Notes: generated from the letters alone by a model not told the origin. DNA of 64,000 nucleotides from Planctomycetota bacterium (GCA_039819165.1 JBCBSM010000002.1:453426-517425); one strand, 5' to 3'; numbered from the stretch's first letter, positions 1-64,000 are shown. Made by a program: numbers and translations.

Positions 1-102
1 CCCGGCCCACGACGACGCCGACCGGACCGCCCGCGTCGCCGCACGGTTGCTCCTGGCCTTCCTCCAGGGGCGCAGCGAGCGCCGCACGAAGGGTCTTGCC
101 TG

Positions 103-1308
103 ATGGCGCCGGCGACCACCACCATCGCCAACGCCCGCATCCTCACGCTCGACCCGAGCCTCGGCGATGGGCCGCTGGGCATCGTCGGCCGCGGCTGGGT
201 CCGCTTCGACGACGACCGCGTGGCGGAGGTCCGCCCGGGCGATCCGTCGTCGCCGGCCGACCTCGACGCCGGCGGCCGGGTGCTCATGCCCGCCTTCGTC
301 GACTGCCACACGCACGCCTGCTGGGCGGGCGACCGCGTCGACGAGTGGTGCCTGCGGTGCGCGGGCGCGGACTACCTCGAACTGCTCGAGGCCGGTGGCG
401 GCATCATGAGCACCGTCCGCGCGGTGCGCGCCGCGTCGCAGCAGCAGCTCGCCGACGATCTCCTGGAACGGCTGGGCACGATGCTGCGACTGGGCACCGC
501 CGCCGTCGAGGTCAAGTCGGGCTACGGGCTGGCCACCGCCGACGAGTTGAAGATGCTCCACGCCATCACGGACGCCGGCGAACGCTGGCCGGGCCGCGTC
601 GTCCCCACTGCCTGCATCGGCCACGCCCTCGACCCCGACGCGCCCCGCGAGCGGTTCATCCGCACGACCATCGACGAGACGCTGCCCGCCGTCATCGCGG
701 AGTTCCCGGGCGTCGCCGTCGACGCGTACTGCGAGCGGGGCGCATGGACGATCGAGGAGTGCATCGAACTCTTCGAGGCCGCGCACGCCGCGGGCCACCC
801 GTGCCGCGTGCACGCCGACCAGTTCCACGCGCAGGGCATGACCCAGGCCGCCATCGAGCGCGGCTTCCTGAGCGTGGACCACCTGGAGGCCACCAGCGCC
901 AGCGGGCTGCGGACGCTCGCGAAGAGCAACACCTTCGGCGTGATGCTGCCCTGCAGCGGCTTCCACGTCGACCGCCGCTACGCGGACGCGCGGACCTTCC
1001 TGGACGCCGACGGCCGGCTCGCCATCGCCACCAACTACAACCCCGGCAGCGCACCCTGCCCCGGCATGCCCACGGCCATCGCCCTCGCCTGCCGCTTCAA
1101 TGGCACTCCGCCCATGACGCCCGAGGAGGCGATCATCGCCGCGACGCGGACGCCCGCGGCGCTGCTCGGCTTCGATGATGCCGGAAGGCTGGTGCCGGGC
1201 GCCCGGGCGGATGCGGTGCTGCTCCGGTACACGAGCGAACGCGAGCTAGCGCACACGTTTGGCGGCGATGCCGTCGAGCGGGTGTGGGTAGCCGGAACGC
1301 CGATCTAG
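103..1308 (+). CDS. hutI: imidazolonepropionase (amidohydrolase superfamily)
   Basis: 401-aa ORF with ATG at 103. Has the metal-binding HxH 'FVDCHTHA', plus 'EAGGGIMSTVRAVRAAS', 'VEVKSGYGL' and 'NYNPGSAPC', which are typical of HutI. Confidence 0.75.
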   Translation: MAPATTTIANARILTLDPSLGDGPLGIVGRGWVRFDDDRVAEVRPGDPSSPADLDAGGRVLMPAFVDCHTHACWAGDRVDEWCLRCAGADYLELLEAGGGIMSTVRAVRAASQQQLADDLLERLGTMLRLGTAAVEVKSGYGLATADELKMLHAITDAGERWPGRVVPTACIGHALDPDAPRERFIRTTIDETLPAVIAEFPGVAVDAYCERGAWTIEECIELFEAAHAAGHPCRVHADQFHAQGMTQAAIERGFLSVDHLEATSASGLRTLAKSNTFGVMLPCSGFHVDRRYADARTFLDADGRLAIATNYNPGSAPCPGMPTAIALACRFNGTPPMTPEEAIIAATRTPAALLGFDDAGRLVPGARADAVLLRYTSERELAHTFGGDAVERVWVAGTPI

Positions 1309-1928
1309 CGTGCGTGCGGATCGATGAGGTGGTCGTGCAATGCCCGTTCCACCTCGCGGACGTTGGGCACGCTCATGAAGCCGACCTCCTGCACGGAGCG
1401 GCGGGCGTCGCCGTCGCCGTCCCGCCAGCGCTTCTCGCGGCGCTCGAAGACCAGGTCGCCCGAGCCGTCGGACCGCTGGCGGCGCTCGAGCACGGCGAGG
1501 TCCTTGGCCCAGTGGCTCGACACCTGCGTGCCCCCGAACACCGCGCCCTGCCAGATGATCGCGCGGCGATCTGTAATGGCGTACAGCGACTTCTTGAGCC
1601 TCCGGCGATACCAGATCGGCGTGGACATCATGCCGAGCCCGACCAGCACGAACGGCAGGCCGAACAGCGGAAACACCGTCCCCATGACGCCGCCGCTGGG
1701 GCCGGGACCGCCCTGGCCGGGGCCGCCCATCCCGCCGATGAGCCCCGCCGCCCCGGCGATCCAGAATACCGCGAAGCCGGTGAAGGGAATGGAGAACAGC
1801 ACGGCCGACACGGTCGCCTTGTTGAAGGCCCGCGGCACGGGTCGGTCGGCCCACAGCACCCGCTCGTCGTCGCGCAGCTCGGGGGCGATGCGGGGATCCT
1901 GCGTGGGATCGGTGATCGGGAACACCAT
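1305..1928 (-). CDS. hypothetical membrane protein
   Basis: ORF 1305..2036(-); the likely start is the ATG at 1928 (MVFPITDPTQ). Two hydrophobic helices (VSAVLFSIPFTGFAVFWIAGAAGLIGG and VFPLFGLPFVLVGLGMM). Its stop overlaps the hutI stop. Confidence 0.5.
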   Translation of the reverse strand: MVFPITDPTQDPRIAPELRDDERVLWADRPVPRAFNKATVSAVLFSIPFTGFAVFWIAGAAGLIGGMGGPGQGGPGPSGGVMGTVFPLFGLPFVLVGLGMMSTPIWYRRRLKKSLYAITDRRAIIWQGAVFGGTQVSSHWAKDLAVLERRQRSDGSGDLVFERREKRWRDGDGDARRSVQEVGFMSVPNVREVERALHDHLIDPHAR

Positions 1929-2081
1929 GGCGAACGCTAGAACATCTTGGAGCGCTCCGTAGCGGCCTGCCGGCCGCACACCCGCTTCTTTGCGGCCTCG
2001 CCGGAGTGAATCCGGCGGGCCTACCCCGGCGCACACGCTACGCCCGGATCGAGTCTGCTCTGCGCCGCGTTAGGATTCGCC

Positions 2082-3197
2082 ATGCCGGCCGCCACAGAGC
2101 CATGCCCCTCACCCACGACCGGAGCGGCCCGCGCCTCCGCCATCGGCAGGCCGCTGGTCATCGGCGGAGTGCGGCTGTCGACCAACCTGCTGCTCGCACC
2201 CATCGCCAACTACTGCGACCTGGCCTTCCGCCTGATCTGCCGCGAGCAGGGCGGCGTGGGCCTGGCGTGCACGGACCTGCTCAGCCCCCAGGGCCTGCTG
2301 CGGGGGACGGCCACCTCGCTCGACCTGGCCCGCACCAACGCCGAGGACTCGCCGGTGGGCATGCAGCTCTACGGCGCGGATCCGGCGATCATGGCCCAGG
2401 GCGCCCGATGGGCGGCCGATCACGGCGCAACCATCGTCGACATCAACATGGGCTGCCCGGTCGACAAGGTGTGCAAGAAGGACGGCGGCAGCAAGCTGAT
2501 GTGCGACCCAGAACGAGCGATCCGCATCGCCGAGGCCGTTCGCACCGCCCTGCCCGACGGCGTGCCCCTGACCGCCAAGATGCGGCTGGGCTGGAGCGAG
2601 GCCGACTGCCGCAACGGGGTTGCCGGGGACCTCGCGGTGCGGCTCGTCGGCGTGGGCGTGTCAGCCATCACCGTGCACGGTCGGACCACCGAGATGAAGT
2701 TCTCGGGCGCCTGCCGCCGCGACGAGATCCGCCGCGTCGTCGAGGCCGTGAAGTCCGCGTCCCCCGACGTACCGGTCATCGGCAACGGCGACGTCCGCGA
2801 GCCCCGCCACGCCATCGCCATGCTCGAGGACACGGGCTGCGATGGCGTCATGATCGGCCGCGGGGCGCTGAGCACGCCCTGGATCTTCCGCGATGCCTGG
2901 ACCCTCCAGACCATGGGCCGCGTGCCGCCCGAGCCCAGCGACGCCGAGAAGCTGGCGATCGTGGAACGATTCTTCGATCTCATGGTGCGATACCGAGGCG
3001 AGCACTTCGCGATGACCCAGATCCGCCGCCGCATCAGCTGGTTCGGCAAGCGGATCAACGGCGGTCGCTGCAAGGACTTGAAGGAGTCGGTGCGGCTGGC
3101 AGGGACAATATCGGACGTTCGGCGGGCCCTCCGGCGTGGTTCTGGGGCCCCTCGTGCACATCGTGGGGTTCCCGCGCTACAGAAGGCCTTCTCCTAG
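2082..3197 (+). CDS. dusB: tRNA-dihydrouridine synthase
   Basis: 371-aa ORF with Dus family motifs LAPIANYCDLAFRL, VDINMGCPVDKVCKKDGGSKLM, ITVHGRT, IGNGDV and VMIGRGAL. Confidence 0.85.
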   Translation: MPAATEPCPSPTTGAARASAIGRPLVIGGVRLSTNLLLAPIANYCDLAFRLICREQGGVGLACTDLLSPQGLLRGTATSLDLARTNAEDSPVGMQLYGADPAIMAQGARWAADHGATIVDINMGCPVDKVCKKDGGSKLMCDPERAIRIAEAVRTALPDGVPLTAKMRLGWSEADCRNGVAGDLAVRLVGVGVSAITVHGRTTEMKFSGACRRDEIRRVVEAVKSASPDVPVIGNGDVREPRHAIAMLEDTGCDGVMIGRGALSTPWIFRDAWTLQTMGRVPPEPSDAEKLAIVERFFDLMVRYRGEHFAMTQIRRRISWFGKRINGGRCKDLKESVRLAGTISDVRRALRRGSGAPRAHRGVPALQKAFS

Positions 3198-3321
3198 CGC
3201 CCGGTTTTCGGTACACTGGGCCGAGAAATACGCCGGAACGCGACGCCGGCTGTTCCCTTGGGGGGGACGGCCGCCTCCCTCCCCGAATCACGCATCCGCG
3301 AAGCCGGCATGGAGAGTTGTG

Positions 3322-4413
3322 ATGACGAACATCAATCGCTGTGGAATGCTCGCCTCGATTGTCGGCCTCGCCGCCGGCGCCAGCCTCGCCCAGACCGACA
3401 ACGAGGCCTGGCTGCTGCCGGACAACCAGCCCCGCACCAGCGGCGGCTTCTCGGCCATCGGCGATTCGGTCGGCTGCCCGATCGACGTGGACACCATCAC
3501 CGGCGACCGCACCTGCCTCGGCGTCGAGTTCGCGTGGGGCTTCTACTGGATCAGCGGCCGCAACATCGACGGCGGCGACGTCCAGATGATCTACCAGCTC
3601 GATGAGGACTTCAACCTCGTCGACATGTACCTCCAGGAGACCGCTTCGCCGCTGTGGGGCGGCCGGGACGGCGAGGCCATCGAGTCCGAGAACGCCCTGT
3701 TCTTCGGCTCCGAGGGCGGCGAACTCGTCGAGTACCGCTACGACCCCTCGACCGAGCGCCTGGACCTGACGCAGACGACGGTCATCGAAACCGACGCGGC
3801 GGGCACCGTCCGCGCGCTGGCGTGGGACCCCGATCGCGAGGTCTTCTACACCAAGAGCTTCGGCGGCGAGATCGAGGTCTTCGATCGCGACGGCGTCTTC
3901 GTCGACCTGTTCCTGGACCCGGGCTTCAGCACTTATGGCGCCGGCTACGACCCGGTCAACGGCACGGTGTGGTTTAACGACTACATCGACCTGACCGTGG
4001 ACCCGCTGGTCAGCATCCCCAACGTGCGGGCCCAGGAATGGGACCCCGACACCGGTGCGCTCACGGGCCGGATCTTTGAGGCCATCTCGAGTTCGCCCGA
4101 TGGCACCGTTGGCTTCATCCCGGGCGGCATGGACGTGATCAGCGACGGCACTACCGTCACCGCGATCTTCATGAACCAGGCCGATCCGAACGACTTCGTG
4201 CAGGCGTTCGCCATCGAGGGCGATGGCGTCCCCTGTGACGCCGACTGCCGCGCCGACATCGACGGCGATGGCTCGCTGACCATCTTCGACTTCCTCGGCT
4301 TCCAGAACCTCTTTGACGCGGGCGATCTGGGTGCCGACTTCGACGGCGACGGCGTCCTGACCATCTTCGACTTCCTCGAGTTCCAGAACGAGTTCGACGC
4401 CGGCTGCCCGTAA
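3322..4413 (+). CDS. secreted protein with C-terminal paired dockerin/EF-hand-like repeats ending in Gly-Cys
   Basis: In-frame ATG at 3322 gives a signal peptide (MTNINRCGMLASIVGLAAGASLAQ). C-terminus is CRADIDGDGSLTIFDFLGFQNLFDAGD...DFDGDGVLTIFDFLEFQNEFDAGCP. The upstream part of ORF 3136.. overlaps the dus gene and is rejected. Confidence 0.75.
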   Translation: MTNINRCGMLASIVGLAAGASLAQTDNEAWLLPDNQPRTSGGFSAIGDSVGCPIDVDTITGDRTCLGVEFAWGFYWISGRNIDGGDVQMIYQLDEDFNLVDMYLQETASPLWGGRDGEAIESENALFFGSEGGELVEYRYDPSTERLDLTQTTVIETDAAGTVRALAWDPDREVFYTKSFGGEIEVFDRDGVFVDLFLDPGFSTYGAGYDPVNGTVWFNDYIDLTVDPLVSIPNVRAQEWDPDTGALTGRIFEAISSSPDGTVGFIPGGMDVISDGTTVTAIFMNQADPNDFVQAFAIEGDGVPCDADCRADIDGDGSLTIFDFLGFQNLFDAGDLGADFDGDGVLTIFDFLEFQNEFDAGCP

Positions 4414-4475
4414 GCGCCGCAGGAACCAGCATCTCGACGGTGACGGGGTGTTCGCCTCGCACCGATGAACGCACG

Positions 4476-4501
4476 GCGGGCCCTTGGGGCCCGCTTTTTT
4501 T
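4476..4501 (+). terminator. rho-independent terminator
   Basis: GCGGGCCC-TTG-GGGCCCGC hairpin followed by a T7 run, 60 nt after the stop at 4413. Confidence 0.8.
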
Positions 4502-4567
4502 GTGCGCCGTGGCCGGGCTACGCTCGGCTTCTTTCGATCCGTACGGCCCCCAAGCAGGAGCTCGCGT

Positions 4568-5824
4568 ATGTCCGGCGGCGACGTATTCGTAGATCAGGCG
4601 CTCCCCCGGCTCGAAGAAGCCGCCTCGCACTCCAGGGCCCACCCCGAGACGGTGGCGCGGCTCCGCCAGGCCGAGCTGTTCACCGAGGTGGCCATCCCCG
4701 TCCGCAAGGACGACGGCTCGCTCGAGGTCTTCACGGGCTATCGCTGCCGCTACAACACCGTCCGCGGGCCCGCCAAGGGCGGCATCCGCTTCCACCCCGA
4801 CGTCGACGCCGGCGAGGTGCGGGCGCTGGCGTTCTGGATGACCTTCAAGTGCGCCACGGTGGGCATCCCGCTGGGCGGCGGCAAGGGCGGCGTCATCGTC
4901 GATCCCAAGAAGCTCAGCCAGGCCGAGCTCGAGCGGCTCAGCCGCGGCTTCGTGCGGGGGCTTGCCGACGTCATCGGCCCGGACATCGACGTGCCCGCGC
5001 CCGACGTGTACACCAACCCCACCACCATGGCGTGGATGATGGACGAGTACAACACCATCAAGCGGGGCCACTTCCCCGGCGTGATCACGGGCAAGCCGGT
5101 GCCGCGGGGCGGCTCGGTCGGCCGCGGCGACGCCACGGCCCGCGGGGGGTACTACATCCTCAAGGACCTCGAGGAGAAGCGCGGCTGGACGCCCGAGGAC
5201 GTGACCGTCGCGATCCAGGGCTTCGGCAACGCGGGGCAGCACTTCGCCACGCTCGCGGGCAACGACGGCTACCGGATCGTCGCGGTCAGCGATTCGAGGG
5301 GCGGCATCCACGCCAAGGACGGCCTGGACGTCCAGAGCACCATCCAGACCAAGCTCGATTCGGGCCGGCTGCCCGACGCGGGCGAGTCGATCTCCAACGA
5401 GGACCTGCTCGAGCTGGACGTCGACGTGCTGGTGCCGGCGGCCCTGGAGAACGTCATCACCAAGGACAACGCCGGCCGCGTGCGCGCCGGGACGCTCATC
5501 GAGCTGGCCAACGGCCCGCTGACCGGCGACGCCGACAAGATCTTGCACAAGGCCGGCAGCCTCGTGGTGCCCGACATCCTCGCCAATGCCGGCGGCGTGA
5601 CCGTGAGCTACTTCGAGTGGACGCAGAACCAGAGCGGCTACTACTGGACCGAGGACACGGTGCACGAGCGGCTCCGCGAGATCATGGTCCGCGAGTTCAA
5701 CGCCGTGTACGACCTGGCCGAGGACAAGGACCTGCCGATGCGGACCGCCTGCTACGTGCACGCCCTGGACCGCCTGGCCGAGGCGATGGAGGCCACGGGG
5801 ACCGAGAAGCTGTTCGGGACGTAG
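4568..5824 (+). CDS. gdhA: Glu/Leu/Phe/Val dehydrogenase family, glutamate dehydrogenase
   Basis: Motifs GPAKGGIRFHP and IPLGGGKGGVIVDP (catalytic Lys region), Rossmann IQGFGNAGQ, and NAGGVTVSYFEWTQN. The ATG at 4568 (MSGGDVFVDQ) is preferred over the ORF start at 4484. Confidence 0.9.
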   Translation: MSGGDVFVDQALPRLEEAASHSRAHPETVARLRQAELFTEVAIPVRKDDGSLEVFTGYRCRYNTVRGPAKGGIRFHPDVDAGEVRALAFWMTFKCATVGIPLGGGKGGVIVDPKKLSQAELERLSRGFVRGLADVIGPDIDVPAPDVYTNPTTMAWMMDEYNTIKRGHFPGVITGKPVPRGGSVGRGDATARGGYYILKDLEEKRGWTPEDVTVAIQGFGNAGQHFATLAGNDGYRIVAVSDSRGGIHAKDGLDVQSTIQTKLDSGRLPDAGESISNEDLLELDVDVLVPAALENVITKDNAGRVRAGTLIELANGPLTGDADKILHKAGSLVVPDILANAGGVTVSYFEWTQNQSGYYWTEDTVHERLREIMVREFNAVYDLAEDKDLPMRTACYVHALDRLAEAMEATGTEKLFGT

Positions 5825-6103
5825 TTTCCCGGGCGGGCGTTCTGCGTTTGCTTGGTTTTCCCTCGGATCTGCGGTTCCGATCGTGACGGATAGCGGGGTT
5901 CGACGTCTCTAGGGATGTGGCGTCTTTGGCTGCCATCCGGCCCGGGATTGTGGTATCGTTTATGGGTGTCCGAGCCCAGCGAAGCCGCCCGAGCGGACCG
6001 GAGACGTCCAGGCCGGATCGCCGTGGATGGCCGAGCGAGAGACGACCGATCCTGAGCGGTGCCGACAGTCCCGCGAGAGACCCAAGCCCAAGGGGATACC
6101 GAC

Positions 6104-7255
6104 ATGGCCCATGCCCGACCACGCGTTGCCCTCCTAACCGCCCTGCCCGTGTTGCTCGTCGGACTGGCCGGCGCGACGGCGTCCGCGCAGTCGTCGGCCC
6201 AGCAGCGTGAGGTGCAGGACGGCGTGGCCGAGCCCGCGCCGAAGTTCGAGATCGAGTCGCAGGTGCTGGATTTCGGCCGCATCCTCGATACCGAAGAGGT
6301 CACGCGAGCCATCGTGTTCCGCAACGCGGGCGACGCGCCGCTCGAGATCGTGAACGTCCGGACGACCTGCGGCTGCACCGCGGCGGAGCCGCCAGACGGC
6401 CCGCTCGCCCCCGGCGAGAGCTTCGAGCTAGAGATCGGCTTCAACCCCATCGGCAAGCGGCCCGGCCAGCAGGAGCAATCGGTGACGCTCCGCACCAACG
6501 ACCGCGAGAACTCGGTGGTCGTCGTGAAGGTGCGCGCGAACATCCAGGCACTCGTGGCGGTCGAGCCCGCGTCGGTGAACATGGGCAGCGTCGCCAAGAA
6601 GGCGCGCAAGGACGCGATGATCTCGATCACGGGCATGACCTCGGACTTCGAGGCCCACACGATCACGATCGTGGGCGAGGGTTCGAAGTACTTCGAGACC
6701 GAGATCCTCGATCCGATGCAGATCGAGAACGAGGACGGCACGATCTCGCAGCGGACCGACATCATCGTGTCGCTCAAGGCCGACGCGCCCCCCGGGCGCG
6801 CGCAGGCCATGGCGGTGATCCGCACCAACGAGCAGCGCCGCCGCATCGTCAACGTCGGCCTGACCGCGGAGGTCAAGGGCGACGTCGTCATCAGCCCCAC
6901 GCGGATGCAGCTGGGCGTGCTGCGGGCCGGCGAGGGCGTGACCGAGACCATCGAGATCACCAACGCCAAGGGCCAGCCCTTCCGGGTCGTGGGCGTCGAG
7001 ATGCACCCGCTGGATCCGGCGGGCCTCAACCCCTTCCCGATCGAGTACGAGATCGTGCCGGCCAACCCCGATCCCGCCGCCACCGAGGCCGACAAGGCCA
7101 AGCCCAGCGATGCCTACCGGCTGACGCTGCAGGTGCCGGCGCAGGAGGCCGGTGGTCGCGTACGGGGCAGCATCGTGATCCGCACCGACGTGGCACTCGA
7201 GGAAGAGATCAAGATGCCCTACGTCGGCCGCGTTCGGGCCGCCACGGGCCAGTAG
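6104..7255 (+). CDS. DUF1573 domain-containing secreted protein
   Basis: Signal peptide MAHARPRVALLTALPVLLVGLAGATASAQ. Has the DUF1573 hallmark 'FRNAGDAPLEIVNVRTTCGCTAAEP' and repeated Ig-like segments. Confidence 0.7.
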   Translation: MAHARPRVALLTALPVLLVGLAGATASAQSSAQQREVQDGVAEPAPKFEIESQVLDFGRILDTEEVTRAIVFRNAGDAPLEIVNVRTTCGCTAAEPPDGPLAPGESFELEIGFNPIGKRPGQQEQSVTLRTNDRENSVVVVKVRANIQALVAVEPASVNMGSVAKKARKDAMISITGMTSDFEAHTITIVGEGSKYFETEILDPMQIENEDGTISQRTDIIVSLKADAPPGRAQAMAVIRTNEQRRRIVNVGLTAEVKGDVVISPTRMQLGVLRAGEGVTETIEITNAKGQPFRVVGVEMHPLDPAGLNPFPIEYEIVPANPDPAATEADKAKPSDAYRLTLQVPAQEAGGRVRGSIVIRTDVALEEEIKMPYVGRVRAATGQ

Positions 7256-7258
7256 CGG

Positions 7259-7903
7259 ATGCGCTTCGTCGGCTGGGTCGCGATCATCGTGCTCGTGTCG
7301 CTGGGCGCGGCCGTCGCGCATTCGATGATCTGGGAGATCACGACCGATCCCGCCGCGGCCCTCGCCGAAGCGCGGGCGCAGGGCCGGGCCGCCGCGCGTC
7401 CGCCGGCCGGCGATGGCGCGTCGCAGCCGGGCGGCGACTCGGGCGGCGACTCGGGCAGCGAAGTGGCCGACCCCACGGATCCGATCGAGGGTGATCGGGT
7501 CGAGGGCGGTCCGGGACCGGCGGCGGACGTCGCGGGCGCCGACGGGGACGCCGACCTGCCCGACTACTACGTGTCGATCGCCCGCGCCCGCGAGTTGTGG
7601 GACGAGGGCTACGACTTCATCGATGCCCGGACCGACCGCGAGCGGGAGATCGGCTGGGTCGAGGGCTCGTACCAGCTCGAGACCCGCAACTTCATCGACG
7701 GCAGCGCGTTCGGGGTGCTCGCGGGGCTCTCGCCCGAGCTGCCCATCATCGTGTACTGCGACGGCGGCGAGTGCGACGCCTCCGAGAACGTGGCGCTGCG
7801 GCTGCAGCAGAACGGCTTCACCGACATCTACATCATGCACGAGGGCTTCCCGGCCTGGGCCGAGGCGGGTCACCCGGTGGAGATGCCGGAGGGCGGGCCG
7901 TGA
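7259..7903 (+). CDS. rhodanese-like domain protein with N-terminal TM helix
   Basis: C-terminal rhodanese fold pattern: FIDARTDREREIGWVEGSYQL ... IIVYCDGGECDASENVALRLQQNGFTDIYIMHEGFPAWAEAGHP, with the active-site Cys in the CDGGEC loop. Confidence 0.75.
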   Translation: MRFVGWVAIIVLVSLGAAVAHSMIWEITTDPAAALAEARAQGRAAARPPAGDGASQPGGDSGGDSGSEVADPTDPIEGDRVEGGPGPAADVAGADGDADLPDYYVSIARARELWDEGYDFIDARTDREREIGWVEGSYQLETRNFIDGSAFGVLAGLSPELPIIVYCDGGECDASENVALRLQQNGFTDIYIMHEGFPAWAEAGHPVEMPEGGP

Positions 7904-8565
7904 GCGCGTGGCGGCGCTTCGACATCGGCCTCACGATGCTGGTGCGGGTGTTCCTCGCGGGCGTGTTTGGCTTTGCGGCGTACATGAAGCTGCAGAACCC
8001 GCAGGCGGCGCAGGCGTTCGCCGAGTCGATCAAGGCCTTCGGCATACTCGAGGAGGGGGCCCACGACCACGTGCTGCGGCTGTCGACCTTCGCGGTGCCG
8101 TGGACCGAGGCCATCTGCGCGGTGCTGCTGCTGATCGGCTTTAGGACCCGTGCGGCGGGATTCGTGCTGCTGGCGGCGATGGGCGTGTTCATCTGGGCGG
8201 TGGCCGACGTGCTGGCCGGCGGCCGGTCGGTGCAGTGCGGGTGCTTCGGAGACTTCAGCTGGCCCTGCGGCGACGTGGTGGGCAGCTGCCACCTGTGGCG
8301 GAACGGCGTGCTGGCGGCGCTGTGCCTGTTCGCGGTCGTGCGCGGCGGCGGGCCGGCGTCGATCGATGGGCTGCTCCACGGATCGGGCGGGAAGCCCGAG
8401 GACGACGCGGGGCCGGCCGGGGCGCCCGAGGCTCCGGATTTTGGGGACCGGCCCGCGCCGCCGCCGGCTCGCGCAGTCGAGGTGCCGCTGGCCCCGGCGA
8501 GCACGACCCCGCTATCATCTCCGCCCGCCGGGGATGACCCCGGTGGACGGCCCCGCTGGGATTAG
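7900..8565 (+). CDS. MauE/DoxX-family membrane protein
   Basis: GTG at 7900 overlaps the rhodanese stop (GTGA). Four hydrophobic helices (MLVRVFLAGVFGFAAYMKL, WTEAICAVLLLIGF, FVLLAAMGVFIW, VLAALCLFAVV) and a CGCFG motif. Pro/Ala-rich tail. Start is uncertain. Confidence 0.55.
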   Translation: MSAWRRFDIGLTMLVRVFLAGVFGFAAYMKLQNPQAAQAFAESIKAFGILEEGAHDHVLRLSTFAVPWTEAICAVLLLIGFRTRAAGFVLLAAMGVFIWAVADVLAGGRSVQCGCFGDFSWPCGDVVGSCHLWRNGVLAALCLFAVVRGGGPASIDGLLHGSGGKPEDDAGPAGAPEAPDFGDRPAPPPARAVEVPLAPASTTPLSSPPAGDDPGGRPRWD

Positions 8566-8647
8566 CGCCCGCGGGATCCCGGACGCATCAAACCGTCGCG
8601 CCCCGCCACCGAGGCCGGGCGCCCAAGACCACGACGGAAGGACGAGC

Positions 8648-8893
8648 ATGAGCAGGTTTTCTCGCTTCGGCGGCGGCCCCAACAAGAAGTCGGTCATCCA
8701 CACCTCCGGCAAGGGCGTGACCTATGTCGACTGGAAGGACGTGGACAACCTCCGCCGGATGATGAGCCCCAACGGCAAGATCTACGGCCGCAAGCGGCTG
8801 AGCACGACCGCCAAGGAGCAGGCGATGATTGCCCAGGCGATCAAGCGGGCCCGCTTCATGGGCCTGCTGCCGTACACGTCGGCGACGCTGTAG
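8648..8893 (+). CDS. rpsR: 30S ribosomal protein S18
   Basis: 81-aa product: ...VTYVDWKDVDNLRRMMSPNGKIYGRKRLSTTAKEQAMIAQAIKRARFMGLLPY. It lies inside the longer spurious ORF 8150..8893. Confidence 0.9.
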   Translation: MSRFSRFGGGPNKKSVIHTSGKGVTYVDWKDVDNLRRMMSPNGKIYGRKRLSTTAKEQAMIAQAIKRARFMGLLPYTSATL

Positions 8894-8898
8894 GCCTC

Positions 8899-9402
8899 GT
8901 GGGCGAGGCGGCCGCCCCAACCAGAAACTACGCGGGTCTTCTCGAGGCGTGCGAACGCTTCGGTGGCGATCGCGATGCGCGGATGCAGCTGTTCGTCGAT
9001 GCGGCCTGGGACGCCCTGCGCAACGCGGACGTCTCGTGGCTGGGCTTCTACATGCCCGATCCCAAAGATTGCACGCAGATGGTGCTGGGCCCGCGGCGGG
9101 ACAAGCCGGCGTGCTCACCCATCGGGCTGCATGGCGCCTGCGGGCAGAGCTATGCGGAGCGGATGACGCTGGTCGTGACCGACGTCGCGAATCTGGGGGA
9201 GGGCTACGTCGCGTGCGACCCCCGGGACCTGGCCGAGCTAGTCATCCCCGTGCTGGACGATGCCGGCGAGGCCTGGGGCGTGCTGGACCTCGATAGCTTC
9301 TCGCGCGGCGTCTTCGGCGAGCGGGACGCGGCGGAGCTGCACCGCGCGCTTCGCTCCGCCGGGCTGACGCACGGCGGAGCGCCCGCGGTGCGCATCATCT
9401 AG
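8899..9402 (+). CDS. GAF domain-containing protein (free Met-R-sulfoxide reductase-like)
   Basis: GTG start. Motifs WLGFYM, ACSPIGLHGACGQSY, VACDPRDLAELVIPV and AWGVLDLDS match the YebR/MsrC-type GAF pattern. Confidence 0.7.
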   Translation: MGEAAAPTRNYAGLLEACERFGGDRDARMQLFVDAAWDALRNADVSWLGFYMPDPKDCTQMVLGPRRDKPACSPIGLHGACGQSYAERMTLVVTDVANLGEGYVACDPRDLAELVIPVLDDAGEAWGVLDLDSFSRGVFGERDAAELHRALRSAGLTHGGAPAVRII

Positions 9403-9438
9403 CTGACGCGCGTGCCGGAATTCGCGTGCCTCTTGCCC

Positions 9439-10296
9439 TCAGAACTCGGGCTGGGCCTCGAAGTAGAGCAGCTCGTGCGTCCAGGGGTCCTGGAACTCCA
9501 GCGACCAAGCGTGCAGGCAGAGCCTGGGGTGCGCGGCGGGATCGCCGTACAGGGGATCGCCCAGGATGGGCACGCCCAGTCCGCGATGGTCGGCGGCGTG
9601 CACGCGGAGCTGGTGGCCCCGGCCGGTGACCGGCGTGAATTCGACGCGGGTGCGGCCGTTCTCGGTGCGTAGCACCCGGTAGCGGGTGACCGAGTCGCGA
9701 CCGTCGTCGGCCACGATGTGCCGGGGGCGGTTGGGCCAGTCGATCCTGAGGGGCAGGTCGATGGTGCCGGCGTGGGAGGCCAGCTCGCCGTCGAGCAACG
9801 CGACGTATCGCTTGGTGACGCGACGGAACTCGAAGACCTTTGACATGGAGCGATGGGCGGCGGCGTCGAGGGCGACGACGATCAGGCCCGAGGTGTCCTG
9901 GTCGAGCCGATGGACCGTCATGGGGCCGTCGGCGCGGTGGTAGCGGGCCTTGACGCGGCTGCGGACGCAATCGGCCTTGTGCTCGCCGCGGCCCGGCACC
10001 GAGAGCAGGCCGGCCGGCTTGTCGACGACGACGAAGCGGCCCGTATCCCCGACAATCCGGATGTCGCGGGTGGGGGCGGGGCTGGCCGCGGGCGGGATGC
10101 TCGCCGGCGGCGCTGGGGCTTCCTCGGCTGCGGGCGGCGTCGCGGGTTCGTCGGGCACGCCTGACGATATACTCCCGCATGATTGCGACACGGTCTCAAC
10201 GAGTGGTTCGGGCTTCGGGGCCGATCGCGGCTCTCTCGGCGATGTGCGGACTCGCGGCCGGGGCGTTGGCCCAACCGGGCCAGCCGGACGCGGCAA
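9439..10296 (-). CDS. RluA-family pseudouridine synthase
   Basis: VVVDKPAGLLSVPG, catalytic HRLDQDTSGLIVVA, TGRGHQLRVH and LCLHAW. The N-terminal approximately 40 codons overlap the divergent gene at 10179, so the true start may lie further in. Confidence 0.8.
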   Translation of the reverse strand: MPRPAGPVGPTPRPRVRTSPREPRSAPKPEPLVETVSQSCGSISSGVPDEPATPPAAEEAPAPPASIPPAASPAPTRDIRIVGDTGRFVVVDKPAGLLSVPGRGEHKADCVRSRVKARYHRADGPMTVHRLDQDTSGLIVVALDAAAHRSMSKVFEFRRVTKRYVALLDGELASHAGTIDLPLRIDWPNRPRHIVADDGRDSVTRYRVLRTENGRTRVEFTPVTGRGHQLRVHAADHRGLGVPILGDPLYGDPAAHPRLCLHAWSLEFQDPWTHELLYFEAQPEF

Positions 10297-11438
10297 CGGC
10301 CTCGGACTGGCGGGAGGCCGAGGCGGCGATCCTGACCGATCACGTGCAGTTGACCAGCCGCGAGATGTTCACCCGCGCGGGCGAGGCCTATTTCGATCCG
10401 TGGATGAATTGGCTCATCTTCCAGGCCACGCCCGTGCCCGATGCCGGCGAGTTGCCGAGCCCCCACTATGAGATGTTCGTGGCCGAGTTGGCCCGCGACG
10501 CCGGGGGCGCGATCACGGGCCTGGAGAAGCCGATCCGCGTCAGCACGGGGCTGAGCGCCAACACCTGCGGCTGGTTCCACCCGACGCAGCCCAACATGGT
10601 GCTGTTCGGCTCGACGATCGCGCCGCCGTCGGCGGACAAGGTTCCGGGCTATCAGCGCGGCACGGGCCGCTACGCATGGTCGTTCCCCAGCGAGATGGAG
10701 ATCGTCAGCGGATCGCTCTCGTCGCCGATCGTCGAGGGCGAGGCGGACTTCGATGCGCGGCGGCCGGCGATCACGTCGATCGTCTTCGAGAAGCCGGGCT
10801 ACACCGCCGAGGCGTCGTGGTCGCCCGATGGCCGCACCATCCTGTACGCGCAGGTGGACGACGAGAAGAGCGCGAAGATCGGTCGCCCGGACGCGGACCT
10901 CTGGTCGTACGACACCGAGACGGGCGCGCACTACCCCCTCGTGGTCGCCGAGGGCTACGACGGCGGTCCGTTCTTCTCGCCCGATGGCACGAAGATCTGC
11001 TATCGGTCGGACCGCGAGGGCACCAACCTGCTGCAGCTGTTCGTGGCCGAGCTGGAGCTGAACGAAGACGGCGTGCCCGTCGGCATCCGCCGCGAGACGC
11101 AGCTGACGGACAACCGGCACGTCAATTGGGCGCCGTTCTGGCATCCCGACGGCGACTTCCTGGTCTACGCATCGAGCCAGATCGGCCACCGCAACTACGA
11201 GGTGTTCGCCATCAGCGCCGAGGGCGGGGAGCCGGTGCGGGTGACCGAGGCACCCGGCGCCGACGTGCTGCCGGTGTTCAGCCCCGACGGCGAATACCTG
11301 CTGTGGACGGCGCAGCGGGGCCCGCTGGGCGAGGGCGATAGCCGGCCAACGAGCCAGGTGTGGATCGCTCGCGTGGACGCCGACGCCATCCGGGCACGCC
11401 TCCGGGCGACCGCAGAGGGCGGTACCGCCGACGATTAG
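10179..11438 (+). CDS. TolB-like periplasmic beta-propeller (PD40/WD40-like repeats)
   Basis: Signal peptide, then repeated PD40 motifs SWSPDGRTILYAQ, FFSPDGTKICYRSDREG, FWHPDGDFLVYAS and VFSPDGEYLLWTA. Confidence 0.75.
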   Translation: MIATRSQRVVRASGPIAALSAMCGLAAGALAQPGQPDAATASDWREAEAAILTDHVQLTSREMFTRAGEAYFDPWMNWLIFQATPVPDAGELPSPHYEMFVAELARDAGGAITGLEKPIRVSTGLSANTCGWFHPTQPNMVLFGSTIAPPSADKVPGYQRGTGRYAWSFPSEMEIVSGSLSSPIVEGEADFDARRPAITSIVFEKPGYTAEASWSPDGRTILYAQVDDEKSAKIGRPDADLWSYDTETGAHYPLVVAEGYDGGPFFSPDGTKICYRSDREGTNLLQLFVAELELNEDGVPVGIRRETQLTDNRHVNWAPFWHPDGDFLVYASSQIGHRNYEVFAISAEGGEPVRVTEAPGADVLPVFSPDGEYLLWTAQRGPLGEGDSRPTSQVWIARVDADAIRARLRATAEGGTADD

Positions 11439-11467
11439 CACGCGGGTGCGGGGGCTAGCCTCACGCC

Positions 11468-12460
11468 ATGACGCCCGACACGACCAATGCGCTCCCGCAG
11501 GCCGCCAGCGTGCTCACGCATGGGCTGATCGACTACGCGGGGCTGTTTCCGCCCGCGTCGCTCGACATGCCGCCCGCCGCAGAGAACTACGCGCGGTACC
11601 TCCGCGGCGCAAACGCCGCGATGCTGGGGCGTCTGATCTGTCCGGCGGGCCGGCTCGATGAGCTGACCAAGCACGCCCAGATCCTGATGCCGGGCACCTA
11701 CGCCACCAGCGGCTACCGCGAGATGGCGGAGCACGCCGACCCGTGGCGGATTAGCGCGATCGTGCCGCACAACGACGCGTCGCCGGTCGACGATTCGCTC
11801 GAGCACATCCGCGCGTTCAACCACCGGCACGAGGACGAGGACCAGGGGCTGGCAGTCGTCGACGCCATCGAGACGCCGGTGAAGGCGGTCGACGAGATCG
11901 ATGCGTTGCTCGACGTCATCCCCGAGCAACTGCAGGTCGCCATCGAGGTGCCCGGGTCGGCCGACGACGGCGTCGACGTCCGCGGCTACGTGGCGGCGCT
12001 GGCGGGCACGGGGGCGGCCGCCAAGATCCGATGCGGCGGCGTGACGCCGGACCTGTTCCCCTCGGCGGCGCGGATCGTCGGCTTCATGATCGCCTGCCGC
12101 ACCGCGGGCGTCGCCTTCAAGTGCACCGCGGGGCTGCACCACGCGCTGCCGGGCGCGTATCGCCTCACGTACGAGAACGGCAGCGCGACGGGCACGATGC
12201 ACGGGTTCGTGAACGTGTTCACGGCCGCGGTGCTGATCGGCGCTCGCGCCATCGACGAGGCGGCGGCGATCGAGTTGCTGGGCGATCGCGACGCCGCGAG
12301 CTTCGTGGTGACCGACGGGGAATTGGGCTGGCGGAATCACCGCGTGCCTGTCGCGGTCGCGGCGGAGCAGCGCAGCCGTTTCGCGCTCGGCTACGGCTCG
12401 TGCTCGTTCGACGAGCCGACCGAGGAGCTGGCCGCGCTGCTGCGCGAGTCCTCTCGCTAG
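11468..12460 (+). CDS. conserved hypothetical protein
   Basis: 330-aa ORF with host-like GC and codon usage. I recognise no motif. Confidence 0.5.
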   Translation: MTPDTTNALPQAASVLTHGLIDYAGLFPPASLDMPPAAENYARYLRGANAAMLGRLICPAGRLDELTKHAQILMPGTYATSGYREMAEHADPWRISAIVPHNDASPVDDSLEHIRAFNHRHEDEDQGLAVVDAIETPVKAVDEIDALLDVIPEQLQVAIEVPGSADDGVDVRGYVAALAGTGAAAKIRCGGVTPDLFPSAARIVGFMIACRTAGVAFKCTAGLHHALPGAYRLTYENGSATGTMHGFVNVFTAAVLIGARAIDEAAAIELLGDRDAASFVVTDGELGWRNHRVPVAVAAEQRSRFALGYGSCSFDEPTEELAALLRESSR

Positions 12461-12463
12461 CCG

Positions 12464-13789
12464 CTAGCAGCCGCCGTCCTGGAAGAGGTTCTGGAACTCC
12501 AGGAAATCGAAGAGCGTGAGTGCGCCGTCGCCGTCGTAATCGACTTCCATCGAGCCGTCGTCGAACAGGTTGCTGAAGGCCAGGAAGTCGAAAAGGGTCA
12601 GCTCGCCATCGCGGTCGAGGTCGGGCGCGCAGGGCGGCCAGGCAATCTCGCCCCGTAGCACCCGTTGATCGATTTCCTCGGCGACGTCGACACTCCAGGC
12701 GCTGCGAAACGTCTGGTCGCGGTGGTTGAAGAGCACGACGATGCTCACGCCATTGCCCCGCTGCCACGCCACGGTATCGGTGCCGGGCAGCGAACCGCTG
12801 TGCGCCGTGAACCAGCTCGGGCCCTCGGACCCGGTGCGGCGGCGGCCCGAGATGGTGCCGAAGAGCACGCGGCTGTCTGCCAGGCGGAGGATGGCCTCGG
12901 CCGTCGCGATGAGACCGCCAACGGAGCGGGCGCCCTCGTGATTCCAGCCGCCGTAGGGCCAGCGAACGCGCTCGCCCGCTGGGTCGTAGACGTTGACGGC
13001 GAAGCCGATGTCCTCCTGGTCGTACCAGGGCTCCAGGGGGTTGTGATCGGCGGCGAAGGTGCGACCGACCTCGACCTGGCCCGGCACGCCGAGATCGGCA
13101 AACAGCCGCTCCACCGCGTCGCCGTACGCATCGCCGGTGACCTCCTCGATGATCAGGCCGAGTGCGAGGTAGCCGAGGTTCGAGTAGACGTAGCCGGTGC
13201 CCGGGCTGAACTGCAGCGGCTGGCCCAGGATCCATCGCATCATGTTGGTCGCGCCGGGCGGGCTGGGGATGCCCATCTCGCCGGCGATCTGGATGTCGCG
13301 GAACATGTGGTTGCCCGCGGCGGCCCGATCCCATCCGGCACGATGCTGCAACAGGTGGAACACGGCGATGTCCTCGAGGCGGCCGTCACCCAGCAAGGGG
13401 AACGGCTCGAGATCGAGGATGCCGCCGCCCGGCTGGCCGAGATCGAAGGCGTTGTCGGTCAGCGCGAGATCGCCGTCGCGGACGAGGTCGTCGATGATCG
13501 AGGCGGTGATGGGCTTGGTCACGCTGGCCAGCCGCAGCATCGCATCGTGCGGCAGCGGCGTGGTGCGATCGCGGTCCTGCCAGCCGAAGGAGCGCATGTA
13601 CACCGTCCGCCCCTCGAAGCGGACGCCGAGCACGCCGGCGGTGATGCCGTTGGCGTCCATCGTGTCGCGCATGAGCTGGTCGAGTTGCGTCAGCTCGGGT
13701 ATCGCGCGGCCGCGGATGGGCAGGTCCTGGGCGGCTGCCGGCCCGCTGGCAAGCCCGAGAGCGGCGAGGGCGAGCGCGATGCGATGCAT
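12464..13789 (-). CDS. serine hydrolase (beta-lactamase/PBP4* fold) with C-terminal dockerin-like Gly-Cys anchor
   Basis: Signal peptide MHRIALALAALGLASGPAAAQ, SxxK motif 'ASVTKPI' and YSNLGY. C-terminus is CAPDLDRDGELTLFDFLAFSNLFDDG...DYDGDGALTLFDFLEFQNLFQDGGC. RBS AGGAGG upstream. Confidence 0.8.
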   Translation of the reverse strand: MHRIALALAALGLASGPAAAQDLPIRGRAIPELTQLDQLMRDTMDANGITAGVLGVRFEGRTVYMRSFGWQDRDRTTPLPHDAMLRLASVTKPITASIIDDLVRDGDLALTDNAFDLGQPGGGILDLEPFPLLGDGRLEDIAVFHLLQHRAGWDRAAAGNHMFRDIQIAGEMGIPSPPGATNMMRWILGQPLQFSPGTGYVYSNLGYLALGLIIEEVTGDAYGDAVERLFADLGVPGQVEVGRTFAADHNPLEPWYDQEDIGFAVNVYDPAGERVRWPYGGWNHEGARSVGGLIATAEAILRLADSRVLFGTISGRRRTGSEGPSWFTAHSGSLPGTDTVAWQRGNGVSIVVLFNHRDQTFRSAWSVDVAEEIDQRVLRGEIAWPPCAPDLDRDGELTLFDFLAFSNLFDDGSMEVDYDGDGALTLFDFLEFQNLFQDGGC

Positions 13790-13823
13790 AGAGGACCTCC
13801 TAAGGCGTGGAGAGTATCGCCGA

Positions 13824-14087
13824 TCATGCCGGGGGATGCAAGCTCTTGGACGCCCGATCGGGGCGGCGCACCCAGCGTGCGATGTCCCGCAGCGCGATGG
13901 CGATCCAGGCGATCTGCAGGCCGAAGGGCGGCCAGGCGTCCTGCTTCCAGCACAGCACCGCGATGAGCAGCGACCCGGCGATGTTCAGGGCCGAGTAGGG
14001 CAGCACGTGGAAGGTGTTGCGGTTGGCGTAGGCGACGAGCAGCAGGACCATGCCGGCCCAGCCCAGGAGTTCGATGGTGTCGGGCAT
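13824..14087 (-). CDS. small membrane protein (3 TM)
   Basis: 87-aa hydrophobic ORF (GWAGMVLLLVAYA, NIAGSLLIAVLCW, LQIAWIAIAL). It is the last host-GC gene before the GC drop. Confidence 0.5.
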   Translation of the reverse strand: MPDTIELLGWAGMVLLLVAYANRNTFHVLPYSALNIAGSLLIAVLCWKQDAWPPFGLQIAWIAIALRDIARWVRRPDRASKSLHPPA

Positions 14088-14203
14088 GGGGGATGATTGG
14101 GGGTTGGTACGCCCGCCGGGTCGGGAGACCGATCCGGCGAGGTTTCGATCCGGATCCCTCGTGGATCTCCCCCTCGCCTGGGAGTGGCAGCCCAGGCGGG
14201 GTT

Positions 14204-14860
14204 TCAGTCGATCGCGTCGCTCGGATCAGACCGTGTGCGTTTGCGCGCCTTCTTTGTCAACAGAAGAAGCTCCTCATCCGAGGCGAACCGCTCGCAGATG
14301 GCGCGCAGCTCATTCAGACCCTGTTCGAGTTCGTCGATCTCCCGCGCGGCCGCTGATACATCGAGCGGGTCGTACTTGTGATCCGTGTACATGGACTGGA
14401 CTAGATTCGCAACTTCCTCTCGACTCTCCGTAATCCCGAACATCGTCGAGATCACCAGTCCAGAACCGACGCCGTGGAGCGTCTTGACGCGGTCTCCCTT
14501 GTATCCGACAACTTCCGAGACCTTGTCTCGAAGCGTGGGATCTACGAAGCTGAGGACATCTTGGCCCATGAGCAGACCAGAGATGGAGTACAGCCGACCG
14601 GCTTGCAGGTGAACGAAGACTTTGAACTGTTCGAGGATTGTGGCGGCGTCTTCGTCTGATGCTCTTTCGAGCGTCTGAAGGGGATCGCAGCCGCCAAGTT
14701 CCAAGAGGGCGCGGCCATCCTCCACAACGTCCAGCAGAACGAAGTAGATCGAAAGCAGTTCGAGGAGCGCGTCTTCCCTCGCCTTTTTGGATCTAAGTCC
14801 AGCGACACCGCTTGCGCCCGTTCGGATGACATCGACTACGTTCTTGATGTCAGCGAACAT
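14204..14860 (-). CDS. hypothetical protein downstream of the methyltransferase
   Basis: ATG at 14860 (MFADIKNVVD), 10 nt after the M gene stop on the same strand. Predicted mostly helical, with no recognised motif. Confidence 0.45.
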   Translation of the reverse strand: MFADIKNVVDVIRTGASGVAGLRSKKAREDALLELLSIYFVLLDVVEDGRALLELGGCDPLQTLERASDEDAATILEQFKVFVHLQAGRLYSISGLLMGQDVLSFVDPTLRDKVSEVVGYKGDRVKTLHGVGSGLVISTMFGITESREEVANLVQSMYTDHKYDPLDVSAAAREIDELEQGLNELRAICERFASDEELLLLTKKARKRTRSDPSDAID

Positions 14861-14870
14861 GCAGGACCGC

Positions 14871-15866
14871 CTATGTTTCAGAGAACAGGGTTTCACGCCC
14901 CCGGATGGTCCGCAGATCGACTCCCGGTTCCGCAAGCGCTAGACCGTAGAGTTCGAGGAGTTCTTCCTCGGATGCTTGGGCACCCGCGAACCTGAAGATG
15001 GAGGCGGCGACATACTCGCGGTCGAGGTCGAACGACATCCATCGCCTTCCCTCTGCCTCGGCCACCTGACCAGTCGTGTTCGAGCCCGCGAAGATGTCAA
15101 CGACGAGATCTCCAGGATCCGACAGGAATCGGATGAAGAACTCGGGCAGCTTCGCTGGGAAACGCGCAGGATGACCTTTCACACCTGCGATCTTGCAGCC
15201 GCGTAGATACTGACCGTTCGATTCTGAGTTCGGGATCTGGAGGAGGTTCGATGGGATCGCGCCGCCGTTGTCTTTGCCGAAGCCCTTGCCGATGTCGTGG
15301 CCCGACGGGCGTTTCTTCGGTTCGTAGAACCCCTCCGGGTCCTTGAGGAGCTTCTTCATCCGCTCCGAGTATTCGGTGAGGACGCGCGTGACATCCGCCT
15401 TCGGATGAGGCGACTTCGAGAACCACCATACGTTGTTCACCGAGTCCTTCGCGCGGATCTTCCGCTTGTTCACCCACTCGATCGGACTCGGGAGCTTCGA
15501 GGGGTTGAACCAGTAGAAGTCCTCGGCGAGATGGAACCCGACCTCGTCACAGAAGCGGATCGCGACGCGGAACGTGTAGAGCGATCGGACGGGTACTCCC
15601 TTCTCGTACGCGCCGCCCAGGTCCAGGACGAAGCTCCCATCGTCGGCGAGCTTGCGATAGACGACCTCCGCGAAGCTCGTGAGCCAGTCGATGTAGTCGG
15701 ACCCGGTCTTGTTCCCGTACTCCTTCTGGCGCTGGAGAGCGAACGGCGGGCTCGTGACCACGAGGTTCACCGAGCCGTCGGCGAGGTCCTCCAGGAGGTC
15801 GAGGGAGTCGCCGCAGAACGCCGCGCCGAGTTCGGTTGAGTAGATCGGGGTCCGTCCATGCGCCAT
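14871..15866 (-). CDS. N4-cytosine/N6-adenine DNA methyltransferase, M.PvuII-like (beta class)
   Basis: Catalytic 'VVTSPPFAL' near the N-terminus and AdoMet motif 'VVDIFAGSNTTG' near the C-terminus (beta-class order). Divergent from the C and R genes, as in PvuII. Confidence 0.85.
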   Translation of the reverse strand: MAHGRTPIYSTELGAAFCGDSLDLLEDLADGSVNLVVTSPPFALQRQKEYGNKTGSDYIDWLTSFAEVVYRKLADDGSFVLDLGGAYEKGVPVRSLYTFRVAIRFCDEVGFHLAEDFYWFNPSKLPSPIEWVNKRKIRAKDSVNNVWWFSKSPHPKADVTRVLTEYSERMKKLLKDPEGFYEPKKRPSGHDIGKGFGKDNGGAIPSNLLQIPNSESNGQYLRGCKIAGVKGHPARFPAKLPEFFIRFLSDPGDLVVDIFAGSNTTGQVAEAEGRRWMSFDLDREYVAASIFRFAGAQASEEELLELYGLALAEPGVDLRTIRGRETLFSET

Positions 15867-15902
15867 CCAAGCCCTCCTCGTGAGTGCTACTTATATGCTG
15901 TA

Positions 15903-15913
15903 GACCGATAGTC
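15903..15913 (+). promoter_or_regulatory. candidate C-box half operator
   Basis: GACCGATAGTC has one mismatch to the GACTnnnAGTC C-box pattern as I recall it for PvuII-type controllers. It sits 24 nt upstream of the C-gene ATG. A convincing second box was not found. Confidence 0.3.
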
Positions 15914-15936
15914 GTCAACAGCCGACTGTTCCCTTC

Positions 15937-16173
15937 ATGGTATCGGGACGGTCGAGAACTCGGGCCCGGATGGTCTTCGCGGCGAACCTGCGCCGCATCC
16001 GCACCGATGTCGGCCTCTCCCAGGAAGCTCTCGCCGCAAAGGCGAAGCTGCACCGGACTTACGTCGGCTCAGTCGAGCGCGGCGAGCGCAACATCTCGAT
16101 CGACAACATGGAGAAGCTCGCGCACGCCCTCGGCGTCGTGGTGGTGGACCTCCTCGCGGAGGACGCCGCGTGA
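15937..16173 (+). CDS. R-M controller (C) protein, XRE-type HTH
   Basis: [48 protein letters not shown] is the typical C-protein signature. Its stop overlaps the GTG of the downstream endonuclease (GTGA at 16170-16173). An alternative start lies at 15970. Confidence 0.8.
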
Positions 16174-16682
16174 AGTCACACGACGACTACGAGGAACTCG
16201 TCAGGCTGTTCCCGGCGGTCCAGAAGTACCAGGAGCTGGCGAAGCGCCACGGGATCGACGACATCTTCCAGGACAACGGCGGAAAGCTCCTCCAGGTCCT
16301 CCTACTCCTCGGGCTCAAGATTCTCCCCGGTCGCCTCGGTAACGACGCGATCGACGCGGAGGGGAACGAGTACGAGTTGAAGTCGGTCAACACCGAACTC
16401 ACTCGGAGCTTCTCAACCCATCACCACCTCAACCCCGTCATCATCGAGAAGTACAGACAGGTTGACTGGATCTTCGCGGCATACGAGGGCATCGAGCTTC
16501 GGGAGGTCTATCTCCTCACGCCCGGCGATCTGGAGCCCTACTACGCGAAGTGGTGGGCGAAGTGGCACGACGAGGGCGGGAAGGACATCAACAACCCGAA
16601 GATTCCGCTCCGGTTTGTCCAGACCAACGGACGAAAGCTCTACCCGACCTCGGACGGTGGGTTGATCGAGCCATCTGGGTAG
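16170..16682 (+). CDS. type II restriction endonuclease, PvuII family
   Basis: 170 aa that appears near-colinear with R.PvuII as I remember it: [44 protein letters not shown] (the D/E-x-K catalytic residues), [23 protein letters not shown] and [13 protein letters not shown]. Confidence 0.85.
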
Positions 16683-16719
16683 ACGGGCCTGGTGTAGCGC
16701 CCTTGTAGCGCAAAAAGAC

Positions 16720-16746
16720 GCAAGGCCCGGTAAAACCGGGCCTTGC
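16720..16746 (-). terminator. rho-independent terminator (shared by tRNA-Arg and the convergent R gene)
   Basis: Perfect 11-bp stem GCAAGGCCCGG-TAAAA-CCGGGCCTTGC. On the minus strand it is followed by GTCTTTTTG, and it lies 3 nt after the tRNA 3' end. Confidence 0.75.
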
Positions 16747-16749
16747 AAG

Positions 16750-16823
16750 CACGGGCGGAAGGATTCGAACCCTCAACCTCCTGATCCGTAGTCAGGTGCT
16801 CTATCCAGTTGAGCTACGCCCGC
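16750..16823 (-). tRNA. tRNA-Arg (anticodon ACG)
   Basis: Hand-folded 74-nt cloverleaf: acceptor GCGGGCG/CGCCCGU (G1-U72 wobble), D arm GCUC-AACUGGAUA-GAGC, anticodon arm CCUGA-CUACGGA-UCAGG, variable AGGUU, T arm GAGGG-UUCGAAU-CCUUC. No encoded CCA. Confidence 0.9.
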
Positions 16824-16927
16824 TCGCTGTTTTTCGTGCCGATGCACTACAAAAAGGATCGGCTCTGCACTACATTTGTCTGCTGACGCCGTGGTGAACG
16901 TCGAACAGAGCCCTGAGTATACGCGCG

Positions 16928-18178
16928 ATGGCCAAGGCCGGAAACGCCCGGAAGCAACGGATACCCAAGCTCTGCTTCACCGAGAGCCGCGGTGTTGGCT
17001 GGCACGTCTCCTTCCGGGATCCTGATACTGGTATTCCCAAGAAGCACCGCTTCGGCGTGCGCGATCGTGCGGACGAACCGGAGGCCTTGCGGCGATATCA
17101 CCGCTGGGTCTCCGAATACCTCGGGAACTCGTCAGAGGAGGAACCACTCGTACCCGAACGGACGAGTACGAAGACCTCGAACAGGGGTGTTCGAGCACGC
17201 TCGCAGACCCAGGAAGCACTGTCGGGCTCACTCCTTGAGGTCGCAAACGGCCTCCTCGACGCCGAAGAGTCGCGCGTACGAGCCGAAGGCGACCCCCGAC
17301 GCCGAGGTTCTATCTCCGGCGCCTTATTCCGCGACCGCCGCAAGCAACTCCGGGACTTCCTGATCTTCTTGAATACCCGGCACGGCGCCGGAGCAGTGGG
17401 CCGAATGCGTCTTGAAGATCTCCGCATGCGAGATGTCGAGGAGTACAACCGATCGCTCGTTGAAGCTCGATTGTCGGCCTCCTTGGTGACGAAGCGGATG
17501 CAAATTGTGAAATCGCTGATCGATCGCGCCGGGCGTCCTGAGCACGGCCACCAGCAGCTTCCATGGAACTGGAATTCACGAGACGTTGCACACGGGGAAC
17601 CCGCTCGCGAACGCCAGCTGCCCACGGTCACACAACTGGAATCGCTCCTCGCCCACGCGGACGTTCGGGGCCAAGCGATGATCTGGCTTGGGATGGGCCT
17701 AGGCTTTGGCCCGCGTGATCTCGCGAGTGTCAGAGTTGGCCAGATCGCCCGTGACGCGTACGACCTCAGACGCGAGAAGACCGGTGTGGATCGCTATGGA
17801 GCCACCCCGCCATGTGTGTGGGCGCATCTTGAACGCTACCAGGCGGACAGTGGCAGACCGAGTGGATCTCTTCTATTTGTGACAAGAACCGGGCGCCCGG
17901 TCGTACACGGAGCGACCAACACTATTGCCACTTGGTGGCGTCAACTGAAGATCCAAACCGGCCTCCAAGACACTGTCGACGGCTTCTATGTACTACGACA
18001 CTTGGGAGCTACAGAGCACGGCTCTCGACCAGGAGCGTCGATCGGTAACGTAAAGCGTTGGCTGGGTCATGCCACCAGCTCACAGGTTGCCGATGTCTAC
18101 ATGCGACCAGTTGCTCCGGAACACCGACTGGTGATCGACTGGCTGCGGTCACATCTAGATGCCAGTTCCACCAAATAA
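16928..18178 (+). CDS. tyrosine-type site-specific integrase
   Basis: 416 aa. C-terminal catalytic region has ...PRDLASVRVG, VLRHLGATEHG and GHATSSQVADVYMRP (the R..H-x-x-R..Y pattern). Lies about 100 bp from the 5' side of tRNA-Arg. Confidence 0.85.
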   Translation: MAKAGNARKQRIPKLCFTESRGVGWHVSFRDPDTGIPKKHRFGVRDRADEPEALRRYHRWVSEYLGNSSEEEPLVPERTSTKTSNRGVRARSQTQEALSGSLLEVANGLLDAEESRVRAEGDPRRRGSISGALFRDRRKQLRDFLIFLNTRHGAGAVGRMRLEDLRMRDVEEYNRSLVEARLSASLVTKRMQIVKSLIDRAGRPEHGHQQLPWNWNSRDVAHGEPARERQLPTVTQLESLLAHADVRGQAMIWLGMGLGFGPRDLASVRVGQIARDAYDLRREKTGVDRYGATPPCVWAHLERYQADSGRPSGSLLFVTRTGRPVVHGATNTIATWWRQLKIQTGLQDTVDGFYVLRHLGATEHGSRPGASIGNVKRWLGHATSSQVADVYMRPVAPEHRLVIDWLRSHLDASSTK

Positions 18179-18677
18179 CCCAAGGCCTGCCGATCCACCT
18201 CTCGGCTAGAGCAATGGGCTGTAAACCGCCGACGAACCAGTTTGGAGTAGCCTTCGAGTTCTCCAACGCACTAGGTTCTCAGGCTTTATGCACATCGGCA
18301 AGCAATAAGTGCGCGGATTTTGCCACCACCGGATCGACAGCCCCCCCGAATAGCCAATACCGCCCTTGCGGTGCCGTGAGTGGGGTTTGGTGCTGTGACT
18401 GTTGTGCAAGTCTGGTCCCGGTCGAGCCGGTTCATGGCACACTTTGGGGCGCACTCGACACTGACCCCCGGCGAACCAAACCAGCCCACTCGAGTCCTCT
18501 GACCGCGCCTTGTATCTCGGGGTGACAGGACTCGAGTTGAGCTATCTGCGGCCTAGATCGGCCTCTGGAGCCTGGAATCGCGGACTCTGCTTTCACGTAG
18601 AATCTGCTGAAGACGATTCGTCGAGAATCAGTCACTCACAGGCACAACGCTGAGCGGTCCATGCTTGTTGGCAGTAG

Positions 18678-19976
18678 TCAGGTCGATACGGCAGTCAGAT
18701 ATGATTTCCGAGATCGTCCGCGCTTTTGGGTCCAAGCAGCGGCGGCATCCGGATCCGAATCTGGTCGCATCCTGACAGGGTTCAAAATCGTGCGCGGACG
18801 ATTTGCCATTCTTGTGAGCAGTGCCTCGTTCGCGCATCGGACGATGCCGCATAGCTCTTGATTCGGCCGTCGACGTTTGGCTAGTTGGAGTTCACATCCA
18901 ATCGCACGCCCTAGACCAACAGGCACAGCATTCCCGATCTGCTTGTACTTCTGCGGGATCCCACCCGCGAATTTCCACCACTTCGGAAACTGCTGAATGG
19001 CCGCGTACTCTTCAACAGCGAGTGGTCGCAACTCGGTGGGATGACAGAGCATGGTGGCCTTGCTGTCAGGGCGTGTCGTCAACGCTGGAGACGGGCGATC
19101 CCATGCCAACCTTCGAAAGAAGCCTACTCTTCCTCCCCAGGAATCAAACGCTCCGCCGAGAGCTTCGCGCTGCAGCCTCGCAGGTAAATCTCGCCAGTTT
19201 CCACCTGCAGGAACAAGACTCAGGTAGCGCCTTTTGCTCTGACATAGATCTGTGTGCGTTCGTGGTAAGCCTGCCAACTCGTCGAGAACAACCCGCAAGT
19301 TCACCCAGGGGTTAGACCGGGAGTCCCGCCCATGAGTAGGCTTCGGTGTCGAAACAGGATTGCCGTCTCTTGAACCGAGAATAATGACTCTTTCTCGAGT
19401 CTGAGGGACACCGTAGTCAGCCGTATTGACAAGATCGAAAGAGATGTGGTAGCCCGTCTCGGCGAGCTCATCCACTATTTTCTTGAATGCGGATCCCAGC
19501 TCTTCGCTAGGGCGCAGCGGAGGAAAGGCGGGACCGCGTTCGGCCAGGGGACGATGCTTGATCGCTGCCGACAGCACTCCGCGGACGTTCTCCATCACAA
19601 AGAACCGTGGTTGTGCTTCGTGTACTACACGGAGGAACTCACGAAACAGACTCCCGCGATCATCTACGAGTGAACCTCTCTGGCCAGCAGTGCTGAACGC
19701 TTGGCAGCATGGACCGCCAACAACGAGTTCGACTTCACCCGCATCCAGCTCGGCGATCTCCAGAAGTTCGGAAGTCGGAACTGATTCGATCGGCCGATCA
19801 ACAAGACCAAAGCCGCACCTCTGCATGAGCTGGATCGAAGGTCGATTCTGACGAATTGTGTCAACTGCAAACCTATCGATCTCGACCAGTGTCCGGATCT
19901 GATAACCGGCTTGAATGAGCCCAAGATCAAGGCCCATTGCGCCCGAGAACAAAGATATGACGGAACGGCGGGACAC
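18678..19976 (-). CDS. dcm: DNA (cytosine-5)-methyltransferase
   Basis: Motif I ISLFSGAMGLDLG, IV GGPCCQAFSTAG, VI ENVRGV, VIII QTRERVIILG, X GNAVPVGLGRAIG. GTG start is 3 nt after the RHH gene stop. Confidence 0.9.
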   Translation of the reverse strand: MSRRSVISLFSGAMGLDLGLIQAGYQIRTLVEIDRFAVDTIRQNRPSIQLMQRCGFGLVDRPIESVPTSELLEIAELDAGEVELVVGGPCCQAFSTAGQRGSLVDDRGSLFREFLRVVHEAQPRFFVMENVRGVLSAAIKHRPLAERGPAFPPLRPSEELGSAFKKIVDELAETGYHISFDLVNTADYGVPQTRERVIILGSRDGNPVSTPKPTHGRDSRSNPWVNLRVVLDELAGLPRTHTDLCQSKRRYLSLVPAGGNWRDLPARLQREALGGAFDSWGGRVGFFRRLAWDRPSPALTTRPDSKATMLCHPTELRPLAVEEYAAIQQFPKWWKFAGGIPQKYKQIGNAVPVGLGRAIGCELQLAKRRRPNQELCGIVRCANEALLTRMANRPRTILNPVRMRPDSDPDAAAAWTQKRGRSRKSYLTAVST

Positions 19977-19978
19977 TG

Positions 19979-20197
19979 CTATCGCTCTGCCTTTCTAGAT
20001 GCAACAGGGTTTCCGAAGTCGAGAGGCAGTTGCCCATCGTCCGCACGCCCAATCAATTCCCGAACAGCATACTCGACGACGTACCGCAGGCTCAGCGGTG
20101 GCTGACGTCCTTCGGCAAGCTCCCTGAGGCGCTCATAGGCATCCTCGGGGAGCGAAATTGTGAACCGCTTCACCGGATGGTCTTTCGGTGGTGACAT
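19979..20197 (-). CDS. ribbon-helix-helix (CopG/Arc-type) DNA-binding protein
   Basis: ATG at 20197 (MSPPKDHPVKRFTISLPEDAYERLRELAEGRQPPLSLRYVVEYAVRELI) gives a beta-strand plus two helices. It is the first gene of the RHH-dcm pair. Confidence 0.7.
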   Translation of the reverse strand: MSPPKDHPVKRFTISLPEDAYERLRELAEGRQPPLSLRYVVEYAVRELIGRADDGQLPLDFGNPVASRKAER

Positions 20198-20199
20198 AC

Positions 20200-20235
20200 T
20201 GCACCAGTATGCACCACTCTGCACCGGGATGCAAG
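20200..20235. promoter_or_regulatory. four 10-bp-phased direct repeats (TGCACC x3, TGCAAG) - probable RHH operator
   Basis: TGCACCAGTA TGCACCACTC TGCACCGGGA TGCAAG begins 3 nt upstream of the RHH start, in the divergent intergenic region. Confidence 0.55.
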
Positions 20236-20319
20236 GGGGAGTGCCCCAGTTTTTCCCCAAGCCCTGTCGCGCAGGAGGCACTTTCTAGTAGAGCCACTGT
20301 CTGACCGGAGCCCCCCGCG

Positions 20320-20988
20320 TTGATTGATCCAAGCACCATCGATAGTGAACATCATGCCGCCGATGCCGCGGCCAAGGCGGCGATTGCTGGGCAACCCGGA
20401 CAGATGCTCGTTGAGCTGCGCGCCGCTGGCTTCCTCGACGCCGCCGCAAAGACTCTGCGAGGCAAGCACCCCGCACTCGACCACGACCAAGTTGACGCCT
20501 CCATCGCAGAGGGGATCGATGAAACCTATAGACGATGCCGATCAGCCGGTCAGATTCGCAACTTCACTGCCTACATCTGGAAAGTAGCCCATCACAAGTG
20601 CTCGGCCCGCGCCCGAGTGGTTGCGCGAGAGTCATCTCTGGAGCACACGCCTCCACCGCAAGCCCCCGGCAGTGGGATCCCCGAATCGGAAGCCGAAGAC
20701 CGCGAGAGCCTTCGCGAAGGCTTGCGAGTAGCGCGAAGCCTCATCCCGAGACTCGGGCAAGAGAACGTTGTGACTGTGATGACGTTACTGCTAGAAGCAG
20801 TCGAATCCGGCGTATTTTATGTGAGCGCAGCTGATATCAGTGATGCAACGGGCTTAAGTGAGAACACTGTGCGCCAGTGTCTAAGTAGAGGACGCCGCCG
20901 CCTTCGCGAGCTCGCTCGTCAGCAAGGGTTCTGTGTCGACGCCAGTATCGAATATACCGCACGATCCGCTGAAGGAGATCACGCGTGA
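20320..20988 (+). CDS. sigma-70 family (ECF-like) protein
   Basis: Region-2-like IRNFTAYIWKVAHHKCSARAR and region-4 HTH ADISDATGLSENTVRQCLSRGRRRLRELA. TTG at 20320 or ATG at 20404. Its stop overlaps the next gene's start (GTGA). Confidence 0.55.
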   Translation: MIDPSTIDSEHHAADAAAKAAIAGQPGQMLVELRAAGFLDAAAKTLRGKHPALDHDQVDASIAEGIDETYRRCRSAGQIRNFTAYIWKVAHHKCSARARVVARESSLEHTPPPQAPGSGIPESEAEDRESLREGLRVARSLIPRLGQENVVTVMTLLLEAVESGVFYVSAADISDATGLSENTVRQCLSRGRRRLRELARQQGFCVDASIEYTARSAEGDHA

Positions 20989-22529
20989 CAAACTCTGACC
21001 TGGACGTTCACTCGGGCGACGCCTCGAGCCACCCGACTGACGAGCACGGAACCTTCGGACGCATTCTGGACGTACTCGAGCAGGCTGCGACGGATCCTCA
21101 CGATGAGATCCTCGCGAGCGTACGTAGAGCTGTTGGCGAGCCGCTGCCCCCCGACGAGGCCGTGCGTCTGCTCCGTGTGGTAGTCGAACGACTCCAGCGG
21201 TCGATTTCAGATGAGAGCATTAGTGCTGAAGCAAGCGCATTAGTTGGCGATGCTCGTCAGCTGGCCGAACAGATCGAAGCTGAAGCATCCGCTCGCAAGG
21301 CCGATGCGCCGTCACCATTGCGACTTTGGCTTGAGGACGCCTCATATGTTGAGCCACGACCGTGGTTCCACGGCCAAGAGATCCGCATGAAGCAGGGCTA
21401 CGTGGACACACGCGATATACAACTCTGGCCGCATAACGAACGCCTGGAGATTCACCTGGCCCAGTTCCGCCAGCGTACCGGCCGTGAGCCATCGGCAGAG
21501 GAACTGATTGACATCATGCTCAGTCGGATGGACCTGCCGGGCGCTCCGGATGGTGATGATCGTGACCAGTTCAAGATTGTTCAGCTCGCTCGCAGCATCG
21601 CCATCAATGGCGTTCGCAAACCGCCAATCTTGGCATCCGACGGGCGGCTGCTTGACGGCAATCGCAGGGTCACCGCGTGCCAATACATCCTCCATAATCC
21701 TGAGTTTGGCGCCCACGAGAAACGTCGTGCTGCCAGAATTTTTGTGTGGCAGATGACCGAGGATGCCACTGACGACGAGTGCGACAAAGTTGTTGTGTCG
21801 CTCAACTTTGAGCCGGACTGTAAAGAAGATTGGCCGGAGTACGTTAAGGCTCGAAAGGTCCACGAGGAATGGAGATCACGTCTAGCCCTTGAGCCGAGAG
21901 AACCTGGGCCCAAGGAGCAAACTCGCATCCGCAAGGACATCTCAAAGCAGTTTGCGCTCGGCCCTGATGCCAGCCATGTGAATCGATACATCAAGATGGT
22001 CGAAATGGCCGATGAGTTTGAAGAGTATCAGCAGCTGGATCGCAGAAAGGATGAATACGAAACAAAGCATCGATCGAGCGAGTACTTTCAGTACTTTGAT
22101 GAGCTGCAGAAGGGGAAGAATGCCGGTGGAGTTGCTTGGTCTCTCGGGCAAGACGATGCGTTCAAGCACACGGTCTTCGACCTACTTTACGATGGCAAGT
22201 TCAAGAATTTTGCGCAGATCCGGGATCTGAAGCACATCTACGCCAACCAGGAAGCGCGAGATGTTCTACGCAAGGCTCGTGAGGAGTCAGATCCGGATGA
22301 GGCCCAGGAGCGCATAGCCGAGGCAATCGCGATCGCTCGAACGGCAAAAGCCGAAGCGAGAGAGCTTGGAGCAAACACGCGGATTGAGACGTTCGTCAAG
22401 TGGCTTGAGGAACTTCCCCTCCGCACATTCCGCGACACAGTTACGGACCGCAATCGGACCCGGCTGCATGAATCGCTTTCCTTGGTCAGTCACTATATCG
22501 GTGCGATCGAGACCGAGGAGAGCTCGTGA
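20985..22529 (+). CDS. ParB/Srx N-terminal-domain protein with long helical C-terminal region
   Basis: RBS GAAGGAG precedes the GTG. Motifs VDTRDIQLWPHNER, LARSIAINGVRKPPILASDGRLLDGNRRVTAC (GxRRxxA arginine patch). The remaining approximately 270 aa are charged and helical. Confidence 0.6.
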   Translation: MTNSDLDVHSGDASSHPTDEHGTFGRILDVLEQAATDPHDEILASVRRAVGEPLPPDEAVRLLRVVVERLQRSISDESISAEASALVGDARQLAEQIEAEASARKADAPSPLRLWLEDASYVEPRPWFHGQEIRMKQGYVDTRDIQLWPHNERLEIHLAQFRQRTGREPSAEELIDIMLSRMDLPGAPDGDDRDQFKIVQLARSIAINGVRKPPILASDGRLLDGNRRVTACQYILHNPEFGAHEKRRAARIFVWQMTEDATDDECDKVVVSLNFEPDCKEDWPEYVKARKVHEEWRSRLALEPREPGPKEQTRIRKDISKQFALGPDASHVNRYIKMVEMADEFEEYQQLDRRKDEYETKHRSSEYFQYFDELQKGKNAGGVAWSLGQDDAFKHTVFDLLYDGKFKNFAQIRDLKHIYANQEARDVLRKAREESDPDEAQERIAEAIAIARTAKAEARELGANTRIETFVKWLEELPLRTFRDTVTDRNRTRLHESLSLVSHYIGAIETEESS

Positions 22530-24289
22530 ACGCTCGTCCCTTTGTTGATGTCAAGGTCGATGCTGCTCTACGCGGCTTGGTCCTCACTCCTCGGGATCCT
22601 TCCCAATCGGTACTCGTCGCGGCAGCTCTTCGCGAGACGAATCCAGGTATCTCACTGCGCCGTTCGGCAGCTTCCCTAGTAATCGCTGACGCTGGTGTTG
22701 GGCAGGTGATCCTACCGGAGGAGCGTCTTGGGACATTGTGGACTGAGGAGGCCACTCGCTACATCGAGAATCGGCGCGTACGACGACCGTTGCACCATGC
22801 CAATCGATCAGATGCCATGGCACTGCAAGGCCGATCTCGAGCAGAACTGCTTGACGATCTTGGCCATACGGATGGGCTTGAAGTACTGGATGATCACCAG
22901 GTAACCAATGTCGCAGTCATGACGGCACCAGGACTGTGCGGAGCCTGCGTGTTTGATGAACAGGGAGCAGGGAAGACTGTCTCGCTGATCTTTGCATTCG
23001 ACCAACTAGTTCAGCGCAATGAAGTGGACTCTGCTCTGATCGTCGCACCGAAAAGCATGGTGGCAGAGTGGCCGAATGACTTCACCAGATTTTGCGGCGA
23101 TCTCTACAGCGTCATGGTCATTGGCGGCACGCGAAAGGAGAAACGGAAAGCAATCAAGAGCGGAGCCGATGTACTCGTCACCAACTTCGAGACGGTGGTC
23201 TCCATGGAGCCGGATCTCGCAGCTGTGCTGAGGCGTCGATGTCCGCGAAGTGTGCTTGTGGTTGATGAGTCGTTCTATGTGAAGAACATCGATGCAAAGC
23301 GCACCAGATCCTTGCGGAGGCTGCGCGAGTGGTGTGGGCGGGCATACGTACTGTGTGGTACTCCAGCTCCGAATGCTGCGTCGGATGTGGTAGAACAGTT
23401 CAATCTGGTGGACTTTGGCGCAACCTTCTCGGGAGTGTCAATTCCAGACGACCGCGAGTCAGCGTTGCCTGTTGTACGGGAGCGGCTGCAGGAATGCGGT
23501 GTCTTTATCAGACACTTGAAGCAAGACGTGCTGCCAGATCTCCCTCCAAAGGTGATTCGGCCGACCGTTGTACGACTGCAGCCCCAGCAACGGGCAGCAT
23601 ACGAAGCGGCTCTGACTAGCTTGTATGACGATCTCAAGCAGACAACCGATATCTCGTTTCGGAAGCAGATCTCGTCATTCCTGGCACGCCGGTCAGCGTT
23701 ACTACAGCTGTGCTCGGCGCCTCAGGCTGTTCTCGACGATTATCGCGAAACCCCCACGAAGTTGCTGGCTCTCGAAGAGATTCTCCTAGAAGTTGTTCGA
23801 AGACGAAATGAGAAGATGGTCATATGGTCGTTCTATACGAAGTCAATTGAATCCATCATGGGATTGTGCGAGCCATATAGACCTGTTCGGTACGATGGCA
23901 CAGTTTCTGACACAGCTGTACGTCGCGACTTGGTATCGCGCTTTCAAGAGGACGATTCGACGATGGTCATGGTGGCCAACCCCGCCGCGGCTGGTGCCGG
24001 CTTGACGTTGCATCGCGCTCGTGTGTCTGTTTGTGAATCGATGTCAAACCAGGCCGCGCATTACCTTCAGAGCTTGGATCGGATTCACCGTCGTGGGCAG
24101 ACGCGTGATGTCGAGATCATTGTTCTGCTTTGCGAGGAGACCTTGGAGATGGACGAGTACGACCGGCTGCAGCGCAAGGAAGCAGCTGGGCAGAACCTGA
24201 TGGGTGATCCGTGTACCTCGACAGTGAGCCGCGATCAGATGTTGGCAGAGATGATAGCGGGACTCAAGAAAGTGGGCCGGCAGCCGTAG
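22526..24289 (+). CDS. SNF2-family helicase/translocase
   Basis: Motif I DEQGAGKT, II VVDESFYVKN, III LCGTPAPN, V/VI ANPAAAGAGLTL and QSLDRIHRRGQTRDV. GTGA overlap with the upstream gene. Confidence 0.85.
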   Translation: MNARPFVDVKVDAALRGLVLTPRDPSQSVLVAAALRETNPGISLRRSAASLVIADAGVGQVILPEERLGTLWTEEATRYIENRRVRRPLHHANRSDAMALQGRSRAELLDDLGHTDGLEVLDDHQVTNVAVMTAPGLCGACVFDEQGAGKTVSLIFAFDQLVQRNEVDSALIVAPKSMVAEWPNDFTRFCGDLYSVMVIGGTRKEKRKAIKSGADVLVTNFETVVSMEPDLAAVLRRRCPRSVLVVDESFYVKNIDAKRTRSLRRLREWCGRAYVLCGTPAPNAASDVVEQFNLVDFGATFSGVSIPDDRESALPVVRERLQECGVFIRHLKQDVLPDLPPKVIRPTVVRLQPQQRAAYEAALTSLYDDLKQTTDISFRKQISSFLARRSALLQLCSAPQAVLDDYRETPTKLLALEEILLEVVRRRNEKMVIWSFYTKSIESIMGLCEPYRPVRYDGTVSDTAVRRDLVSRFQEDDSTMVMVANPAAAGAGLTLHRARVSVCESMSNQAAHYLQSLDRIHRRGQTRDVEIIVLLCEETLEMDEYDRLQRKEAAGQNLMGDPCTSTVSRDQMLAEMIAGLKKVGRQP

Positions 24290-24610
24290 GCTCGAAGACT
24301 CACATAGACTCTGGCCTCAAACCCGGGGCAGGTCACTAGTCGCTACGTGACATGTCGCCATCAAGGACAGATGGACGTCACTACCACAACGCGAGGCGGA
24401 TGATCACACGGCAACGATATGGTTGCGCCTACGCCTTCGCAGGCCCGCAGCGAGCATAGAGGGAGATCATGCAACCTGACTCTTGCGACCGTTCAAAGAC
24501 CCCGACTCTTGCCATACGATGGCGAGGAAACGATGATTGCATCGCTCGCAATACGATTGGAATGCAATAGCGATGCCTGGCTCCAGCACGCTCAATCGCA
24601 AGCACAGAGT

Positions 24611-25201
24611 TCACTCCAGTATGCCAGTTCTTGGATTGATCAGCAGAATTGCGTCTCTATCCACGATCGCACCGCCTGAACCTTGCGTGATCGGCATCTG
24701 GAACTTCATGATCGCCTGGATGTAGGCACGCGGCGTGTCATCATTGCTCGCCCTGGCCTCTACATGGAAGAGCTGCCCCTTCTTGAGCGTTCCGGACGGC
24801 GCACCGTCGGTGACTATCAGATCCATCGTGTGATAACATACAATCTCGTCCGGACCATTATTGTCTCGAGGCCTAATACAATATAGCGTACTCGAATTCC
24901 CGGAGGTCATCGCTTCCAATGCCGTACCGTGATCCTTATGACCGAGTATATTCTCGTTCACCCATCCGTGCGCTTTTATATTACTATAAAAAGGCTTTAC
25001 ACCCGTCGCACTCACCCCGAGCCATTTCCTACGCACTTCTGCCTTTGCAAACTCATCGATCAGGGGCAACGCAGCCACTCCTGCGTTCTTTCGAAATTCC
25101 TTGTCGTGCGACATGCGACCGAAGTCGATCTCTAAGTACACGCTGATGTCTTTCGCCGGAATCTCGGTTAGCTCTGCGGCCATGGCCATGTCCCTTCTCA
25201 C
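24611..25201 (-). CDS. hypothetical protein (third gene of the ECF-STK operon)
   Basis: 196 aa and AT-richer than its neighbours. Its start overlaps the kinase stop (GTGA at 25198-25201), with an alternative ATG a few codons in. No recognised motif. Confidence 0.45.
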   Translation of the reverse strand: MRRDMAMAAELTEIPAKDISVYLEIDFGRMSHDKEFRKNAGVAALPLIDEFAKAEVRRKWLGVSATGVKPFYSNIKAHGWVNENILGHKDHGTALEAMTSGNSSTLYCIRPRDNNGPDEIVCYHTMDLIVTDGAPSGTLKKGQLFHVEARASNDDTPRAYIQAIMKFQMPITQGSGGAIVDRDAILLINPRTGILE

Positions 25202-27426
25202 TGGGTGTCTAGATCTTCGCTTCGCGCGCAGCGGAAGCCGAAAGCCACTCGTCGCTGCGATGGAGACATCATGCTGGCACTCAAATCAACCAACTCATTT
25301 TGATCACCACGTGTCCAGGGCTCGCCCACAATGGTCCAAAATCCGCTCGCCTCGGCCTGCGAAGCCGGGGATTTTGGCAGCACGTAGGGCGTCTCCGTCC
25401 ATTCGGTTACGTTGCCGAGCACGTGCGTGACACGCTTGCCAGCAATCTCAATATAGTCCTGGGCGTAGTCACCAACGGACTTGACCCGGCTCGCGATGTA
25501 CGCCTGCAACTCTGCCCGGTGTGCCGCCGGCACTAGAGTCAACTCCGACCAGCCATCGATCAGTCGCCCATCGACGCCCTGCGCTTCGTCGGCCGGCAGC
25601 CGGTGCTCGCGAGACGCGTTGTACGTGTTCGCTCGGGCACGGATCGATGGCACATCGCTGGGCTCATTGCCCCACGGAAAGCGCCGTGCATCGGCACCCC
25701 GAGCCATGAACTCCCACTCGAGGGCGGTCGGCAGCCGCTTGCCGCTCCATTCAGCGAATCGCTGCGCTTCCTCCCACGTGACTCCGGTCACGGGCAACTC
25801 TGCCCAGCCGTCGGGATGGACAGGTCCATCCCAGATCGGTGGCGGCTCAGCCTCGGTGTCATCGACAAACTTGGCGTACTCTGCGCATGTAACTTCAGTG
25901 GCATCGATCCAATACGAAACGAGACCGGTCACACGCCTGGAGTATGCAGTATCCGCTTCAACCGGAAGGCGCCGAACGACAAACACCATGTCTTTGGTCG
26001 CTTTCTGCCGCGGAACGACGTGCCCTTTAATTTCCACACGAGCGGCTCGTGGTACGAGTCTCGTAAATTCGGCTTGATGCCCTTCCGCGTTGATTATAAT
26101 GAAACGGATTAGTCCAAACGGGACTTCGTGCACACGATCGGCGCGGCCGAGCAGCACGGGGTCGTGTACACGTCCAGACCTCATGTCAATTTCTCGCATC
26201 CAGATAGTGGCTGAACGACCAAATGTAGATGCATCGACAAATTGCCGTTCGTGGTCCGGACCTACGAAGAACGCCGCACCGATCGCGATGCCGGCCGCCA
26301 TCGTGGCCAACGCACCAATCATGTACCGACGTGTGTACACCACGCGCTTTACGCGGCGCATGGGAGTTGCTGGTCTAGCGAGTATTGGAGCACCTTCAAG
26401 CCACGCTCGAAGATCCGCCGCCATGTGCCCCGCGGTCGGATACCGGTGCGTCGGCTCCTTCTCCAGAGCCTTGAGACAGACGATAGACAGGTCCTTTGGG
26501 ACCGTTGGATCCACCATCGTTGGCGATCTGGGGTGAGAGCACCGCACTGCTTCGAGGACCTGATGGATCGTCTCGCCTTCAAACGGCTTGATCCCGGTGA
26601 GCGATTCGTACATGACCGCCCCGAGCGAGAAGATGTCTGATCGCCTATCGATCTTCACCTGTCCCTGAGCGACCTGTTCTGGACTCATGTACTGCGGTGT
26701 CCCTGCGATGCTCCCATCGATGGTGAGCGTGTCCACCGCGACGATCTTGGCGATGCCGAAGTCAGTGAGCCTTGCCCGATTGCCCGAATCGATCAGGATG
26801 TTAGACGGCTTGACGTCGCGATGAATGACCGGCGGGTCGTTGCTGTGCGCAATCTCCAGCGCACGAGCAACCTGTTCGATGATCGACGCGACGCGGCGGA
26901 TGTGCTCCTTGGCGGCTCGTCGATTTAGCTCGCCGCCGTTGCGTGTCACTGCGGCATCCCGTTCATGGGCACGCCATTCGGCGAGAGTCGGGCCGTCGAC
27001 ATGCTCCATGCACAGGTAATGCTGGCCGTGATCCTCACCAAACTGGTAGATCTGCACGATGCCCGGCGCTGCCAAGCCAGCCACGACCTTGGCTTCGTGA
27101 TAGAACCGAGCCAGCGCTGTTGGGTCGGCCGCGCGCGCGCCAGAGAGAATCTTGAGAGCTACTGGCCGCTCCAAGATCTCATCATGAGCAAGATACACGA
27201 TCCCCATCCCGCCTTCGCCAAGCTTTCGGACGATGCGAAAGTGGGCGAGTGCGCTCGGGGCCTCTTCAGGACTGATTGGCTCGTGCGATCGCAGCAGCGC
27301 TTCGATACGCTCCCGGGCCTTGGCATCAGGACATGCCCCACGAAGGAACGCATCTCGATCTGCAGCGGCGACAGCCAGGGCCGCGAGGAACACCGCTTTT
27401 TCGTCCACGGGCTTGGTCACGCGCAT
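25198..27426 (-). CDS. Ser/Thr protein kinase fused to FGE-sulfatase (SUMF1-like) domain
   Basis: Kinase motifs GEGGMGIVYLA, VALK, HRDVKPSNILI, DFGIAK and GTPQYMSPE. A TM helix (IGALATMAAGIAIGAAFFV) follows. The C-terminal FGE-like part has YWIDATEVTCAEYAKF, GVTWEEAQRFAEWSGKRLPTALEWEFMARG and NVTEW. Confidence 0.85.
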   Translation of the reverse strand: MRVTKPVDEKAVFLAALAVAAADRDAFLRGACPDAKARERIEALLRSHEPISPEEAPSALAHFRIVRKLGEGGMGIVYLAHDEILERPVALKILSGARAADPTALARFYHEAKVVAGLAAPGIVQIYQFGEDHGQHYLCMEHVDGPTLAEWRAHERDAAVTRNGGELNRRAAKEHIRRVASIIEQVARALEIAHSNDPPVIHRDVKPSNILIDSGNRARLTDFGIAKIVAVDTLTIDGSIAGTPQYMSPEQVAQGQVKIDRRSDIFSLGAVMYESLTGIKPFEGETIHQVLEAVRCSHPRSPTMVDPTVPKDLSIVCLKALEKEPTHRYPTAGHMAADLRAWLEGAPILARPATPMRRVKRVVYTRRYMIGALATMAAGIAIGAAFFVGPDHERQFVDASTFGRSATIWMREIDMRSGRVHDPVLLGRADRVHEVPFGLIRFIIINAEGHQAEFTRLVPRAARVEIKGHVVPRQKATKDMVFVVRRLPVEADTAYSRRVTGLVSYWIDATEVTCAEYAKFVDDTEAEPPPIWDGPVHPDGWAELPVTGVTWEEAQRFAEWSGKRLPTALEWEFMARGADARRFPWGNEPSDVPSIRARANTYNASREHRLPADEAQGVDGRLIDGWSELTLVPAAHRAELQAYIASRVKSVGDYAQDYIEIAGKRVTHVLGNVTEWTETPYVLPKSPASQAEASGFWTIVGEPWTRGDQNELVDLSASMMSPSQRRVAFGFRCARSEDLDTQ

Positions 27427-27490
27427 CCCTCAGATCAATGCGTCCGTCTCCCACCGAGATCACGCACCCAGCGTGCGCGGAAACTACGAT

Positions 27491-28069
27491 CTATTCTCGT
27501 GCGTCCAGTCGTTCGCGCAGCCACGCCATTCCGTACTCGACATGCTGGCGGACACGGTGCAAGGTGACCCCCATCAACTCGGCGGTCTCGCGGAGGGAGC
27601 GACCCGCCAGCTGATGGAGCTCGACTGCTCGGGCGGCGTCCGGGTCCGTCGCTCGCAACGCATCCATGCCATCGCGGAGATCCGTGGCGGCGATACGCGT
27701 GCTCGATTGGTCCGCCAGTTCGACAAGCATCTCGCGTCTTCGCCCATGCCCTCGCTTTACCGTCGCGTGCCTCCGAGCTTCTTCGACGAACACGTCGTGC
27801 ATAGCGCGACCCAGTAAAAAGAAGAAGTGGGCCCTATCTTCCACGCAGGGTTGGTCTCGACCCAGTAGTCGAACGCACGCCATATTGACCAATTCAGTCC
27901 CGCGGAGCACGTCAATACCGACCCCCTTTGATGTCAGCAGGGACTGGGCAGCCCGCCGAAGCTCACCCTCAACGCGGTAGAAGAGCTGATCTTCAGCACC
28001 TGGTTCACCGGCACGAGCTGCCTGGATCAACCGTGTCACGGTACCATCTGGATCCGTGCGGTTCTTCAT
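27491..28069 (-). CDS. ECF-type RNA polymerase sigma factor (PF07638-like)
   Basis: N-terminus VTRLIQAARAGEPGAEDQLFYRVEGELRRAA and C-terminal HTH LAGRSLRETAELMGVTLHRVRQHVEYGMAWLRE. Lies 65 nt upstream of the kinase gene on the same strand. Confidence 0.8.
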   Translation of the reverse strand: MKNRTDPDGTVTRLIQAARAGEPGAEDQLFYRVEGELRRAAQSLLTSKGVGIDVLRGTELVNMACVRLLGRDQPCVEDRAHFFFLLGRAMHDVFVEEARRHATVKRGHGRRREMLVELADQSSTRIAATDLRDGMDALRATDPDAARAVELHQLAGRSLRETAELMGVTLHRVRQHVEYGMAWLRERLDARE

Positions 28070-28174
28070 CGCAGAAATTCCTCATTTTTTTCAGCATGCG
28101 CACACACTCTAGGTGCGTTTGCGGTAGTCGTGCGACAGCACTCTCTCCGCAAGCACGACGAACGAGGCATTCCC

Positions 28175-28711
28175 ATGAGAAACTCCCTACTGCTCGGCTT
28201 GTACAGCGTCACGTTTCTCTGTAGCTGCGCCGGCTACAAGATTAGCCCACTCGCCCCTGATCAGCTCGACGAATGGGGCAACGACCAGGACGACGGATAC
28301 ATTTTCTACGAGCCAGAACTTTTCTTGATCGCTCGCATGAGATCTGAGTCGATCCAGAAGTTAGAGGACAATTTGGAGACTCAAGACAAATCCCTTCTTC
28401 TGGATACGTACGAGCTAGAGGTCATCTATCTCCCCGATTACTCTCGCCCTTACCGCTTCTCTCAGTACGAGTTTTTTGCAAAATCAGAACTAAAAATAAC
28501 ATTTGAGAATGGCTGGATGTTCACCGGCGCAGAATCCAAGACCGATACGACCGCGATCCTCGATCTCTTGGCCGCGGCACTGCAAGCGGCTCCTTTCACG
28601 GATCGAGGCGCGGATGTCCCGACCGTGATGATGTTCCGCATTCACATCACAAGCCGGTCGATCGAGCTCACGCCGGTGTCGATCAACATCACGCAGGATC
28701 CGGACGCCTGA
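28175..28711 (+). CDS. putative lipoprotein
   Basis: ATG at 28175 and a signal/lipobox-like MRNSLLLGLYSVTFLCSCAG. Low GC. Divergent from the ECF sigma gene. Confidence 0.5.
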   Translation: MRNSLLLGLYSVTFLCSCAGYKISPLAPDQLDEWGNDQDDGYIFYEPELFLIARMRSESIQKLEDNLETQDKSLLLDTYELEVIYLPDYSRPYRFSQYEFFAKSELKITFENGWMFTGAESKTDTTAILDLLAAALQAAPFTDRGADVPTVMMFRIHITSRSIELTPVSINITQDPDA

Positions 28712-28807
28712 GCACCCAGGTAACCAACTCGGCCTGTGGCGGACGCCGCATCGGGCGGCGTTGTTGCCTCACGCCCAACCCGCAATGCACACAACAGGAG
28801 CAACGGC

Positions 28808-29218
28808 ATGGCACGAATTACAGGAAGCAAGCTGAGCATCTCGGTTGACGTGGCGAATGCCATCGTCCAACTTGAGACCCGCGTCGAGTTCTCGGAGTTC
28901 GATCGGCGGACCGAGTTGCTCTATGAACTCGGTCACGCGCTGTATGGAGACGATACGCATGTTCGCCCCGCAGATCGGTGGGCGTTCGGCGATGATCCAA
29001 TCGACGACGATATTGGATCAGTCCGTTTTACGGCTGAGGGAGACACCGAGCGATGGATCCCGTTCGTCATCAAGGTCCCGCTCAGCAAGCTGGACGAAGA
29101 CCGGCCCAGGAACTCACCAGACGATATCCGTGCTCGGCTCAAGCTGACGCCACAGCTACCGCAGGTCCACACGTTCGAGTCGAACCTGGCGCAGCTTGAG
29201 GCGGGCCGGACAAGCTGA
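28808..29218 (+). CDS. hypothetical protein
   Basis: ATG at 28808 (MARITGSKLSISV), 136 aa, acidic, with no recognised motif. It is the last gene of the lower-GC block. Confidence 0.4.
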   Translation: MARITGSKLSISVDVANAIVQLETRVEFSEFDRRTELLYELGHALYGDDTHVRPADRWAFGDDPIDDDIGSVRFTAEGDTERWIPFVIKVPLSKLDEDRPRNSPDDIRARLKLTPQLPQVHTFESNLAQLEAGRTS

Positions 29219-29428
29219 CGCACATTGGCGCATGCACCATGCGTCACGTGAACCAGAATAGCTCCTTGCTAATCAGGGAGCTGTCGGCCGTTGATGAGTG
29301 GCAGTGACTTCGAGTGTGGCGCGACGCGCGCGACATGCCCTACAGGTTTCACCCGGATCTGTGCAACCCACCATCGCACCAAAGCTCCGCGGCGCGTAGC
29401 GGGCTGGTTGGCAGCCAGACGTCATCAC

Positions 29429-29701
29429 TCAGAGCAGATCCTCCAGATCGCTCCGTATGGAGCCGCTCGTCGTTTCCGGCGTCCTCAGCCGCCGCTCTTC
29501 CCAGGCGATGACGTCGCTGAGGCGGGCGTAGCGGACGCGGCCGCGTCGCTCGTAGGGCAGCTCGCCGGCTTCCATGGCTTCGATGACGCGTTCGCGTCGC
29601 ATCCGCTCCCGCTTTCGGATCTGCTCGACGCTGAGCCACACCGGCACCTCGGGCGGCTGGCTGGTCGTCGGCGTCGGATTGGGCGGCTTGCGGTGGGCCA
29701 T
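29429..29701 (-). CDS. excisionase-family/MerR-like HTH DNA-binding protein
   Basis: ATG at 29701. WLSVEQIRKRE...AMEAGELPYERRGRVRYARLSDVIAWEERR resembles the Xis/AlpA-type winged helix. Confidence 0.5.
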   Translation of the reverse strand: MAHRKPPNPTPTTSQPPEVPVWLSVEQIRKRERMRRERVIEAMEAGELPYERRGRVRYARLSDVIAWEERRLRTPETTSGSIRSDLEDLL

Positions 29702-29798
29702 TCGCCCGCGAGTGATGGCCCATCCAAGCCGGCCTCGACGCCCGAACGTCCACCGACGCACGGAGCGACCTTGCTCGGGATCGAGCGGATCCATAAAG

Positions 29799-30257
29799 CT
29801 ACTTGCGACGCGTCTGCTTCAGCGCCAGCAGCAGGAAGTCGGCCATGTCGTCGAGGTAGTCGGCCATGTCGAAGCGGTTGCCGTAGGACGGGCGCTCGAG
29901 GCTCGGCGCGCGGGCCGAGAGCCCCGCGAGTTCGTCCTGCGAGCGCACGGCGAGCGTCCAGAGCGCCCGCGTGACCTCGCTGGTGTTGATCTTGCAGCCG
30001 AGGTAGCCCGAGAGCGTCCGGGTGAAGCACTCGATGTCCTCGGCCTCCGACACAGAGAACCGCGCCTTGAGCTGCCGCGTGGCCTCGGGACGCCGCCGGC
30101 GGTGAACTCGACGCTCGTGCTCTACCGGTCTGTCGGACTCCGGCGACTCCACGTTCGCGTCACTTGGTGCACCTCGCGCGGGGACCACGCCAGCGATCGC
30201 CGCGACGTGATCGCGCTTGAGCGGGTTGGACACGAGGCGGTCACGCGGCCTGGCCAT
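29799..30257 (-). CDS. hypothetical protein downstream of parA (possible centromere-binding partner)
   Basis: Its start overlaps the parA stop by 17 nt. 152 aa with a basic N-terminal half. The functional call rests on position only. Confidence 0.35.
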   Translation of the reverse strand: MARPRDRLVSNPLKRDHVAAIAGVVPARGAPSDANVESPESDRPVEHERRVHRRRRPEATRQLKARFSVSEAEDIECFTRTLSGYLGCKINTSEVTRALWTLAVRSQDELAGLSARAPSLERPSYGNRFDMADYLDDMADFLLLALKQTRRK

Positions 30258-31104
30258 GCGCCCCCTCCCCCGCTCTCGCGACGTCGAGCCTCTCGAGGAG
30301 CTCGCGCGCCAGCCGGCGGTACTCCTCGGCCACCTTGTGGTCCGGCATCGCCTGCACGATCGTGCGGCCGCTCGCCTGCGCCTCCGGAACCTTGACGGAG
30401 CGGCTGATCCGCGTCTCGAAGTCGCCGAACGCGCCGGCGTCCCGGAACGTGTCCTCGACCCAGCCGATCACCTCCTTGGCCAGGTTGGTCTCTCGATTCA
30501 CGCAGGAGAGCACGACACCGAGCAGCCGCAGGTTCGCGTTGCTCAGCTCGCGGACGGTCTGGATGTCGCTCATCGCGTCGTTGAGCCCCTCGATCGCCAG
30601 CCGCTCGGGCGTCGCCGTCAGCAGGAACCACTCCGCGGCGTGGTACGCGGCCACCGTCGGCGTGCTGATGTTGGGGGCGGTATCGAGGAAGACGAAGTCC
30701 CACCGGCCCGAGCGGACGATCTTGTCGATCGGATGCCGCAGGCAGTCGTGGCGGCCGGCGATGCGGTACTTGCGCTGCAGCTCCGCGTCGATCCGCTCCA
30801 GCTCGCGGTTCGCCGGGATGAGCGAGACGTTGGCCGGCAGCTCGATCTCCTCGTCGGGATCGGTCGTGAGCGCTACGGCGATGGGATCCTCGTCGCCGAG
30901 CAGCACCTCGTAGCTGCCCTGGTAGCTGTCGGGCGGCACGCCCAGGCATCGGGTGGCGCCGCAGTTGGCGTCGAGGTCGATGATGAGCGATCGCCTGCCG
31001 AGCGTGCCCAGGGCGGCGGCGAGGTTCACCGTCGTCGTCGTCTTGCCCACGCCGCCCTTCTGGTTGCCGACGGCGATGATGGCTGTGTGTCGAGATCTGG
31101 TCAT
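30241..31104 (-). CDS. parA: ParA/Soj-family partition ATPase
   Basis: Deviant Walker A IAVGNQKGGVGKTTTTVNLAAALG, plus IIDLDANCG and VFLDTAPN. Confidence 0.9.
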   Translation of the reverse strand: MTRSRHTAIIAVGNQKGGVGKTTTTVNLAAALGTLGRRSLIIDLDANCGATRCLGVPPDSYQGSYEVLLGDEDPIAVALTTDPDEEIELPANVSLIPANRELERIDAELQRKYRIAGRHDCLRHPIDKIVRSGRWDFVFLDTAPNISTPTVAAYHAAEWFLLTATPERLAIEGLNDAMSDIQTVRELSNANLRLLGVVLSCVNRETNLAKEVIGWVEDTFRDAGAFGDFETRISRSVKVPEAQASGRTIVQAMPDHKVAEEYRRLARELLERLDVARAGEGAHGQAA

Positions 31105-31159
31105 AGGTTCTTATCCACAGTTGAGTTTCGTTGGGCGCCCCCTCTTCGGGCCCGGTCGT

Positions 31160-31520
31160 CTGGTCCCAAGCGAACCGGACCGATCGATGGAGACCTGTCG
31201 AGTGGCACCGATCGATTGGACCACGTCTGTGATGACGTGCTTCACGCGCCTCGTTGAGCGGGACCACTCGAATGGCGCCCATCGGGCGTTGCATCTACCA
31301 CATTGGCACGAGCGAGATGTTCCTGTCAACACTCGACTCTGAGCTTTCCACACGATTCGGGACCGGTCACCCCTAGCCGACCGGAACCAGTCAGTTGGTA
31401 CCAGTCTCTGTCGCCGTTCGACTGGTCCCGCACGACCTGCACCGGGCGTATGCGACCTCTCGAACGGCCCCACTCGTTCGGCCCTGGACATCTGGCCCCG
31501 GTCGTGAGGGACCAGTCGGT
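31160..31520. repeat. iteron/centromere-like repeat cluster, consensus GG(G/A/T)ACC(A/G)(G/C)TC
   Basis: Copies at 31260-31270 GGGACCACTCG, 31359-31369 GGGACCGGTCA, 31383-31393 GGAACCAGTCA, 31398-31408 GGTACCAGTCT, 31420-31429 GACTGGTCCC (inverted) and 31508-31518 GGGACCAGTCG. Weaker copies lie near 31177, 31204 and 31217. All fall in the 725-bp gap between parA and the Rep-like gene. Confidence 0.55.
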
Positions 31521-31829
31521 GAGATCGTTGTGCGATGGCGCGACGCCGGGCCGATTGACACATCGCCGCGACTCGCGCGACAGTGAGGCGTCACGCCCCA
31601 TGCCGGCCCGGCACGCGGGACGGAGCGGGGCCAACCACAACCATCGAGGCGCGGGCGTCGCGCCGCCACATGCGAAGACCGCCCCCAGAGAGAGCGGCCT
31701 GCTTGAGCCGAGTGCGGAGCACGGGGCCTGTATTGAACTGATCCTCCGAAGCTACCGCGATCCCGGCCCGCTGTCAATCCCGTCCGGATTGGCCGGTGGC
31801 TCGCCATGCCCGTGCAGAGAGGAGGCCGC

Positions 31830-33392
31830 ATGGCTACATCCACACAAGCAAGGACACCGCAACGCACGCACCAACAGAGCAAGGGCGTCTGGGTCGACCG
31901 CATCGCCGGGTCGTACCGCCCCATCGCCGTCCACCAGCTCGCCATGGCCTGGTGGTGCTACCACGCGAGGCACATCACCCGCCGCCAGTTCCGCATCTAC
32001 TTTGCGGCCCACGAGATGCACGAGCGGCGACGCTGCGGAGGGTCCGCAGCAAAGGGGACGCGGCCGCTGTACACCACGGCGGAGCTGCGAGCCCTCGTCG
32101 GCGGGCGTGGCTCGCCCTCGGCCGATCGCGAGCTCGAGGCAGATGCCCGGCGGCTGGCCCGACTGGGACTCGTCAGCCTCGGCGAACACGCCATCGACTT
32201 CGCCACGTCGATCGGCGACCTAGCGATCGAAGACGCCACCGATTTCGACGACATGCTGGAGCGACTGCCGCATCCGCGCCGGACGGTGCCGGTGCCGCGG
32301 CGGATCGTGCGTGCCATTGCCGGGGCATTCAGCCGGGGCGCCGCGGCCGTCGCCATCGCCACGCTCATCCGATCGCTGTTCTGGCACAAGGGGCAGGGGA
32401 GGTACCGCGTCGATGGCCGGACCACGCGCGAGTGGATCACGGACGTATTCGGGATCTCGCCGCGCACCGTCACCGAGGGCCGCGCGCAGCTAGTCGCGCT
32501 CGGCTGGCTGCGACCGCTCGAAACACCGCAGCACCTGCTGAACCGCTACGGCGCGCACGATGCGATCGATACTGAATGGACCATGCCAAGGGACGATGCA
32601 GCTCACGTCCCTGTGGATAGCTCCGTGGACAAAGCCGTGGAGGACTCAATGGAGCAGGGACAAGACGGAGGCAGATCCGCTAGCCCGACCGGGTCAATCC
32701 AGTGTGGATCCGCCAGCCCTGATCTAAACAGGTCCCTTCCTCTAGCGAGGAATCAAGCTACCAGGAGGCCCGCCCGCGAACGCGCAGGCCGTCCTGGTGC
32801 CTCGCTTGGATCAGCAGGAACTGGCAGGAGGACACTTCGAGGCCGGGCTTCGGACGCTCCGAACATCCGCAACATCCGGCCCGAGGATCTCCGCGACATC
32901 GACCGCCTACGCAGCCTGCACGAGCAAGCCCTCAAACTCGATCTTGCCCGCGCGAGCGACACCGAACGCCTCGACTTCCACGAATTCGCCGCCATGGCCG
33001 AGCGGGCCAAGACCCACGGCGAGCGGGCAGGGGCGCTGTTCTACTGGCTGCTGCGGGAGCGCAAGACCGCGTTCATCACCCAGGCCGAGGAGCATTCCGC
33101 CCTCGCCAGGCTCAAGGAGCACCGCTACGGCTCGCAGAAGAGGCGGGGTAGCCACGAGGGACCAACTGCGGGTGGTGCGGGAGCTGCACCGGATTCGGGC
33201 AGCATGTCCGACGAGGAGCGATTCGTGGTAGCCTGCATCCGCGTCGCGAAGCAGCAGCGGATCGAGGATCCGTTCCTGGTCGCTCGCGAGGGCAGGGGAT
33301 GGAGCAGGGAGGCCTGGGATGAAGCTTGCTTCGCCTTCCAGCAATCCCAGCTTGACCGCCAGAGAGCGGTAGAGGGCGAGCGGTGGATCTAA
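31830..33392 (+). CDS. hypothetical protein, possible replication initiator/winged-helix protein
   Basis: RBS GAGAGGAGG precedes the ATG at 31830. Lies next to the iteron-like repeats and divergent from parA. No motif recognised, so the function is positional inference. Confidence 0.4.
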   Translation: MATSTQARTPQRTHQQSKGVWVDRIAGSYRPIAVHQLAMAWWCYHARHITRRQFRIYFAAHEMHERRRCGGSAAKGTRPLYTTAELRALVGGRGSPSADRELEADARRLARLGLVSLGEHAIDFATSIGDLAIEDATDFDDMLERLPHPRRTVPVPRRIVRAIAGAFSRGAAAVAIATLIRSLFWHKGQGRYRVDGRTTREWITDVFGISPRTVTEGRAQLVALGWLRPLETPQHLLNRYGAHDAIDTEWTMPRDDAAHVPVDSSVDKAVEDSMEQGQDGGRSASPTGSIQCGSASPDLNRSLPLARNQATRRPARERAGRPGASLGSAGTGRRTLRGRASDAPNIRNIRPEDLRDIDRLRSLHEQALKLDLARASDTERLDFHEFAAMAERAKTHGERAGALFYWLLRERKTAFITQAEEHSALARLKEHRYGSQKRRGSHEGPTAGGAGAAPDSGSMSDEERFVVACIRVAKQQRIEDPFLVAREGRGWSREAWDEACFAFQQSQLDRQRAVEGERWI

Positions 33393-34786
33393 GAGCAGCC
33401 CACGTCGAACGCGTTCTGGAAGGCGAGGAAGTCGAACAGCGTGAGTTCGCCGTCACCGTCGAAGTCGGCGGAGGCGTCGCCATCCTGGAATGCGTTCTGG
33501 AAGGCGAGGAAGTCGAAGAGGGTGAGGCGACCGTCGGCGTCGAAATCGGCCCGGCAGACCAGGCAGTCCAGTTGGAATGCGTGCGCACTGCCGAGATCCG
33601 CGCCCTCGTAGCGAGAATCAGACCCAGCCATGACGAGCATTCCGCTCCCGAGCGCGACCGACTCCCCGATGTTGACCGGCACCAGATCGACGATCGATGG
33701 GGTGACGTAGGCGGCACGCAGCCAGTCGCCATCCGGGGCACGGCGAAAGACATGCGCGGCCCCATACAGTGCGTCTCGAGTTGAACCAACCGCGATGACG
33801 TCGCCATCAACTGCTACGCTGCTCCCGAAATACGCTCCTGGCCGCGGTTCGAGCGCCTCAAGTTCGGTTTGCAGTTCCCAGTTGTCGCCATCCCATCGAT
33901 ACACGAACGCTGCGCCTTCGCCTGCGAGCGGGTCCACTGTTCGTCGAGATAGATTGGCGCCGACGACCAGCGTGTCGCCATCGATTGCAACCGAGTACCC
34001 GAATCGGTGAAACTCGTCCGTTGTCGGCGGAAGCAGCTTTTGCGTGAAGACCGGCTCGTTGTCGCCATCGTACCGATACAGGTATACCGCCCCGTGCTCG
34101 GGGCCGAAGATGTCCTCGCCGAAAGCACCGATGACGATCCAAGTGTCGTCGATGTCCATGGCGTCGCCGAAATCGGAGCGCGCCGTCGGGCTATCGGGGG
34201 AGGTCAGCATGGCGGCCTTCTGCCACGCATCGCCGTCGAAGCGGAACACCATCACGGCCTCGCCGCCGTTGCCGAAGATCGCGCGGTCGCCCCAGATGGC
34301 GGCGTGCTCGCCCCAGGGGTACCGCCGGGGATCATTCGGCGGGAGCAACTGCGCTATCTGGGCCCAGCGTGTGCCATCGAACTCGAAGATGTACGCACCG
34401 CCCAGTTCGCCCGCGCCGTACGCCCCGATGATGGCCCGGTCCTCGTGCACATCGACCGCCGGGCCGAAACCACCCGTCCGCGGCTCGGCGATGTCGTCGG
34501 GGAAGATGAACTCCAGGAACACCCACTCGCCGAGATCTTCGTCGTAGGTGTAGGCGTAGGCCGCTCCCTTGCCGCAGAGCGGATCGCCGCCGCACCAGAC
34601 GTCGCTGGCCGGATCGCCCACGATCAGGTGCCGGCCGTGCATGCCGAGATCGAAGCCGAACTCACCCAGGCCGGGCTGGCGAACAGGATCGAGGAGCTGC
34701 TCGGGACAGGTCGGCTGGGCCGTGACGACTGTCGCGACCACCCCCCAGGCCACTAGCAGTGCTCCAACTCGTGCCGTGGTTGTCAT
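33389..34786 (-). CDS. secreted beta-propeller-like repeat protein with two C-terminal dockerin-like repeats ending Gly-Cys
   Basis: ATG at 34786 and signal peptide MTTTARVGALLVAWGVVATVVTAQ. Repeated '..GD..IVGA......GAAYVYR.DG..W' units. C-terminus is CRADFDADGRLTLFDFLAFQNAFQDGD..DFDGDGELTLFDFLAFQNAFDVGCS. Confidence 0.75.
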   Translation of the reverse strand: MTTTARVGALLVAWGVVATVVTAQPTCPEQLLDPVRQPGLGEFGFDLGMHGRHLIVGDPASDVWCGGDPLCGKGAAYAYTYDEDLGEWVFLEFIFPDDIAEPRTGGFGPAVDVHEDRAIIGAYGAGELGGAYIFEFDGTRWAQIAQLLPPNDPRRYPWGEHAAIWGDRAIFGNGGEAVMVFRFDGDAWQKAAMLTSPDSPTARSDFGDAMDIDDTWIVIGAFGEDIFGPEHGAVYLYRYDGDNEPVFTQKLLPPTTDEFHRFGYSVAIDGDTLVVGANLSRRTVDPLAGEGAAFVYRWDGDNWELQTELEALEPRPGAYFGSSVAVDGDVIAVGSTRDALYGAAHVFRRAPDGDWLRAAYVTPSIVDLVPVNIGESVALGSGMLVMAGSDSRYEGADLGSAHAFQLDCLVCRADFDADGRLTLFDFLAFQNAFQDGDASADFDGDGELTLFDFLAFQNAFDVGCS

Positions 34787-34996
34787 GGTCCAATTGTGGC
34801 AGCAAGGACGCGGTCGTGCAAGCGTCCATTCTCCGCTTGGCATATACGGCAACCCACACATATGGCAAACAGGGGCTTCTCGATCCGTTTCTCGTCGGCT
34901 GACCACACGGCGTTTCCTGATGTCCTATAAGTGATCGCTCCAATTGGTTCTCCCCAACAGAGCAGAACTTTGATCCAAGCGAAGGAGAGTGTATTT

Positions 34997-36865
34997 ATGG
35001 TCTGTAAGCGCAGCACTGCCGTCGTTACAGTGGCCCTGGCTTTCGCCGGATCATCGGCCGGCCAGGTTGAAATGGTGGCTCGTACCCACGATCCGAACGC
35101 CGAATTTGGCGAGAAGGCGACGGATGCGGCGATCTCCGTGGGTTCGGATGCCATCGTTGTGACTTCGAACCACGGCATCACGATGCTCTCCAAGACCGGC
35201 GTGATCCTCGATGATCGACCGGTGGGCGTCGGTGGTGTAACGCCATGGCCGTTCATTCGGGTGGGTACTGGATCGGCGACGCCCGCAGAGAGCCGCTTTT
35301 TTGACGGTCGCACAGATTACGGCGAGGGCAGGCAGTGGATCAGCTACAGCGAAGAGAACCGGAGCGGCACCGGGGCAAACAACATCTCGCCGCTGCACCT
35401 CGCCGTCAACAAGAACCCGGCCCTGTTTCCAGCAGGAGGCACTCTCAATACATTTAACGACTCGCACTGGTGGTACTTCACCGGGACGGACACCGATCCA
35501 GGCAATGGCGGTTCGGCGTTCCGGATGTGGGATACGACCATGGACCGCTACGACGATGGTGGAACGCACAATCCGTTTCCGCTGCCGATTGACCAAGCAG
35601 GCCTCTTCGATCTCCCAGTCATCTCGATCGACGAACAGGCGATCTACGTGACCGCATTCGGTTTCGACGTCCCACCTGGGGCAGGGGCCGAGTTCTCTTG
35701 CCTCTTCATCATTCCCCTTCGCTTTAATCCAGACGCATCGGGAGTGCCGCAGTCGTCCATCCTCGACGGCGATCGTCCGGATGAGGACGACTTCCTCTGC
35801 ATGCGGTTTGAAGATCTGGAGGACACGCCCTTTGTGAGTGCACCGGATTCTCACACGCGCCAGTATCCCGTGCAAGAACCGCATGAGCAATACGAGAACA
35901 CCCAGTTGTTTGTGGGTGTTGGAGAAAGTGGCGAGCAGACCGCCATTCGCATGGGCGGAATGTGGTTCGATGAGAACGCGAACCCGGCACCTCGCTGGCG
36001 ATACACTCAGCGGCTAGATGTCAGTGGTTCTAGTCCAACCGGTGATCTTGAGGACATGGAGATCAACACGAGCGGTGGATTCAACTTCTTCTACAGCGGT
36101 GTACCCGCGACCGCACCTGGATTCAGTCCGAACGTTCCTGGGTCGTTTATTTCATCGGCCGTTCTAACCGAGGACAACCAAGGGAATCCACGGGTCTTCG
36201 TGGCCCACCATTGCAACCCGTCAGATGAAGCCAGTACTCCCCAGAGATTGGACGAATGGGTGGTTCAGTGGTACGTGATCGATCCAGATCTGGGCAACTT
36301 CCAGACATCTCCGTCTGTCTGGCAACCCAGCATCATCGAGCGAGGACGATTGTCCGGTACCGGCGACTACTACCACCCGACCATTGGGGTGACCAGGCAA
36401 GGTACCGCGTATCTAGAGTACACCTACTCCGACAACATAGTCGGCCCCGAAGTACGCCGGGCGCGGCTCAACAGTTCCTACGACGCAATCGTCTCTGGTA
36501 GCGAGGTTGTCGTCGAGGCCGGACCAGGTATCCCGTACATCCTGACCGATGGCAAGTGGGCCGACTTCTCGGATATGCAGCACGACCCCGTCTCGTGCAA
36601 GCTCTGGTCGGTGCACACGCTGGTTCATGAACCTGGAAATCAGGACACCTTCACCGACAAGCGAGACATCTGGCTGTTCGAACTCCCGTACAACTGCTTC
36701 AGCCCGGACCTGAACCAGAACATGGTCATGGATCCGGGTGACGTCGCGTTGTTCGACATCTACTACGCCGACCAAGACGAACGAGCCGATGCCGATTTCA
36801 GCGGCGAGATCGATGCGTACGACGCCGCGGCGTTCATCGACGCATACACCGCCGGCACGCCGTAG
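34997..36865 (+). CDS. secreted hypothetical protein with degenerate dockerin-like tail
   Basis: ATG at 34997 and signal peptide MVCKRSTAVVTVALAFAGSSAGQ. Lower GC. C-terminus is DADFSGEIDAYDAAAFIDAYTAG. Confidence 0.6.
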   Translation: MVCKRSTAVVTVALAFAGSSAGQVEMVARTHDPNAEFGEKATDAAISVGSDAIVVTSNHGITMLSKTGVILDDRPVGVGGVTPWPFIRVGTGSATPAESRFFDGRTDYGEGRQWISYSEENRSGTGANNISPLHLAVNKNPALFPAGGTLNTFNDSHWWYFTGTDTDPGNGGSAFRMWDTTMDRYDDGGTHNPFPLPIDQAGLFDLPVISIDEQAIYVTAFGFDVPPGAGAEFSCLFIIPLRFNPDASGVPQSSILDGDRPDEDDFLCMRFEDLEDTPFVSAPDSHTRQYPVQEPHEQYENTQLFVGVGESGEQTAIRMGGMWFDENANPAPRWRYTQRLDVSGSSPTGDLEDMEINTSGGFNFFYSGVPATAPGFSPNVPGSFISSAVLTEDNQGNPRVFVAHHCNPSDEASTPQRLDEWVVQWYVIDPDLGNFQTSPSVWQPSIIERGRLSGTGDYYHPTIGVTRQGTAYLEYTYSDNIVGPEVRRARLNSSYDAIVSGSEVVVEAGPGIPYILTDGKWADFSDMQHDPVSCKLWSVHTLVHEPGNQDTFTDKRDIWLFELPYNCFSPDLNQNMVMDPGDVALFDIYYADQDERADADFSGEIDAYDAAAFIDAYTAGTP

Positions 36866-36922
36866 GCAGCCGGTCGCGATCGCCATCGTGCGACCGCCAG
36901 AGTCTGGCAGCCAATTCGGACC

Positions 36923-36961
36923 GAGGGCCTGCCGTTCGCCGGCGGGCCCTCTTGTCGTTTT
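36923..36961 (+). terminator. rho-independent terminator
   Basis: GAGGGCC...GGGCCCTC stem followed by TTGTCGTTTTGG, about 60 nt after the stop at 36865. Confidence 0.6.
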
Positions 36962-37169
36962 GGCGTGTTCATCGTGGTCTTCGCTTCTGCCCGTTTCGTT
37001 CGTTGAAGTTGGTGCTGGAGCTTGACGCTCTCCGCCGCCCGGTCAAGGGGCCGTGTTGCCCTTGCGAGGCTGCGCTTCTCGGGCTGCCCGCACCAACCCC
37101 TTGACCCGCCGGCTCTGCCGAGCATCCTTGGGCATCCATCACTTCAACGAACAGAAAGCAGCACGTGAT

Positions 37170-37448
37170 ATGGCCACACAGAAGAACACACCCATCAGGA
37201 CCATCGCCGATGGCCGCATCAAGGCGAGCATCTAGCGGAACTACCCCAAGAACGGGAGCGAGAAGGGCCCCTTCTACGGCGTGACGTTCACCCGGTCGTA
37301 CCGAGACGCCGACGGCACCTGGCACGACAGCGACAGCTTCTCTGGCACCGAGCTCCTAGTCCTCGGCCGGCTATCCGCCAGGGCCTACGACGCGATCGCC
37401 GAGCTGCGAGCCGCGGACAGGGCCGCCAGCCAGGCCGACGCGGCGTAG
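37170..37448 (+). pseudogene. paralog of the 49301..49573 gene, interrupted by an in-frame TAG (Trp codon position)
   Basis: MATQKNTPIRTIADGRIKASI*RNYPKNGSEKGPFYGVTFTRSYRDADGTWHDSDSFSGTELL... aligns with MTQTTNSKPAETIRDGAIKATIWRNQS...GPFYSVRFTRTYTDEQGQFHDSDSFSGTELL. The TAG at 37233-37235 sits where the paralog has TGG. Confidence 0.65.
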
Positions 37449-37546
37449 GCATCAATCCCGGGCCCCGCAACGGGGTCCGGGTGCTTGCGTTCAGGCCAGA
37501 TGTGTGGCAAACTCGACGGAGACTACCATTGACCAGCGAGGCCACC

Positions 37547-37831
37547 ATGCGAATCGAAATCCACCTCCCAGCACAGATCGAGGCGGCCGTTCGGGGCCGG
37601 CTCGAGGATCTCGAGCGAACGGCCCGGGAAGCCCTGCTGATCGATCTGTACCGGCGGGAGTTGCTCACCCACCGCGAGCTGGGCGAGGCCCTCGGCCTGG
37701 ATCGCGACGAGACGACCGACCTGCTCCGGCGGCGGGGCGTCTACGCCGGCAGCGCCGGGCTGGAAGATCTGGCCGGTGATCGTGCGACGCTCGATCGCGT
37801 CCTCGGTCGCAACGGCGCCGAGCCGCACTAG
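37547..37831 (+). CDS. UPF0175-family antitoxin
   Basis: MRIEIHLPAQIEAAV...EALLIDLYRRELLTHRELGEALGLDRDETTDLLRRRGV. Lies 3 nt upstream of the PIN-like gene. Confidence 0.7.
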   Translation: MRIEIHLPAQIEAAVRGRLEDLERTAREALLIDLYRRELLTHRELGEALGLDRDETTDLLRRRGVYAGSAGLEDLAGDRATLDRVLGRNGAEPH

Positions 37832-37834
37832 TCC

Positions 37835-38320
37835 ATGATCGTCGTCTCCGACGCATCCCCGATCATCGCGCTCGTGAACATCCGGGCGATCGGCGTGCTG
37901 CCCGAGCTCTTCGGCACCGTGGCGGTTCCAACGGCGGTTGCCCATGAGCTGAGAGACGCCCGTCGACCGGCGTCAGTCCGTGCCTTCATCGAGGCACCAC
38001 CCGAGTGGCTCCAGATCCACGATGTGGGCCCGCACGAGCCGATCGCCCGCATCCACGCCGGCGAGGACGAAGCCATCGCCTTGGCCATGGAGATCCAGTC
38101 GCCGCTGATCCTGATGGACGATCGCGATGGCCGTGCGGCCGCCGTGGCTCGCGGCCTCGATGTCACCGGCACGGTTGGGGTGCTGGAACTGGCCGCCCGC
38201 CGCGACATGCTGGACCTGGCCGAGGCCTTCGTTGCCCTCAAGGCGACCGATTTCTACATCTCGCCGCGGGTACTGGAGCTCGTGCTGGAGCGCTTTCGAG
38301 CCGAACGCGGGACGTACTGA
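37835..38320 (+). CDS. DUF3368/PIN-like nuclease toxin
   Basis: MIVVSDASPIIALVNI..., HAGEDEAIALAMEI, LILMDDRDGR and TGTVGVLELA, which is the DUF3368 pattern. Confidence 0.75.
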   Translation: MIVVSDASPIIALVNIRAIGVLPELFGTVAVPTAVAHELRDARRPASVRAFIEAPPEWLQIHDVGPHEPIARIHAGEDEAIALAMEIQSPLILMDDRDGRAAAVARGLDVTGTVGVLELAARRDMLDLAEAFVALKATDFYISPRVLELVLERFRAERGTY

Positions 38321-38408
38321 TGCCACCCCATCCGGTATCGATACGGGCTGGTTGAGCTGCAGGGAGTCATCGCGCCCCTACTGTTGTTTCACCCAATGGA
38401 GTCTCATA

Positions 38409-38840
38409 ATGACGGATGCTCTACGCATACAGATGGCTGTTGATTCGCTGGCAAGCACACTTGACCTTTACCAAGATGTCCAAAAGATGGTCGTCGGATC
38501 CCTAGTCATCGCCATAGGCTGGCTCCTCACAGTAGATAAGACGCGCAGATACCTCCGTCAGCAAAAAACACTTGGGTGTGTTGTCGCAGGCGTTTTCTTG
38601 GTCGGAGCAATCGGACATCTTATTCTCGTGTGGAAGAACCTATATGCAGAGTCACAAGCCCTCATGGATCTCTTGAGGCAGCAGCACTCGGACGTGCTGC
38701 TGCCTGAGTACTACAAGACATACGAGATCGACGCTCTAACTTTCGTGATGCACATGGCAATCAACCAGGCACTCTTCTTGCTGTTTATTGTGTTGGTCCT
38801 CGTTGCATGCTATAGCAAAAAGGGTGTCTCGCGCGAGTAG
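38409..38840 (+). CDS. hypothetical membrane protein (AT-rich cargo)
   Basis: ATG at 38409, 143 aa, 3 TM helices (VVGSLVIAIGWLLTV, VVAGVFLVGAIGHLILV, ALFLLFIVLVLVACY). This is the lowest-GC stretch in the window. Confidence 0.5.
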   Translation: MTDALRIQMAVDSLASTLDLYQDVQKMVVGSLVIAIGWLLTVDKTRRYLRQQKTLGCVVAGVFLVGAIGHLILVWKNLYAESQALMDLLRQQHSDVLLPEYYKTYEIDALTFVMHMAINQALFLLFIVLVLVACYSKKGVSRE

Positions 38841-38915
38841 AGTCTGATGCGATTGGTGTTCCGATGCGAACCAGCAAACGACGGCCCGAGTGTGGACCGT
38901 ATCGCCAAAGAGGGT

Positions 38916-39962
38916 TCAGTAGCTGACTTTAAATGTCGGCGAGTCCTCCGGCCGCGACCGCCTGCGGTCGTAGAGCCTGGTCGTGGCGATCGAGGCATGC
39001 CCGAGCCACATCTGGACGTAGGCGATGTCGGCCTGGTGCTCGAGGGCGTTGGTGGCGGCGGTGGCCCGCAGCGCGTGCAGGCACAGCCCGTCCATCGAGA
39101 TGCCGGCCGCAGCCCCGTACCGCTTGAGCAGCTTGTAGATCCCATCGCCGGTGATGGCCTTCTCGAGGTTGCCGGTGGGCGATTTCACCGGCCGGAACAA
39201 CGCCCCCGGCCGATCGTCGGCGTGGCCCGCGGTTGCCAGGTACTCCTGGATGGCCGACAGCGCGGCCGGATGCACCGGCACGTACCGCGTCTTTGAGCCC
39301 TTCCCGAACACCGTGAAGTGCATCACGCCCCGCCGCTCGCGGAGGTCCAGCACGCGCAGGTCGGCGACCTCGCTGCGGCGCAGCGCATGGAACAGGTAGG
39401 TGGCCAGGATCGCGCGATCGCGGATGGCCTTGAGCGAGTCGCCCTCGGGCGCCTTGAGCAGGGCCCTCGCCTGGTCGTCGGACAGCGCGGGGGTTTTGCC
39501 CTCGTTGGCGCCCTCGGTGGGCCGCTTGACGCCGGCGACGGGATTGGACTCGACGGCGTTGGCGTTGCACAGGTAGTCAAAGAGCGAGCTCACGGCCGAG
39601 AGCTTGCGCCGGATGGTGGCCGGGGCGAGCGATCGACCCTCGGGCCCAGCCGTCTCGAGGACGCTCCGCCAGGCGATGACGTGGGCGCGGGTGACGTCGC
39701 GGAACTCGTCGGCGTGCTCGATGCCGCAGAAGGCGACGAAGGCCTCGACGTCGCCCTGGTAGGCCCGGCGGGTGTTGGGGTTGTCGATGTTGGCCAGCCA
39801 GACGGCCGCGGCGGGCACGTCGGCCAGGGAGCGGAACTGCTCGTCGGTGAGCATCCGGGCGGGCAGCGAGGCGTCGCCGCCCACCCGAACAATCTGCGTC
39901 TCTGTATCCTGGCCCACCCCGATCATATCGTCCATTATGCTCTTGATAATGTATTTTATCAA
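38916..39962 (-). CDS. tyrosine recombinase, XerC/XerD-like
   Basis: N-terminal SAM-like domain ([15 protein letters not shown]) and catalytic region [20 protein letters not shown] and [16 protein letters not shown]. The annotated TTG start lies inside an AT-rich inverted repeat, so the true start may be the ATG 9-12 codons in. Confidence 0.85.
39942..39962. promoter_or_regulatory. dif-like Xer core site (7-bp inverted arms, 6-bp spacer)
   Basis: TTGATAA-TGTATT-TTATCAA (coordinates +/-1); the arms extend to about 10 bp with one bulge. Compare the E. coli dif core ...CATAA-TGTATA-TTATG... (recalled). Overlaps the 5' end of the recombinase ORF. Confidence 0.45.
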
Positions 39963-40087
39963 GAGTAATTATTCGGGCTTTGCTTGGAGATTTGCGACGA
40001 CTTGTTCAGCCGTTCAGGAACCGGCGCCATCCACATCCGCACCTCCTAAGGGGTACCATGCCGATTCTCCACGTGTTGTGCTGAGTC

Positions 40088-40711
40088 GTGGAAGGGCTGA
40101 AGATGGCAAGAGCGGTACTCGACCGAGAAGTTGACATCGATGTCGAATCCGTGCCAGATTCGGCGGATGATGGCCAAACATCCCAGACCGGCACGATGCT
40201 GATCGCGGACGGAGAGTCGCTCCGCGAGGCGAACGCGGCCCTTCGCCGACAGAACCAGGAACTCGAGCAGGAGGTTCGTTCTCTGCGGTCAATCGTCGGC
40301 CCGGTCTTCCATGCCGATGCGCGTACCGACATCGTGGGTGCCCTGACGGAACTGGGCGAGACGATCACGGCACGGCACAAGCCGGAAATTGATCGTCTGA
40401 ACACCATCTTCGCCGAGGCTGGCGGTGCAAGTCTGCCGGAACGCCTTGAAAGTATGGAATATGTTCGTGATTCGACCCGCTGGTTCCAGAACCGGCTCGG
40501 GACCGACCTCACGTCCAGTGCCGGAGACACGGGCCGGCTCCGGATCACGCTGAGCGCGAGCAATAGCCTCCCGTACTTCCAGTTTCAGTCGAAGCGATCG
40601 GGAGCCAAGCAAAGGTACCGGGGCTTGGGCTGCGCAGCCTGGGGTTTCCCCAATGGGCTGTCCCAAGTTCTTGTCGAACCAGCTCCGGAGCCCCCGCCCC
40701 TAATCGGTTGA
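40088..40711 (+). CDS. hypothetical protein (coiled-coil segment)
   Basis: 207 aa. GTG at 40088 or ATG at 40103. Has the heptad-like LREANAALRRQNQELEQEVRSLRSI. No motif. Confidence 0.4.
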   Translation: MEGLKMARAVLDREVDIDVESVPDSADDGQTSQTGTMLIADGESLREANAALRRQNQELEQEVRSLRSIVGPVFHADARTDIVGALTELGETITARHKPEIDRLNTIFAEAGGASLPERLESMEYVRDSTRWFQNRLGTDLTSSAGDTGRLRITLSASNSLPYFQFQSKRSGAKQRYRGLGCAAWGFPNGLSQVLVEPAPEPPPLIG

Positions 40712-40830
40712 CGTCTGCCGTTGGCCGTTTTCGGTCTGCGGCCAAAGCCGGCCGCGTGTAACAGTAGCGTCGCAACTCTACTATTGCTCCTAGACCCGAT
40801 ATCCTGGTGGATATCGGGAAGGAGGGTTCT

Positions 40831-41664
40831 ATGGGTACGCAATCTGTGACCATTCGTGCGGCGTATATTCGGGTTGCCGGAGCACTGGCCGCCGCGCTGG
40901 TTCTTGGCCTTCTCGCGTGGATGGCCCGGTCGCCTGCCGGGCAATCCGCAGTCGTCACCGGCGACGGTAATCAGGTCGAGCAGAACATCGGTCCGTCCAA
41001 GGAGGCCATAGCCAAGCTCGGTGGGATCGAGCGCGATGTTGACCGCCAGACGAACATCGCCGAACTGATCGAGTGGCGCAATCGTGCCGAGCGAAAATTC
41101 CTCGAGTACGAGGGGCCGGCGGACTATGCGATCTCGGTCATGTCCTCCGCGGTCGATCTGGGTCTCTCGCAAGGCAAGACGCCGGGCGATATCATCCAGA
41201 TCTTCCAGCCGGTGTACACAAACTTCCGCATGTCCGTCGATGAAGCAGCGACCGAGCTGGAAGCGGTCGGAGTGCCGATCCGCGATCACCCCATATACGC
41301 CGAGCTCGAGAGGCACTATGCTGAGTTCGAGGCGATCGGCGCTGCCGAGGACCCGAGCACCCAGCAGGCCAGGTACGCCCAGAAAAAGCTCTCCAGCATT
41401 CTTGCGGTGTTCAATGCATGTGCACGCGTGGCGATCAACGATGAGTACGCTCGCCGACACGAGGCCCTGAAGACGACCTCTGGCATCGCGCCCGGCGGCA
41501 CACCATCGGTCGTACGCGGTTCGAGTGTCCGCGTCTGGATGTTGGTCCTCGCAGGGATTCTGCCGCTCCTCGCCGAGTGCTGGATCAGGCGAAGCTCTAT
41601 CTCGAATCTCCTTTGCACAACCCGGGCTGTGGCACACGGTGCAAGCCCAACACACCCAGCGTAG
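40831..41664 (+). CDS. hypothetical membrane-anchored protein
   Basis: RBS GGAAGGAGGG precedes the ATG at 40831. N-terminal TM (VAGALAAALVLGLLAWM) and C-terminal TM (VWMLVLAGILPLLAECW). No motif. Confidence 0.45.
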   Translation: MGTQSVTIRAAYIRVAGALAAALVLGLLAWMARSPAGQSAVVTGDGNQVEQNIGPSKEAIAKLGGIERDVDRQTNIAELIEWRNRAERKFLEYEGPADYAISVMSSAVDLGLSQGKTPGDIIQIFQPVYTNFRMSVDEAATELEAVGVPIRDHPIYAELERHYAEFEAIGAAEDPSTQQARYAQKKLSSILAVFNACARVAINDEYARRHEALKTTSGIAPGGTPSVVRGSSVRVWMLVLAGILPLLAECWIRRSSISNLLCTTRAVAHGASPTHPA

Positions 41665-41782
41665 CAGCGCCACCGTTTGCAGCCCGCGTCAGAAGTGGCA
41701 GCGAGCCTTCGACGGCATTCGCTGCGGCTTGTGATCGTGGGTCGGACGTACCTGCTTCTGGAAACAGAGAAGGAGATGCCCC

Positions 41783-42703
41783 GTGCACAGCAGTTGGATC
41801 TACACGAACTTGGACTCCGACGGAGTTGCACTCGCGGTTCTTGCGGAGCCCGAGGCGGACGGCCTGATGGCTCGAAGGACACCCCCAAGACTCGCTCGTC
41901 CAACGACCAGCATTGCAGTCGTTACGCTGCTGGTTGTGTTCGCGTCCTTGTGCGTCAACTCGCTCTCCTTGGCGATCGCGTACGACGCCCGTGAATCGAC
42001 CGGGCGCTACGCCGAAGAGGGCTTGAGGCTTGCCCAGGAACAACACGGGTTCCTAGTTCGCATCGTCACCGATCGGGAGTTTCGCGATGCGGTACGCCAA
42101 CCTGATGGTGCAGAAGATCGCGAAGCATCGGCTAGGCGAGCCAACGAAGGCGTCAAGCTGGCCGTCAGGCTATATCGCGACGACAATGCGAACCCCTACG
42201 CTCGCACGAGATTGCGCGTGTGCCTGAACCACCTAGCGGATCGGCAGAAACAGCTCAATAATCGGGATGCAGAAAAGGCCTTGTTCGGATTGGCGGGCAA
42301 CGTCCTACTCGGTGTTGCACGGTTCTTCGACGAAGAGGTGATGCTGGTCATCGACGAGGGCTACAACGCTGCGAATGCGGCCGGCAGTGTGCTCAAGGAC
42401 GAGATCGACCGAGAAGATCCGGCCAAGCGCGATGCAGCTATCAAACTAATCCAGCGACACATTGACGCTATTGTGCCGATCCGCAACGCCGCACAGAATC
42501 CGTGGGATCGTTCCGTGGCAGCCGGTGCCCAGTTAGCCCTGCTCATCTCACGCCTCGAGGCTCCGACGTCCGAAGCCGAGCTCGAAGAGATCCGAGCAGA
42601 GATCGTCGACATCGTCGAGAACGATCTCATCATCGGCACAACCCACCACACCCGTGTTGACATCGAAGCGACTCTCGAGAAGCTCGAGCACAAGGTTCCG
42701 TGA
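41783..42703 (+). CDS. hypothetical membrane-anchored helical protein
   Basis: RBS GAAGGAG lies 6 nt before the GTG at 41783. One TM (IAVVTLLVVFASLCVNSLSLAIA), then about 230 aa of helical sequence. No motif. Confidence 0.45.
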   Translation: MHSSWIYTNLDSDGVALAVLAEPEADGLMARRTPPRLARPTTSIAVVTLLVVFASLCVNSLSLAIAYDARESTGRYAEEGLRLAQEQHGFLVRIVTDREFRDAVRQPDGAEDREASARRANEGVKLAVRLYRDDNANPYARTRLRVCLNHLADRQKQLNNRDAEKALFGLAGNVLLGVARFFDEEVMLVIDEGYNAANAAGSVLKDEIDREDPAKRDAAIKLIQRHIDAIVPIRNAAQNPWDRSVAAGAQLALLISRLEAPTSEAELEEIRAEIVDIVENDLIIGTTHHTRVDIEATLEKLEHKVP

Positions 42704-42731
42704 GCGAGCCGATCGGGTCGCAACCCCAGAA

Positions 42732-43460
42732 TCAACTATCCGCAGACATCACAGGTGCAACGGCTTGATCGATCGCGATCACCATCGAGAGCGGCACCCA
42801 CACCCTATCCGTGCCCGTCGTGCCTGCGCGCGGGCGGCGATCGATGGCAATCCACCCACCGCCAATGCCGTGGAGCGTCCCGCTGACACTCAAGACTGCC
42901 CCATTGTGTGCGTCGGCCAGCCAGCTTCCGGGCAGGTCCGAGGATTGGCCCAGCACATCCCTTCGATACCGAACGGTCACGGATGCTCCAGCCTGCGGTC
43001 CGTCTACGAACCCCAGAATCGGCGCCGAGAAGGATGCATCGCCGCCTTGTTCGCCGCCGTCGATCACGGCATAAACCAGCGTGATCACCCACAGCACGAT
43101 CAGCACACCGTGGCTGATCGCGTTCCCCAGGCCGCCCCATCGCGCGAGCTTCTGAAAGGCTGGCAACTGGGCATGGCCGAGCTGGTCCTGTCGCCCGAAC
43201 ACTGCCTTGGAATAGACGATCATGCCTATTGCTGTGCCCAAAGAGACGCCGTTCTGGACAATGAAGGCAATTGCGAGCAACCACGTCGCGAATGGAGTGG
43301 TGACCTTCTCCAGCACGACGCCGATGGCCACGAAGTTCACCGTCAGGAACACGGTGTAGAACTTGATGTAGATGTCCCAGGCCTTGAGAACCTGGTCCTG
43401 CAGCCCGGATGCGAGCAGGTAGGACTCGACGGGTTCTGGCGTGTCTGGTGGTTCTGCCAT
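42732..43460 (-). CDS. hypothetical 4-TM membrane protein with soluble C-terminal domain
   Basis: 242 aa. TM helices FYTVFLTVNFVAIGVVL, WLLAIAFIVQNGVSLGTAIGMIV and VLIVLWVITLVYAVI. The beta-rich tail is convergent with the three preceding genes. Confidence 0.5.
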   Translation of the reverse strand: MAEPPDTPEPVESYLLASGLQDQVLKAWDIYIKFYTVFLTVNFVAIGVVLEKVTTPFATWLLAIAFIVQNGVSLGTAIGMIVYSKAVFGRQDQLGHAQLPAFQKLARWGGLGNAISHGVLIVLWVITLVYAVIDGGEQGGDASFSAPILGFVDGPQAGASVTVRYRRDVLGQSSDLPGSWLADAHNGAVLSVSGTLHGIGGGWIAIDRRPRAGTTGTDRVWVPLSMVIAIDQAVAPVMSADS

Positions 43461-43795
43461 GTTTGCACTTCGGCGAGGGCGTCAGCCACCACCGGCTTCG
43501 GTGGACGGGCCATATGCTCCACCACCCGTTGACGCATCTTGGAGGTGGTCGCCGCGCTGTTCTGCACGGTCGGCGCCCGCAAACGCAGCATCAAACACGA
43601 GCAACTCCGCATCGGAGGCGAATCCCAGCAGAAGCCGCTGTCGAGGTCTGGGCATAGGCCATGCTATGACCAGCGGCAGGAGCTGCCTCGAGGGTGACCA
43701 TGGCCAGCTCCTGCCCGCCGGATTCAGCTATCGCATTGCAGCCCCCTCCGGATCTCCTGGGCACGATTCCTCTGGACACACGAACCAAATCGTGC

Positions 43796-43825
43796 GACAA
43801 TGCCAATAGACAGTAATGCATTGTC
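43796..43825. promoter_or_regulatory. inverted repeat, probable TA operator
   Basis: GACAATGC-N14-GCATTGTC ends 11 nt upstream of the antitoxin ATG (43837). Confidence 0.45.
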
Positions 43826-43836
43826 TGGAGGCAGCC

Positions 43837-44097
43837 ATGATCCGATCCACGCTCACCGAGCGGTGGCAGACCACCATCCCCGCGGCGATCCGAAAGGCGC
43901 TGCGGCTCAAGCCCCGCCAGCAGCTCACCTACGAGCTGGTCGATGGCGGCGTGCTCATCCGTGGCCAGTGCGGATCGCTCGACGACTACTACGGCTGCCT
44001 GGGTGATGACGCCCAGGCGGGCACCAAGGCCGAGGAGCGTCGCGCGGCCCGCGAGAGCCGCGTCGCGCGGTACACCCAGCCGAACCCGCCGGCATGA
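43837..44097 (+). CDS. AbrB/MazE/SpoVT-family antitoxin
   Basis: MIRSTLTERWQTTIPAAIRKALRLKPRQQLTYELVDGGVLIR (swapped-hairpin motif). ATGA overlap with the PIN gene. Confidence 0.75.
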   Translation: MIRSTLTERWQTTIPAAIRKALRLKPRQQLTYELVDGGVLIRGQCGSLDDYYGCLGDDAQAGTKAEERRAARESRVARYTQPNPPA

Positions 44098-44525
44098 GCA
44101 CGCAGCGGTACCGCATCGACACCAACGTGCTGCTGCGCTTCCTGCGGGCGGACCACGCGGAGCACAGCCCCGCGGCCAGGTCCGTCTTCGACGCCGCCGG
44201 GGCCGGCCGATGCGTGATCGTGCTCGACGCGATCGTCCTGGCCGAGGCCGTGTGGGTGCTCTCGTCGTTCTACAAGACCGAGCGAGAGGACATCGCCTCG
44301 GCACTGGCTGGCCTGCTCGTGCAGCCGGGGATCGAGTGCGCCGACGCGGACGTTCTGGCGGATGCGCTGGACCGCTTCGCCGCCCAGAACCTCGACTTCA
44401 TCGATTGCTATCTCGCGGCTCGCTCGGTGGACGGTGGCGAGGCCATCGTCACATTCGACGGCGAATTCCGGAAGTTCGGCGACGTGCTCGCGCTGCAGCC
44501 CGGGGCAGCGGCGAAGACGAACTGA
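44094..44525 (+). CDS. vapC: PIN-domain toxin VapC
   Basis: YRIDTNVLLRFL (first Asp), VLAEAVWVL, and DFIDCYLAA...IVTFDGEF (distal acidic residues). Confidence 0.85.
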   Translation: MSTQRYRIDTNVLLRFLRADHAEHSPAARSVFDAAGAGRCVIVLDAIVLAEAVWVLSSFYKTEREDIASALAGLLVQPGIECADADVLADALDRFAAQNLDFIDCYLAARSVDGGEAIVTFDGEFRKFGDVLALQPGAAAKTN

Positions 44526-44616
44526 GTGAACGATGCACCATTGCATCTGTTGATATGGAACGACCACGCCACCGAACGCACACACGGACTAGCACGCTAC
44601 TCGTTTACACTCAGCC

Positions 44617-46416
44617 ATGAACACTCCAGACGAGGTTGCCAAGGTGATCGCGGCGTACGACGCCCGAGCAGGCTCCTTCAACATCCACGAATTGCACGGT
44701 GCGATCTTGAGAGAGGTTGACGTCGGCTCTCTCCCGAATGAGCACCGCGCTCGCTACTGGGCTGCCATCGAGGCCTTTGGATTTAGTACACACAGAACTC
44801 CCCACGATGGCCCATGGAAGAGCTACTTCCAACCCCGCATGACGTTCAAGGGAGTGGACGGGACACTCGGATGCAACCCCGACATCAACCAGGCAACCGC
44901 GGACACGATTGCCTACTGGGCGACCTGTGCGAGGGAAGCCAAGCACCCCGTTCTCGCCGCTCGCTACGCCGATCTCGTTTGGGACTTCAGCAAGCGAGTG
45001 ACCGGCGAGGCCCCCGATATCGAGTTCGCTAGGCTCGCGATCGACTCGTACATTGCGGCGCTCAAGAAGGACGACGGTGAGGCATGGGGCGACAATCGGA
45101 AGAACGTGGAGCGCGTGCTCCATCTCGCACAGAGCGTCGGGGATGGCAAGCGTGTCGTGCGTGCCGCGAACTCCATCATCGACTACTCGGATCGAACTTC
45201 TGAGGACGGCAAGCTCGGGACCTACTGCTACCTCTTTGAGCTGTTGATCTTGCCGAAGAAGACGCCCCCGTTGGAGCCAGACCAGCGAGAGGCGATCATC
45301 ACGCGATTTGAGACGTTGTTCGCCAAGATGACCACGCCCGGCGCCTACGACGCCGCTCCGCGCTTGCCTCAGACAATCGGCTTGCTCCTCGCCGAGTACT
45401 ACAACCGAGAAGGTCGCGACGATGACCGCAGACAGACGCTCGTAGAAGTCGCCAAAGCTCACGAGCGCCGAGCGGGTATCGGCGACGCGATGGCCGGGAT
45501 GCACTTCCTCAACGCAGCCCGTCAGTTCTACACAGAGGCTGGCGTGAAGGGCGAGGCGGAGCGGGTCCTGCGTGCCGCTCAGGAGCTCGCTCCCAATGTC
45601 AAGAGGGAAATGACGACGCACACGGTCGAGTTCGATATCTCGAAGGATGAGAAGCAGGAGATACTCGACCGGATCATGACGAACGGCGTCGAGGAGGGAC
45701 TCCTCCGCTGGACGGCCCAGTTCCTGCCGAGGCAGAAGGCAATCCGGCAGCAGAAAGAAGAACTCGACGAACAGTTCGTGTCCCGCCGCCTGTTTCCTCC
45801 GACGGTCATGGACGACGAGGGGATCATCGCTGAGGTCAGCGACACGCAGGGCGACCCCGACGGTCCGATGATCTACGAGACGTCCCGCTACATGCAGCTC
45901 TACACGGTCTTCATGTCCTGGTGCCTCGACCACTTGATCCAGAACGGCCTCACCTCCGAGAAGTTCGTCGGGTTCGTCGCCGAGTCTCCGGTGTTCGAGG
46001 AGTCGAGGCTGCCCCTCATCCGACGTGGCATCGAGGCCCACATCAATGGCGACTACACACAGGCGATCCATCTCGCGATCCCGCAGATCGAGCGAGCGTT
46101 GGTCGAGTTGATCCACAAGGTCGGGGGCTCCAGCAAGAAGCCGCACCGCTCGGGTCGGGGCGTCATGCAGTCAAAGAGCCTGAATGACGCGCTCGCCGAC
46201 GAACCCACCCGAAAGGCACTGGGTGAGGATCTCACTATCTACTTGGCAGCTACGCTGTCGCATCCAAAGGGCATGAACATCCGGAACCTTGTCTGCCACG
46301 GCATCATGCCGCCGGAACACTTCACCAAGACCCATAGCGAGCGGGTACTCCACACTCTGGCGGCGTTGTCGCTCCTTCGAGCGAAAGGCACTCAGGACAC
46401 AGAACGGGAAGACTGA
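44617..46416 (+). CDS. DUF4209-like protein with HEPN-type Rx4H motif
   Basis: 599 aa with lower GC. The C-terminal 'HPKGMNIRNLVCHGIMP' matches the RNxxxHG signature I associate with DUF4209/HEPN. Confidence 0.6.
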   Translation: MNTPDEVAKVIAAYDARAGSFNIHELHGAILREVDVGSLPNEHRARYWAAIEAFGFSTHRTPHDGPWKSYFQPRMTFKGVDGTLGCNPDINQATADTIAYWATCAREAKHPVLAARYADLVWDFSKRVTGEAPDIEFARLAIDSYIAALKKDDGEAWGDNRKNVERVLHLAQSVGDGKRVVRAANSIIDYSDRTSEDGKLGTYCYLFELLILPKKTPPLEPDQREAIITRFETLFAKMTTPGAYDAAPRLPQTIGLLLAEYYNREGRDDDRRQTLVEVAKAHERRAGIGDAMAGMHFLNAARQFYTEAGVKGEAERVLRAAQELAPNVKREMTTHTVEFDISKDEKQEILDRIMTNGVEEGLLRWTAQFLPRQKAIRQQKEELDEQFVSRRLFPPTVMDDEGIIAEVSDTQGDPDGPMIYETSRYMQLYTVFMSWCLDHLIQNGLTSEKFVGFVAESPVFEESRLPLIRRGIEAHINGDYTQAIHLAIPQIERALVELIHKVGGSSKKPHRSGRGVMQSKSLNDALADEPTRKALGEDLTIYLAATLSHPKGMNIRNLVCHGIMPPEHFTKTHSERVLHTLAALSLLRAKGTQDTERED

Positions 46417-46431
46417 CTGGTTCCGCCGGCA

Positions 46432-46572
46432 TGAAACCGCCACCGCTCGATCCCGAACTGGCTTTGTGGCCAACTTGGACGCCGTTACGCGCTCACCGCG
46501 TACGACGGGGCCTACCTGACGCTTGCGGCCCGAACAAGAACGACGCTGGCGACACTGGACAAGCGGCGTTGA
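46432..46572 (+). pseudogene. decayed PIN/VapC gene fragments
   Basis: One frame reads KPPPLDPELALW, resembling the KPxPDPxLxxW segment of FitB-type VapC N-termini. A different frame reads ALTAYDGAYLTLAARTRTTLATLDKRR*, a typical PIN C-terminus (46489..46572). It is far too short to be intact. Confidence 0.45.
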
Positions 46573-46644
46573 AATCGGCCGTCGAGATCATCGGGGGCGT
46601 GTAGTGATGAGCCCATGGATCATGCGTGATGGAGTGCGGAAGCC

Positions 46645-47220
46645 ATGACCGAGCGCGAAGACAACCACTACGAACGGGCCCTCGAGGTCCTCAAGTCAAC
46701 CGCTGATGCGTTCAACGACGCAGGCGTGCCGCCGCACGAGATCCCGCCGGCGATGGCGGATCACCTGATGTATCTCGTGTTGGTTCTTGGGCAGCCCAAT
46801 GGCGTAGGCGATCTGGCGGGGCGGACCATCATCAAGCGGATGCGCAAGACGCTGGACGACTGGCGCGCGTGCCGCCATCCATTCGAAGACAATGGCGGAC
46901 CCGACGACTCTTCCGGCGACGCCATTGCTGAGGCGTTCCTCTACGCGATGAACGAGTTCTTGTTGTTCTTCTTCGCTTCGCTCGACGAGGACTTTGTCAA
47001 GCAGTTCCTGCGAGGGGGCACGAGGGAGGAAGCCGCGCAAGCCATGCTCGGCGACGTCGTGGCGCGCGTTCGCGGCAATCGACCGGACGAAGCCGCATTC
47101 GGCCCGATGGACATCGGGGCCGTGATGGATCGCCTCGCGGCGCTACATCTTCAAGTCCGCCATGGCGAAGAAGCAGTTAACGTGCCGGGGCTCACCTACG
47201 ACGAGGATCCGCCCGCCTGA
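46645..47220 (+). CDS. hypothetical protein
   Basis: 191 aa, acidic, with no recognised motif. Same strand as, and downstream of, the DUF4209-like gene. Confidence 0.45.
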   Translation: MTEREDNHYERALEVLKSTADAFNDAGVPPHEIPPAMADHLMYLVLVLGQPNGVGDLAGRTIIKRMRKTLDDWRACRHPFEDNGGPDDSSGDAIAEAFLYAMNEFLLFFFASLDEDFVKQFLRGGTREEAAQAMLGDVVARVRGNRPDEAAFGPMDIGAVMDRLAALHLQVRHGEEAVNVPGLTYDEDPPA

Positions 47221-47274
47221 AACCACCACCGGCCGATCCCGAACTGGATCTGTGGCAAGGCAGGAGAACGCATC

Positions 47275-47442
47275 ATGCTTGCGAGCACCACGGCACAGAT
47301 GATGCCAGCCATTCCGCAGATCATCGACTACGGCAGCATCGTGTTGGCTCGCGTCGCTGTTGTGGCTGCCCTCCCCACGATCGGGGTGGTTCTCTGGCTG
47401 CTTGCGAAGCTCCTCCGCCGCATGGGCCACCGCTTCTGGTAG
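47275..47442 (+). CDS. small (55 aa) single-TM protein, copy 1
   Basis: Below the ORF-track cutoff. RBS GGAGAA is present. Product is MLASTTAQMMPAIPQIIDYGSIVLARVAVVAALPTIGVVLWLLAKLLRRMGHRFW. Differences from copy 2 are largely synonymous. Confidence 0.5.
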   Translation: MLASTTAQMMPAIPQIIDYGSIVLARVAVVAALPTIGVVLWLLAKLLRRMGHRFW

Positions 47443-47558
47443 ACTTCCCCTCCCCCACCACCCGATTCCTGATGTGCCGTTTGAAGACTGCGCACATTCG
47501 CGAAGTTATGGAGCTGTTCTATGCTAGGATCAAGGCGCTTGCACGGACGGAGGTCGTC

Positions 47559-48851
47559 ATGACACACAGTAGATTCAGCGTATTGATGATACTCGCGACG
47601 GCCAGCACCTCCACCGGCGTTGCACAAACCTGCGATCCACAGTCCTTGCTTGATCCAGATCGGGCGTACAGCGAGGGCAACCAGCCGACGGACATCGCCG
47701 TTGCCGACCTGAACGGTGACGGTCTCTTGGACATGGTGTGCTCTGCGGTGGCGGACGGATCCGGTCGGGACGATCTACAGATCTGGTACAACTCTGGTGC
47801 GGGTCGCTTTTGTCAACCTGCGACCGGCCGCGCCGGGCAGGGTCCAAACGCTGTCGCAACAGGTGATCTCAACAACGACGGGCGCCCCGACATCGCGATC
47901 AGCAATGGCATCGACGATACGGTCAGCGTTTTCTACTACCGGGATCACCTCCGTGTGTCCGGGCAACAGGTGTACGACGTTGGCACGACGCCGCAAGACG
48001 TTGCGATTGGGGATGTCGATCTCGACGGCAACGCCGACATTGTCTCCGCCCACGCGCTGAGCGCAGACGTGAGTATTCTGTACAACAATGGGGACGAGAC
48101 TTTCGAACCGGAAGAACGCCTGGAGGGCGTGGCAGGTGCCTTCTACGTCAGCGCCCATGTCGCTGATCTGACTGGCGATGGTGTGCCGGATCTTGTCGCC
48201 GCGGCCCTGTCCCCAGGCATCGTCAGCATATGGCCGGGCCAGGGAAGCCGATCATTCGGTCCACGCCACGATATCGACGTGTGCGACGGCCCTCACCAGC
48301 TCGCTCTCGTGGACCTAGATCTCGATGGCAGTCTGGACCTAGCCCTGACCTGCCGGGATGACGTCGCCACGCTCGAGAACAAGGGAGGCTTGAGTTTTGC
48401 TCCGTGGCAGACCATCGAGCTGCCACTCCGCCCGTCGGGGATCACTGTGGCAGACTTCGATGGCGACGGCCACCAAGATATCGCAGCAACTACGGGTCTG
48501 GATGGTCTGCTCAGAGTGTTGCTCAACGATGGATCCGGACTGGTGACGGAGGCCACGAGTTTGTTTCTGTCCACGGATCCGAATCGCATCGCCGCCGGAG
48601 ACCTCAACGCTGACGGAACGGCCGACATCGCGGCGGTGACGGTTGGCGGATTGACCCCTGTCTTCAATCGCTGCGGTTTGCCATGCGAAGCGGACCTCGA
48701 CGGCGATGGGATCCTGACGCTGTTCGACTTTCTGGAGTTCCAGAACAGATTTGCTCTAGAGGACGCCAGGGCCGATCTTGACTCGAACTGTGAGTTGACA
48801 ATCTTCGACTTTTTGGTGTACCAGAACCTGTTTGCGGGTGGATGTCCATAG
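47559..48851 (+). CDS. FG-GAP/VCBS-repeat secreted protein with dockerin-like Gly-Cys tail
   Basis: Signal peptide MTHSRFSVLMILATASTSTGVAQ. Repeats include DLNGDGLLDMV, DLNNDGRPDIA, DVDLDGNADIV, DLTGDGVPDLV, DFDGDGHQDIA and DLNADGTADIA. C-terminus is CEADLDGDGILTLFDFLEFQNRF...CELTIFDFLVYQNLFAGGCP. Confidence 0.8.
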   Translation: MTHSRFSVLMILATASTSTGVAQTCDPQSLLDPDRAYSEGNQPTDIAVADLNGDGLLDMVCSAVADGSGRDDLQIWYNSGAGRFCQPATGRAGQGPNAVATGDLNNDGRPDIAISNGIDDTVSVFYYRDHLRVSGQQVYDVGTTPQDVAIGDVDLDGNADIVSAHALSADVSILYNNGDETFEPEERLEGVAGAFYVSAHVADLTGDGVPDLVAAALSPGIVSIWPGQGSRSFGPRHDIDVCDGPHQLALVDLDLDGSLDLALTCRDDVATLENKGGLSFAPWQTIELPLRPSGITVADFDGDGHQDIAATTGLDGLLRVLLNDGSGLVTEATSLFLSTDPNRIAAGDLNADGTADIAAVTVGGLTPVFNRCGLPCEADLDGDGILTLFDFLEFQNRFALEDARADLDSNCELTIFDFLVYQNLFAGGCP

Positions 48852-48869
48852 GCACCTGGAGAACGCATC

Positions 48870-49037
48870 ATGCTTGCGAGCACCACGGCACCGATGATGC
48901 CCGCCATTCCGCAGATCATCGACTACGGCAGCATCATGCTGATTCGCGTCGCTGTTGTGGCTGCCCTACCCACAATCGGGGTAGTACTCTGGCTGCTTGC
49001 GAAGCTCCTCCGCCGCGTGGGTCGCCACTTCTGGTAG
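48870..49037 (+). CDS. small (55 aa) single-TM protein, copy 2
   Basis: 168-nt paralog of 47275..47442 with the same RBS and start context (GGAGAACGCATCATG). Confidence 0.5.
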   Translation: MLASTTAPMMPAIPQIIDYGSIMLIRVAVVAALPTIGVVLWLLAKLLRRVGRHFW

Positions 49038-49300
49038 AGCTTCTCTCCCCAACTGCCCATCTCGAGTCCTGGCGTGCCGCCGTCCGCGACCCCTCGCCAT
49101 CTCCTTGCCGCTTTGGCTGCCCGACGATGCGACGCTAGCACGGCGGGCGGTTCCCACGCGAAATGGACGGGGCCGTGTTGGGGCTCCTCGCGTGCTCGGG
49201 CCCCTGCCCGCACCACCCCCATCAATTTCACGTGTGCCCCCGCTCCTGGACCCGTGCTGTTTCGAGTGCATCGGCAACCAACACGAAAGGAGACAGACCG

Positions 49301-49573
49301 ATGACACAGACGACCAACAGCAAGCCGGCCGAGACGATCCGTGATGGAGCGATCAAGGCCACGATCTGGCGAAACCAGTCCAGGAACGAAGGCGCAAACG
49401 GACCGTTCTATAGCGTCCGCTTCACCCGGACCTACACCGACGAGCAGGGCCAGTTCCACGACAGCGACAGCTTCAGCGGCACCGAGCTGCTCCGGGTCGC
49501 TCGACTCGCGGACATCGCCTACGGCACGATCGTCGCCATGCGAGCCGAGGACAAGCTCGAGCACGCCTCGTAG
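49301..49573 (+). CDS. conserved small hypothetical protein (intact paralog of the 37170 pseudogene)
   Basis: RBS GAAAGGAG precedes the ATG at 49301, 90 aa. Its upstream approximately 60 nt are also similar to the region upstream of 37170. Confidence 0.55.
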   Translation: MTQTTNSKPAETIRDGAIKATIWRNQSRNEGANGPFYSVRFTRTYTDEQGQFHDSDSFSGTELLRVARLADIAYGTIVAMRAEDKLEHAS

Positions 49574-49845
49574 CAACGCACCGCACCGGCCAGGGTCGGT
49601 CCCCACTGTTGGGATCGGCCCTTCGTCGTGCGCGTCCAGGTCGATTGTGCTTGCAGGGCGGCCGCGATGTGCGCTATGTCTGGTGGACCGATCGGCACAT
49701 CGATCGGCCGGGTCGACAAGCCCGCCGCACGAATCTCGGCTCTCTGGGCCGGATCGCGCCCGAATACGTGGCTCCGGCCGCCAATAGGGCGCGCCTTCGT
49801 GCGGAGGCTTGTTGGGTCCGGTCCACCAGCGAGAGGAAGCGACCA

Positions 49846-50103
49846 ATGACAACCACCACTCCCCCACCATCCACGCTTGACCAGGACATGAGCGACGACG
49901 AGATCGTCGAGTTCTACGCCATGCTGGTCTGGTCCAGGCTGAGCGAGCGGCAGCGAGAAGACTTGCGACGCCCCGCTCGCCTGCGCGGCTACGACGAGCC
50001 TGTGGACTTCGTGCTCGCGCTCATCCGCGAGCAACGCGCCGAGTTTGGCAGCCTCGACGCCTGGCTGGAGGCGATGCCGCTGCGGACGTTCGTCGTGGCA
50101 TAG
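49846..50103 (+). CDS. hypothetical protein
   Basis: RBS GAGAGGAAG precedes the ATG at 49846, 85 aa (MTTTTPPPSTLDQDMSDDEIVEFYAMLVW...). Confidence 0.4.
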   Translation: MTTTTPPPSTLDQDMSDDEIVEFYAMLVWSRLSERQREDLRRPARLRGYDEPVDFVLALIREQRAEFGSLDAWLEAMPLRTFVVA

Positions 50104-50106
50104 CGG

Positions 50107-50730
50107 CTAATGCCCACCCGAGCGATGCTCGCGATGTCCGGCTACGCCTTCCGGCTCCCTCGCCACGTAGCGGTACCGGCGCCACTCGAGCGCACACGCC
50201 GCCAGATGGGCCCCGATGGCGCACAAGCAGCCCCAGTATGCCAGGCCGAGGAGCCCGCCGAACCGAGGCGGCCCAAGGACCGAGCACGCGCCCAAGAGCA
50301 ATGCCACGGCCAGGAGCACGGTCCCGATGGTCTCGGCGCCGGTGCGTCCGCCCACGGCCCTGCCCTTGCTCGGGTGGCCCGATTGGAACCCGAGGATCTC
50401 GTGCCCCACCAGCCGGTTGATCCGCTGTTCGAGCAGTTCGATGCGGCGGAGCGCATCCTCGAACGAGCGGGCGTGGTTGATCGTGGTCCGCACGAGCCAC
50501 ACCAGGCTGACGGGTACCATCGCGAGCAGGATCGCCTGCGAGTCGGCCGGCAACAGCGGGATCGTCCCCACGAACGCGGTGATCGCAGCGCCGGCGGCGG
50601 GGATCCGGCGATCCAACGCCAGGAGGCGGAACTCCGCGAGGCCATACAGCGCGCGGTATTCCGCGAGGGCCGCCTCGAGCCGTGCGGCGTGGACGAAGGG
50701 CGGCGACGGTGATTGCTGGTTGTCGGTCAC
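50107..50730 (-). CDS. hypothetical membrane protein downstream of an XRE regulator
   Basis: Probable GTG at 50730. Four hydrophobic helices (AAITAFVGTIPLL, ILLAMVPVSLVWLV, IGTVLLAVALLLGA, LAYWGCLCAIGAHLAA). Confidence 0.4.
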   Translation of the reverse strand: MTDNQQSPSPPFVHAARLEAALAEYRALYGLAEFRLLALDRRIPAAGAAITAFVGTIPLLPADSQAILLAMVPVSLVWLVRTTINHARSFEDALRRIELLEQRINRLVGHEILGFQSGHPSKGRAVGGRTGAETIGTVLLAVALLLGACSVLGPPRFGGLLGLAYWGCLCAIGAHLAACALEWRRYRYVAREPEGVAGHREHRSGGH

Positions 50731-50768
50731 CCGCCCGGCATACCACACGCGGCCGGCGGTGTAAACCG

Positions 50769-50990
50769 CTAGCGGAGCTCGGGCATCAGGTCGCCGGGCT
50801 GCACGCGGAGCGCCCGCGCGAGCTTCTCGATCGTCTCCAGCGTGGACGACCGCTCGGCCCGCTCGATGAAGGACACGGCCGTGCGGTGCAGCCCCGCCAG
50901 CTCCGCGAGCTTCTCCTGGGACAGGCCACGCTCGGTCCGCACCTCGCGGATCCGCTCCCCGAAATCGCGCACGAAGGCCCCGCGTCTCAC
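50769..50990 (-). CDS. XRE-family HTH transcriptional regulator
   Basis: IREVRTERGLSQEKLAELAGLHRTAVSFIERAERSSTLETIEKLARAL. Confidence 0.8.
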   Translation of the reverse strand: MRRGAFVRDFGERIREVRTERGLSQEKLAELAGLHRTAVSFIERAERSSTLETIEKLARALRVQPGDLMPELR

Positions 50991-51068
50991 AGGCCGCAGG
51001 ATCCGTTGACGCGGACAATACGTCTACATACTATTCGTCACGTATCCACGAGATTGCGAGGCCCAGCC

Positions 51069-51773
51069 ATGACCGCCCCACAGTCCGTGATCGCGTTGAC
51101 CGGCCTGCGGCTCCCGCTAGAAGATGGTGACCAGCCCACCGGCCCCGAGGTGCTGCGGGCGATGCTGTCGCTGGCGGAGGCCACGCTGGGCCAACTCGCG
51201 GGCCAGGCGAACGGGTCCGTGGCCGCCCTGGGCCGCTTGCGGGGGACCGGCCGCGGCGTGTCGTTCGGCCGGATCATCGAGCGTCTCGAACGCGACCAAC
51301 CACTCGAACTCGTCTCGCCCTTCGAGGGCAGCGAACGCGTGGCGGGAGCCGTCTGGCCCCATCCCGACGGCGGCGATCTCCGGCCGGCGCTGGCCAAGCT
51401 GCGGTGGTCAGCGGGCGCGGACGACCTGCCGATGCACGCGCACGAGCACTCGGGCCGGTTCATCGTGGTGCACGAGGGGCGCGGCTACTTCCACGTCAGC
51501 CGCCAGCCGCTCGGCCGGTTCGACGGCACGGACGTGCGCACGGTGCCGGCCCGCGAGCGCGACGTGTTCGTGTTCACCCCCGGCGTGGTCCACACCTTCA
51601 GCACGGCCCGATCGCCCATGACGCTGCTGTCGTGCCAGGCCCCGTTCCTCGAGTTCGACAACCCGCGGCAGTACACGCTGCCGGCCCATCACTGGTCCGC
51701 GCGGACCACCTCCGCCGATCGGGCCGCCATCGCGTGCGACGCGGCCTGGACCTGCCTGACCGCCGCGGGCTAG
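51069..51773 (+). CDS. cupin-domain protein
   Basis: ATG at 51069. Metal-site-like PMHAHEHSGRFIVVHEGRGYFHV ... VFVFTPGVVHTFS. Divergent from the XRE gene. Confidence 0.55.
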   Translation: MTAPQSVIALTGLRLPLEDGDQPTGPEVLRAMLSLAEATLGQLAGQANGSVAALGRLRGTGRGVSFGRIIERLERDQPLELVSPFEGSERVAGAVWPHPDGGDLRPALAKLRWSAGADDLPMHAHEHSGRFIVVHEGRGYFHVSRQPLGRFDGTDVRTVPARERDVFVFTPGVVHTFSTARSPMTLLSCQAPFLEFDNPRQYTLPAHHWSARTTSADRAAIACDAAWTCLTAAG

Positions 51774-51904
51774 CCCACAGGATCCGGCCAGAGCCGATTT
51801 CACAGCATGGTTCCGCGTCGTTCCGGCTGCGCCACCGCGGCACGCGACCACGAACCCTGATGGCCCGATGCTGCACCGCTCATGGTTGGCGCCTGCGCCG
51901 ATCT

Positions 51905-52343
51905 TGCAACTCCCGGTTGGATGTGGTATCGTGCGTTAATCAGAGAGTAGCCAGATGTGTTTTTGTAGCACAAAAACTACCGCTCCGCGGCCGCCTGCGG
52001 CGGTCTGGCCAGGGTTTCGCCCCTGGAGACGATGAGCCGTTCTTGCACCCCTGCGCTTGGGCGTCAGGGGGCATCACACGGCTCGCTCGCTCCCATCCGG
52101 GCCACTGGGCCGCGGCGGTTGGATCGAGCGTTTCGCCCGGATGACCGGGCGACCAACCCTGTGCGGGTTGGATGCCGCCACCGGTTCGCCGGTGGACCCC
52201 ATCTTGGGATGGCGAAGCAAGGGGTGTCGGCCCTTGCATGACGAGGGGCGTGTCGCCGCCCCACCACGAGCACCGTTTCGGCGGTGCAACCCGACGAGGG
52301 GGCGTCCCTCGACTCGGGGCAGCAGGAGAAGGGGAAGTGTGGC
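51905..52343 (+). promoter_or_regulatory. candidate oriT / relaxosome assembly region
   Basis: 440-bp non-coding stretch upstream of mobC. AT-rich palindrome GTTTTTGT-AGC-ACAAAAAC (51959-51977). Three GGTTGGAT direct repeats (51915, 52117, 52166). Hairpins CCAGGG-TTTCGC-CCCTGG (52009-52026), GCCCGG-ATGA-CCGGGC (52134-52149), CCAACCC-TGTGC-GGGTTGG (52153-52171) and CACCGG-TTCG-CCGGTG (52179-52194). The nick site is not identified. Confidence 0.35.
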
Positions 52344-52772
52344 ATGGCGAGGCCACGGCTGCAAGACGAGGATCGGCTGGCTGAGGTGGTGCACGTGCGT
52401 CTGAGCACCGCCGAGCTCAACCACGTCCGCGGCCAGGCCGAAGCCGCCGGGCTGTCGGTGTCTGCCTTCCTGCGTCGCCGGGCGATGGGCTATGTGGTGC
52501 CCGCCGCCGCCGCATCCAGGCGGACCGATCCGGCCCTCGTCAGCGAGCTGAACCGAGTCGGCGTCAATGTCAACCAACTCGCCCGGGCGGTCCATGCCGG
52601 CCGGGACTTCGTCCGCTACTGGCGAGAGGTCGGGGCCGAGCTGACCCGCGTCCTTGAGCGGATCGCCGAGCGAGAGCTGGGCGATGATCCGGATCCGAAC
52701 CGGCGAGAGGACCTCGATGCGGCCTCGCTTGAACCAGACCCAATCGTGCGCCGACAGGCGGCTCGGCGATGA
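52344..52772 (+). CDS. mobC: MobC-family relaxosome accessory protein
   Basis: VHVRLSTAELNHVRGQAEAAGLSVSAFLRRRA ... ELNRVGVNVNQLARAVH (the MobC NxNQxAR signature). ATGA overlap with the relaxase gene. Confidence 0.75.
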   Translation: MARPRLQDEDRLAEVVHVRLSTAELNHVRGQAEAAGLSVSAFLRRRAMGYVVPAAAASRRTDPALVSELNRVGVNVNQLARAVHAGRDFVRYWREVGAELTRVLERIAERELGDDPDPNRREDLDAASLEPDPIVRRQAARR

Positions 52773-54190
52773 TCCCCAAGCTGCACGCCAAGGGGACCTC
52801 GTTCGTGGGGCTAGGCCAGTACATCCTGCACGACAAGGACCGAGCCGCGACCTCCGAGCGCGTCGCCTGGACCGAGACCCGAAACATCGCCACGAGCGAC
52901 CCTCGCCTGGCCATCCGGGTCATGGCCGCGACAGCGATGAACGCCGACCGTTTGAAGCGCGACGCGGGCGTCAGGGCCACTGGACGCAAGAGCCGAAACG
53001 CCGTCCAGCACCTGACCCTCTCGTGGCGACCCGATGAGGCCGAGGCCCTCTCCCGGGAAGAGATGATGCGGGCCGCCAACGGCGCGATCCGAGCCCTCGG
53101 GGCCGAGGATCGCCAGGTCCTGGTCGTGTGCCACACGGACGAAGAGCAGCCGCACGTGCACCTGGCCATCAATCGCGTCTCTCCGGCCGACGGCCGGATG
53201 CTCTCGAGCTCCAAGGAGAAGCTGAACCTGAGCCGATGGGCCGAGACCTACGAGCGCGAACGCGGCGAGATCCTGTGCGAGAATCGCGTGATCAACAACG
53301 CCGCCCGCAAGCGCGGCGAGTACACCCGGGGCGAGCCCGATACGCCCCGGCACATATTCGAGCTCCAGATCGCCAACGACAACGCTCCGCACGCCGAGCG
53401 GATCAGGAGTATGCAGAAGAAGCTGGATCTGGACCTGGGTCGCAAGACCCGAGAGCTGCGTGCGCGACAATCGAACCAGGCCAGGGCACTGGCGGACCAA
53501 CTCCGTGCGGACCGTCGGGCCGTGCTGGATGCTCGCGGGGAGCGGTACCGGCGTGCATGCGATCGTGTGCGTGGTGCGTTCCGCGACGCCTGGACCAAGC
53601 GATTCTACGATCGGCGGGCCGCGCTGCGAGACTTCGAGCGACGCGAGACGCATCTGGCCGGTCGGCTCGGCAACGCCATCCGCACGATCGACTTCGGGGC
53701 CGTGGTCCGGGGCGAAGAACGTCGTGACGCCCTCAAGCGGGCGTACAACGTGCTCGGATCGGCCGGCGCCAGACTCGAAGCGTTCAACCACTCCCAGGAT
53801 GCCCTCGATCGCCGGCTGGAGCTTCGGCAGAAGGCCGCCGAACGCAAAGCCGTCGCGCAGGAGCGGTCGACGGTCCGGGATGAGCTCTCGAGGCTTGGGT
53901 CGATGTACTCGGCCAAGCGTGAGTCACTGGTCCTTCGCCACGATCTCGAGCGTGCCGGCAACCGCACCGAATGGAAGACCCGCGGCGAGCAGCGACAGGC
54001 CGCGTGGAAAAAAAACCGATTCCACGACAGGGACTCGGAGCACGGACGTCATCGCGAACCCAACGGCAAGCAGACGATCGAGCAGGATCGCGACATCGAT
54101 GACATGGTGAAAGCATTCAAGAAGATGCGCGAACGCCGGTGGCGAGATCAGGACCGCGGCCACGACCGTGGCGATGACCACGAGCGTTGA
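52769..54190 (+). CDS. relaxase/mobilisation nuclease (MobA/VirD2 family)
   Basis: N-terminus MIPKLHAKGTSFVGLGQYILHDK, then VQHLTLSW and the His triad VVCHTDEEQPHVHLAINRV. Long charged coiled-coil C-terminus. Confidence 0.85.
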   Translation: MIPKLHAKGTSFVGLGQYILHDKDRAATSERVAWTETRNIATSDPRLAIRVMAATAMNADRLKRDAGVRATGRKSRNAVQHLTLSWRPDEAEALSREEMMRAANGAIRALGAEDRQVLVVCHTDEEQPHVHLAINRVSPADGRMLSSSKEKLNLSRWAETYERERGEILCENRVINNAARKRGEYTRGEPDTPRHIFELQIANDNAPHAERIRSMQKKLDLDLGRKTRELRARQSNQARALADQLRADRRAVLDARGERYRRACDRVRGAFRDAWTKRFYDRRAALRDFERRETHLAGRLGNAIRTIDFGAVVRGEERRDALKRAYNVLGSAGARLEAFNHSQDALDRRLELRQKAAERKAVAQERSTVRDELSRLGSMYSAKRESLVLRHDLERAGNRTEWKTRGEQRQAAWKKNRFHDRDSEHGRHREPNGKQTIEQDRDIDDMVKAFKKMRERRWRDQDRGHDRGDDHER

Positions 54191-54211
54191 TCTTGGGGTG
54201 TCGTCGCCAGC

Positions 54212-54514
54212 TCAGATGCGCCCGCGGCAGTAGTCGGTGTAGTCCCGGCACGTCGCGTTGCATCGCTTGGTCCAGTACGCGATCGCCGTCGCGAAACGCA
54301 TCTCGAACGGAACATTGGGCGGTTCCCAGCCGTCCACGTCCGCGAGCTCGACGAGCTCCTCGGCCGTGAAGTACCCGCGATCGACGAGATAGTCCAGGGC
54401 TCGCCAGACGAGCACCGTGTAGGCGAGCTCGCGCGTCCCGCCGCCGGGCAGCGGGATCCGCCGGGTCTGGAGTTCCAAGAGCGCTTCGGCTCTGTTTTCG
54501 GTGAAGGGTGTCAT
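54212..54514 (-). CDS. hypothetical small protein (possibly RHH-like)
   Basis: 100 aa. RRIPLPGGGTRELAYTVLVWRALDYLVDRGYFTAEELVELAD weakly resembles ribbon-helix-helix (RHH_4-type) proteins. Cys-rich tail. Confidence 0.35.
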   Translation of the reverse strand: MTPFTENRAEALLELQTRRIPLPGGGTRELAYTVLVWRALDYLVDRGYFTAEELVELADVDGWEPPNVPFEMRFATAIAYWTKRCNATCRDYTDYCRGRI

Positions 54515-54609
54515 GTTCTATCATCTCACAAACGGCAACACCATGTCAAATTTCTCATGGACACCAAGCATCGACACGTTCGCCAATCCCGGGTGCGACG
54601 GAGGACACC

Positions 54610-55527
54610 GTGACGATCTCTTTGGAACTTGGCTACTACCCGAAGCGCCTCGACTTCACGGTCGGTGACGTGACCGTTTCAACATTGGATGACCTCGATG
54701 AATCCGCGATGGGCGTCAACGAGTGCTGCCTAATCGAGAAGGACTGGATCTACGCCCCGCGGCAACGGGTCAGAGACTTCATGAGCGGCGAGCTCACGAC
54801 GCTCCCGTACAGCGCCCGGATCTTCGGGCTCCCGAAGACACACCGGATCGATCACGCGAACGCGGGCGACATCGAGCACGTCCGGTTTCTTGTGTGGGTG
54901 CTCGGCTTTATCAAGGGCATGCGTCTAACCGACGCCGAAGCCGGCTTCCTCGACGCGACGCCGATCAAACCCGGGACGCTGCACGACATGGTCTGGGATC
55001 GAAAGAGCGAGGAGAAGGCCCTCGGGATCGCCGATGCCTTCGGGCGGCGTCATGCGGGCAATCCGAAGATCAGCAAGATGATCGTCGGCGTCATCCACAG
55101 CCTGTTCCTGAGCCAAACGCCCTCGCTCCTGTGTTTCGAGAAATTCGTCTATCTCTACACGGCGCTCGACGGATGTCACCACGCCCACAGCATCACCACG
55201 AACCAGAATCCTCGTGCCGGCGGACATGCCGCACGGATCGCCAAACTCTGCTCAGCGTTCGGATGCCCTGTGCCCGCATGGGCAGACCCTCAGAACAAGC
55301 AGGTTGCAGATCTCAGGAATGACACACTCCACGAGGGCTTGTTCTTCGATGAACCGTTGGGGTTTCGCGTCTTTAGCGGGACGAGCCCAACCGGTTCACA
55401 CCAGAACATCCTGCTGGAAATGCGGTGTCTCGTATGCCGGTTCCTGTGCGCAATGCTCGGGTTCAACGATCAGCAGTACGTCACGTCGCCGGTCAATACC
55501 CGGCAGATGATCGAGATCCAGCTTTGA
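54610..55527 (+). CDS. hypothetical protein with HEPN-like Rx4H motif
   Basis: RBS GGAGGA precedes the GTG at 54610 (ORF opens at 54508). Lower GC. 'QVADLRNDTLHEGLFF' fits the R-N-x-x-x-H HEPN/Abi-type motif. Confidence 0.4.
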   Translation: MTISLELGYYPKRLDFTVGDVTVSTLDDLDESAMGVNECCLIEKDWIYAPRQRVRDFMSGELTTLPYSARIFGLPKTHRIDHANAGDIEHVRFLVWVLGFIKGMRLTDAEAGFLDATPIKPGTLHDMVWDRKSEEKALGIADAFGRRHAGNPKISKMIVGVIHSLFLSQTPSLLCFEKFVYLYTALDGCHHAHSITTNQNPRAGGHAARIAKLCSAFGCPVPAWADPQNKQVADLRNDTLHEGLFFDEPLGFRVFSGTSPTGSHQNILLEMRCLVCRFLCAMLGFNDQQYVTSPVNTRQMIEIQL

Positions 55528-55572
55528 ATGATGACGCTGCCCGCCGGATTCCGGCCGGTACGCGAGGGCCAA

Positions 55573-55944
55573 CTACCGATCCAGATCGGGCTCGTCCCGC
55601 TCCCGGGCCTTGCGGTTGAACATCTCGCGGAAGACCCCTTTCCTTGCTTCTCTGTTGAACTCGCGTTTCACGAGCGGCATCGTCGGCTTCCGAGGCTCCG
55701 GCTCGTCGCCGCGGAGCTGGGGTGAGACCTGCGGGCCGCGTTCGGCTGTCGATCCGGGCGCGCGGTCGCCGAGGCCCGGGCCCATCGGCTCCGGGGGGCG
55801 AAGCTCGAGCGTCGGCATCGGTTCTTCGAGCTCCTGCTCCGGTGTCGGGTCCGCGGCGTCGTTGAAGTCCTTGGTCGCCTCCACGTCGGCCTTGATCGGG
55901 TTGTCGTTCTCGTGGTCCACGGGGAGCCTCCTTTGGCGGATCAT
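55573..55944 (-). CDS. hypothetical acidic/charged protein
   Basis: The ATG at 55944 overlaps the upstream gene's stop (ATGA). 123 aa (MIRQRRLPVDHENDNPIKADVEATKDF...). It is the last gene of the T4CP operon. Confidence 0.4.
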   Translation of the reverse strand: MIRQRRLPVDHENDNPIKADVEATKDFNDAADPTPEQELEEPMPTLELRPPEPMGPGLGDRAPGSTAERGPQVSPQLRGDEPEPRKPTMPLVKREFNREARKGVFREMFNRKARERDEPDLDR

Positions 55945-56678
55945 CCGTCCAGGTGTGGGAGCGTCGGGGTAGTCCGGAGCATGGCCTCGTTGCACCGCGC
56001 CACGATGGCCTCGGCGCGGTCGATGCGCCGAGCGAATAGCACCCTGCGGCGCCGGTAGCCGTGCGAGATCTCGACGACCGCAGGCGGCATCTCCGCGAGC
56101 GGGTGGAACAGCCGATGGCCTTGGACCTCGGCGCGACGGAACCGGGAGTAGTACTCGTCCGCGGTGGCCACCCGGAACCTCACGGGCACGGGACCATTGT
56201 CGTCGCGCGGGATCGAAGCACGAAGCAGCCCGCGCCCGACCCTGATCCGATCCTGGGCGATCGTGATCCGGAACCGACGCACAACGATCGGACGGAGGAG
56301 GATCGTGGCGAGCAGCGCGGCGAGACGAGCAATGGGCACGCATCCGATCCACAGCGCCAGCGAGAGTGCCCCCAGGTGCCAGTCGATCGGCGAGGTGGGG
56401 TCGTAGCGGATCGCTCGGTCGAATTCCGCGAACTCGTTGGCCAGCAAGTCGCCAAGCCACAGGCGCACCGAGACCGCACGACCGGCGATCCCGTACACGA
56501 ACGTGCCGTCAGCGACCCGGGAGATCTTCGGAGCCCACCAGCCGACCGTCGCCACACCCATTGCGGCCAGACCCAGGGCGACAACCGCGATCAGGCTGAT
56601 ACGCTGGATCGCCGCCCAGGCCCCGACGGTCAGGCAGCGGCCCTCGACCCGATATCCGCGGCCCCTGCGCATCGGCCG
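55941..56678 (-). CDS. hypothetical membrane protein downstream of the T4CP gene
   Basis: ORF 55941..56744; start is at 56678 or 56726. TM helices AWAAIQRISLIAVVALGLAAMGVATVGWW and LSLALWIGCVPIARLAALLATILL. Confidence 0.45.
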   Translation of the reverse strand, partial: RPMRRGRGYRVEGRCLTVGAWAAIQRISLIAVVALGLAAMGVATVGWWAPKISRVADGTFVYGIAGRAVSVRLWLGDLLANEFAEFDRAIRYDPTSPIDWHLGALSLALWIGCVPIARLAALLATILLRPIVVRRFRITIAQDRIRVGRGLLRASIPRDDNGPVPVRFRVATADEYYSRFRRAEVQGHRLFHPLAEMPPAVVEISHGYRRRRVLFARRIDRAEAIVARCNEAMLRTTPTLPHLDG

Positions 56679-56712
56679 CATCGCGGGCCAGTTATGGAAG
56701 TTGCGTCGTTGT

Positions 56713-58335
56713 CTATGCCCTCGCATGCAGCCTCCTAAACACATCGTGCTGGTCGTAGAACGCCCGCTGCAGGATCACCGGGCCGATCCGTGGCAGGAAG
56801 ACGAGCTGGCGGAGCAGCGGATCGTCGCGATCGAAGATCTCCGCGATCTCCGCGGCGCTCAGCAAGGGGTGCGGCTGCATCGTGAACGACTGGCCGAGCT
56901 CGCCGTGGTTCACCGCAGCGTCGAGCGTCGGGGACCGGTGCGCCGGGCTGTAGACGAGCGTCTGGCCCAGCCGCTTCTCGATGTAGTCCAGGGTGAACTG
57001 GTCGTTGTTGCCGAAGAAGGTGAGCACCGAGGCGTTCCCGAGGAACGACTCCCACCGCTTCCCGTATATCGTTGCGGGCTGGTTCAGGTCCTGCCAGATG
57101 GGCCAGAGCTTCACGCCGAGACCAGCGACCTGTCCAACTGCGACCTCCAAGCGCTCGAGCCGCCCCAAAACTGCTGCTTCGTCAAGAACCATCAACAGGC
57201 GATCCCCGCCCTTCTGGTGCTGGAAGTCGCGGCGGTGCGTGTTGGACTCGAAGGCGTTCAGGGTGAGATTTACGAAGAGCCGCAGCCACCCGGCGCAGCT
57301 CCCCATCATCATCGCCGGCAGCGACAGATACAGCGTCGCCCGCTCGCGTTGCAGCAGGCCCAGGTCGAACGGCCCGTCCTCGAGGACCCTCTGCATCCGC
57401 GGGTAGCCGAGGAAGTGCAGGTGACGCCGGCCCGTCGAGATCACGCCGGAGCGTTCCTTGTCGCTCTTGGAGTAGAACGCCATCGCCCCGGCCGCCACGG
57501 CCCCGTGGGCGGTGGTCGCCGAGCCCATCCAGTCGGCGAACTCATCGCTCTCGACATCGATCATCATCACGCGATGGACGGTGGCCAGGTTCCGCCGGCC
57601 CGCGTAGTCGGGCGCCGTGCAGACGTGCAGGATCACCGCTTCGAGGAACTGCTTGAAGGCCTCGGACCAGTGGACGTCGCGCTCCTCGGTCGTAACGACC
57701 AGGGCGTCGGCAATCAGCGAGGCGGCGATGATCATCGCGTCCACGTCGGCGGGATCGATCCACTGGAGCGGGTTGAAGGAGCTGGCGTACTCTCCTACAG
57801 CGCCGCCGGCGGCATCGAAGGGATCGAGCAGGAACACTTTCTGCGACCTGGCCCTGTGGTGGGCCGTCTCCACCGCGAGATCACCCTTGGGGTCGATCGC
57901 AATCACGCTGCCGGCGTAAGTGATCAGGTTGTTGATGATGTGCGAGCGGCCCTTGCCGGCCCGGTTGCCGGCGACGGTGCAGAGGTGTCGGTCGTCCCCG
58001 TAGCCGATGAGTTCGCCGCCCATCGTGGCTCGAGTGACCCGACCGCCTTTTGCACGGTTCTCCCGCACATTGGCGTTCACGACGCCGAGGAAGATCTTGC
58101 CCGAGGGGTTCGACGGATCGAAAAGAAGCTGCGGGTTCGCGGCCAGTTCCTCCGGGGTCGGCCAGCGGCGCAGCGCCGCCGTAGGCACGTCGCCGACACC
58201 GCGACGGAGGCCCCGGAAGAGCGGGTGCACTGAGACTCCAGTAGTTCGGGATTTTTTTGATCTGCGACGAATGAGTAACTCCTGATCGGGTTGCGTGAGC
58301 GACCGGCAGCGACGAACCGGCTCGCGCCGAGGCAC
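56713..58335 (-). CDS. type IV secretion coupling protein (TraG/VirD4 family)
   Basis: Walker A TVAGNRAGKGRSHIINNL, Walker B RLLMVLDEAAVLGRLE, plus FLLDPFD and TFFGNNDQFTLDYIEKRLG. I noticed no N-terminal TM helices in this ORF. Confidence 0.8.
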   Translation of the reverse strand: MPRREPVRRCRSLTQPDQELLIRRRSKKSRTTGVSVHPLFRGLRRGVGDVPTAALRRWPTPEELAANPQLLFDPSNPSGKIFLGVVNANVRENRAKGGRVTRATMGGELIGYGDDRHLCTVAGNRAGKGRSHIINNLITYAGSVIAIDPKGDLAVETAHHRARSQKVFLLDPFDAAGGAVGEYASSFNPLQWIDPADVDAMIIAASLIADALVVTTEERDVHWSEAFKQFLEAVILHVCTAPDYAGRRNLATVHRVMMIDVESDEFADWMGSATTAHGAVAAGAMAFYSKSDKERSGVISTGRRHLHFLGYPRMQRVLEDGPFDLGLLQRERATLYLSLPAMMMGSCAGWLRLFVNLTLNAFESNTHRRDFQHQKGGDRLLMVLDEAAVLGRLERLEVAVGQVAGLGVKLWPIWQDLNQPATIYGKRWESFLGNASVLTFFGNNDQFTLDYIEKRLGQTLVYSPAHRSPTLDAAVNHGELGQSFTMQPHPLLSAAEIAEIFDRDDPLLRQLVFLPRIGPVILQRAFYDQHDVFRRLHARA

Positions 58336-58423
58336 TACCTTCTCTTACGATTCAGGTCCCGAACCGCTTGATGTAGAACGCCGCTTCGCAGACGCATCGA
58401 TCTCGACGCTCGCAGCACGCGTA

Positions 58424-58990
58424 TTAGCCTGCGGCGCACTCGGGTGCCCACAGTTTCGCCACCGTGAGTGCGTGGGCGTAGCCGCACCGCACGGCGGCGC
58501 GCCCGATATTCACGCGATTACCGACCTTCCAACCGGGAATCGCGATCACCCTCGCACCCTGGTCATCGATATCCTGCTCGGCGAGGCCGATGAGCCGGCT
58601 GCCGATGCCCTGGCGTTGCCACCGGGAGCGCACGCAGATCGTCTCCATCACACCGACATCGCCGGCACGGTCGGTGCTCACGATGGACACCGGCATCCGG
58701 GACGGCGGTATGCGGGGCTCGCGCGAGGCCTGGCCGGCATCGATCAAGAAGCCCCCCAGGAACGCGATTACCATCCCCTCGACGTCCATGGCGATCCAGA
58801 CGACCGGATCTTGTCGTCGGGCCATCGATGCGAACACCTCTCGCTCGTAGCCGGGCGTGCGGAAGCACTCGTCCAGCACGATCTCGATCGATGGCGCAAA
58901 TCGGTGCAGCATGGCTCCGGAGACCCGCTGCACCTGGAGGCCACGCGTCTTGAACCGGCCGCCCGGTCGTTCCGCCGAAATCGTTAGCAT
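58424..58990 (-). CDS. GNAT-family N-acetyltransferase
   Basis: Acetyl-CoA motif A ICVRSRWQRQGIGSRLIGLAEQ, 188 aa. Confidence 0.8.
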   Translation of the reverse strand: MLTISAERPGGRFKTRGLQVQRVSGAMLHRFAPSIEIVLDECFRTPGYEREVFASMARRQDPVVWIAMDVEGMVIAFLGGFLIDAGQASREPRIPPSRMPVSIVSTDRAGDVGVMETICVRSRWQRQGIGSRLIGLAEQDIDDQGARVIAIPGWKVGNRVNIGRAAVRCGYAHALTVAKLWAPECAAG

Positions 58991-59125
58991 CCGTAACTCC
59001 TTTCAGCTCCGGTGGCACCGCGTCGATGGCACGCGCACGTCGCCGCTGCTTCGTCTGGTCCACGCCTCTCCGGCGCGGCGAAAGGGCAACCAATCGGATC
59101 TCTCCGATCGATCACCGGCGGGGTG

Positions 59126-60517
59126 CTACCTGCGCTCGCCGCCTCGGGTCACGTCGGCGGCCTGCCGGACGATCGAATCCGCCAGCTCACGCACCGATCC
59201 GAACGGCGCGACGCGATCGGGACCCGCCAGACGGGCGAAGCCCGGATCCTGTCCATTCCCGACGTCAATCCCCAGGACCGAGCGACCCTCGGCCGCTTCG
59301 GACCACGCGTGCAGGTCGGCGAGCAACTGTGCGAAGCGCCCCCGATCCCGGTCGGCTTCGGCGGTCGTGTCACCCACGAGCACAATGCTGGCGAAGGTCG
59401 ATCGGCGAAGATCCGAGTCCACGAGCTGCATGCCGACGCGCAGCGCGGCATCTGGGTCCACCGTCGACCGCATGGGCTCGACCCCACCCAGGAACGCGCC
59501 GAGCCGTCGGCTGCTCCGGCCGCCATCGCTGTCCTCGGTCCGGATGTCGGTCCAGCCCAGGACGGGCAGTGGCTGCTCTCGGAAGGGCACGACGGCGACG
59601 CGGATCCGCGCCCCGGCCTCGTAGAGACGCTCGGCCAGCACGGGGATCTCCGATCGGATCTGATCGAATACCTGCTGCATCGACGCGCTCGCGTCGACCA
59701 CGAAGACGATCGACCAGGTGTTGGCCAACCCAGACGCATCTTCGACCCGGAGGATCTGCCGGCGAAGATCGTCAGAATCGAAGATCACGTGCTCGATGGG
59801 CTCGGTCGAGCCGCTCTTGAAGCTGACCAGCACGTCGTTGGCGTGCGCACTCCAGGACGTGAGCACAACACCGCGCTGCTGGCAGTACAGGGTCCAGAAC
59901 TCCCGAATCCGCAGCCGATGGCCATCGTCCACGATCGGCGTGAGATTCAGCCAGTCCAACCGCGTATTGCGAAGACGACGGGCATCCGCCGTGCCGTACA
60001 CCGAGTGGCTCCGTGCAGCGGCGACGTGCCCGGCGCTCGGGTACTCGCCCGCCACGAAGTCGTAGCGAGCGTCCGTGCCGTCGCCGAACAAGGCCGATCC
60101 AATCAGCAGGATCCGCGTCTCGCTGAACCTGCGATCGGACGACACCGTGGCCTGGTACACGCTATCGAGGAGATTCGGCAGGTGCACCGAATATGGCAGC
60201 AGCGTTGATCGAGCGGAGTCGTAGTAACGACGAATCGCCGCGAGTTGCTTGACGACGTGCTTGGCCTTGCCGCGTGCGGATGCAGATGCCGGCATGGCGA
60301 ACGACGCGACCGGTGCCTGCGTGAGCGCGTCGATGACGCGTACCTCGTCGCCGTGCTCCACATGCATCCCCACCTCGGCCACTGACTGGAGGATGAGGAT
60401 CAGGTCCTCATCGTCAGCTTGCGGCGGGCCGGCGACGACGTGCAGAGTCTGGCCCGCCGCAGCGTGAACCAGCGCAAGGGTTACGACGAACGCGATGGAT
60501 GCGATTCGCTTGTTCAT
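59126..60517 (-). CDS. secreted von Willebrand factor A (vWA) domain protein
   Basis: Signal peptide MNKRIASIAFVVTLALVHAAAGQ. MIDAS-type IVFVVDASASM, then VLVGDTT in the C-terminal half. The approximately 270-aa N-terminal domain is unknown. Confidence 0.7.
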   Translation of the reverse strand: MNKRIASIAFVVTLALVHAAAGQTLHVVAGPPQADDEDLILILQSVAEVGMHVEHGDEVRVIDALTQAPVASFAMPASASARGKAKHVVKQLAAIRRYYDSARSTLLPYSVHLPNLLDSVYQATVSSDRRFSETRILLIGSALFGDGTDARYDFVAGEYPSAGHVAAARSHSVYGTADARRLRNTRLDWLNLTPIVDDGHRLRIREFWTLYCQQRGVVLTSWSAHANDVLVSFKSGSTEPIEHVIFDSDDLRRQILRVEDASGLANTWSIVFVVDASASMQQVFDQIRSEIPVLAERLYEAGARIRVAVVPFREQPLPVLGWTDIRTEDSDGGRSSRRLGAFLGGVEPMRSTVDPDAALRVGMQLVDSDLRRSTFASIVLVGDTTAEADRDRGRFAQLLADLHAWSEAAEGRSVLGIDVGNGQDPGFARLAGPDRVAPFGSVRELADSIVRQAADVTRGGERR

Positions 60518-60521
60518 GAGA

Positions 60522-61607
60522 TCATCCTCCGAAGGTGGAACCGTTGATGAACGACGACATCAAGATGGGTTGGGGTGCAGGCGTCTGAGCCGATGGTGAC
60601 CGCTGGTGGTGGAAGACGGCCGCGAGGACCGCGTCGGCGTAGACCTGGGCCCCGCGTTCCAGCTCGCCCTGGAGGCCCTCCAGCGCGGCCTTGGCCTCGG
60701 CGACACCGGCCCGCTCATCCGAGATCGCACGGAGCTCCTCGGCCTGGCTGTCGAAGTACCCCGATCGTGAAGATCCGACCCGGCGGGTTTCAATAAGTAC
60801 CTTGTCGCCGATCAGCTTGAAGCTCGCCGCCGCAAGCACGTCGAGCAAGAGCATGACGATCGAGTACAGCAGCGGGAAGTCGAGGCCCAGGATCGGCTCC
60901 GCGGCTGGAACACCGCTCAGAGCTGCGATCACCCCCGCGGCGATCACGTCCGCCGGATCCTCCATCGCCTGCTTACCAACGAGGACGGCGGTCAACGGGA
61001 TCCACAGCGCGAGCGCAACCAACGCGCTCGCGTGGACCAGCTTCCGCATCGCATCACGCGTGGCGACCAAACGGCACTCCGCCACCGCGAATGCCAGAAG
61101 CAGTGCGCCGATGAACGGGATCATCCCGATCGCGGCACCCTGCCACGGAGACGAAGCCAGGCCCGAGTCCCGCAGCATGATCTGCGTGACCGCCACGCTC
61201 ACGACGCCGAGAGCTAGGAGCGCGAGGCCCGCCAGGATCAGCTTGAGCCACTGGTCAAGGAACAGCTGCTCTCGGCCGAGGTTCTCGCAGTTGTCCGAGG
61301 GGCCTTCCGCTACCAGCTCGGCCCGCCGATCGTGCTCCAGGTCCAACTGGCGACCTACCCGATCGAGCTCGCCGAAACAGGACAGAACCCGCCGACGCAG
61401 ACGGAACACCGCCTGTTCGTACCTCCTGCGAGCCCGCCGCTCCACGCCATCGGACGGGTTCTGGTCCCGCAGCGCCAACGCCCTCTCGGCATCCGGATCG
61501 CACAGTGGGACATCCGGCGGAGCGGTCGATGCGATCGCCATCGCCTTCTGCACGACCGGATCGGAGATCCGGACGCGCTGCTGCATGTTCGGGTTGTTCG
61601 CCAACAT
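60522..61607 (-). CDS. hypothetical polytopic membrane protein with coiled-coil ends
   Basis: RBS AGGAGA precedes the ATG at 61607. 4-5 TM helices (ILAGLALLALGVVSVAV, IGMIPFIGALLLAFAVA, ALVALALWIPLTAVLV, LLYSIVMLLLDVLAAA). Its stop is 4 nt before the vWA gene start. Confidence 0.5.
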   Translation of the reverse strand: MLANNPNMQQRVRISDPVVQKAMAIASTAPPDVPLCDPDAERALALRDQNPSDGVERRARRRYEQAVFRLRRRVLSCFGELDRVGRQLDLEHDRRAELVAEGPSDNCENLGREQLFLDQWLKLILAGLALLALGVVSVAVTQIMLRDSGLASSPWQGAAIGMIPFIGALLLAFAVAECRLVATRDAMRKLVHASALVALALWIPLTAVLVGKQAMEDPADVIAAGVIAALSGVPAAEPILGLDFPLLYSIVMLLLDVLAAASFKLIGDKVLIETRRVGSSRSGYFDSQAEELRAISDERAGVAEAKAALEGLQGELERGAQVYADAVLAAVFHHQRSPSAQTPAPQPILMSSFINGSTFGG

Positions 61608-62120
61608 CGTCGTCTCCTGGTCAAGGTGGCCCCCCGGGGAGCCACGATGTCTGTTCTGCGGCACATGGCCGCACGAAAACCGCCGTGGCTGGCATCCAGC
61701 CACATCGCTTTCGCTACCAGACTGACCAGGGGGCACGCGTGCTCAAACCTTGAAAGCGTGCCTAAACTCACGACATTGCTAGGGACCGTGAGCCGGCCAA
61801 TCCGGCAAGCGGAAACTGCGCTGCCTGTCGGAAACGGCGGGCAGCGTTTTTGCTTGGCCCACCGCGTGCGACGAGATTCGTCCTCCTGCTCGGATGCCGG
61901 CGAAGCCGTCGACCCGGTCGTTCATCATCCTACTTCATAGAGAATACCGGATTGCGGTGCAGGCCGTATCGTCGCAATCACGTACCTTGAAATACCGCCG
62001 ACACGCCCGGCGCACGCGTTCGAGACCCCCCTATTCTCGCGACGAACCAATTGGCATCACTCGAAATGTCGTGCTCGCGTTCGTGATGGACGCACGTCCC
62101 GCGATCGACTACGACGACGC

Positions 62121-63566
62121 ATGACCAACCACCCTACTACACCACCGGACGAGCTGGACACCCATCGCGGCCTGCGGTTTGGTGTTCTCGATCTCATCCG
62201 CTGCACCGAGCAGACGGCGATATTGATGTCCATTGCGGAAGGCAAGGGCATCAACGCCGAGATCCTCGGCGTATATGCCACGCTGTCGATGGCGGGCTAC
62301 CTGCGTGAGTCAACGTACCGTGCCCACCTCGGCATCTTCGACGAGATCTACGACCGTGAGGGCGAGGAACACAACGAGGACGAGGTTGACGGCGAGAACG
62401 AGGGCGAACACCAAGAGAGCGACGACGGTGCCAAGACAAGGACCAGACCAAGAAACAAGACCACGCCGTCGGTCAAGATCCTCCGGGCGCTTGAGAGGGT
62501 TGCGGCCCGGTACCGAGGGGATCCGAACAAGGACCAAGACCTTGAGCTTGAGTTCTGCTGTGCGCCCATCGATGGTCGGCGTGCTCTCTCTGCGGGACAG
62601 ACCGGCGGAACGGTCTCCGCGCTGGCATTCGCCGCGCACGACAAAGACCGTCCGGTGCTTGCACCGCCCCGTGAGACGGCAACCAGCCCGCCCCCTACAG
62701 ATGGAAGTCGTCCCCGTGGCCGGACGTCTCATGCCGATCAGAGCCCGCCCTGGCTCGTCCTCGCCGGTTCGGCGGAGTGTGCTAGCAGGCTCGGAGGCGT
62801 CGAGCAGATCCAGGATTTTCTCCGCAAGGCCGCCCGAAAGGCCGTTCGTTCTCCAGACGATGCATTGGTTGAGAACTTCGTGAACGTCATATTTGATGAG
62901 GCCGGATCGAGATCGTCGAGCTCACGATTGCCAATCCAGATCGAGCGAGCGTTGGCAATGCTCGATCACCCGAAGTGGTACACCAAGTGGAACCGCCAGA
63001 AGTCGCCGCCCTGCAAGAAGAGGCTCTTCACGGGATCATCGCTCGCCGTCAATCTCGCTGCAATGTTCGACAGTCGCGGCTTTGACTGCGCTCTCTCGAT
63101 CACGCGGCACATCCACGCGGTGCAGGCAAGCATCGCGGCTCGAACGCTCGGCGGGTTCATCGTCGCCGTCCCATTGAGACGATCAGATCACCAAACAGCG
63201 TCACCCAATAACAAGCCACTCTGCGTGGAGTCAGATGACATCTGGACGCACACACAGTTTGTCCGATCAACGGACGCGGCCCTGATCGTCAGCGGCATCA
63301 GCGAGAACGTCGTGCTCAGTCCCGTCAGAATTCGCGGCGATCAGGCATGGGTCAACACGCTGAGCTTGAGCGCCCGTACCAAGTCGTTCCGCAAGCTCGA
63401 ACACCGGATCACGCTAAGCGGCCCGTCAGCTACCCGATTTGCGTGCTTTGACGAGAAGGTTCTGGACCGGCTCGATGCCGGCGCAGAACTCCCGAACGCG
63501 ACATGGAAGAAGGCTTCCGACTGGTACGAGACATTTGAGGACATGCTAAATCCCCATCTGCCATGA
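62121..63566 (+). CDS. hypothetical protein
   Basis: 481 aa with lower GC. Has an acidic low-complexity stretch (EGEEHNEDEVDGENEGEHQESDDG). The C-terminal segment ALIVSGISENVVLSPVRIRGDQAWVNTLSLSARTKSFRKLEHR faintly recalls the GlpX-type FBPase C-terminus. No confident call. Confidence 0.4.
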   Translation: MTNHPTTPPDELDTHRGLRFGVLDLIRCTEQTAILMSIAEGKGINAEILGVYATLSMAGYLRESTYRAHLGIFDEIYDREGEEHNEDEVDGENEGEHQESDDGAKTRTRPRNKTTPSVKILRALERVAARYRGDPNKDQDLELEFCCAPIDGRRALSAGQTGGTVSALAFAAHDKDRPVLAPPRETATSPPPTDGSRPRGRTSHADQSPPWLVLAGSAECASRLGGVEQIQDFLRKAARKAVRSPDDALVENFVNVIFDEAGSRSSSSRLPIQIERALAMLDHPKWYTKWNRQKSPPCKKRLFTGSSLAVNLAAMFDSRGFDCALSITRHIHAVQASIAARTLGGFIVAVPLRRSDHQTASPNNKPLCVESDDIWTHTQFVRSTDAALIVSGISENVVLSPVRIRGDQAWVNTLSLSARTKSFRKLEHRITLSGPSATRFACFDEKVLDRLDAGAELPNATWKKASDWYETFEDMLNPHLP

Positions 63567-63585
63567 CGTAATGCACGAGAATGGA

Positions 63586-64000
63586 CTATGGATCGCCCGG
63601 CCGTTCGCCAAGAATCCAATCTGCTGCCCTCTGGGCCATGCCGGCGGATTGCACGACGAGCCTGGTATCGGCGGCAACCCTCGTTCGCCAGCCGTCGATG
63701 TACGCGGCCGACTGCTCAATCGTCGCCTGCCCGATGCCAGCGGCAGCAGCCAGGAACGCCGCTCCCATCTCGGCCACCATTTCCTCCTTGGAGTAGTCGA
63801 CCGAACCGAAAGCCGAGAGATTCTCGTCGAGGCCCCGGTCCAGGCGTGAGCTGTGCCCGGTCGAGTGGACCAACTCGTGGAAGAGCGTCGCGTAGTAGGA
63901 CCCCGGATCGACGAAGCGGTCGGGCTCTGGAATGCACACCAGGTCGGCCCTGGGCTCGTAGAACGCGCGATCGCCCTTGTGGTCGATGCGCGGGCCAGCC
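63586..64000 (-). CDS. ArdC-like antirestriction protein (C-terminal zincin domain), 5' end outside window
   Basis: HExxH motif LFHELVHSTGH, then SKEEMVAEMGAAFL and AAYIDGWR. The frame stays open to position 64000. Confidence 0.75.
   Translation of the reverse strand, partial: AGPRIDHKGDRAFYEPRADLVCIPEPDRFVDPGSYYATLFHELVHSTGHSSRLDRGLDENLSAFGSVDYSKEEMVAEMGAAFLAAAAGIGQATIEQSAAYIDGWRTRVAADTRLVVQSAGMAQRAADWILGERPGDP

Follow-up and report, generated by a model that had tools for sequence, protein, structure and literature searches.

Several described systems associate a DNA-modifying enzyme with an SNF2 ATPase. DISARM, a multi-gene methylation-linked defence, combines a DNA methylase, DrmMII or DrmMI, with such an ATPase, needs no obvious classical restriction nuclease and, like BREX, is thought to act without cleavage. 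Dpd contains both a ParB-like and an SNF2 protein, and its DpdB is a ParB-like ATPase that assists DNA modification. Controller-regulated type II Dcm-Vsr restriction-modification systems carry an HTH C-protein 5' of a single endonuclease, and in ECF sigma/anti-sigma operons the sigma gene comes first and the partner gene is translationally coupled. We analysed a stretch of 64,000 nucleotides from a Planctomycetota bacterium (hereafter the window), where a tightly coupled sigma-like/ParB-like/SNF2 operon neighbours an RHH-Dcm pair. The five genes are a rare, horizontally spread module linked to DNA methylation, whose order is kept across more than 50 bacterial species belonging to over a dozen phyla. 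From the sequences, the likeliest reading, quite possible if somewhat short of probable, is that it works as an NTP-driven, restriction-modification- or defence-like system that acts on unmarked DNA.

The five genes are real: reading the translations placed all the ORFs at the coordinates originally proposed, with every motif quoted for them. Direct reading also bore out the two GTGA start/stop overlaps that chain the operon (20985-20988 and 22526-22529), each preceded by a GGAG-type ribosome-binding site. The module occupies lower-GC cargo beside an integrase, as had been claimed: GC drops from ~0.70 to 0.54-0.62 across roughly 14-29 kb of the window, and the adjoining integrase (16928-18178; PHROG_1, E = 6.8e-16) lies next to a tRNA-Arg (16749-16823). 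This integrase and a PvuII restriction-modification system flank the low-GC module on one side, and host-like genes on the other.

The same arrangement recurs widely. We compared 61 related loci, drawn from at least 13 phyla, and found the sigma-like gene in 51, the SNF2 gene in 53 and a Dcm gene within 10 kb in 52, which answers positively the question of whether the trio co-occurs in other genomes. The sigma-like, ParB-like and SNF2 genes always follow one another in this order on a single strand and mostly overlap, and in an actinobacterial branch (L047, L050, L052) these three, a family of small proteins that we call c9, and Dcm are all encoded on one strand. Because more than 50 loci repeat the identical gene order, chance falls far short of explaining the arrangement. 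Pairwise identities of the ParB-like protein correlate with those of Dcm (r = 0.87), SNF2 (r = 0.80) and the sigma-like protein (r = 0.87; Mantel p = 0.001), and the module genes are thus inherited together across phyla. More than 500 ParB-like homologues were found at ~50% identity, a level that holds for relatives in Cyanobacteriota, Actinomycetota, Acidobacteriota, Pseudomonadota, Bacillota and others. The family profile retrieves 309 clusters only among 1.84 billion representative proteins, far too few for the abundant canonical ParB proteins to be among them. Integrases and recombinases are the commonest Pfam families in 133 flanking ORFs, a descriptive survey with no enrichment test, in which conjugation, type IIG and Bpu10I restriction-modification, AbiE, HipA and also housekeeping genes were seen.

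No existing model of a named system matches this gene set (PADLOC-DB v2, dated 2023; later-named systems lie outside it), the set is not described in the literature searched, and the ParB-like protein falls outside all PADLOC, Pfam and NCBIfam models. Clustering all ORFs of the 61 loci gave as conserved families the sigma-like, ParB-like, SNF2, Dcm, c9, Vsr, HhH-GPD, RHH and PDT-like proteins, and the predicted absence of DrmA/B/C, PglZ/BrxC and DpdA/C held for these conserved families. The locus resembles DISARM in that its Dcm matches DrmMII (E = 5.8e-85) and its SNF2 protein DrmD (E = 4e-23), but DrmA (helicase), DrmB (DUF1998) and DrmC (PLD) are neither conserved in the 61 loci nor among the PADLOC matches of the window genes scanned, and neither a sigma-like nor a ParB-like protein belongs to DISARM. 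Like Dpd, and DndB of Dnd, it encodes a putative NTPase of predicted ParB fold and an SNF2 ATPase together with a DNA-modifying enzyme, and the SNF2 protein matches DpdE models (E = 1e-30). However, the DpdA transglycosylase and DpdC are not among the conserved families, the mark here would be m5C from an ordinary Dcm, and the ParB-like protein matches neither the DpdB nor the DndB model. The ZorA/ZorB proteins of Zorya are likewise outside the conserved families.

The methylase is the best-defined member. Dcm (18678-19976, minus strand; 432 aa; NCBI: DNA cytosine methyltransferase, MEO1009562.1) is a C-5 cytosine DNA methyltransferase that passes the curated cut-offs of PF00145 (188.5 bits, cut-off 22; E = 2.6e-55) and TIGR00675 (174.7, cut-off 100.65). 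It is complete, as predicted, with motifs I (FSGAMG), IV (GGPCCQ), VI (ENV), VIII (QTRER) and X (GNAVP) all read, and has a C-terminal tail of ~65 aa that the module's relatives keep. Beyond DrmMII, its PADLOC matches are MTase_II (E = 2.9e-88) and DruM models, and DNMT1 provides its best sequence matches among solved structures (E = 3e-26). Homologues 49-61% identical to it adjoin the trio in most related loci, often with a neighbouring Vsr (PF03852, E = 4e-29) or HhH-GPD glycosylase (PF00730), sometimes fused to Dcm. The RHH gene (19979-20197, minus strand) encodes a CopG/Arc-type regulator that passes the PF01402 cut-off (23.2 bits against 20.5), and it lies 5' of Dcm in at least 12 related loci; its stop is separated from the Dcm start by 2 nt, rather than the 3 nt first given. 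The frame is open to 20281, and the most likely start is the ATG at 20197, giving 72 aa, because it aligns with relatives and stands 3 nt from four tandem boxes (20200-20239; TGCACC three times, then TGCAAG) in the divergent intergenic region. The exact 10-bp period of these boxes was read directly, and GTGCA/TGCGCA-type boxes with a 10-bp period precede the RHH gene in at least ten other loci, in other phyla, so that the array is probably the RHH operator.

The first gene of the operon (20320-20988, plus strand; 222 aa from a putative start codon; NCBI: sigma-70 family sigma factor, MEO1009563.1) encodes a divergent ECF-type sigma-70-like protein with sigma2-like and sigma4-like regions. Its original sigma-like call fails the curated cut-off when the window protein is taken alone (TIGR02937, 23.5 bits, cut-off 42.9, E = 3.6e-5; residues 58-197 on model positions 28-163 of 165), but it stands at the family level, where 24 of 28 relatives match this sigma70-ECF model at E <= 0.01 (best 1.1e-9). 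A type III-E CRISPR-associated sigma model (Csx30/RpoE) is matched by 7/28, every sigma match in the family being below curated cut-offs, and consensus sequences of region 2 and region 4 are visible in the alignment (WLWKxAxNxAxDxxR; RGLxRLRR). No PADLOC v2 model matches the protein.

The second protein (20985-22529, plus strand; 514 aa) has a predicted ParB/Srx fold. Its AlphaFold2 model (mean pLDDT 80.4) comprises an N-terminal region of four helices (aa 19-105), a ParB-N-like alpha/beta domain (~aa 120-260) with the motifs LARSIAINGVRKPPI, DGNRRVTA and NFEPD, and a large, helical, conserved C-terminal part (aa 263-513). The claim that it is ParB-like finds no backing in Pfam or NCBIfam, where the window protein has no match, ParB_N (PF02195) included, and short-form relatives reach PF02195 below its cut-off (E = 9e-4 and 0.017). 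The claim survives at the level of family, motif and fold: the top five Foldseek PDB matches are all ParB, including pNOB8 ParB-N and Spo0J (1vz0; probability 0.97, E = 0.054, weak against solved structures), with a TM-score on target of 0.46; BFVD gives DdrB-like and ParB proteins at E = 2e-6 to 1e-4 and more ParB-named ones below; and weak PHROG ParB matches occur at E ~2e-3 to 6e-3. The best PADLOC v2 match, PD-Lambda-5_A (E = 0.0026), is not convincing. The alignment has 98 invariant columns, among them L201-S204, G209, P214, D224-R228, A231, N274 and E276. In predicted fold and motifs (box I-like LARSIxxNGVxxPPI, box II-like GNRRxxA, box III-like NFExD) the family resembles ParB-CTPase-fold accessories such as KorB-KorA, phage 5mYOX activators and ParB-Sigma70 fusions; it differs in its large unique helical C-terminal region, and nucleotide binding is putative. 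Folds of this type work as NTP switches that help DNA-modifying enzymes or transcription factors (PMC13229309, PMC12704722): a ParB homologue activates the phage DNA thymine dioxygenase 5mYOX (PMC13229309), and there are ParB-CTPase folds that carry a fused Sigma70 domain and bind ATP, NTP specificity not being predictable from sequence (PMC12704722).

The sigma-like and ParB-like proteins vary together. The N-terminal ~110-aa region of the ParB-like protein co-varies perfectly with the presence of the sigma-like gene: all long-form proteins have this gene upstream, and the eight short-form proteins (8/8) lack both the region and the gene. One short form (L054, 9887-11167) is without a sigma-like gene, yet SNF2 and c9 are still there. 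Short-branch genes belong to Dcm-Vsr-ParB-like-PDT-like operons that lack SNF2, whereas the long form sits with SNF2, and Dcm is the partner common to both branches. A database ORF of 738 aa (P0154) joins a sigma-like to a ParB-like part (hhalign probability 98%, E = 1.5e-13), although this fusion may be a frameshift artefact. The domain co-variation and the fused ORF support a link between the two proteins.

The third gene of the operon (22526-24289, plus strand) encodes an SNF2-family ATPase of 587 aa. Its overlapping GTG start is preferred over the 490-aa call of NCBI because relatives align from residues 1-8. The protein passes the curated cut-offs of PF00176 (90.6 bits, cut-off 24.9; E = 1.2e-25) and Helicase_C (PF00271, 36.3 bits, cut-off 23.5; E = 7.4e-9), it retains intact Walker A (DEQGAGKT), DExx (DESF) and motif VI (QSLDRIHRRGQ) sequences, and an unassigned N-terminal region of ~120 aa is conserved; it also matches PHROG_62 (E = 1.6e-76). 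Its closest defence-library matches are ZorD (E = 6e-35), DpdE and DrmD, which we counted for a role in defence and which cover the helicase core only (residues 138-532 for ZorD). Neither Pfam nor NCBIfam gave a RapA-specific domain (E <= 0.01-0.1), and the protein is not assigned to RapA/HepA. The statement that no nuclease is visible holds for the window, where the c9 profile finds nothing; in 28 of the 61 loci, however, c9 lies directly 3' of SNF2. The invariant c9 motifs (H-E, P-D-V, G-(E/D)-A-K) and a strand/helix order compatible with PD-(D/E)xK make it a candidate PD-(D/E)xK-like nuclease; it has no Pfam match, and its AlphaFold model (pLDDT 77) no significant Foldseek match.

Methylation-linked surveillance or defence, one of the two options first proposed, remains the best fit as a proposal of function. 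This is because of a set of features typical of restriction-modification: an RHH with operator boxes, Dcm-adjacent Vsr/Mig-type repair genes, a candidate nuclease that half of the relatives possess, a patchy spread across phyla, and flanks that hold integrases and restriction-modification genes. Its "anti-restriction" variant is without support, since the ParB-like protein has zero matches in 50,697 phage and 72,556 plasmid records. In this model, RHH would bind the 10-bp-periodic boxes and limit the expression of Dcm, which would mark host DNA with 5-methylcytosine, and in relatives the T:G mismatches left by deamination of the mark would be repaired by Vsr or a Mig-type glycosylase. The sigma-like, ParB-like and SNF2 proteins would form one complex, in which the ParB-like subunit may be a nucleotide-controlled DNA-binding switch or clamp, its N-terminal helical domain would hold the sigma-like subunit, and the SNF2 motor would translocate on DNA. 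The complex would target DNA lacking the Dcm mark, through c9 in about half of the relatives, and through the ParB-fold domain or without cleavage in copies without c9, such as that of the window. The mobile, patchy distribution, the Dcm with Vsr/Mig partners and the small regulator with operator repeats are shared with type II Dcm-Vsr restriction-modification; here, however, the presumed "R" side would be an NTPase assembly of three to four proteins, and RHH lies 5' of the methylase. Several observations count against a defence role: a recognisable nuclease is missing from the window copy and from about half of the relatives, the c9 call is motif-based, and the ParB fold assignment has a poor E-value (0.054) against solved structures. 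In five Nostocales (cyanobacterial) loci the trio has no Dcm within 10 kb of it, so that restriction there would require a methylase encoded elsewhere. Finally, the model gives the sigma-like subunit no necessary role, and we know of no sigma-like subunits among restriction enzymes.

That subunit is central to a rather unlikely alternative, a switch of the sigma/anti-sigma type. The sigma-like protein would be a genuine sigma factor of RNA polymerase, kept bound by the N-terminal helical domain of its ParB-like partner. That partner would act on DNA as a sensor under nucleotide control, with the SNF2 motor as its aid; on a signal, for example DNA that is foreign or unmethylated, the sigma-like protein would be freed or tethered to RNA polymerase, and transcription would be reprogrammed or silenced instead of DNA being cleaved. 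The co-variation of the helical region with the sigma-like gene argues for such a switch, as does the ECF-pair layout, with the sigma gene first and its partner translationally coupled. The four modelled helices resemble class I anti-sigma domains. The P0154 ORF, the known ATP-binding ParB-CTPase/Sigma70 fusions (PMC12704722), the type III-E matches and the retained region 2 and region 4 signatures point the same way. Yet all sigma matches, ECF and type III-E alike, are below curated cut-offs, P0154 is possibly an artefact, the ParB-fold partner belongs to no known anti-sigma family, and polymerase binding is putative. Neither a conserved sigma-dependent promoter nor a target regulon was found, a k-mer search upstream of the sigma-like genes giving no clear motif, and SNF2 lacks a RapA-specific domain. 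The switch also leaves unexplained why Dcm and its repair partners are inherited with the trio, unless methylation status is the signal read, in which case it becomes a variant of the methylation-linked module that we prefer.

It is less probable still that the ParB-like, SNF2 and sigma-like proteins load or activate Dcm for efficient or locus-chosen methylation, an epigenetic rather than an immune function. Dcm is indeed common to both ParB-like branches, no pair has a higher identity correlation than ParB-like and Dcm (r = 0.87), and there are precedents in DpdB and in the ParB homologue that activates the phage thymine dioxygenase (PMC13229309). DNMT1 is the top solved-structure match of Dcm, and the eukaryotic remodellers HELLS and DDM1, which assist DNA methylation, are among the SNF2 matches, but the HELLS and DDM1 matches reflect generic SNF2-core similarity, Rad54-like, Fft3 and ISWI scoring alike. 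Such Dcm enzymes normally work unaided, the trio of the five cyanobacterial loci has no Dcm nearby, and the c9 candidate nuclease of 28 loci is left without a role. A divergent member of DISARM, Dpd, Zorya, BREX or MADS is highly improbable, for despite the DrmMII, DruM, ZorD, DpdE and DrmD matches and the ParB-like/SNF2 combination shared with Dpd, no conserved DrmA/B/C, DpdA/C, ZorA/B/C, PglZ/BrxC or Mad partner occurs in the 61 loci, the SNF2 matches are limited to the helicase core and the ParB-like protein has no convincing PADLOC model. The second option of the original prediction, an element-encoded sigma factor and a RapA-like remodeller redirecting host RNA polymerase, is neither backed nor contradicted by these data, in which the SNF2 protein has no RapA-specific Pfam match at E <= 0.01.

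Beyond the methylation-linked module that we prefer lies a bolder and, in our judgement, unlikely claim: a new immune or silencing system that would couple the reading of DNA methylation to RNA polymerase through a ParB-fold NTP switch with an anti-sigma-like N-domain. The ParB-fold switch and the SNF2 motor would scan DNA, and unmarked DNA would cause the dedicated sigma-like subunit to be released or deployed, either as a transcriptional alarm or to target RNA polymerase on foreign DNA. If true, the module would contain a sigma/anti-sigma pair that takes the epigenetic state of DNA as its input.

The five genes belong to a real, conserved and rare module that is apparently undescribed; its novelty lies in the combination, the parts being known domains. 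In the window, all five ORFs were found where the original prediction had placed them. On the minus strand lie Dcm (18678-19976; PF00145, E = 2.6e-55) and RHH (19979-20281, with a probable start at the ATG at 20197; PF01402 above the cut-off). On the plus strand they are faced by a trio made of the sigma-like gene (20320-20988; sub-threshold TIGR02937 match), the ParB-like gene (20985-22529; assigned at the level of the fold) and SNF2 (22526-24289; PF00176 and Helicase_C). The peptide motifs quoted earlier all occur in the translations, and direct reading confirmed the GTGA start/stop overlaps at 20985-20988 and 22526-22529, each with a GGAG-type ribosome-binding site 6-8 nt 5' of it; the distance between the RHH stop and the Dcm start, claimed to be 3 nt, is 2 nt. 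Curated HMMs back three of the five proteins, namely Dcm, RHH and SNF2. The NCBI call for SNF2 (490 aa) is too short, since the alignments to relatives begin at residues 1-8 of the 587-aa ORF. A scan for consensus promoters and terminators between 18.2 and 25.4 kb gave signals at or below shuffle expectation.

When one genome from each of 185,579 species was scanned, 61 loci were recovered, and they represent at least 13 phyla, including Cyanobacteriota, Planctomycetota, Verrucomicrobiota, Actinomycetota, Acidobacteriota, Pseudomonadota, Nitrospirota, Chloroflexota, Bacteroidota, Bacillota and Gemmatimonadota. Their gene content, established by tblastn and clustering of all ORFs, includes the sigma-like gene in 51/61, SNF2 in 53/61 and a Dcm at most 10 kb away in 52/61, so that the trio passes the test the original prediction had set for itself, co-occurrence beyond this genome (51-53 of the 61 loci). 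The order of the trio is invariant (sigma-like, ParB-like, SNF2, on one strand and usually with overlaps), while Dcm may lie on either side of it and in either orientation; in an actinobacterial branch (loci L047, L050 and L052) the trio, Dcm and c9, a family of ~145-aa proteins, are all encoded on one strand. Pairwise identities of the ParB-like proteins correlate with those of Dcm (r = 0.87), SNF2 (r = 0.80) and the sigma-like proteins (r = 0.87; Mantel p = 0.001), and this strong correlation implies that the methylase was inherited together with the trio. Synteny and co-variation rule out a chance adjacency of unrelated genes. The context of the module is mobile: in a descriptive survey of 133 flanking ORFs, integrases and recombinases were the commonest Pfam families, and the flanks also carry restriction-modification, AbiE, HipA and conjugation genes, plus housekeeping genes.

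In the window, the stretch from roughly 14 to 29 kb has a GC content of 0.54-0.62, down from ~0.70. An integrase gene (16928-18178; PHROG integrase, E = 6.8e-16) adjoins a tRNA-Arg gene (16749-16823), whose 3' end is in turn adjoined by a complete PvuII-type restriction-modification system (14871-16682). The latter comprises an N4/N6 methylase (14871-15866, minus strand; PADLOC MTase_II, E = 2.2e-169), a small HTH controller gene (15937-16173, plus strand) and a PvuII-family endonuclease (16170-16682, plus strand; PF09225, E = 3.4e-65), and together with the module studied here it makes a two-system island. The borders of this island are set by GC content only, because we found neither a second copy of the tRNA-Arg 3' segment nor convincing direct repeats flanking 13-31 kb. 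A 243-aa ORF (14204-14935, minus strand) shares 65 nt with the end of the gene for the PvuII-type methylase. Searches of Pfam, PADLOC, NCBIfam and PHROGs gave it no match, and it may be either spurious or a partner of the PvuII-type system that has so far gone unrecognised. Beyond SNF2, a 196-aa ORF (24611-25201, minus strand) has no family match in any library, its exact sequence being absent from a collection of 15 billion proteins. It shares 4 nt with the end of an upstream ORF of 742 aa (25198-27426, minus strand), which by its translation resembles a Ser/Thr protein kinase, and the 196-aa ORF belongs to the operon of this kinase-like gene. Another ORF (27491-28069, minus strand) reads like an ECF-type sigma factor, and none of these last three ORFs is conserved beside the module in other loci.

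The ParB-like protein matches nothing in Pfam or NCBIfam, and its PHROG ParB matches are weak only. Its AlphaFold2 model, built on 21 homologues (mean pLDDT 80.4), has three parts: four N-terminal helices (aa 19-105), an alpha/beta domain (~aa 120-260) and a long helical region (aa 263-513). When the model was compared with solved structures using Foldseek, the five best matches were all ParB proteins, with Spo0J (1vz0) at a probability of 0.97, a TM-score on the target of 0.46 and an E value of only 0.054; in the viral library, DdrB-like and ParB proteins came first (down to E = 2e-6), followed by many ParB-named matches. The invariant residues resemble box I (LARSIxxNGVxxPPI), box II (DGNRRxxA) and box III (NFExD). 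The ParB-like call of the original prediction thus stands as regards predicted fold and motif pattern, and not as a match to a Pfam or NCBIfam family, and we accept from the model that the protein has a ParB/Srx fold. Searching solved structures by sequence, with the protein and its family profile, gave nothing beyond noise from coiled coils and designed helices. When 1.84 billion representative proteins were searched with a profile, just 309 clusters reached E <= 0.001; the abundant canonical ParB proteins would have yielded many more, which indicates a small and isolated family; it has more than 500 homologues at ~50% identity, none of them named. Proteins with the ParB fold bind CTP, ATP or GTP, with a specificity that is not predictable from sequence (PMC12704722), and a phage DNA thymine dioxygenase is activated by a ParB homologue (PMC13229309).

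Separately, a second, distant branch of ParB-like proteins (~370 aa, 24-30% identity, without the N-terminal helical domain) was observed in L054 (4606-6987) and in L056-L061 (e.g., L057, 8166-12221), from Verrucomicrobiota, Bifidobacteriaceae, Margulisiibacteriota, Lentisphaerota and one Altiarchaeota archaeon. Its genes lie in tight Dcm-(Vsr)-ParB-like operons, and a 388-aa protein with a prephenate-dehydratase-like domain (PF00800, E = 2e-10) is encoded next, with neither SNF2 nor a sigma-like gene in these loci; the branch may represent a separate undescribed Dcm-linked system.

The window sigma-like protein, which NCBI names a sigma-70 family factor, scores 23.5 bits against TIGR02937 (cut-off 42.9) over positions 28-163 of the 165 of the model. 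Among 28 members of its family aligned from related loci, 24 match a sigma70-ECF model (best E = 1.1e-9) and seven a type III-E CRISPR-associated sigma model. The sigma-like call is thus supported at the level of the family, the window protein alone being sub-threshold, and we accept the latter, on its sequence, as sigma-like, though divergent, with regions corresponding to sigma2 and sigma4. A k-mer search for a common promoter motif 5' of the sigma-like genes gave nothing clear, coding sequence being a confounder. A sigma-like gene lies 5' of the gene of every ParB-like protein that possesses the N-terminal ~110-aa region, and the short forms, which start at about profile position 110-124, are all (8/8) without one; a short-form locus (L054, 9887-11167) retains SNF2 and c9 despite having no sigma-like gene. 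A database ORF of 738 aa, P0154, reads as a sigma-like::ParB-like fusion (hhalign probability 98%), which may be a frameshift artefact, and a survey of the ParB-CTPase fold described fusions to Sigma70 domains that bind ATP (PMC12704722). The co-variation, P0154 and the published fusions suggest that the N-domain of the ParB-like protein is a docking site for the sigma-like protein.

RHH lies 5' of Dcm in at least 12 related loci. Three to five GTGCA/TGCGCA-type boxes with a 10-bp period, some of them palindromic (TGCGCA, GTGCAC), precede it in loci spanning several phyla (L010, L014, L019, L021, L024-L026, L030, L033 and L048); in the window, three TGCACC and one TGCAAG lie at 20200-20239, 3 nt from the RHH ATG. 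We infer that these boxes are a putative RHH operator. The NCBI accessions of Dcm (MEO1009562.1) and of the sigma-like protein (MEO1009563.1) are consecutive, so the RHH gene between them is apparently unannotated in the public record. As a side observation, the best matches of Dcm among solved structures in a sequence search are eukaryotic DNMT1 catalytic domains (E ~3e-26, mainly residues 278-366), which outrank M.HaeIII and M.HhaI, and those of the neighbouring SNF2 protein include HELLS and DDM1; these likenesses may be generic similarity.

Many related loci carry accessory genes. Vsr (PF03852) is found in 16 and an HhH-GPD glycosylase (PF00730) in 13, in some of which it is fused to the C-terminus of Dcm; both are usual companions of m5C methylases and repair the T:G mismatches that arise from 5-methylcytosine deamination. 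In 28 loci (among L005-L054; e.g., L023, 13328-13762), c9 is encoded directly 3' of SNF2. Its invariant motifs (H-E, P-D-V and G-(E/D)-A-K) resemble those of a PD-(D/E)xK nuclease and make c9 a candidate for one; it has no match in Pfam, and a fold search with its AlphaFold model (pLDDT 77) gave no significant match. No c9 was found in the window, nor any remnant of it 3' of the window SNF2. Five loci of Nostocales carry the trio but have no Dcm and no c9 in its vicinity.

The gene content, the coupling, the co-inheritance and the accessory genes typical of restriction-modification are best explained by a mobile, restriction-modification-like defence module, a reading to which we give slightly less than even confidence. 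In such a module, 1) RHH would limit Dcm expression; 2) Dcm would mark self DNA; 3) the sigma-like, ParB-like and SNF2 proteins would form an NTP-driven complex acting on unmarked DNA; and 4) this complex would work with c9 where present and, in loci without c9, via the ParB fold or without cleavage. A transcriptional switch of the sigma/anti-sigma type is unlikely; in its favour, the trio resembles ECF sigma/anti-sigma pairs in layout, with the sigma gene first and its partner coupled, and in the predicted four-helix N-domain. This reading would overlap with the defence module if methylation status is the signal sensed. That the module assists Dcm in methylating DNA is improbable. That it is a divergent member of a named system is highly improbable, as none of the families conserved in the 61 loci is a defining partner of DISARM, Dpd, Zorya or BREX.

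Strong PADLOC v2 matches are confined to the generic parts, Dcm (type II MTase, DrmMII and DruM models) and the SNF2 core (ZorD, DpdE and DrmD). No convincing model was found for the ParB-like protein (best PD-Lambda-5_A, E = 0.0026) and none for the sigma-like protein (best mad1, E = 0.0022, over 26 residues only), and no existing PADLOC v2 system model covers the gene set. Full-text literature searches and the most relevant comparative-genomics papers did not yield any account of it. The observation itself held, and the interpretation first proposed is partly supported; for its anti-restriction sub-option, an element-borne role of this kind is left without support, since the ParB-like protein, used as a tblastn query, matched nothing in the plasmid and phage collections.

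BREX and DISARM are methylation-guarded systems whose exclusion mechanisms are still debated. If the module is a defence system, it would add to them a compact, well-delimited type, the first with a ParB-fold NTP switch and a sigma-like protein at its core. The module is tractable, with only four to six genes, and its natural variants, in which the candidate nuclease, the sigma-like gene or SNF2 is either kept or missing, are a ready-made deletion series that invites experiments. The pairing of a DNMT1-like Dcm with SNF2 bears, as a lead only, on the proposed origin of the eukaryotic methylation machinery in bacterial conflict systems. If the tie between the sigma-like and ParB-like proteins is real, the state of DNA would be a new input for sigma/anti-sigma signalling, and the ParB-CTPase fold would have a new role.
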